Source of the DNA: Microcoleaceae cyanobacterium
GTDB lineage: Bacteria; Cyanobacteriota; Cyanobacteriia; Cyanobacteriales; Microcoleaceae
Direction of reading: 5' to 3'
NCBI GenBank assembly: GCA_051652765.1
Contig: JBOFUV010000001.1
Location: forward strand, 1-28,955
DNA length: 28,955 bases
Notes under the pieces: model-generated
Seen by the model: only the letters and a program-made list of their open reading frames with translations
What the model was told of the DNA's origin: nothing
Databases searched by the model: none
Translations under genes and position numbers: made by a program
Part shown: positions 1-28,955 of the stretch, one piece after another
Layout: every line of letters begins with the position of its first letter
How positions within the stretch are numbered: the first letter of the stretch is position 1

Positions 1-169
1 CTGTAGCTACATAAGGAGCCACACCTAACTGATCCTCAGTAATCAGAAACAGACCTTGAGGAGATTTCAATATCTGAGAAAACGGCTGTTGGGGGAGCGG
101 TTCACCTTCAGGCTGCATTCGGTAACGCGGTAAGGATGCCAGGGGCTTCCTTACCAGGGAGACTTTCCC
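1..169 (-). CDS. -1 frame continuation of the PKS (probable pre-ketoreductase region), partial, runs off the left edge
   Basis: From GGG at 169-167 the frame reads GKVSLVRKPLASLPRYRMQPEGEPLPQQPFSQILKSPQGLFLITEDQLGVAPYVAT with no stop to position 1. It resembles the segment that follows the tandem ACPs in PfaA-type synthases. The only ATG before it becomes PKS-like is at 118-116. Confidence 0.72.
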
Positions 170-186
170 AAGCCATGTTTCTCTCC
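129..186 (-). promoter_or_regulatory. Candidate -1 programmed ribosomal frameshift signal (SD-like GGAG, G_GGA_AAG slippery heptamer, 7-nt spacer, stem-loop)
   Basis: On the minus strand: GGAG (186-183), 13 nt, GGGAAAG (169-163, phased TTG GGA AAG), TCTCCCT (162-156), then GGTAAGGA-A-GCC-CCT-GGC-A-TCCTTACC (155-129). Confidence 0.75.
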
Positions 187-3100
187 AACTAAAACAGGAG
201 TAGCAATCGCCCCCACGATTTGAGCCAGACTGTTAAGGGATTTCACTCGGGTTAACTGATCCATCTGAGCTTGAATGCCACTGGCAAAGGGTTCCGGCAG
301 TTGTTTTTGAAGCGCCCCCAGAATTTCTACCCGCTTAATCGAGTCAATGCCCAATTCCGCTTCCAAGTCCTGATCTAGCCCCAACATTTCTGGAGGATAA
401 CCCGTGCGATCACTTACCAAATTCACTAAGACTTGAATCAACTCAGTCTGATCTGGCGGGGTAGGAGCCAGTGGGGTTGCTGCTGATGGTACTTCCGGTT
501 GGGGGGTTGATGACACTGATTGGGCCATGGGTGGCGTGACAGGCTGAGGAACAGGAGCAGACGCTAAGACTTGAGTCACCCAATGATTCAGGGATTTCAC
601 TCGGGTTAACTGATCCATTTGGGCTTGAATCCCACTGGCAAAAGGTTCTGGCAGTTGTTTTTGGAGCGCCCCCAGAATTTCTACCCGCTTAATCGAATCA
701 ATGCCCAATTCCGCTTCCAAATCCTGATCTAGCCCCAACATTTCTGGAGGATAACCCGTGCGATCGCTGACTAGATTCACCAGAGTTTGAGTGAGTTCTG
801 CTGGGTTCAGCCCAGGAGCAGAGCTAAGGGATGAAGTTTCTTCCTGCTGAGGTTCTGTAGCTTGAAGTTCTGGTTTAACGTCCAGTTGCTGAACTATCGG
901 TTGCTGAACTACGGGTTTAACGTCTGGTTCAAAGTCTAATTTAACCTCTGGTTTAACGGGCTGATCTACCAGAAAAGTGTGATTTGAGTCTAGAACTTGG
1001 AGTTGGGAGGCATGACCATTGGTAGGGGCCGTTTGATGAGTCGGCTGATCGGGTGTTAAAAATGCCTGAGAGTTGATCGGAGAACTAAGGACTGGTAGGA
1101 ACTCCTGGGGTAATTGGGGTTGAGAATTTCCCTCAGGCTGTTTTCCAATTGAGGAAGAGGGAACAACTGGGAAAGGCGGATGCCCAAATCCTGAAGAACT
1201 TAGAACGTTTCCTGAGTGTTCCTGTTGCTTCTCCCTTGAAGTTGGATGCATTAAGGGCTTGGACTGATTTCCCGTAAGAAACTGATGCATGACTTGTTCT
1301 TGCAGACTCAAGAATTGGCGCATCGTTTCCTGGTAGGCTTGGTAGGCTCCTAGCCGTTCTGACTCAGATAAAGCTGTCACAGAAACATCAAGGTGATGGG
1401 GCTGGGAAGTTTGCATGGGTTGAGGGGTTTGAGGTTGAGGAACTGTTTGGAAAGCAGTAGGGTTCGTTGAAGGAACGGGGGCTTGAGTTTTCCCCTGATG
1501 CGATATGCCGTTATTGCTGTGATCGACTGTAGAGTGATTCATTGACTTGACCGGAGAGGTTGACTGAAGTTGCGGAACGGGTTGGGCAGGAGCTGGCGCA
1601 AGGGATTGCTCAGGAGGTTCCCCTAAGGCTGGGGTGATCGGTTGAGCATTGGGTTGGGCTGGAATCAGTTGTAGGGTGGGTTGATTGTCTTGGTTAAAGG
1701 GAGGAAGTTTCCCAGCATATCCAACAGTCTCCGTTTGAGGTCTGATGCCGCCGCCATTGAGGAGCCAAGTTGTTTTGGGTAAGGGCGGCTTTTGAGTTGA
1801 CGCAACCAAGCGAGACAGGTCTAACGGCTGTACGGTTCGATGGTCAAATAATGCCGTTAATTTAACCTGAACGCCCTGAGTCACCAGGGTTCCCAAGGCA
1901 TTCAGATAGCCCCGCAAACCGCCACCATTGCCATCCAAAGATACGGCTAGATGAGGCTTGTCAGCCAGAATTTGACTGGTGAGTTTTGTTAACACACTCT
2001 TGGGCCCCAACTCAATAAATATCCGGGCTCCATCCTGATACATCGCTTCAATTTGCTGGACGTACTCCACCGAAGCCAGGAGGTGTTTTGAAAGCTGACT
2101 GCGGATTGAATTCACGTCAGCGGTGTAGGGTTGGGCCGTAGAGTTGGCGTACACTGGAATTTGCGGCAGTTGGATCTCAGTTGCAGCGATCGCCTCCGCT
2201 AATGGAACCTGGGCAGTGGCGACCAAACAAGTGTGAAACGCTCCAGCCACAGGCAAGAGACGAGCTTTGATGTCTGTTCCATTCAGGGAGTTCACCACCG
2301 CTTCAACAGCGGAGCGACTTCCCGAAATCACAGACTGGAGCGGCGCATTGTGATTGGCAATCACCACCCCAGCAAACCCCTTGAGATGATTTAACACCTC
2401 GGCACGGGTTGCTTGAACAACGGCCATGGCTCCAGGAACTTCCTGACAAGCAGTTGCCATGACTCGACCCCGGATTTCAGATAGGTTTAGCAAGTCTGCT
2501 GGGGATAACACTCCGGCGGCATACAGGGCTGTATACTCCCCGTAGCTATGGCCTGCAACCATGTCAGCTCGTAAGCCCAATTGATCCGCTAGTTTGAGGA
2601 AACCCATCTCCACAGTGCCAATGGCCGGTTGGGCAATATGGGTGTTCATGAGTTCTTGGTGATTGCGTTCATCGTCCAGGTCTGAATAGGGACTGGGGGG
2701 GTAAATCCACTGACTCAGTCGCTGAGGGAGATGTTGACGGAGGGATTGATCCGCAAACTCGAGGGCCTGCCGCATGACTGGGAAATAAAGCGCAATCTCA
2801 CGGGCCATCTCAGGATATTGAGATCCCTGGCCTGGAAATAGAAAGGCAATGGGAGCCTGAACCGTAGTAGTTTGCCAGTTGAGCTGAATGTGCAGCGGGA
2901 GCGGCGTGGAATTCGGTTGGTGTAGATGGTCAAGGACTTGGGTCAGGCAGGTATTCAGATGGAGCAAACTCTCTGCTACAAGGGTGAGGCAGACAGGTAA
3001 ATCCGAGCGGTGTTGAGCCTGTTGGATAATGCTGTAGGACAAGTCCCGCAAGAGGGGCTCTGCCCCAGCCTGAAGATCCTGCTGCAAGTTTTGTAGGGAT

Positions 3101-6100
3101 TGAATTAGGGTTTCCCGACTTACTGCCCGCCAGAGGAACAGTTCACAGGGCCAACATTCCCCGCCTGGAGACTGCTCTGTTGTGAGTTCCCCTGGGTATT
3201 CTTCGAGTACCGCATGGAAGTTTGTGCCGCCAAAGCCAAAAGCACTAACGGCTCCGCGCCGAGGGTAATCAGGGTGTTTGAGCCAAGGATGAGCCTGTTT
3301 TAACAGATAGACGGGGCTAGCCGGATCGTGAATGGTCTCCAAGGGCTGCTCTACCCCGCTGTGAGGTGGGAGAACCTTGTGATGAAGAGCCAGTGCCATT
3401 TTGACTAGACCGACTACCCCGGCTGAACTCTTGGTGTGGCCAACCAGGGTTTTCACTGATCCAATCGCACAGGACTTGGGCGCAGCTTGATGGGTGACTA
3501 AGGCCCGCAACAGGGTTTCTAATTCAGCCCGATCCCCAGCCACAGTCCCGGTTCCGTGGGCTTCATACAGGGCCAAGGTGTTGGGGGAAAATCCTGCTCT
3601 TTGATAAGCCCGGTTTACGGCTCGCAGTTGTCCGGTGGGGAGGGGAGCTGTCAGTCCTAACGCCTTTCCATCACTAGAACTGGCAACAGCTTTAATCACG
3701 CCATAAATCCGATCTCCATCCCGTTCAGCATCCGCCAAACGCTTGAGGACAACAATAGCAATTCCCTCGCTGATGACAATGCCATCGGCATTTTGATCGA
3801 AGGTGCGGGCTTGGCCTTGGGGAGATAGGGCTTGGGTTTTGCTGAAACATAGATAGGCAAAGGGACTTTGGCAAGTATCAACTCCGCCCGCGATCGCCAC
3901 GTTGCACCGTCCGGTTTCCAGTTCCTTGACCGCTGCATCAATGGCCGCCAATGAAGACGCACAGGCTGCATCCACGGTAAAGTTTGCGCCCCCAAAGTCG
4001 AAACGGTTGGTGACTCGTCCAGCAATGACATTCAAGAGGAGTCCAGGGAAGGATTCTTCTGTCCATTCGGGTAACCGTTCTCGACTCGATTCTGGCACTT
4101 CACCCACAAATCGCGGCAATTCAGAACGGGTGGCATATTGTTGGCCCAAATCGGCAATACCGCCGCCCGCCCCGAGAATGACACTGGTATTCTCGCGGTC
4201 AAAGGGCCGCTCTGCATACCCCGCATTTTCCAAGGCCCGCCGCACTGCTTCTAGGGTTAACAATTGCAGAGGTTCAATTGACTTGAGGGATTTGGGGGGA
4301 ATGCCAAATTTTAGCGGGTCAAACGGTACATCATCCAAAAATCCGCCCCATTTGGAATAGACTTTATCTCGGGCATGGCGATTTGGATCGTAGTACAGTC
4401 GCCAGTCCCACCGAGAGCTGGGAATTTCAGTAATGGCGTTAACCTGGCGCAGCAGATTGTCCCAAAATTGCTCTGGGTACTGAGCTTTGGGCAAGAGGGT
4501 GGAAAGGCCAATAATGGCGATATCAGAGGCCGGATATTTTTGGGGTTCAGGATGAACTTTGGGTTCGGGATGAACTTTGAGCTGGTTGATCCAAGCAGTG
4601 CTCACCTCTGAAACTTCTTGATGTAATTCTCTTAGGGTACAGACTTCCCCCCGCAGGGTTGCTACTTGACCCAGCATGTACATGCCATCCTTGATCTGTT
4701 GATCGGGATTGACCGTAACGAGTTCTCCAGCTTGATTGCGCTTAACCCCTTTGGATGCCACCCGCAACCGTCCCAAGGTTAAGTTTTCCAAGGTTTCTTT
4801 AATCTCATCCGGTGAACGGTCGGCTGCGATCAGACTGCGGCGAGTGTCATAGAATTCTTGAGCAAACGGAGTAACGGCGCAACGGCTGGCATGACCAGGC
4901 CCCGTTTCCAAATTAATCGTGTGTTGACAGGCAAGCACTTGAGCTTGGAACCCGGACGTAATCGCCCCTGTACTAACCGCTTCCTGAGTGAAGATATAGG
5001 CAGTACCCATCAACGCTCCAACCTTCATGCCCCGTGCAGCCAAGGGCGCAGCCATGACGCTGACCATAGCCGCAGAACAACGGTCATGAATTCCCCCGGC
5101 AAAGAGGACGTGAATCTCTGACTCTGCCCCATCTGGAACGGCTTGGAGCAGAGTGGCAATCATGGTTTCCCACAATACAAAGCTGCTCAAAGGGCCAACA
5201 TGACCGCCACACTCGCGACCTTCAAATACAAATCGTCGGGCTCCCTGCTCTAAGAAGAGTTTGAGCAATCCAGGGGTCGGAACATGCAGATAGGTGGCAA
5301 TTCCTTCTGCTTCTAAATGCGCGGCTTGATCGGGGCGACCTCCAGCAATTAAGGCAAACGGAGGTTTAATCTCCAGCACCACCGCCAATTGTTCCTGTCT
5401 GAGGGATTGGGGGACAAACCCCAGAATTCCAATCCCCCAAGGCTGTTGAGGCATCAGGGTTTTAGCCTGTTGCAATAAGTCACGAACCTGCGACCCCCGC
5501 ATCAACGCTAGGGCTATCATGGGTAAACCGCCTGCTTGAGCAACGGCTTGGGCAAAACTGGCTTGATCACTCACCCGAGTCATAGGCCCTTGAACAATGG
5601 GATATTGTGTTCCATGGGATTGGGCAAGGGGAGCATCAGGAGCAAAGGGTTTGATGGTTTTTGCCAGTTCCACCTGATCCACACTGGCCTGCAACAAGGC
5701 TTGTACCAGTTGGCGGGTAGTACCGTAGCGAGTGTACAAATCCGCTGCTAAGCCAACGGCTTGACCCATGGGCCATGCTAGGGTTTCGGGTTGATCCCAA
5801 CCCAACCATTGTTGCGCCTGTTGTTGCCAAGCTTGAGATTTGCGAGTAGAATCGCTCTCTTCAATTTCAATCTGATTAGCAAGGCGTTGTAACGTGTCAA
5901 TCACTTTAAATCCGGGCCGAGACAACACTCGACAGCCCGTCTGGAACCGCTCTCCAATCACGGTTGCTTCCTGACCGTTTAGCCGTTGGAGATGAGCTTG
6001 AGCCGCTTGAGACAAGGGCGATTCCGGCATTAACCACAACTGATCATCCAAAACAACTCCTGCTGCCCCTGCCGCCCGACAAGCTGCTGCCGTGTGAATT

Positions 6101-6618
6101 CCCATTCCACCCTGAATGTAAACGGGTTGAGTTGAGGTTCTGAGTAGTTTTTGGGTAAGAATCAGGGCTGAATCTTCACCAACCCAACCCCCACTTTCAT
6201 GACCTCGGGCTACCCATCCTGAAAACTGCAAAGATTGCGCTTCTACCGCTTTAACCTGCTCTACACTGAGCACTTCTAGAAGGAGTTGGCGGGAGGGAGC
6301 AACGGGTAGAGCGGCGATCGCCTGTTGTAGTGAAGACAATGTCCAGTGACACAGGATCAGCCAGTGAGGTTGATCGCAAAGTGAAGTGAGTAGTGGATTT
6401 TGAGCGACTTGATCGGCCCGTAAACGGAGTCCAACAGCACCAGGGTTTCGATTTAAGGTCAATAGTTGATTCAGATTTTTGCTGGCGGGCTCAAGATCTT
6501 GCTGGGAACAAAACTCCTGATCTAAAATGCCTACTCCTCCAGCTTGATTAACTGCGATCGCCAACTCTACAGTCGGTAATGCAATTGGAAATACCCCAAA
6601 ACAGCGAAAACTATTCAT
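151..6618 (-). CDS. Iterative type I polyketide/fatty-acid synthase, 0-frame product (ER-like x2, KS, AT, Pro/Gln linker, ACP x2), about 2155 aa
   Basis: KS motifs are DAACASSL (Cys codon 3961-3963), EAHGTGT and GHTKSSAG. AT motifs are FPGQGSQY, GHSYGE and AGAFH. There are two LGIDSIKRVEIL ACP motifs (Ser codons 694-696 and 340-342). N-terminal FabK/nitronate-monooxygenase-like motifs are PIVQGPM, EGRECGGH and LFAGGIHD. I prefer the ATG at 6618 (MNSFRCF) over the ORF-track GTG at 6732. Confidence 0.93.
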   Translation of the reverse strand: MNSFRCFGVFPIALPTVELAIAVNQAGGVGILDQEFCSQQDLEPASKNLNQLLTLNRNPGAVGLRLRADQVAQNPLLTSLCDQPHWLILCHWTLSSLQQAIAALPVAPSRQLLLEVLSVEQVKAVEAQSLQFSGWVARGHESGGWVGEDSALILTQKLLRTSTQPVYIQGGMGIHTAAACRAAGAAGVVLDDQLWLMPESPLSQAAQAHLQRLNGQEATVIGERFQTGCRVLSRPGFKVIDTLQRLANQIEIEESDSTRKSQAWQQQAQQWLGWDQPETLAWPMGQAVGLAADLYTRYGTTRQLVQALLQASVDQVELAKTIKPFAPDAPLAQSHGTQYPIVQGPMTRVSDQASFAQAVAQAGGLPMIALALMRGSQVRDLLQQAKTLMPQQPWGIGILGFVPQSLRQEQLAVVLEIKPPFALIAGGRPDQAAHLEAEGIATYLHVPTPGLLKLFLEQGARRFVFEGRECGGHVGPLSSFVLWETMIATLLQAVPDGAESEIHVLFAGGIHDRCSAAMVSVMAAPLAARGMKVGALMGTAYIFTQEAVSTGAITSGFQAQVLACQHTINLETGPGHASRCAVTPFAQEFYDTRRSLIAADRSPDEIKETLENLTLGRLRVASKGVKRNQAGELVTVNPDQQIKDGMYMLGQVATLRGEVCTLRELHQEVSEVSTAWINQLKVHPEPKVHPEPQKYPASDIAIIGLSTLLPKAQYPEQFWDNLLRQVNAITEIPSSRWDWRLYYDPNRHARDKVYSKWGGFLDDVPFDPLKFGIPPKSLKSIEPLQLLTLEAVRRALENAGYAERPFDRENTSVILGAGGGIADLGQQYATRSELPRFVGEVPESSRERLPEWTEESFPGLLLNVIAGRVTNRFDFGGANFTVDAACASSLAAIDAAVKELETGRCNVAIAGGVDTCQSPFAYLCFSKTQALSPQGQARTFDQNADGIVISEGIAIVVLKRLADAERDGDRIYGVIKAVASSSDGKALGLTAPLPTGQLRAVNRAYQRAGFSPNTLALYEAHGTGTVAGDRAELETLLRALVTHQAAPKSCAIGSVKTLVGHTKSSAGVVGLVKMALALHHKVLPPHSGVEQPLETIHDPASPVYLLKQAHPWLKHPDYPRRGAVSAFGFGGTNFHAVLEEYPGELTTEQSPGGECWPCELFLWRAVSRETLIQSLQNLQQDLQAGAEPLLRDLSYSIIQQAQHRSDLPVCLTLVAESLLHLNTCLTQVLDHLHQPNSTPLPLHIQLNWQTTTVQAPIAFLFPGQGSQYPEMAREIALYFPVMRQALEFADQSLRQHLPQRLSQWIYPPSPYSDLDDERNHQELMNTHIAQPAIGTVEMGFLKLADQLGLRADMVAGHSYGEYTALYAAGVLSPADLLNLSEIRGRVMATACQEVPGAMAVVQATRAEVLNHLKGFAGVVIANHNAPLQSVISGSRSAVEAVVNSLNGTDIKARLLPVAGAFHTCLVATAQVPLAEAIAATEIQLPQIPVYANSTAQPYTADVNSIRSQLSKHLLASVEYVQQIEAMYQDGARIFIELGPKSVLTKLTSQILADKPHLAVSLDGNGGGLRGYLNALGTLVTQGVQVKLTALFDHRTVQPLDLSRLVASTQKPPLPKTTWLLNGGGIRPQTETVGYAGKLPPFNQDNQPTLQLIPAQPNAQPITPALGEPPEQSLAPAPAQPVPQLQSTSPVKSMNHSTVDHSNNGISHQGKTQAPVPSTNPTAFQTVPQPQTPQPMQTSQPHHLDVSVTALSESERLGAYQAYQETMRQFLSLQEQVMHQFLTGNQSKPLMHPTSREKQQEHSGNVLSSSGFGHPPFPVVPSSSIGKQPEGNSQPQLPQEFLPVLSSPINSQAFLTPDQPTHQTAPTNGHASQLQVLDSNHTFLVDQPVKPEVKLDFEPDVKPVVQQPIVQQLDVKPELQATEPQQEETSSLSSAPGLNPAELTQTLVNLVSDRTGYPPEMLGLDQDLEAELGIDSIKRVEILGALQKQLPEPFASGIQAQMDQLTRVKSLNHWVTQVLASAPVPQPVTPPMAQSVSSTPQPEVPSAATPLAPTPPDQTELIQVLVNLVSDRTGYPPEMLGLDQDLEAELGIDSIKRVEILGALQKQLPEPFASGIQAQMDQLTRVKSLNSLAQIVGAIATPVLVGEKHGLGKSPW
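237..790 (-). repeat. Intragenic duplication encoding two near-identical ACP domains (offset 354 nt)
   Basis: About 591-790 and about 237-436 both encode LVNLVSDRTGYPPEMLGLDQDLEAELGIDSIKRVEILGALQKQLPEPFASGIQAQMDQLTRVKSLN, with only synonymous differences in this core. Confidence 0.95.
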
Positions 6619-7502
6619 TTTGTAGCAATCCCCAATAATTGATCGGAATAGAAGGTGAAGGGATATTAACCCCAACTTTAAAACCTGCTCTAAACTTCTC
6701 TTCAGTGATTTTTCTAGACGACAAAGAGTCACACCTCACTTTTGAGGCAAGAAACTTCAAGGCATGAACTAAGGGTTGGTCAAGTTTCTCATATTCGGAA
6801 GTATTCCAGAATTTAGTATCTTGGAATGCAATCTATTAAAAAAACAGACTCTTAAACAGAAATTCAGTCAGTCAGGATGCAAGAACTGGTCACAAGCTAA
6901 AACATAGGAGGGCTTTCAGTATACTTAGGAACAGCCATACGAAAGTATGCAATGCACTGAAGTTAATTTGTAGATAGATCCCTCAACATCAATTATAAAG
7001 CCAAACTTTTTGTTATCAATCAAGTTAGAAGATACTCATTTGGGGGACTACCCAACTCCAAAATTTATGTGTTAAGCTTCAGGAAAGAGCCCAGGCTAAA
7101 ACCTTAAGAATTGTCTTAGGAACCCTTCATTAATTCTCAATCAACAGGTCTCGAGGTGCATAAAGTCATCAGAGGGTAGCTATTAAGTATGTTGTACAGC
7201 GATGTTTAAAGCAGTGAAGGCGAGGGACATCTAGCCATTTAATTTCCCCTTTTTACAAGGAGAATTAGGGAGGTTGCCCTATGTTGAATCTGAACAAAAA
7301 CCGTTGTCACTGAGTGTGTTGCAACTAAGTTGTGCATCCAGAGCGAATGATCAGCTTGATCCACTGGAGTTCTTTAATTCAGTGTCTGTTTAATTGGATG
7401 ACGCTCATTCTATTGGCAGTCAGCTTAGGTTTGCTTGCTAATTCTTTGCGGTATTTGCTGTCAGTTTATAGTCATTAACCAGTAATTTTTGAGGGGAAAT
7501 AA

Positions 7503-8861
7503 ATGCAGCTAAGCGCCTTGGGTACTCAAGAGATCATTCTTCAAGTTGTGCAAGAAATGTTGACCAAGAGTGGGATAGAATCTGATGATTCAATTCAGTT
7601 GGAAACCCAGCTTGTTCAAGACTTGAACTTCGCCTCGATTGACTTTATCGAATTAATTGTTTTGATCGAAGATCGATTCAAGCAGAAATTAGGATTTCAT
7701 GATCTGTTGATGACGGAAGGTCAATATATTGAAGACCTCAGCATCAATGAGTTGATTCAATTTGTTGACCAAAAGCTGAACTCAGAGGTTCCAGTAAAAT
7801 CAGAAGCTCCTGTTCAGCCTGTGCCTAAAGTTGTTAATTTTGCTTATTTCAATGAGGTTAATTCTGAGACTATTGGCAAAGCTGAAGTTGAAGAATTCCG
7901 CCAAACAATTGATCGTAAAGTTACCGAATTTTTACCTCATTTAGCAACCAATTCTCGCCCCAAAAATCGTCCGGCAATTTTCATTCTCTGTCCTCCCCGC
8001 TCTGGTTCCACACTATTACGAGTAATTTTAGCAGGCCATCCTCAAATTTTTGCTCCTCCCGAGTTACACTTGCTGTCCTACGCCACGCTGTCCCAACGCC
8101 AAGCCGCTCTCTCTAATGAGTGGAATCATCACTTGTTACAAGGAACGTGGCGGGCTCTCATGCAAGCCCATCATTGGAGTGCGGAAGAAGCCAAATCTTG
8201 GATGGAAACCTATGAAAATCAAAACCTTACCACTCAGCAATTTTATCAACTCTTACAGCAGGCAATTGGAGATAAAATCTTAGTCGATAAAACTCCGACT
8301 TATGCGTCTCATCTCGGTTTTCTCCAACGGGCTGAACGAGAGTTTGAACAGGCTTATTATATTCACTTAGTTCGTCATCCTTATGGCATGATTCGATCCT
8401 ATCAAGATGCCAAGTTAGATCGGATTGTGCCTTTTATGAATGCCAATTCTTTCTCACGTCAGGAACTTGCTGAACTCACTTGGATTGTGAGCAATCAAAA
8501 TATTCTAGAGTTCTTCCACCAAGTTCCTCAACATCGGCAACTTCAAGTTAAGTTTGAAGATTTAGTGCATTCTCCAGAGAAAACAGTTCAGAGCTTGTGT
8601 AATTTCCTCAACCTCGACTTCTGTTTAGAAATGCTACAACCCTATCAAGATAAAGCTCAACGGATGACCGATGGGGTAGATGTTAGTTCTGTGATGAGTG
8701 GTGACCTGAAGTTCCATCTCCATCGTTCGATTGAACCCGATGCTGCAGATCGGTGGCAGAAATATCACAGTGAAGATTTTCTCAGTGAAATGAGTTGTCA
8801 TCTCGCTCAACGTTTGGGCTATTCTCTCAATCCTCAAACTGTAGAAAAAGTGTCTGCTTAA
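7503..8861 (+). CDS. Acyl carrier protein-sulfotransferase fusion (CurM/Ols-type ST domain)
   Basis: The N-terminus is ACP-like (LVQDLNFASIDFIELIVLIEDRF). It has a PAPS-binding loop IFILCPPRSGSTLLRVILAGHP, plus PPELHLL, LVDKTPTY and IHLVRHPYGMIRS. RBS GAGGGG lies upstream. Confidence 0.88.
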   Translation: MQLSALGTQEIILQVVQEMLTKSGIESDDSIQLETQLVQDLNFASIDFIELIVLIEDRFKQKLGFHDLLMTEGQYIEDLSINELIQFVDQKLNSEVPVKSEAPVQPVPKVVNFAYFNEVNSETIGKAEVEEFRQTIDRKVTEFLPHLATNSRPKNRPAIFILCPPRSGSTLLRVILAGHPQIFAPPELHLLSYATLSQRQAALSNEWNHHLLQGTWRALMQAHHWSAEEAKSWMETYENQNLTTQQFYQLLQQAIGDKILVDKTPTYASHLGFLQRAEREFEQAYYIHLVRHPYGMIRSYQDAKLDRIVPFMNANSFSRQELAELTWIVSNQNILEFFHQVPQHRQLQVKFEDLVHSPEKTVQSLCNFLNLDFCLEMLQPYQDKAQRMTDGVDVSSVMSGDLKFHLHRSIEPDAADRWQKYHSEDFLSEMSCHLAQRLGYSLNPQTVEKVSA

Positions 8862-8953
8862 TTCACAGTATTAAAGCAGAATTTGAAGGCTTTTCTCCCA
8901 GAAAAAACCAAGTCTTCATGTCATCTTACCTATCATTAAAAACTTAAGACTTC

Positions 8954-11900
8954 ATGAATAATTCATTACTGCCGCAGTTTCAAGAATCTCCAGCATCTAC
9001 TGCGATCAACGGGGCTGAGTCTGTCTTTGCTAAGGACTTGGATCAAGATGGAGATATTGATCTTGTTTCTGCTGCTTTTCGAGATAATCAGATTGCTTGG
9101 CATGAAAATAATGGAGCTGAATCATTTACAACCCATATCGTTAGCACGAATGCGATAGGCGCAGAAGATGTTACTGCGGAAGATGTCGATGGTGATGGAG
9201 ATATTGATATTCTCTCTGCTTCTTTTCTGGATGACAGAATCGTTTGGTATGAGAATAATAGCAATCAAGATTTTATAGAACATACCATTTCTGCTAGTGC
9301 GAACAATGCTGCTCGAGTGTTTACTGCGGATGTTGATAGTGATGGGGATTTAGACGTTCTTTCTGCTTCTAGGGAAGATGATAAAATTGCCTGGTATGAG
9401 AACGATGGCGAACAGAATTTTACAGAAAAAGTAGTTTCAATTACTGCTGACAGCGCTCGCTTTGTTTACGTTGCGGATGTTGATCAGGATGGGGATCAAG
9501 ATCTGCTTTCTGCCTCTGCATTTGATGACAAAATTGCCTGGTATGAAAACGATGGCGAGCAGAACTTTACGGAAAAAGTTATCTCAAACACCGCCGACAG
9601 TGCTCGCTCAGTTTATGTTGCTGATCTTGACCAGGATGGGGATCAAGATATCCTGTCTGCATCGGGTCATGATAATACAATTGCCTGGTATGAGAACGAT
9701 GGAGGACAAGGTTTCACAGAGCATATTGTCACAACTAATAATCCAGGGGCACTTTATGTCACTGCTCAGGATGTGGATCAAGATGGCGATTTAGATATTC
9801 TGTCTGCCTCTTTTCAAGATAACAAAATTGCTTGGTATCAAAATAATGGAGAGCAAACATTTATCGAGCAAATTATTTCAACAAATGCTAGTGGAGCAAC
9901 TAGTCTTTGGGCTGAAGACATCAACCAAGATGGTCACTTAGATGTTCTGTCCGCCTCTTTTAAAGATGATAAAATTGCTTGGTATGAGAATATCGAAATT
10001 CATCGCAGTGCGGTTTTTCCAAAAGAGTCAATTATTTCTGATCAGATCCCGATTACCTATGCAGTGACAGCAGATTTGGATGCTGATGGAGACTTCGATC
10101 TGTTATCAGCTTCCTACGACAATGATCAAATTTCCTGGCATGAAAATGATGGGAATCAAAACTTCACAGAGCGAGTGATTTCCGAGGACATTTTAGGGCC
10201 TCATGATATTCAGTCAGCAGATTTAGACCAGGATGGAGATTTAGATATCTTAACCGTAGCAAGTGATGCAAATCAGCTTTTATGGTACGAAAACGATGGG
10301 AATCAGGCTTTCACAGAGCATATTATTTCTACTAATTTGCTCACTCCAAATCGTGTTTCTACGGCAGATTTAGATGCCGATGGGGATTTAGACATTCTGT
10401 CAGCATCGCGGGATGACAACAAAATTGCTTGGCATGAAAATGACGGGAATCAAAACTTCACAGAGCATGTCGTTTCTACTACAGCCCTTAATGCTCGAAC
10501 TCCCTTGGCAGTTGATTTAGATGCCGATGGGGATTTAGATATTTTGTCGGCATCGCGGGATGACAATAAAATTGCTTGGTATGAAAATGACGGGAATCAA
10601 AATTTTATAGAGCATGTCATTTCTACTACGGCAGATGGGGCTATCGGAATTGACGCGGCAGATCTAGATCAAGATGGGGATTTAGATGTCCTCTCAGCTT
10701 CGTTTGATGATGGCAAGATTGCCTGGTATGAGAATGATGGTGAACAGAACTTTACAGAACAGATTATTTCTACAGATGCGCCTGGAGCATTGCGGGTTGT
10801 AGCCAGGGATGTTGATAACGACGGAGACCTGGATCTGGCCTCTGCCTCTTTTTTGGATGGCAAGATTGCCTGGTATGAGAATGATGGTGAACAGAACTTT
10901 ACAGAACAGGTTATTTCTACGGATGCTGAGGGTGTTCTAGCTCTACTCGTCGAGGATATCGATCAGGACGGGGATTTAGATATGCTCTCCGGTTCCAATT
11001 CTCGCAATCCCAAACTCACCTGGTACGAAAATCAGGGTGGACAGGTTGCCTTGACTGCAACTGCAACAGAATCGAACTTCCTACAGCAAGGGGAAGTTCA
11101 GACTGTTTTTAACTTGGAAGTGGCCCATCAGGGGCGGATTAATGACCCCAACGCAGAGGTATCAAGCTTGGCGTTTCGATTGGAAGCCTCTCGGAATACC
11201 CCCTTAACGACTCCTGATGCCAATGTTTTAATTGAGACCTTATCCATTTATCGGGATGCGGATGGAAATGGGGTACTCGACCCAGCTCTGGATACTTTGA
11301 TCACAACGGTTGATGAACTGGCTTTAGAGAATGGCATCCAGGTTGTTCCCTTGAATGATGGCGACCCCAATACTCAAGTCATAGCAGGTGATCCGGCCCT
11401 ATTGTTGGTCTCAGTTGAACTTACTGATGATGCCGCAAGTCAAGCTCCAGGCCAATTCCGCATCATCCATCTCTCAGACGGCTTGATTCATAGTACCGTT
11501 GAAAATCAGGACTCGGATGCTCCTCTAATGTTGGAGGCTCCTCAGAACATCAGTTCTAAAACTATTCGGGCTGTCGGTGAGGTAATTGATGGAACAACAG
11601 AAGATGATTCCCTGGTGGGTACTGACGAGGCTGATGCAATCACAGGCTATGGTGGCAATGATCGCCTGATTGGAGCCAAGAGTAATGACGTTCTAGCCGG
11701 TGCTGAAGGCGATGATATCCTCTTTGGCGGGTTGGGCGATGACTGGCTCGACGGTGGCCCAGGAACAGATTGGTTAGATGGTAGCCGTGGCAATGATTTA
11801 CTCTTTGGTGGGGAAAATGCTGACTATTTTGTCTTGAGAAATCAAGCCGGAACTGACACTGTCCGAAACTTTGAACAAGGCATAGATCGATTTGTACTGA

Positions 11901-12046
11901 CCAATGGCTTAACGTTTGAACAACTCTCAATTGCTGATAATAATCAGACAATTTCCATCAGTCTTTCCAGCAGCGGACAAGAACTTGCTATTCTAACAGG
12001 AGCAATCCCGGATACACTGGATTCTAGTGATTTTTTAGTCAGGTGA
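8954..12046 (+). CDS. FG-GAP/VCBS repeat protein with C-terminal RTX Ca-binding repeats (probable type I-secreted surface protein or adhesin)
   Basis: It has 14 repeats of about 49 aa (DxDxDGDxDxLSAS...IAWYEN) and GGxGxDxLxG-type nonapeptides near the C-terminus. No N-terminal signal peptide is evident. Confidence 0.9.
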   Translation: MNNSLLPQFQESPASTAINGAESVFAKDLDQDGDIDLVSAAFRDNQIAWHENNGAESFTTHIVSTNAIGAEDVTAEDVDGDGDIDILSASFLDDRIVWYENNSNQDFIEHTISASANNAARVFTADVDSDGDLDVLSASREDDKIAWYENDGEQNFTEKVVSITADSARFVYVADVDQDGDQDLLSASAFDDKIAWYENDGEQNFTEKVISNTADSARSVYVADLDQDGDQDILSASGHDNTIAWYENDGGQGFTEHIVTTNNPGALYVTAQDVDQDGDLDILSASFQDNKIAWYQNNGEQTFIEQIISTNASGATSLWAEDINQDGHLDVLSASFKDDKIAWYENIEIHRSAVFPKESIISDQIPITYAVTADLDADGDFDLLSASYDNDQISWHENDGNQNFTERVISEDILGPHDIQSADLDQDGDLDILTVASDANQLLWYENDGNQAFTEHIISTNLLTPNRVSTADLDADGDLDILSASRDDNKIAWHENDGNQNFTEHVVSTTALNARTPLAVDLDADGDLDILSASRDDNKIAWYENDGNQNFIEHVISTTADGAIGIDAADLDQDGDLDVLSASFDDGKIAWYENDGEQNFTEQIISTDAPGALRVVARDVDNDGDLDLASASFLDGKIAWYENDGEQNFTEQVISTDAEGVLALLVEDIDQDGDLDMLSGSNSRNPKLTWYENQGGQVALTATATESNFLQQGEVQTVFNLEVAHQGRINDPNAEVSSLAFRLEASRNTPLTTPDANVLIETLSIYRDADGNGVLDPALDTLITTVDELALENGIQVVPLNDGDPNTQVIAGDPALLLVSVELTDDAASQAPGQFRIIHLSDGLIHSTVENQDSDAPLMLEAPQNISSKTIRAVGEVIDGTTEDDSLVGTDEADAITGYGGNDRLIGAKSNDVLAGAEGDDILFGGLGDDWLDGGPGTDWLDGSRGNDLLFGGENADYFVLRNQAGTDTVRNFEQGIDRFVLTNGLTFEQLSIADNNQTISISLSSSGQELAILTGAIPDTLDSSDFLVR

Positions 12047-12089
12047 CGTTTCTTCGGATGAAAGCACGGGGATTTTAAGCAGATATTCT

Positions 12090-12122
12090 AGGACAGGTTA
12101 AAACCATGTCCTTTTGTTTTTT
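12090..12122 (+). terminator. Hairpin plus U-tract downstream of the FG-GAP gene (possible intrinsic terminator; may be an IS-derived end)
   Basis: AGGACAGGTT-AA-AACC-A-TGTCCT followed by TTTGTTTTTT. Confidence 0.55.
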
Positions 12123-12252
12123 CTGATGAGCGACCCAAGAAAAACTCCTTGGGCATCATGCACCATGGCCAGATCGCCAGAACCCCTCTTAACCCAATGC
12201 CTAATCTGAAACACTTAGGAGTTTGCGACAAATAAGCTCCGGGAGAGATTTT

Positions 12253-12322
12253 ATGGCCAGTTCAGCATAGCCAGTTCAGCATGGCTAGTTCAGCATGGCT
12301 AGTTCAGCATGGCTAGTGCAGC
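12253..12322. repeat. Tandem repeat, 5 x 14 nt (ATGGCYAGTTCAGC)
   Basis: atggccagttcagc/atagccagttcagc/atggctagttcagc/atggctagttcagc/atggctagtgcagc. Confidence 0.95.
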
Positions 12323-12468
12323 GTTGAGTCGGTCGGCAGAATTAAGGATAAAATACAGTTCAAGTGTTAGTGCAAGTCTTCTTGTCCCCCCTTACCTAGG
12401 AAACCGTACCTAAGTCGATCAGATATCTGCTGTATAGTCCATAGAGTAATTATTTATATAATGTGCCT

Positions 12469-12532
12469 AGTTCAAGACTCAGTAAGTTCAAGACTCAGTG
12501 AGTTCAACCCTTAGTTAGCTCAAGGCCCAGTA
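12469..12532. repeat. Degenerate tandem repeat, 4 x 16 nt (AGTTCAAGACTCAGTA)
   Basis: agttcaagactcagta/agttcaagactcagtg/agttcaacccttagtt/agctcaaggcccagta. Confidence 0.85.
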
Positions 12533-12573
12533 TTATTTTAATTCCTGTTAACTTTTAGAATTTTGGTTGGTTT

Positions 12574-12990
12574 GTGATTACTTTAATACTGATACACCCA
12601 ACAAAGCCGATTCCAGTTAATCGCTGGATGTTTGAAAGTGAGTCAATTGTTCGAATTGGTCGAGCAAAAGATAATGATATCGTCATTTATAACTCCGTTG
12701 TTTCCCGTCATCATTTAGAGCTATGGAATAAAGATTTGGCTTGGGAAGTCGTCAATTTTGGTGCAAACGGCACCTATTTGCAAAATAAACCCATTACTCA
12801 AACCCCAGTTTTAGATGGAATGGTACTTCGGTTAGGACGAACAGGGCCAAGGTTATTAGTCAAGTTGGGTGCTTACAGCACTCCTGATTTGACCAAGCCC
12901 AACCCGAGTCAAATTGCAACTGTAACGGCGGCCTCTTTCAATGACGATGAGCTTGATGAAGATGTCACCCGCATTGAGTTTCTGGAATAG
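12574..12990 (+). CDS. FHA domain protein
   Basis: FHA motifs IGRAKDNDIVI, VSRHH and GANGTY are present. It has an acidic tail ending EDVTRIEFLE and a GTG start. Confidence 0.88.
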   Translation: MITLILIHPTKPIPVNRWMFESESIVRIGRAKDNDIVIYNSVVSRHHLELWNKDLAWEVVNFGANGTYLQNKPITQTPVLDGMVLRLGRTGPRLLVKLGAYSTPDLTKPNPSQIATVTAASFNDDELDEDVTRIEFLE

Positions 12991-13004
12991 AGCTAGAAAC
13001 ACCC

Positions 13005-14129
13005 TCAACTAAACAAGACACAGCCAATCTGCGGGTCAAATCCAAACAGTTGGGTTAAATCAAGCTGGATAACGATCTGATCGCCCGATCGTAACTGGGC
13101 ATCTGCAGGGACTTGAAATTGCACCAGGGTAGGCGCGTCAGTACCTGGCAAGCTGGCTCGAACCAAAATCTCTCGGCCTAGGGGCTCAACCACATCGACT
13201 TGAACCTTCAGCGGCACATGCTGACTCAGTTGGGGCAGATCTGTTTCTGGATGCCGACTGGATGGAATCCAAGCAATGTGCTCAGGACGAATGCCAAGGT
13301 TCAGGTGTTGGCCCTCATAGGGATGGAGTTGGTCTTGCCGCACCGCCAAACACGGGAAAGATTGACCCCCCAGCCAGAACAAACTGTTGCTGTAGGTCGC
13401 TGGCAACAAATTCATCGCCGGATTTCCCAGAAACGTCGCAACCATCTGATTAGCAGGTTGGGCATAAACAGCTTGAGGCGACCCAATTTGCTGAATTCTG
13501 CCCCGATCTAGGACAACAATCTGATCGGCCAAGGTCATTGCTTCAACTTGATCATGGGTGACATAAACGGTTGTAACTCCCAACTGTTGGTGGAGTCGCT
13601 TTAGTTCTGCACGGGTATCATCTCGCAACTGAGCATCCAGATTGGATAGGGGCTCATCCAACAAAAACACCTTCGGCTGGCGAACAATCGCCCGACCCAG
13701 AGCCACCCGCTGCTGTTGACCGCCCGAGAGTTGTTTGGGCTTACGATTTAACAAATGATCAATAGCCAGGGATTGAGCAACCTGATCAATTTGTTCCTGA
13801 ATGATGCTGTTGTCAGTCTGGCGCATCCGCAGACCAAACGCCAAATTTTCCGCTACGGTCATGTGGGGATAGAGGGCATAGTTTTGGAACACCATGGCTA
13901 CGTCCCGTTGGCGGGCTGGAACGAGATTAACCAGCCGATTGCCAATGTAAATATTGCCACTGGTTGCCGTTTCCAAGCCAGCAATAATCCGGAGAATAGT
14001 CGATTTGCCACATCCTGAAGGGCCAACAAATACCCAAAATTGCCCGTCAGGAATCTCAAAGGTTACGTCTTCAGCGGCGGTAACATTAGCGTATCGACGA
14101 GTAATTTTTTCTAAACGAACTGTTGCCAT
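13005..14129 (-). CDS. Sugar ABC transporter ATP-binding subunit (MalK/MsmK family)
   Basis: Walker A GPSGCGKS, VFQNYALYPHM, signature LSGGQQQR, Walker B FLLDEPLSNLD, YVTHDQVEAM, and a C-terminal GIRPEH/TOBE region. Confidence 0.95.
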   Translation of the reverse strand: MATVRLEKITRRYANVTAAEDVTFEIPDGQFWVFVGPSGCGKSTILRIIAGLETATSGNIYIGNRLVNLVPARQRDVAMVFQNYALYPHMTVAENLAFGLRMRQTDNSIIQEQIDQVAQSLAIDHLLNRKPKQLSGGQQQRVALGRAIVRQPKVFLLDEPLSNLDAQLRDDTRAELKRLHQQLGVTTVYVTHDQVEAMTLADQIVVLDRGRIQQIGSPQAVYAQPANQMVATFLGNPAMNLLPATYSNSLFWLGGQSFPCLAVRQDQLHPYEGQHLNLGIRPEHIAWIPSSRHPETDLPQLSQHVPLKVQVDVVEPLGREILVRASLPGTDAPTLVQFQVPADAQLRSGDQIVIQLDLTQLFGFDPQIGCVLFS

Positions 14130-14150
14130 ATCACAGTCCTAAGGTGTGAC

Positions 14151-14732
14151 TCACTGAACCCATGAATTCTCAACTAACTGTTCTAACTCTGACACCACCC
14201 GATCTAATTCTTCCACAATTGGATTGGAACCGGCTTGCTGAAACGCCCCAACTAATGACCGATAGTACCACAAGGTTCCGGTCTTTTCGGCAGTAAACCT
14301 AGCCCAGAGAGCCTCTCCCACCTGACGATAATCCCGTAGAATGGCGATCGCATTGTAGAGTTTATCCGCCGCCGAGACTAGCCGCACAGCTTCAGATGCG
14401 GTGGCAATATGGGCAATGTAGGCTTCCTTGCGTTCTCGCCAGGGCGGTTTTGGCACTGTGTCAGTATCGGTACAGCCTTCAACGATTTGCGTCACCTCAG
14501 CCCCAAATCGTCGGAAAATTTCGTCCCGTGTTGCCAGTCCCCCTTGATCTTCGATGGCATCATGGAGCAAGGCCGCGATCGCCTCATCCTCAGTGGCTCC
14601 ATATTCTAGGGCCAAACTCGCTACCCCCAGCAAATGGGCCACATAGGGCACGCCTGAACCCTTGCGTTCTTGGTTCCCGTGCAACTGGACGGCATAGTTT
14701 AAAGCTTCAGTAAATCGTGCTGAAAGTCGCAT
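14151..14732 (-). CDS. HD-domain protein, SpoT/Mesh1-like (p)ppGpp hydrolase family
   Basis: HGNQERKGSGVPYVAH, AALLHDAIED and VSAADKLYN match the RelA/SpoT hydrolase domain. There is no synthetase domain. Confidence 0.85.
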   Translation of the reverse strand: MRLSARFTEALNYAVQLHGNQERKGSGVPYVAHLLGVASLALEYGATEDEAIAALLHDAIEDQGGLATRDEIFRRFGAEVTQIVEGCTDTDTVPKPPWRERKEAYIAHIATASEAVRLVSAADKLYNAIAILRDYRQVGEALWARFTAEKTGTLWYYRSLVGAFQQAGSNPIVEELDRVVSELEQLVENSWVQ

Positions 14733-14766
14733 AATAGGTCATATTTGATGTGTTAGATTGGAAGGC

Positions 14767-15234
14767 ATGGGCAAAGAAAGTGATGGCTACAAAATTGTTA
14801 CAGATAACCGCAAGGCTCGTTTCCAGTACGAAATTCTAGAGACCTATCAGGCTGGAATTGAGCTATTTGGCACAGAGGTTAAAGCGATTCGAGCAGGCCG
14901 GGTCAACATGCAGGATGGGTATGCATTAGTTCGCAATGGGCAAGCCTGGTTACTGAATGTGCATATCTCTCCCTACGAGGCTGCGGGTGGGTACTTCAAT
15001 CATGATCCTCGCCGTACTCGTAAGTTACTCCTCCATCGTCAAGAAATCAACAAGCTGTTTGGCCAAGTTGAACAAAAGGGCTTAACTCTGGTTCCCTTAA
15101 AAATGTACCTGAAAAACGGTTGGGTCAAAATTGATATTGCCTTAGCTCGGGGTAAGAAGCTGCACGATAAGCGGGAAGATATCAAACAGCGAGACGATAA
15201 ACGGGACATGCAACGGGCCATGAAGCAGCATTAG
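14767..15234 (+). CDS. smpB: SsrA-binding protein SmpB
   Basis: NRKARFQYEILETYQAGIELFGTEVKAIR, HDPRRTRKLLLH and GKKLHDKRE are present. I prefer the ATG at 14767 over the TTG at 14758. Confidence 0.97.
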   Translation: MGKESDGYKIVTDNRKARFQYEILETYQAGIELFGTEVKAIRAGRVNMQDGYALVRNGQAWLLNVHISPYEAAGGYFNHDPRRTRKLLLHRQEINKLFGQVEQKGLTLVPLKMYLKNGWVKIDIALARGKKLHDKREDIKQRDDKRDMQRAMKQH

Positions 15235-15348
15235 ACCTGGTTCAATCACCAATCAAGTACATTAGCTTCGTTGGGTTGCAATCCAGAGCGATCGCCCTGT
15301 ATCCCCTTTTTGAAGGGGGAATTGAGGGGTTGAGATGTCTCATGCTGA

Positions 15349-15384
15349 CTTGAAAACTGCTTTGAAAACTGCTTTGAAAACCGC
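15349..15384. repeat. Tandem repeat, 3 x 12 nt (TTTGAAAACTGC), followed by TAAACATC-type repeats to about 15430
   Basis: cttgaaaactgc/tttgaaaactgc/tttgaaaaccgc. Confidence 0.9.
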
Positions 15385-15450
15385 TGTAAATTAAACATCA
15401 ATTAAACATCTAAACATCAGCTAAACACACTAAGCAAAGGACAATCTGTC

Positions 15451-16854
15451 ATGAGTGATTCAGATCTGCCAAACCAACCTCGGATTGAGCGAGACAGCAT
15501 GGGGGAGATTGCAGTGCCGGGGAATCGGTACTGGGGGGCACAAACTCAGCGATCGCTGCATTTTTTCTCCATTGGCCAAGATGTAATGCCGATTGAAGTG
15601 ATTACGGCCTTTGCGGTTTTGAAAAAAGCCGCTGCTTTGACCAATCAAGCCTTAGGAGTATTGTCCTCGGAAAAGGCAGTGTTAATCACCCAAGTGGCTC
15701 AAGAAATCATCGAGGGTCAATTCACCGAACATTTTCCCCTACGGGTTTGGATGACGGGGAGTGGCACCCAGTGCAACATGAACGTCAACGAGGTCATTGC
15801 CAATCGAGCCATTCAACTGGCGGGAGGAGTCGTGGGTAGCAAAGACCCCATTCATCCCAATGATCACGTCAATCTGTCTCAGTCCTCCAACGACACCTTT
15901 CCTACGGCCATGCACATTGCCGCAACTCTTACCCTTCACCAACGGCTCATTCCCTCGGTTCGGAAGATGCGAGATGCCTTGCACGTCAAATCTCAAGCCT
16001 TTGCTGAGATTGTAAAAATTGGGCGCACCCATTTGCAAGATGCAGTACCCCTAACCCTTGGCCAGGAGTTTTCTGGCTATGTAGCTCAATTGGATGCGGA
16101 CTTGAAACGAATTGATGCGGTTCTACCGGATTTGTATGAATTGGCCATTGGTGGAACAGCGGTGGGGACGGGCTTAAATGCGCCGAAGGGCTTTGCCATC
16201 GGGGTCGCCCAAAGAATTAGCCAGATCACAGGACTGCCTTTTGTCTCTGCTCCGAATAAATTCGCGGCGATCGCTGCCCATGATGCCATTGTGATGGCGA
16301 GTGGTGCGTTGAAAACCCTGGCCTGTTCCTTGATGAAAATAGCCAACGATATTCGCTGGCTCGGGAGTGGGCCTCGCTGTGGATTGGGAGAGTTAATTCT
16401 GCCAGAAAATGAACCCGGTTCCTCCATCATGCCAGGAAAAGTAAATCCCACCCAGTGTGAAGCGATGACAATGGTGGCGGCCCAGGTCATGGGTTACGAC
16501 ACGGCCATCACAATTGCAGGATCTCAAGGACATTTTGAACTGAATGTGTTCAAACCGATGATGATTTTTAATCTGTTGCAGTCCGTGAATTTGCTGGCAG
16601 ATAGTTGTAACAATTTCACGGATTTTCTCTTGGTCGGGTTACAGGCCAATACCAAAAAGATCAGTCAATATGTTGAGCAATCTTTGATGTTAGTCACCGC
16701 CCTCAGCCCTAAAATTGGCTACGACAAAGCGGCGAAAGTTGCTCACTATGCCCATGAAAAAGAGCTGTCTCTCAAACAAGCCTGTCTAGAACTGGGCTAC
16801 ATCTCAGCCGAAGAATTTGATCAGGCAATTGATTTAAAGAAAATGGTCAGTTGA
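15451..16854 (+). CDS. fumC: Fumarate hydratase class II
   Basis: [44 protein letters not shown] and the signature [11 protein letters not shown] are present. RBS AAGGA lies upstream. Confidence 0.98.
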
Positions 16855-16867
16855 TTTGTAGAGTTCC

Positions 16868-17899
16868 TTAATCATTTTTCAGTGTTTTTCCAACGACTTC
16901 TCGCACCCGATAAATCGGTCGGTTCTGAGATTCGTGGTAGGTTCGCATGGTCACCTCAGCCAACAGACCAAAGCAGAACAGTTGAATCCCAGTCAAGGTT
17001 AATAGCACCGCTAGAACTAACAGAGGGCGATCGCCAATCCGTTCTCCTAGGCCATATTTCAAAAAGGTGAGATAGCCGCCAAAGAACAAGCCAGAGATTA
17101 AGGAAACTAATCCCAGCAAACCAAAAACGTGCATGGGCCGGGTGAGGAACCGCTTCATAAAAGCAATGGTGAGTAAGTCCATCACCACTCGAAAGGTGCG
17201 GTCGATGCCATATTTACTACTGCCATACTTACGGGGCTCGTGTTTTACAGGAATCTCAGCAATCCGGGCCCCCTCAATCGCGGCTAAGGCAGGCAAGAAA
17301 CGATGAAGTTCGCCATAGAGTTTCATGTCAGCTAATACTTCTCGGCGATAGGCTTTGAGAGAGCAGCCATAGTCATGAATCTTGACATCCGTCATCTGGC
17401 CAATGATCCAATTGGCAACCTTTGAAGGCAAAAGACGGCTAATTTTATCATCTTGCCGATCCTTACGCCAGCCACTCACCAGGTCATAGCCTTCGTTCAG
17501 CTTGTTCAATACCTTGGGAATCTCAGAGGGAGGATTTTGCAGATCGCCATCCAGGGTAACAATTATATTCCCACGGGCATAGTCAAACCCTGCTGCCATG
17601 GCTGGAGTCTGCCCATAGTTCCGGCGCAGGAGAATAGCCCGCAGAATCGGGTTGACCTGAGCTTCCTGCCGTAGCCAATCTCCTGACCCATCTTTTGAGC
17701 CATCATTCACGCAGATTAACTCATAGGTAAATCCCAAGGGATCTAGGGCTGCTTGAATTTCCCGGACTAATTCAGGTAAGCTTTCAACTTCATTGTAGAT
17801 GGGAACAACAATTGAAACTTCTGGCTTCTGGGTATGAACTGAAGCTAGCTCAACGTCCTGCAAATGTTTGGTCTTTAAAGTATCCATAGAAGTATCCAT
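16868..17899 (-). CDS. GT2 polyprenyl-phosphate glycosyltransferase (ArnC/GtrB/DPM-like) with two C-terminal TM helices
   Basis: SIVVPIYNE, VNDGSKD, RNYGQTPA, LDGDLQNPP and HDYGCSLKAYR are present. The start could be 17899 or 17887 because the start codon is duplicated. Confidence 0.92.
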   Translation of the reverse strand: MDTSMDTLKTKHLQDVELASVHTQKPEVSIVVPIYNEVESLPELVREIQAALDPLGFTYELICVNDGSKDGSGDWLRQEAQVNPILRAILLRRNYGQTPAMAAGFDYARGNIIVTLDGDLQNPPSEIPKVLNKLNEGYDLVSGWRKDRQDDKISRLLPSKVANWIIGQMTDVKIHDYGCSLKAYRREVLADMKLYGELHRFLPALAAIEGARIAEIPVKHEPRKYGSSKYGIDRTFRVVMDLLTIAFMKRFLTRPMHVFGLLGLVSLISGLFFGGYLTFLKYGLGERIGDRPLLVLAVLLTLTGIQLFCFGLLAEVTMRTYHESQNRPIYRVREVVGKTLKND

Positions 17900-18010
17900 A
17901 GAAGTATTTAGAACAAGTAACGAGTTGAAAATCCGTAAAAACTCAAACTCTGTTGGAGACTGCTGACTTCTGTGCTGAACGTCCAGAAGATCTTCAGTAT
18001 TCCAAGCACC

Positions 18011-19657
18011 CTAAGAATTAGAATCAACCTTTGTTGATCCCGCTGAACCAGGTTTTACCAGAAAAACCTGCACCGGATCGAACTCTAGACTCTCGAACAT
18101 CTGGGTCGGCACCACGGGTTGGCCATCTTGACTGACCCGTTGACCCGTGAGGTCAACAACCTGATAGCCTGGGCCAACCATCATTTCAAACACCCGATCA
18201 ATTCCAGGCTTATCCCTGCAAGCCACCCAACACACGAGCCATAGACGAGACTCAACCGGGGGCATCTGCTCCAATTCTTGTTGGATAAAGGATTTTTCTA
18301 GGGTTTTGCCAGATTTAGACAAATCATACATTGGGGTCGTCCCCTGATAATACCGAGGCAAAGACTGCGCCCGGACTTTGTCAACCGAGTAGTAAATTAG
18401 AGAATCCCCTGGCTGCTCATTGCTTTGCAGATATTGGGCAACACTCTGCCAATCATTGCGATAGAGCACCGTGTAGTAATCCTTCAATCCCCCCGAGACC
18501 GCAATCAAATAGAGAATGGCAATGCCAATGCCTACCGAACGTCGCCATCTCCAGACCACGACAAACCCTGATGCCAACAAAATTAAGAAATAAGGAGCCA
18601 CGAACAACAAATAACGGGGGAACCAGATTGAACTCTGGGTATAAGAAATCAGCAGCATGAGAGCAGCAGGCAACATCGCCCAAGCACACAGCCAAACCAA
18701 CTGCTCCGACCGTAAATTTCTCCGAAACAGGGCAAATAAAGGGATTCCTAACAACCCTAACAAAACCACCGTAACCCCGCCATAGTAAATCAGAGAAAGG
18801 GTTTTTGAGGCGAACAGATTCGCAACCAAGGACTGATCCCCAAGCTGATCCTTTTGTAACACAACCTGGTTAGATTCAAAGAGATGTCGCAGAGGCCAGT
18901 AAACCGTGAACTGGGTAATCATTCCCAGAACCTGCGTGAGTCCCGGCTTCGAATACTCTCCAACCTGCTTGGCCATAAAGTCTTCTGACGCTCCTCCTTG
19001 AGTTAAAACCCAAACCGGAGGCAGAAAAGCAATCACAATCAGCCCCATCGCAAACCCAGAGGTCAAAAACCACCGGAGTTGCTGCCGAAATGTCCATGCC
19101 AAAACTAAAGTGTCTGGTAACAGGATCAAGACATTATTCGAGTTGGTTAGGAGCAGGGCAATTCGAGCCACCACCCAAATAGCCAAAGCCCCGTAGGTTG
19201 GATGTTCAAGAACATGGGTCAAGGCCAAGGTTCCCCCCAAACTCAGAAAACTGATTAAGGTATACATCCGAATTTCCTGAGAGTGATTGATAAACAGAGG
19301 CGATAGTGCCATCAGCAGCGCCGCCAATAGCCCAGTGGGTTCATCAATCAGCCGTCGGCCCAACTGATACGTTAGGAAAATGCTGCCCAAACCAAAAATA
19401 ATCGAGAAGCCTCGCAACCAAGCATCACCAGTACCAAGAAACATCCACTGCTTGAGGAGCACGAAGTAAAAGGGACGCAGATAGGGAAACTTTAACTGAA
19501 ACGTTTCGGCGTTCCCAATACTGAGCATCTCATCAATCCAGAGGCTCTCAGTGGTCAGTTGATAAAGCCGGAGAATTGTGCCAATCCCAAGAATGAGGGC
19601 AATGGGCAACCACTGACTCACCTCAACCGTCCGATGACTAGATTTACTGTAGTACAT
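18011..19657 (-). CDS. GT-C superfamily integral-membrane glycosyltransferase (PMT_2/ArnT-like)
   Basis: LRLYQLTTESLWIDE loop after TM1, SQEIRMY, PRYLLF, many TM segments and a soluble C-terminal domain. Confidence 0.85.
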   Translation of the reverse strand: MYYSKSSHRTVEVSQWLPIALILGIGTILRLYQLTTESLWIDEMLSIGNAETFQLKFPYLRPFYFVLLKQWMFLGTGDAWLRGFSIIFGLGSIFLTYQLGRRLIDEPTGLLAALLMALSPLFINHSQEIRMYTLISFLSLGGTLALTHVLEHPTYGALAIWVVARIALLLTNSNNVLILLPDTLVLAWTFRQQLRWFLTSGFAMGLIVIAFLPPVWVLTQGGASEDFMAKQVGEYSKPGLTQVLGMITQFTVYWPLRHLFESNQVVLQKDQLGDQSLVANLFASKTLSLIYYGGVTVVLLGLLGIPLFALFRRNLRSEQLVWLCAWAMLPAALMLLISYTQSSIWFPRYLLFVAPYFLILLASGFVVVWRWRRSVGIGIAILYLIAVSGGLKDYYTVLYRNDWQSVAQYLQSNEQPGDSLIYYSVDKVRAQSLPRYYQGTTPMYDLSKSGKTLEKSFIQQELEQMPPVESRLWLVCWVACRDKPGIDRVFEMMVGPGYQVVDLTGQRVSQDGQPVVPTQMFESLEFDPVQVFLVKPGSAGSTKVDSNS

Positions 19658-20680
19658 GAACTAACACCCAAAAGACTAGGGGATTTCTCAACAGTTGCTC
19701 CGAATACTGACTAGCTTGCCTCATCGCCATAATTGCTAAAACTCCCTATCTAAATCAGTAGATTTGCTTACCAATTCCGATCATTTGTACCCTGCCATCG
19801 ATTCAATCAGCAGACTTACAGATATCTAGCGAACCTGCTTTAGGGGTAAATTTCACAATTACTAGAGACCCCACTACTAAAGAACCTACTCTAACCTAAC
19901 CAACAATATTATTAATAGTCAATAGAGCCATTCCTTAATCTTAAGATTTAGCAGAAAAAATACTTTATTTGTAGTTTTATCATAAATTAAATATAACCTG
20001 TTTCAATAGAGAACTGTCTATTCACGCAATGAATTGATCATTCCAGGTAGCGAATAGATCCAGTCTCAAATGTTGAATATCTTTCGTTAAAGTCAAAGCC
20101 ACTGAAATATAGAGTTTGACAGTCTAAATTGAACTGATGGACTTTCAAGAGGGTATAAAGTTTGACCAGTAAAGAGGTTGAAAGACTCAGCCTAGGGCAA
20201 AGCTTATTCATTGAAGTTATTAAGCTTTATTCTTGCTTTAAGAAACAGCGCTTCTACTTAAAGATTTAGTAAACTTGGCCTCTAATAGGTGCAGCTCCGG
20301 CTTAGAAGCTACTAGAATTTACTTAGAATGATTACTTAGAATGACTTTTGATAAATGTAGAAAGAGATGGGGTGATTCTGCTGATGATAATCACAGCTTG
20401 GAGTTACTGAAATGACTAATGTCCAAATTGAAGCAGAGAGAATGGTGCTTGCTAACTATCAACAAGTCGCACCTTTCACTGCAGCTCAGATTGTAATTGT
20501 GTAGCTTTCCTAAAGGGGGAGATTTCCTCGCCCTGGCAACAAAAAAAATGTTGCAGACTGGGAGATACAGCGATTTCTAACTTGCTGGGGAACCTCTCAC
20601 CCCTCAAGTTCATCTGCTTGAAACAGATTTAAACAGAGATTTAGGAAATCGCTCTGGCCCGGACTGAACAAAACTAGCCA

Positions 20681-21907
20681 TTAAGCCCGACTTCTCAACG
20701 GAATTTGTTGGGGCTTTACGACATCAGCGTATAACTGTTCTAGCTGAGTAATATTCTGACTCAGGGTATAACGCTCCAGTACCCGTTGACGGGCTTTCTG
20801 ACTGAGAATCGTGATCAGTTCAGCGTGATCCCGGAACAAGGGCAGGAGCGTTCTCAGTTGAGTCGTTACCCCTTGAGTTTTCAAGACAACGCCTGCCCCT
20901 GACTCTAATACTTCGCCATCAGCCCCCGCATCAGTCGCAATACAAGCCAAGCCACAAGCCATTGCCTCTAGTAAAGACAGCGATAAACCTTCAACCAAGG
21001 ACGGCAGAATAAATACATCAGCACCCCTGAGAATTTCAATCCGCCGGTCTTCATCCCCTACAAATCCAAACCAGAAGATCCCATCCTCTGGGCCATAATA
21101 CAGCTTTAAGGAGGCCGCCAATGGCCCATCTCCGACGACGACAAGATGGGAGTCTTTACCCATTTCCGCCTTTTTCCATGCTTTGAATAAGGATTCAACG
21201 TTTTTTTCCATGGCCACCCGACCCTGGTAAACGAAGATGCGCTCAGCATTGAGTTCAGTTTTCAAACGAGAGGGGCCAGGAGAATATTTCAGGACATCAA
21301 CTCCATTGGGAATCACAACCACTTTTGCCTCTGGAACCCCCAAGCGAATCAGCAAATCCCGCTGAATGTGCGAAAACACAATCACTCGGTCATAGTTTGC
21401 TAAGAAAGGAGCATAAATCTGATACATCAAGTGTTGAGTTCCAGATGTGAGGTTGCGAAGTTTTTGATCAAACGGCGGATGGAATGTCGCAACCAAAGGC
21501 AAATTCAACTCAGCACAAATCTCTGGCAAAACAAAATCCAGGGGAGACAGAGTCAAAGAAGCATGAACAACATCTGGTTGAAGTTGCCGGAGGGACTGCA
21601 CCAAAACCCGACTCGATTTCAACGTTGGAATTGTGTAAATCTGAGACTTGTACAAGCAGGGTAGGGGAACCTCCTGAGTCGAAGCAACCGAGGTTAGCTG
21701 CTCCGTACCCAGGGGCCAAACCTGAGATTTAATTTTCCAATTATCCTGTAAAGCCCACTCCTCACGCCGCTCTGCAAATGCTGCTTCTGAAGCAAAGTGC
21801 AAAAAACTCACCTGATAGCCTCGATCTAACAAAGCATTTGTAATTTCTCGCGAGTAGGTGACATTTCCGCAAAACGGCGATTTTTTTCCCAGCCAAGCAA
21901 TGTGCAT
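20681..21907 (-). CDS. dgdA: GT4 glycosyltransferase, probable digalactosyldiacylglycerol synthase
   Basis: GT4 motifs VIPNGVD, GDGPL and PSLVEGLSLSLLEAMA are present. I recall the N-terminus MHIAWLGKKSPFCGNVTY as the conserved cyanobacterial DgdA/Ycf82 type; the family call is firm, the symbol is from memory. Confidence 0.7.
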   Translation of the reverse strand: MHIAWLGKKSPFCGNVTYSREITNALLDRGYQVSFLHFASEAAFAERREEWALQDNWKIKSQVWPLGTEQLTSVASTQEVPLPCLYKSQIYTIPTLKSSRVLVQSLRQLQPDVVHASLTLSPLDFVLPEICAELNLPLVATFHPPFDQKLRNLTSGTQHLMYQIYAPFLANYDRVIVFSHIQRDLLIRLGVPEAKVVVIPNGVDVLKYSPGPSRLKTELNAERIFVYQGRVAMEKNVESLFKAWKKAEMGKDSHLVVVGDGPLAASLKLYYGPEDGIFWFGFVGDEDRRIEILRGADVFILPSLVEGLSLSLLEAMACGLACIATDAGADGEVLESGAGVVLKTQGVTTQLRTLLPLFRDHAELITILSQKARQRVLERYTLSQNITQLEQLYADVVKPQQIPLRSRA

Positions 21908-22071
21908 CTAGCTTAACTCAAGTTTATATTTCGTTATTTTCTGACTGAATTTATCACGTATTTTCCCAACCGTGTGCTCAGATGACAAATCTCAGCAATT
22001 CCCAGTACGAATTGAGCAAATTAACCCTGAACCCACCCTTGGAGCAGTCAACGTTCACCCTAGGCAGGATC

Positions 22072-22407
22072 TCACTGGGCTGTCCAGACCGCCTCAGTCC
22101 CTTGGCCCCAGAACCCATTCAGTTTCTTGACTTTTACATCACCAAGAACCTTAACCTGGCAAGCTAGACGACGGGTTGAACCAGAAGTATGGGGCGGAAG
22201 CGATAGCCTAGTCTGCTCTCGCCAACCCATGACCGAAATATCGCCCTCTACTTCAACAGCACAAGTGCCGCAAGTGCCAATTCCCCGGCAATTAATCAAG
22301 CTAGCTTGGCCGTTGTAGAGATTCACTCCGTGCTTGAGCAATACTTGTCGCAGGTTGGCCCCGCGATCACACTCAATTTCTTTCCCCTCGGCATAGACCT
22401 TGGTCAT
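22072..22407 (-). CDS. 2Fe-2S ferredoxin-like protein
   Basis: CRGIGTCGTC...RLACQ cysteine pattern, with RBS AGGAG upstream. Confidence 0.92.
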   Translation of the reverse strand: MTKVYAEGKEIECDRGANLRQVLLKHGVNLYNGQASLINCRGIGTCGTCAVEVEGDISVMGWREQTRLSLPPHTSGSTRRLACQVKVLGDVKVKKLNGFWGQGTEAVWTAQ

Positions 22408-22435
22408 TGACTTATCTCCTATATAGACCCATCTC

Positions 22436-22498
22436 TAAGTGCTTTAACTTATAAGTGCTTTAACCTATAGGTGCTTTAGCTTGTAATGTTTTAACTTG
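22436..22498. repeat. Degenerate tandem repeat, about 4 x 16 nt (TAAGTGCTTTAACTTA)
   Basis: taagtgctttaactta/taagtgctttaaccta/taggtgctttagcttg/taatgttttaacttg. Confidence 0.85.
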
Positions 22499-22568
22499 TG
22501 TTAAAGAGTCTAGCAGAAACCTCGCAGCTTCCTGCTGAAATTGATCTGACCAAGTTTAATTCAGAGCC

Positions 22569-23486
22569 TTAGGCTTTTGACTGTGAGCCCAAGACAGCAA
22601 ATCCCACGCCAATCAAAATTACCATTCCACCGATTAGCACGGTCAATGATGGCACCTCTTTGAATAGAAAAAATCCCAAAATACTGGAACCTACAGGTTC
22701 AAACAAAATCGCCAAAGTGACTAGATTTGGAGAAACGTGAGTTATGGCCCAATTGAAACTCGTATGACCAATTAATTGGGGCAAAATTGCCATCAGAACT
22801 AGGTAAACATAAACAGATTGAGGATAACCTGTATATTGAGTTTCAAATAAGAATGGCAAAGGCAATAAAAAAAGCGCTGCAACTGTGTAGGCAATCACAA
22901 TATAACTTGAAATCTTAAGACCCTGTCGTTGGGCTTCTCGCCCCAGAATCAAATAAAAGCTAACTGCCCAAGCTCCAACCAAGGCCAAACCATTTCCGAA
23001 TAGAGAGTTATTATAATTCTCATGGGTTTCAATACCTCCGAACCCAATTCCAATCCCACCCAAAAAGGCAATTAAGATCCCAAATCCAGTTAGCTTTGAC
23101 AGGGGTTCTTTTAACCAAAAATAAGATAAAAGTGTGACCCAGATTGGGCTAGTTGTCACTAGGGTTGTAGAGGCAACGATAGAAGTGTATGACAAAGACG
23201 TAATCCAAGTTGCAAAGTGAATTGCTAGACAGATTCCAGCAGATCCAGCATAGAACAAGGGCTGAGGTTGAAGCAGTTGCCAGTCCTGTTTTAACCAAGT
23301 TGGTGATAAAAGTAAAGCTGCAATAGTCAACCGAGATGCCGCGATGACTAGGCTAAATCCAATGCTCTTGACCTCTGCTGCATTGGTTGCAAGGCGGACT
23401 AAAACTGCCCCCGTAGAAATTGCAACGACTCCAATGACAATAACAAGACTAACCTGCCAAGCAGATGATGCATCAGACCGGTTCAT
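22569..23486 (-). CDS. DMT/EamA family transporter
   Basis: About 10 hydrophobic segments, with HFATWITSLSYTS, PQLIGHTSFNWA and LFEPVGSSIL. Confidence 0.9.
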   Translation of the reverse strand: MNRSDASSAWQVSLVIVIGVVAISTGAVLVRLATNAAEVKSIGFSLVIAASRLTIAALLLSPTWLKQDWQLLQPQPLFYAGSAGICLAIHFATWITSLSYTSIVASTTLVTTSPIWVTLLSYFWLKEPLSKLTGFGILIAFLGGIGIGFGGIETHENYNNSLFGNGLALVGAWAVSFYLILGREAQRQGLKISSYIVIAYTVAALFLLPLPFLFETQYTGYPQSVYVYLVLMAILPQLIGHTSFNWAITHVSPNLVTLAILFEPVGSSILGFFLFKEVPSLTVLIGGMVILIGVGFAVLGSQSKA

Positions 23487-23629
23487 AAGTTCTCCATAGT
23501 TCTAAAACTAAATTGATTTAAGGTTAAGCTCAATTGATCATGGTAAATTCTATGGACAGATACTCAATTGTTTTTTATAATTTTCCCTTACTTCTGCTCA
23601 TTAATTCCTACGCTTAACGCCTCAACCTT

Positions 23630-24484
23630 ATGAATTCACCAACGGCTTCCCTTTTGTTGTCATGTCCTGATCAAACAGGATTAGTAGCAAAAATTGCAAA
23701 TTTTATCTACTCAAATGGCGGCAACATTATTCATGCTGACCAACATACGGATTTTTCTACTGGAATATTTTTGACTCGGATTGAATGGCAACTAGAAGGT
23801 TTTAACTTGCCACGAGAGGTCATTTCACCCGCTTTTGCAGCGATCGCGAAGCCTTTAAATGCAGATTGGCAAATTCATTTTTCTGATACAGTTCTCCGGA
23901 TCGCGATTTGGGTCACAAAGCAAGATCACTGTCTTTTGGATTTGCTCTGGAGATGGCAAGCAAAGGAAATCCCTGCTGAGATTCCACTCATTATCAGTAA
24001 TCATTTTGACCTTCAGCCGATTGCCGATCAGTTTGGGATTGATTATCATCACATCGGAGTCACCCAAGATACAAAATCAGAACAAGAGAAAAAGCAACTG
24101 GAATGCTTGAAAGACTATAAGATCGACCTGGTAGTTTTAGCAAAATACATGCAAGTCCTCAGTTCAAGTTTCGTTGATCTGTTTCCTAAAATTATTAATA
24201 TTCATCACTCGTTTCTGCCTGCTTTTCCAGGGGCTAATCCTTATCAAAGAGCTTATAAAAGAGGGGTAAAAATTATTGGTGCAACGGCTCATTATGTTAC
24301 AGAAAATTTAGACGAAGGCCCAATTATTGAACAGGATGTTGTTCGAGTCAGCCATCGAGATACCGTTGCAGATTTAGTTCGTAAGGGAAAGGATTTAGAA
24401 CGATTGGTACTTGCTAGAGCAGTTCGATTGCATCTTCAAAACCGTGTGTTAATTTATCAAAATCGAACAGTTGTTTTCGAGTAG
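23630..24484 (+). CDS. purU: Formyltetrahydrofolate deformylase
   Basis: N-terminal ACT domain (SCPDQTGLVA), LAKYMQ, INIHHSFLPAF and GATAHYVTENLDEGPIIEQD. Confidence 0.97.
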   Translation: MNSPTASLLLSCPDQTGLVAKIANFIYSNGGNIIHADQHTDFSTGIFLTRIEWQLEGFNLPREVISPAFAAIAKPLNADWQIHFSDTVLRIAIWVTKQDHCLLDLLWRWQAKEIPAEIPLIISNHFDLQPIADQFGIDYHHIGVTQDTKSEQEKKQLECLKDYKIDLVVLAKYMQVLSSSFVDLFPKIINIHHSFLPAFPGANPYQRAYKRGVKIIGATAHYVTENLDEGPIIEQDVVRVSHRDTVADLVRKGKDLERLVLARAVRLHLQNRVLIYQNRTVVFE

Positions 24485-24698
24485 TCGTTTGCCCTATTCT
24501 TTGGGGTTGAGTGATCAGAACAATCAAGTTCCTGATGACCTAGGTATCTGATCTCAATTCGCTGTTTGCACACTATATTTACAGTCCCCAGATTAAGATC
24601 CTCCTGTCTTCGGCATCGCTCCTAAGTTTAGGAGAGCCAAATTTATTGTTCTCTGGTAGACTCGTGAAGTATTTTAAAACTAGCAAGAGTTTCGAGAT

Positions 24699-25250
24699 AT
24701 GACTCAAACCATTCAAAAACTACAAACAGAGTGGAATCAGATTAAAGCTCAGGCAGAGGCGATTTATGCGGAATATAATAGCCTGCGTCGAAAACGAGGA
24801 GTATTCCGTCTCGATCTGATTTTTCCTCAAGATCATCGACCCGAATCTCTAGAGGAATACCGCCAAAACTGTCAACAAGAGATCGCGAAATGGCATTTTG
24901 ATCTCCAAGAGCTTGATCAAGAATTGAAATCAACTCGCCTGAGATTGAAGAAAGTTCGAGCGCAACTCATTGTCAAACAAACTAAACTCTATGAGCTACA
25001 AGCCCAACAACAATGGCCAAAAGTTTGTGAGCAAGCTGAGATTGTTAATCAGTTGACTCAACAACTGGAACAAGAAATACGAACCCTCTGGAAACTTGCC
25101 CATGATTTTCAACCCAGAATTGGCTCTTGGCTACCGGAGCATCCCCAGCTAGTTGAGTTTTCTGAGGCAACTTTCGTTCCTACTGTTACAAGCCAAGAAG
25201 ACTGTTTGGCAGTGCAGAATCAAGCGGTTGATTGGCAGCAAGAACCTTAA
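24699..25250 (+). CDS. Hypothetical coiled-coil protein
   Basis: 183-aa ORF with Q/E/K/L-rich heptads, 10 nt upstream of the peptidase start. Confidence 0.7.
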   Translation: MTQTIQKLQTEWNQIKAQAEAIYAEYNSLRRKRGVFRLDLIFPQDHRPESLEEYRQNCQQEIAKWHFDLQELDQELKSTRLRLKKVRAQLIVKQTKLYELQAQQQWPKVCEQAEIVNQLTQQLEQEIRTLWKLAHDFQPRIGSWLPEHPQLVEFSEATFVPTVTSQEDCLAVQNQAVDWQQEP

Positions 25251-25260
25251 ATCTGAAGCC

Positions 25261-26409
25261 ATGAAAAAAGCAATTTTAGGGCTCTTTTTGATGGGTTTAC
25301 TGATTAGCAGTCTCGGTTGGAGCAGCCAACTTGAAAAAGGGTTAACCAAAAATCTAAACAGAGTTCAGCAGATCAGTTTAGTCTCTCCCAATTCTGCTGA
25401 AGCCAAAAAACTGCCAGAAAAATCATCAGAACCCTTACCAAGTTCATCCTCAAGCACTAACAATCAAACCCCTAAGAATCAAACTCCTGAAAATCACTTT
25501 TCAGTTGACCCTGAGCGTCTATGGCAAAATGTCGAAGCTTTAGCCGGAGAACGCTATCACGAGAGCGATCGCCTTGCCACCCAAAACTATCTGACCCAAC
25601 AACTCAAAGAATTCGGCTTTTTAACCCAGTTACAACCCTTTGATCAGGGCATCAATTTAATTGCTGAACAAATCCCAAATCAAGACCCTAAGCAAGATCA
25701 TATTGATGCGAATCGGGGAACTATTTTAGTAGCAGCTCATTATGATACCGTTCTCAATTCTCCTGGTGCGGATGACAATGCCAGCGGACTAGCTGTAGTG
25801 TTAGAAGTGGCTCGTTTATTGGGTCGGCAACAAACTTCTTTGGCCTTGAAAATCGCTTTTTTTGATCAAGAAGAACAGGGGTTGCTAGGGAGTTTTGCTT
25901 TCACAAATCAAGCTGAAAACTTAGAACGCTTGCAGGGAGTTGTTGTTTTAGATATGGTGGGTTATGCATGTCACGAAATCGGTTGCCAACGCTATCCAGC
26001 AGGAATTGATCCAACTTTACTATTGCAGGAATCAGGGATAGAAAACTCGGGTCAAGGTGAGTTTTTGGCTGTTATTGGAGAATTAGAACATCGTTCTTTT
26101 TTGGAACCCTTTCGTCAGGCTAAATCTAATGACACTTTAAATTTAACTTTAAATTCAAGTATTAAGCTGCCTCCAATTGTTACTCTACCTGTTCCTTTAA
26201 AAGGAGTGCTCACGCCAGATGTTTTAAGAAGTGACCATGCCCCGTTTTGGTATCAGCAGATCCCAGCGGTTTTGGTGACAGATACTGCAAATTTGCGATC
26301 GCCTCATTATCATCAGCCCAGTGACACTTTGGAGACTCTTGATCAAGGGTTTTTAACAGGTTCAGCTCAGTTGGTTGTCAATGCAGTAGCAAAGTTGCTA
26401 CAAAACTAG
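25261..26409 (+). CDS. M28 family metallopeptidase, exported
   Basis: AAHYDTV, GADDNASG, FDQEEQGLLGS, LDMVGY, RSDHAPF and YHQPSD are present. A signal-peptide-like N-terminus (MKKAILGLFLMGLLISS) begins at the ATG at 25261. Confidence 0.9.
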   Translation: MKKAILGLFLMGLLISSLGWSSQLEKGLTKNLNRVQQISLVSPNSAEAKKLPEKSSEPLPSSSSSTNNQTPKNQTPENHFSVDPERLWQNVEALAGERYHESDRLATQNYLTQQLKEFGFLTQLQPFDQGINLIAEQIPNQDPKQDHIDANRGTILVAAHYDTVLNSPGADDNASGLAVVLEVARLLGRQQTSLALKIAFFDQEEQGLLGSFAFTNQAENLERLQGVVVLDMVGYACHEIGCQRYPAGIDPTLLLQESGIENSGQGEFLAVIGELEHRSFLEPFRQAKSNDTLNLTLNSSIKLPPIVTLPVPLKGVLTPDVLRSDHAPFWYQQIPAVLVTDTANLRSPHYHQPSDTLETLDQGFLTGSAQLVVNAVAKLLQN

Positions 26410-26576
26410 AGCAATCAGTAGTGGTTTGTAAGCTGTTTGTGATCCTAGTCTCTAGCCTGTGCAGGTAAAATGCCCACTCTACGTTTATGCTGCCAATCAG
26501 ATTGCTAGATCAGCAAAACTATTAGAGTGTTACTAGGTTGCTAGTCTTCCTTGAGTCAGTCTTCACTAACCCAGAA

Positions 26577-26632
26577 AAAGTGATATTGATAAGGTGATGT
26601 TGAAAAAGTGATGTTGATAAAGTGAAGTTAAA
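26577..26632. repeat. Tandem repeat, 4 x 14 nt (AAAGTGATGTTGAT)
   Basis: aaagtgatattgat/aaggtgatgttgaa/aaagtgatgttgat/aaagtgaagttaaa. Confidence 0.85.
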
Positions 26633-26924
26633 ACGCTAGGACTATAACCTGTTCTTAACCTAATTTTAACATTAACGAATTTAAGATTAACGAAATCGGT
26701 CTTGATCTCTTTGAGTTCACTTTGAGTTCACATTGGGTTCCTGTCAAGTCGAGGGGCAGAACAAAATCTTAAACAGATCAGGGAGTAGCGGTTGCCAGGG
26801 AAGAAAGGTGTTACTTTATTTTTAATCCATCTTGTAAACTTTGGCGATTAGATTTTAGACTAAAGTTTGGCTCCATCCAGAGTTGACAGGTTGGGAGCAG
26901 AAAAAAACAACTGGGATTTTAGTA

Positions 26925-28955
26925 ATGGACAACAAGAGAGACTTGCAACCGAGCAACGCTGAACAGGTTAAACCTCCCATTATTAAAAAGGCAGGAAAGT
27001 CCTCATCATCGCAAGCAGCAACCGGAGAAGGGCTGCGGCAGAAGTTACTCGACCTAGATAATGACAGCTACAAGGCGTATAAGGACATTTTGGGCAGCTA
27101 TGATTTTCAGGACTTCACATTGATTGTGGACTATGTTCAAGGTGATCCCTTTGCTGCCCCCAGTAAGTTGAGAGTTCAACTCCCTCCCAATATTTCCGGT
27201 TTTCCTCCAGAGTTATACAGCACTTCAATTCGAGAAATAGCCCTACGAGATTACCTGATTCGCCAGTTTGATCAGGTTGCCCGTGACATCAGTAATCGCC
27301 GGGGTACGGGCAAAAGTGGCATGATCCTGATTACCCAGATAGGTCAGGAAGTCTTAGAACGCAGTGCAGCCAATTTCCTGTTTATTGCCCCTCCAGCTCC
27401 AAAAGTCACCGGGGGCAATCCTGCCCTACAACGCGCCCGACCCATGCCCTCAAACAAGGCTAAGGGAGTCGAACTCCGGTTTTTTGTGGGCTTGCCTGCT
27501 ACCGGACGGTTGATTCGGGGTAGACAGGCCGCTTCAATGATTTGCGATGATATTCCTGCAATTGTTGAACGCGCACTCACCTACAAAAATCTAGATGCTG
27601 AGGCTTGCAAACGTCATGTAGAAGCGATAGAGGATGCAGAGTGGCTGCGTCAACAGCTTGGGGAACGGGATCTAGTGGCGTTCATTCCCAATGGCGCAAT
27701 TTTGCCCCGACGCAGCGGCGTTGATCCCCGTCCTTTAGAGTCCTCAGCCGCGATCCCCTTCAAGTCTCCCGAATCCCTTCAGGTCGAATTTGAATGCCCC
27801 AACGCTGGAACAATTACAGGCATGGGCATTCCCAAAGGAATTACGCTGATTGTGGGCGGCGGCTATCACGGCAAATCCACCTTACTCAAGGCCATTGAGC
27901 TGGGTGTGTACAATCACGTTCCTGGGGATGGTCGAGAGCAGGTCGTGACCCATCCGACGGCAGTGAAGATCCGAGCTGAAGATGGCCGCAGTATCGCTGG
28001 AGTTGATATTTCACCCTTTATTAATCAACTTCCCCAAGGGCGTTCTACAACGGAATTTTCAACCGAGAATGCTAGTGGCAGTACCTCCCAGGCCGCTAAT
28101 ATTATGGAGGCTCTAGAAGCCCTAGCCCTCCCCGGAGAAAATAGTGAAACTCCGCCCCTGGCTCCAGTGTTGCTGGTAGACGAAGACACGGCAGCTACAA
28201 ACTTTATGATTCGCGATCGCCGGATGCAGGCCCTGATTGCCAAGGCCCAAGAACCGATTACCCCTTTTATCGACAAAGTTCGCCAACTTTACAGTGACTA
28301 CAGCGTTTCGACGATTTTGGTCATGGGTGGCAGTGGCGACTATTTCGATGTGGCAGATACCGTGATTGGTATGGAAAATTTCCAGCCTGTAGATCTCACG
28401 GAACAGGCCAAGGCGATCGCCAGTGAATACGCGACGGGCCGAACTCTTGAAGGAGGAGAAGCCTTTGGCACAATTCAACCTCGGATTCCACTTCCCGATG
28501 GCTTAGACCCTAGTCAGGGACGGAAGGATGTCCGAGTCAAGGTGCGAGATGTGGATGAAGTCGTTTTTGGTTCAGAGGATATTGATCTATCTGGGGTAGA
28601 CCAAATTGTTTCCCCCGATCAGCTCCAAGCGATCGCCGCAGCAATGGTCTATGCGCGACGGCAGCACATTGATGGCAAAACTTTTTTACCGACGATCCTA
28701 GACCGAGTGATGGCAGAGATTGCGGCAAAGGGGCTAGACGTGCTGACCCAGTTTCCTCAGGGAGACTTGGCAATGTTCCGACGATTCGAGTTTGCGGCAG
28801 CGATTAACCGGATTCGGACGTTGGAAGTTCGGCAAACTCTATTAGACCCTAATTTAGACCCTGAGCCGCAAGACTCCTCAGAAGTAGAGCCAACAGAGGA
28901 GATGACAACGGCTGAAGGGGCAGAACTTGAAGACGTTTCGATGCCTTCAACAGAA
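26925..28955 (+). CDS. Predicted ATPase of the ABC class (ABC_ATPase family), partial at the 3' edge; absent from the ORF track
   Basis: Hand translation from the ATG at 26925 gives MDNKRDL...SYKAYKDI...DYVQGDPFAAPS, Walker A LIVGGGYHGKSTLL, KIRAEDGR, NASGSTSQAANI, Walker B VLLVDEDTAATNFM and AAINRIRTL. The start and the window end are in the same frame. Confidence 0.92.
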   Translation, partial: MDNKRDLQPSNAEQVKPPIIKKAGKSSSSQAATGEGLRQKLLDLDNDSYKAYKDILGSYDFQDFTLIVDYVQGDPFAAPSKLRVQLPPNISGFPPELYSTSIREIALRDYLIRQFDQVARDISNRRGTGKSGMILITQIGQEVLERSAANFLFIAPPAPKVTGGNPALQRARPMPSNKAKGVELRFFVGLPATGRLIRGRQAASMICDDIPAIVERALTYKNLDAEACKRHVEAIEDAEWLRQQLGERDLVAFIPNGAILPRRSGVDPRPLESSAAIPFKSPESLQVEFECPNAGTITGMGIPKGITLIVGGGYHGKSTLLKAIELGVYNHVPGDGREQVVTHPTAVKIRAEDGRSIAGVDISPFINQLPQGRSTTEFSTENASGSTSQAANIMEALEALALPGENSETPPLAPVLLVDEDTAATNFMIRDRRMQALIAKAQEPITPFIDKVRQLYSDYSVSTILVMGGSGDYFDVADTVIGMENFQPVDLTEQAKAIASEYATGRTLEGGEAFGTIQPRIPLPDGLDPSQGRKDVRVKVRDVDEVVFGSEDIDLSGVDQIVSPDQLQAIAAAMVYARRQHIDGKTFLPTILDRVMAEIAAKGLDVLTQFPQGDLAMFRRFEFAAAINRIRTLEVRQTLLDPNLDPEPQDSSEVEPTEEMTTAEGAELEDVSMPSTE

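Follow-up and report, generated by a model that had tools for sequence, protein, structure and literature searches.

A programmed -1 ribosomal frameshift cassette of the dnaX type is very probably contained in a PfaA-like megasynthase gene that reaches the edge of the window, by which is meant the whole stretch of 28,955 nucleotides that was analysed (the entire contig C1). Judged from its domains this gene encodes a PfaA-like (PUFA-synthase-like) subunit of an iterative type I PKS/FAS of a filamentous cyanobacterium. A preliminary description of the window had read the junction behind its ACPs as the source of two proteins, a short and a long form, and this reading is supported by the comparison of related loci given below. 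The elements concerned are the following.

Positions 151 to 6732, minus strand: 0-frame gene with two PfaD-like enoyl-reductase (NMO) regions, KS, AT and two ACPs (open reading frame and Pfam).
Positions 233 to 235, minus strand: TAA that closes the -1 frame upstream, read from the sequence.
Positions 183 to 186, minus strand: SD-like GGAG, a weak 4-mer 13 nt upstream of the heptamer.
Positions 163 to 169, minus strand: slippery heptamer G_GGA_AAG, in phase with the ACP frame (X_XXY_YYZ), at the conserved peptide G-L-G-K.
Positions 1 to 169, minus strand: -1 frame entered at the heptamer, reading GKVSLVRKPLASLPRYRMQPEG... and continuing on contig C133 (KR and DH).
Positions 128 to 156, minus strand: candidate stimulatory hairpin, starting 6-7 nt past the heptamer (-17.2 kcal/mol).
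Positions 151 to 153, minus strand: 0-frame stop TAA, three codons past the heptamer; the short product would end in ...GLGKSPW.
Positions 122 to 127, minus strand: CGT TAC, coding for Arg-Tyr, an N-terminal KR motif found family-wide, upstream of the sole candidate start codon.
Positions 116 to 118, minus strand: ATG, the first canonical start in the -1 frame and the start that an independent gene would use, in a predicted beta strand.

Counted from the first possible start the 0-frame gene is 2193 codons long. Pfam detected NMO in two stretches, KS, AT and PP-binding, the last again in two stretches, which matches the ER-ER-KS-AT-ACP2 make-up claimed for it earlier. The window ends 150 nt past the putative frameshift site in a contig break beside a 93%-identical ACP repeat, and the continuation of the -1 frame was taken from C133. 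The two contigs share an exact overlap of 139 nt in which base 1 of C133 equals base 139 of the window; this overlap, together with relatives in which both halves are contiguous on one contig, indicates that they probably adjoin. From base 1 of C133 the -1 frame is open for 834 codons and carries the Pfam domains KR, PKS_DH_N and PS-DH. A leftward extension had been expected to reveal KR and possibly DH, and the frame does not stop just beyond the window edge. The PfaA-like order of KS, AT, tandem ACPs, KR and PKS-type DH was thereby confirmed by Pfam, with a KS-bearing partner gene downstream (for the gene after KR-DH, Pfam gave KS, AT, PS-DH and a PPTase domain). In a phylum-wide tally 4 of 401 genomes matched the family at E <= 1e-100, so that it is rare among the genomes searched.

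On the minus strand the 0 frame ends in GTT GGA GAG AAA CAT GGC TTG GGA AAG TCT CCC TGG TAA, in which the in-phase heptamer at 169-163 was confirmed by direct reading. The same holds for the -1 frame, which had been described as closed near 235, startless before 118 and open to the edge: between the TAA at 235-233 and the ATG at 118-116 it contains no ATG, GTG or TTG, and it stays open to window base 1.

The conservation of this layout was examined in 167 loci (85 + 80 + 2), 19 of which carry a -1 split; these correspond to about 16 lineages after merging three near-identical pairs. An in-phase G_GGA_AAG was present in all 19 split loci, and the layout of the window is for that reason more than chance. 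All seven heptamer positions were invariant in 27 of 27 non-duplicate sites, from lineages with 40-69% protein identity, part of this nucleotide conservation being due to G-L-G-K, which is itself a conserved peptide. L-G-K was coded by YTG GGA AAG in 17/17 occurrences, against 0.2-7.7% per site expected from local codon usage, a statistic that overstates the significance because related sequences are not independent.

That the frame break is a sequencing or assembly indel, or that the gene was recently broken and is a pseudogene, is hardly credible. The contig break 150 nt past the site, beside the nearly identical ACP repeat, could point in this direction, but the same -1 layout recurs in 19 rows from independent assemblies, including that of the isolate Fischerella muscicola PCC 7414 (L019); moreover, both halves are intact and conserved, and the KR-DH half models confidently (AlphaFold, pLDDT 92.4). 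An indel artefact, which the preliminary description had named as a source of error, is excluded because so many independent assemblies share the layout.

Two ordinary, separately initiated genes could also account for a split. The KR-DH protein would then start at the ATG at 118-116, possibly by coupling or re-initiation after the stop at 153-151, and the heptamer would represent the conserved G-L-G-K with inherited codons. This we consider unlikely. Past the heptamer the -1 frame of the split loci reads GK[VA]...[LIV][PG]RY, and in 19/19 of them ATG, GTG and TTG are absent from the upstream -1 stop up to RY. In 17 of the 19 the distance from GGG to RY is exactly 11 codons, and the codons of RY vary synonymously (CGT/CGC, TAC/TAT). 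The Arg is conserved in 66 of the 68 homologues, the other two having gaps, and the position of the Met in the window is L, M, V, I or P. In the AlphaFold model of the KR-DH half, residues 5-12 (RYRMQPEG) form a single strand, which places the ATG at 118-116 inside a strand. A start at this ATG would leave the near-invariant Arg and the first part of the strand upstream, in a startless frame. Split subunit junctions are, on the other hand, common in PKSs, and strong SD sequences are often absent from cyanobacterial genes. An ATG directly follows RY in 16/19 split loci, and 13/19 have it overlapping with the 0-frame stop as TAATG or TGATG, the arrangement classically seen in translationally coupled genes; independent initiation may therefore coexist with slippage or replace it. 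Against this stand the three split loci (L020, L021 and L038) without any canonical start within 12 codons after RY, and the invariance of YTG GGA AAG in 27 sites, against an expected 0.2-7.7% per site. The window itself does not have the coupling layout: its stop and ATG do not abut but are separated by 32 nt and by a stable hairpin, Arg-Tyr is encoded upstream of the ATG, and the ATG is not preceded by an SD.

Homologous loci are neither all plain fusions nor all separate genes devoid of a slippery site, and both layouts carry the heptamer, as a conserved frameshift cassette would lead one to expect. The fused relatives consist of one ORF, with open frames of 2689-2994 aa. They contain the same heptamer, and in 9 of 10 sites a stop in the -1 frame follows within 5 codons (background 0.31). 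Since heptamer and early -1 stop are both kept, the split and the fused layout would each give a short and a long product. A tree of the KR domain requires at least six changes between split and fused; the window and L017 (split) are sister to L103 and L097 (fused) with 99% support. Odd frame offsets were noted elsewhere in the set: L062 and L118 seem to be fused at the junction with a frame break later, and L048 has a 322-nt gap.

Two stimulatory elements had been proposed to flank the heptamer. The first, a hairpin of 8 bp plus 3 bp with the stop in its 5' arm, is present in the window and is clear in about one-third of the relatives, though not in all. In the window it spans 156/155 to 129/128 and comprises 8 Watson-Crick pairs and a closing U.G, a 1x1 A/A mismatch, 3 further pairs and a 3-nt loop. 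Its z-score was -4.18, and none of 200 dinucleotide shuffles was as stable. The 5' arm holds the 0-frame stop TAA, and from the 3' arm come the Ser-Leu-Pro codons of the -1 frame. Locus L017 has the identical stem save for one A-U to G.U change. In class 1 (G_GGA_AAG) the downstream hairpin was better than shuffles (rank at most 1 of 20) in 10 of 30 rows; the best hairpins of the other 20 were no better than shuffles, and outside the pair formed by the window and L017 the class-1 alignment contained no common downstream stem. A class-1 subclade (L018-L024, L038, L098, L101 and L104) had no downstream hairpin above shuffles. A role of the hairpin as an intrinsic terminator was rejected because a promoter and terminator scan of window positions 1-400 found nothing. 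In Rfam, no family was found for window 1-400, and positions 2800-3100 of locus L086 gave a single lncRNA match at chance level (E 0.18). The second element, the GGAG 13 nt upstream, was indeed found at 186-183, as a 4-mer only, where relatives mostly have AGGAGG or GGAGG 8-13 nt upstream of the heptamer. SD-like matches of at least 5 nt at -20 to -4 occurred in 32 of 48 family sites versus 6.6% of background positions.

From these elements a course of events may be proposed. When ribosomes translating the ER-ER-KS-AT-ACP-ACP frame arrive at G_GGA_AAG, GGA would be occupied by tRNA-Gly(UCC) and AAG by the only tRNA-Lys, that with UUU. There they would be held by the hairpin, which begins 6-7 nt further on, and to a lesser degree by pairing of the upstream GGAG with 16S rRNA, and some of them would re-pair one base back, on GGG_AAA. 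Those that do not slip would reach the stop three codons on and release a short enzyme of about 2190 aa that lacks the reductive domains. Those that slip would enter KR-DH, and their product, the long enzyme of about 3030 aa, would correspond to the proteins that fused relatives make from one ORF. G_GGA_AAG is described as highly shift-prone in E. coli (Atkins 2016, in the part available), and V_VV.A_AA.R as one of the best E. coli motifs (Sharma 2014, likewise in part). Of the 36 tRNAs that a search of the genome found, one is tRNA-Lys(UUU) and none has CUU; the set is incomplete, so that a tRNA-Lys(CUU) could be unassembled. We infer from the sequences that slippage occurs at all. Its efficiency is put at tens of percent as a guess, because of the dnaX analogy and the interchange of split and fused layouts in evolution. 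The cell would presumably need both isoforms, in a certain product ratio and for a biochemical purpose.

To our knowledge, conserved programmed frameshifts are rare in non-mobile bacterial genes, dnaX, csoS2 and copA being the usual examples. The E. coli dnaX gene (tau/gamma) shares with the window the three-part layout of SD-like element (here the weak GGAG), heptamer and stem-loop, an X_XXA_AAG heptamer and its reading by one tRNA-Lys(UUU); the short and long products proposed for the window would, like those of dnaX, have a common N-terminal part. It differs in its heptamer (A_AAA_AAG versus G_GGA_AAG here) and in encoding a clamp-loader subunit instead of a megasynthase. The polarity of the window would be 'reversed', with the long form arising by frameshift. 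Among dnaX relatives both polarities likewise exist, that is, a long form by frameshift with a 0-frame stop or a short form by an immediate -1 stop; according to the part of Atkins 2016 available they occur when the efficiency is near 50%. The csoS2 gene of alpha-carboxysomes is, like the present one, a cellular non-mobile gene, and its -1 frameshift gives a full-length and a truncated isoform, as proposed for the window. There the efficiency is about 50%, frameshifting is predicted in only part of the homologues, the short form is the frameshift product and, as far as this part of the review goes, an upstream SD is not reported (Atkins 2016); the protein families are unrelated. In IS3-family orfA-orfB elements the downstream domains are made only as a trans-frame fusion, as is proposed here, by an X_XXA_AAG-type heptamer and a downstream structure, but those are mobile elements with low efficiency, whereas the gene in the window is biosynthetic, chromosomal and conserved. 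PfaA of PUFA synthases and HglE of heterocyst-glycolipid synthases have the same KS-AT-ACPn-KR-DH order and the same junction, at which KR and a PKS-type DH come after the tandem ACPs; in the window two PfaD-like ER regions are fused N-terminally and the ACP/KR boundary is out of frame. The search for published recoding in PfaA, HglE or PKS and fatty-acid megasynthases found none, the supplementary data of Sharma 2014 and the GeneTack clusters lying outside the search and possibly holding this family. Polyketide is not mentioned in the available part of the Atkins 2016 recoding review.

If the cassette functions as proposed, two annotated 'genes' would belong to one enzyme that has two isoforms, and a truncated isoform would also come from 'single' genes in other clades. 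Upon heterologous expression the isoform ratio would be set by the tRNA-Lys set of the host and by the cassette itself. In the synthase there would be subunits both with and without KR-DH, and the seven-base site would provide a testable handle on the reason for which reductive domains are needed in a given stoichiometry in tandem-ACP synthases.

The same ACP/KR junction was found to carry other slippery sequences in two further clades. One of these (mostly Pseudomonadota, also Chloroflexota) has C_CCT_TTT_GA at this position; its xPF[ED] linkers are coded NNC CCT TTT GAN in 18/18, with a covarying hairpin. In HglE-like genes, runs of A9/A10 occur at the junction. As an A-run motif is typical of transcriptional slippage (Atkins 2016, from the part available), these runs could speak for realignment of RNA polymerase, by which part of the mRNAs would regain the frame. 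For the window such an explanation is extremely improbable: its longest homopolymer at the site is 3 nt, and the X_XXY_YYZ phase, which matters to ribosomes and not to the polymerase, is kept in every locus. Three unrelated slippery motifs thus occupy one junction in three clades and in both polarities. On this basis we are evenly divided as to whether recoding at the ACP/KR boundary has evolved convergently as a general rule of PfaA/HglE-type megasynthases. These would then need subunits with and without KR-DH in a fixed proportion, perhaps close to 1:1. Such a rule might reflect, for example, an asymmetric KS dimer in which only one KR-DH arm is present, or additional ACP capacity, and the reduction of the lipid product would then be tunable through frameshift efficiency.

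The window locus is a PfaA-like, PUFA-synthase-like 'secondary lipid' synthase whose PfaA equivalent is split between two reading frames precisely at the ACP/KR boundary. The ACP frame (0 frame) ends on the minus strand with TTG GGA AAG TCT CCC TGG TAA, and the following features were located, the upstream TAA and the ATG by sequence reading.

6732..151, minus strand: 0-frame synthase ORF, 2193 codons, with two nitronate-monooxygenase-like (PfaD-type enoyl reductase) stretches, KS, AT and two ACPs
235-233, minus strand: TAA closing the -1 frame upstream
186-183, minus strand: GGAG, 13 nt upstream of the heptamer
169-163, minus strand: heptamer G_GGA_AAG, in phase with the ACP frame
156-128, minus strand: hairpin starting 6-7 nt downstream of the heptamer, with the TAA in its 5' arm
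118-116, minus strand: ATG, the first ATG/GTG/TTG of the -1 frame

The -1 frame is open through window base 1. The preliminary description had reported the heptamer, GGAG, hairpin, stop and open -1 frame, and all of them are present at these coordinates. The hairpin folds with -17.2 kcal/mol (z -4.18), which was equalled by 0/200 shuffles. No U-run comes after this hairpin, and a scan of window positions 1-400 found no terminator-like or promoter-like sites.

Bases 1-139 of a second contig of the same assembly (C133) are the exact reverse complement of window bases 1-139. Because the window is a complete contig overlapping C133 by these 139 bases, the assembly break falls within the recoding region, adjacent to the repeated ACPs. 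The ACP domains are arranged in tandem (175-368 and 587-780), their DNA being 93% identical. This repeat is a likely cause of the assembly breaks here and in the closest relative, L017, the contig of which ends about 200 nt upstream of the junction site. Across the overlap the -1 frame comprises 834 open codons from C133 base 1, or 827 from the ATG, and codes for KR and a PKS-type dehydratase (DH). KR, and possibly DH, had been predicted for a leftward extension, and no stop occurs just outside the window. The next gene (L004:2513-7576) encodes KS, AT, PS-DH and a C-terminal 4'-phosphopantetheinyl transferase (PPTase; Pfam ACPS, residues 1575-1670); the synthase therefore brings its own PPTase.

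Related junctions were taken from 61 related genomes, 401 phylum genomes (4 of which match at E <= 1e-100), 80 genome_contigs loci and 80 metagenome_contigs loci, and were typed by tblastn, the queries being the last ACP and the N-terminal part of KR. In the first set (85 rows) ACP and KR were fused in frame in 64 rows, KR was in the -1 frame (split) in 11 and at another offset in 2, while 5 lacked a KR N-terminus match and 3 an ACP upstream. The corresponding numbers for the second set (80 rows) were 54, 7, 1, 7 and 11. Two further loci from the 401-genome phylum survey were one fused and one split. The 19 split rows represent about 16 lineages once 3 near-identical pairs are collapsed, and include Fischerella muscicola PCC 7414, Symplocastrum, Aliterella, Hormoscilla, Potamolinea and Coleofasciculaceae. 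Judging from these sequences, an indel artefact or a pseudogene is excluded as the origin of the frame change, since the split layout recurs across independent assemblies.

The in-phase G_GGA_AAG was found in 19/19 split rows, at the peptide (N/G)(S/G)LGK, and in fused relatives too. The homologues are neither all plain fusions nor all separately initiated genes without a slippery site, and the heptamer conservation that the preliminary description had proposed to look for is borne out. All seven heptamer positions are invariant in 27 non-duplicate sites, split and fused. LGK was coded YTG GGA AAG in 17/17 occurrences, against 0.2-7.7% per site predicted from same-locus codon usage (0.2% in a 31%-GC relative), although kinship among the loci inflates any formal statistic on these codons. 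Because the proteins compared are only 40-69% identical, descent alone should not preserve the synonymous positions of the heptamer. Together with the open KR-DH frame and the coding conservation ahead of the ATG, the heptamer supports the earlier interpretation, and programmed -1 frameshifting at this site is quite probable. Transcriptional slippage is unlikely, as the window site is without a homopolymer run.

Past the heptamer, the -1 frame of the split rows reads GK(V/A), a short linker and [LIV][PG]-R-Y. The distance from GGG to RY is exactly 11 codons in 17/19 rows, the exceptions being the window (14) and L017 (15); the codons of the motif vary synonymously (CGT/CGC, TAC/TAT). The Arg was present in 66 of 68 aligned homologues (2 gaps) and is the best conserved of the first 35 positions; the position of the window Met is occupied by L, M, V, I or P. 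In an AlphaFold model made from this alignment (mean pLDDT 92.4; first ten residues 89), residues 5-12 (RYRMQPEG) form one predicted beta strand, which would put the ATG within that strand, downstream of the codons for its first residues. Fused relatives read LGK-linker-LPRY.M within one frame, and the trans-frame product would restore this arrangement.

The main alternative is that KR-DH is a separate, coupled gene, independently initiated at this ATG, which could coexist with slippage. An ATG follows RY in 16/19 split rows, and in 13 split rows this ATG shares bases with the 0-frame stop (TAATG or TGATG). However, separate initiation accounts neither for the invariance of the heptamer, nor for the conserved coding stretch ahead of the ATG, nor for the loci that lack a start codon. 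No ATG/GTG/TTG was found between the upstream -1 stop and RY in 19/19 split rows, and in L020, L021 and L038, where Ile replaces Met after RY, the next 12 codons contain no canonical start. In the main split subclade (L018, L019, L020, L021, L022, L024, L027, L038, L098, L099, L100, L104, L105 and L106) the 0-frame stop occurs exactly 11 codons after the heptamer and is made from the codons of the hydrophobic residue and Met/Ile after Arg-Tyr (NTR ATN); the third base of the hydrophobic codon is a purine in all 14 rows.

Frameshifting would serve two opposite layouts. Fused cyanobacterial relatives keep G_GGA_AAG and have a -1 stop within five codons in 9/10 sites versus a background of 0.31 (GKV*, GKA*, GKVS*, where * is the stop), and split loci have a 0-frame stop 1-11 codons past the heptamer. 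Both layouts would yield, from a single mRNA, a short KS-AT-ACP protein that terminates directly past LGK and a longer one that includes KR-DH. In a FastTree phylogeny of 115 KR regions (two duplicates dropped), the split/fused state changes at least six times, at least four of which are forced by well-supported branches; the split pair of the window and L017 is sister to the fused L103 and L097 with 99% support. The LGK motif is duplicated in some fused relatives, namely L008 (in-phase G_GGA_AAG at both 1452 and 1476, a spacing of 24 nt) and L029 (NNSLGQQETNSLGK).

The complete three-part cassette claimed earlier holds for the window, with a weak SD-like element, but not as a uniform family feature, as hairpin and SD differ among relatives. 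SD-like matches of at least 5 nt within -20..-4 were found at 32/48 sites versus 6.6% of positions drawn at random from these loci, and matches of at least 4 nt at 43/48 versus 22%. Their usual spacing is 8-13 nt, and the window has only the 4-mer. Compared with its shuffles, a downstream hairpin (4-9 nt spacer) ranked at most 1 of 20 in 10/30 rows with cyanobacterial G_GGA_AAG sites (class 1). These include the window and its fused sisters L097 and L103, with unrelated stem sequences at an equal position. L017 retains the window stem with one A-U to G.U change and ranks 4 of 20. No convincing downstream hairpin was present across the whole class-1 subclade carrying a strong AGGAGG. The 36 tRNAs found in the genome include one tRNA-Lys(UUU), tRNA-Gly UCC and GCC, and no tRNA-Lys(CUU). 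This lysine set resembles the E. coli situation of tRNA-Lys(UUU) without CUU, in which A_AAG is slippery; G_GGA_AAG is highly shift-prone in E. coli (Atkins, 2016), and Sharma (2014) places V_VV.A_AA.R motifs among the most efficient.

Other slippery motifs occupy the same junction. In 18 fused loci of a second clade (class 2: L040, L049, L051, L056, L059, L061, L064, L065, L067, L068, L072, L076, L078, L079, L082, L083, L086 and L096), mostly Pseudomonadota (Rubrivivax, Aquipseudomonas/Pseudomonas, Competibacter, Roseivivax, Acuticoccus) besides Chloroflexota and Thermomicrobia, the ACP-KR linker contains xPF(E/D) about 100 nt before the KR match, coded NNC CCT TTT GAN in 18/18. The heptamer C_CCT_TTT is in phase here, and the -1 frame reads Pro-Phe-stop. 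At 60-75% GC, these loci otherwise make almost no use of CCT and TTT, local usage predicting 0-3% per site. An SD-like element precedes the site by 5-12 nt. About 6 nt past the site, a 10-bp hairpin has 91% of cells paired versus 32-48% when slid, with double (compensatory) changes in 6/10 pairs. Its paired-cell share, both-side changed cells and covariation score were matched by 0/500 shuffles, and its count of pairs changed on both sides was reached by 11/500. H_HH.U_UU.Y motifs are efficient in E. coli (Sharma, 2014). By its sequence, this recoding-like cassette predicts a dnaX-gamma-like truncated KS-AT-ACP isoform. Four distant, HglE-like relatives (L011, L012, L013 and L016) were also compared, positions being given on the strand encoding the KR match. 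In L011 (run at 133) and L013 (709) an A9 run marks a split at the ACP/pseudo-KR junction, and the pseudo-KR occupies the -1 frame; L016 has an A10 run at 469 (read as reverse complement) and is fused, and L012 has no A run within the 1.5 kb examined.

Full-text literature searches and the available portion of the main frameshift review gave no report of recoding in PKS, FAS or PUFA synthases. The proposed mechanism is canonical (dnaX-type); on this literature the enzyme class, here a megasynthase, and the family-wide, two-polarity, multi-motif pattern appear to be new. Divergent from the synthase, the window carries genes for a sulfotransferase-family protein and a large FG-GAP/RTX-repeat protein (7503-8861 and 8954-12046), and the neighbouring sulfotransferase hints at a sulfated lipid product.
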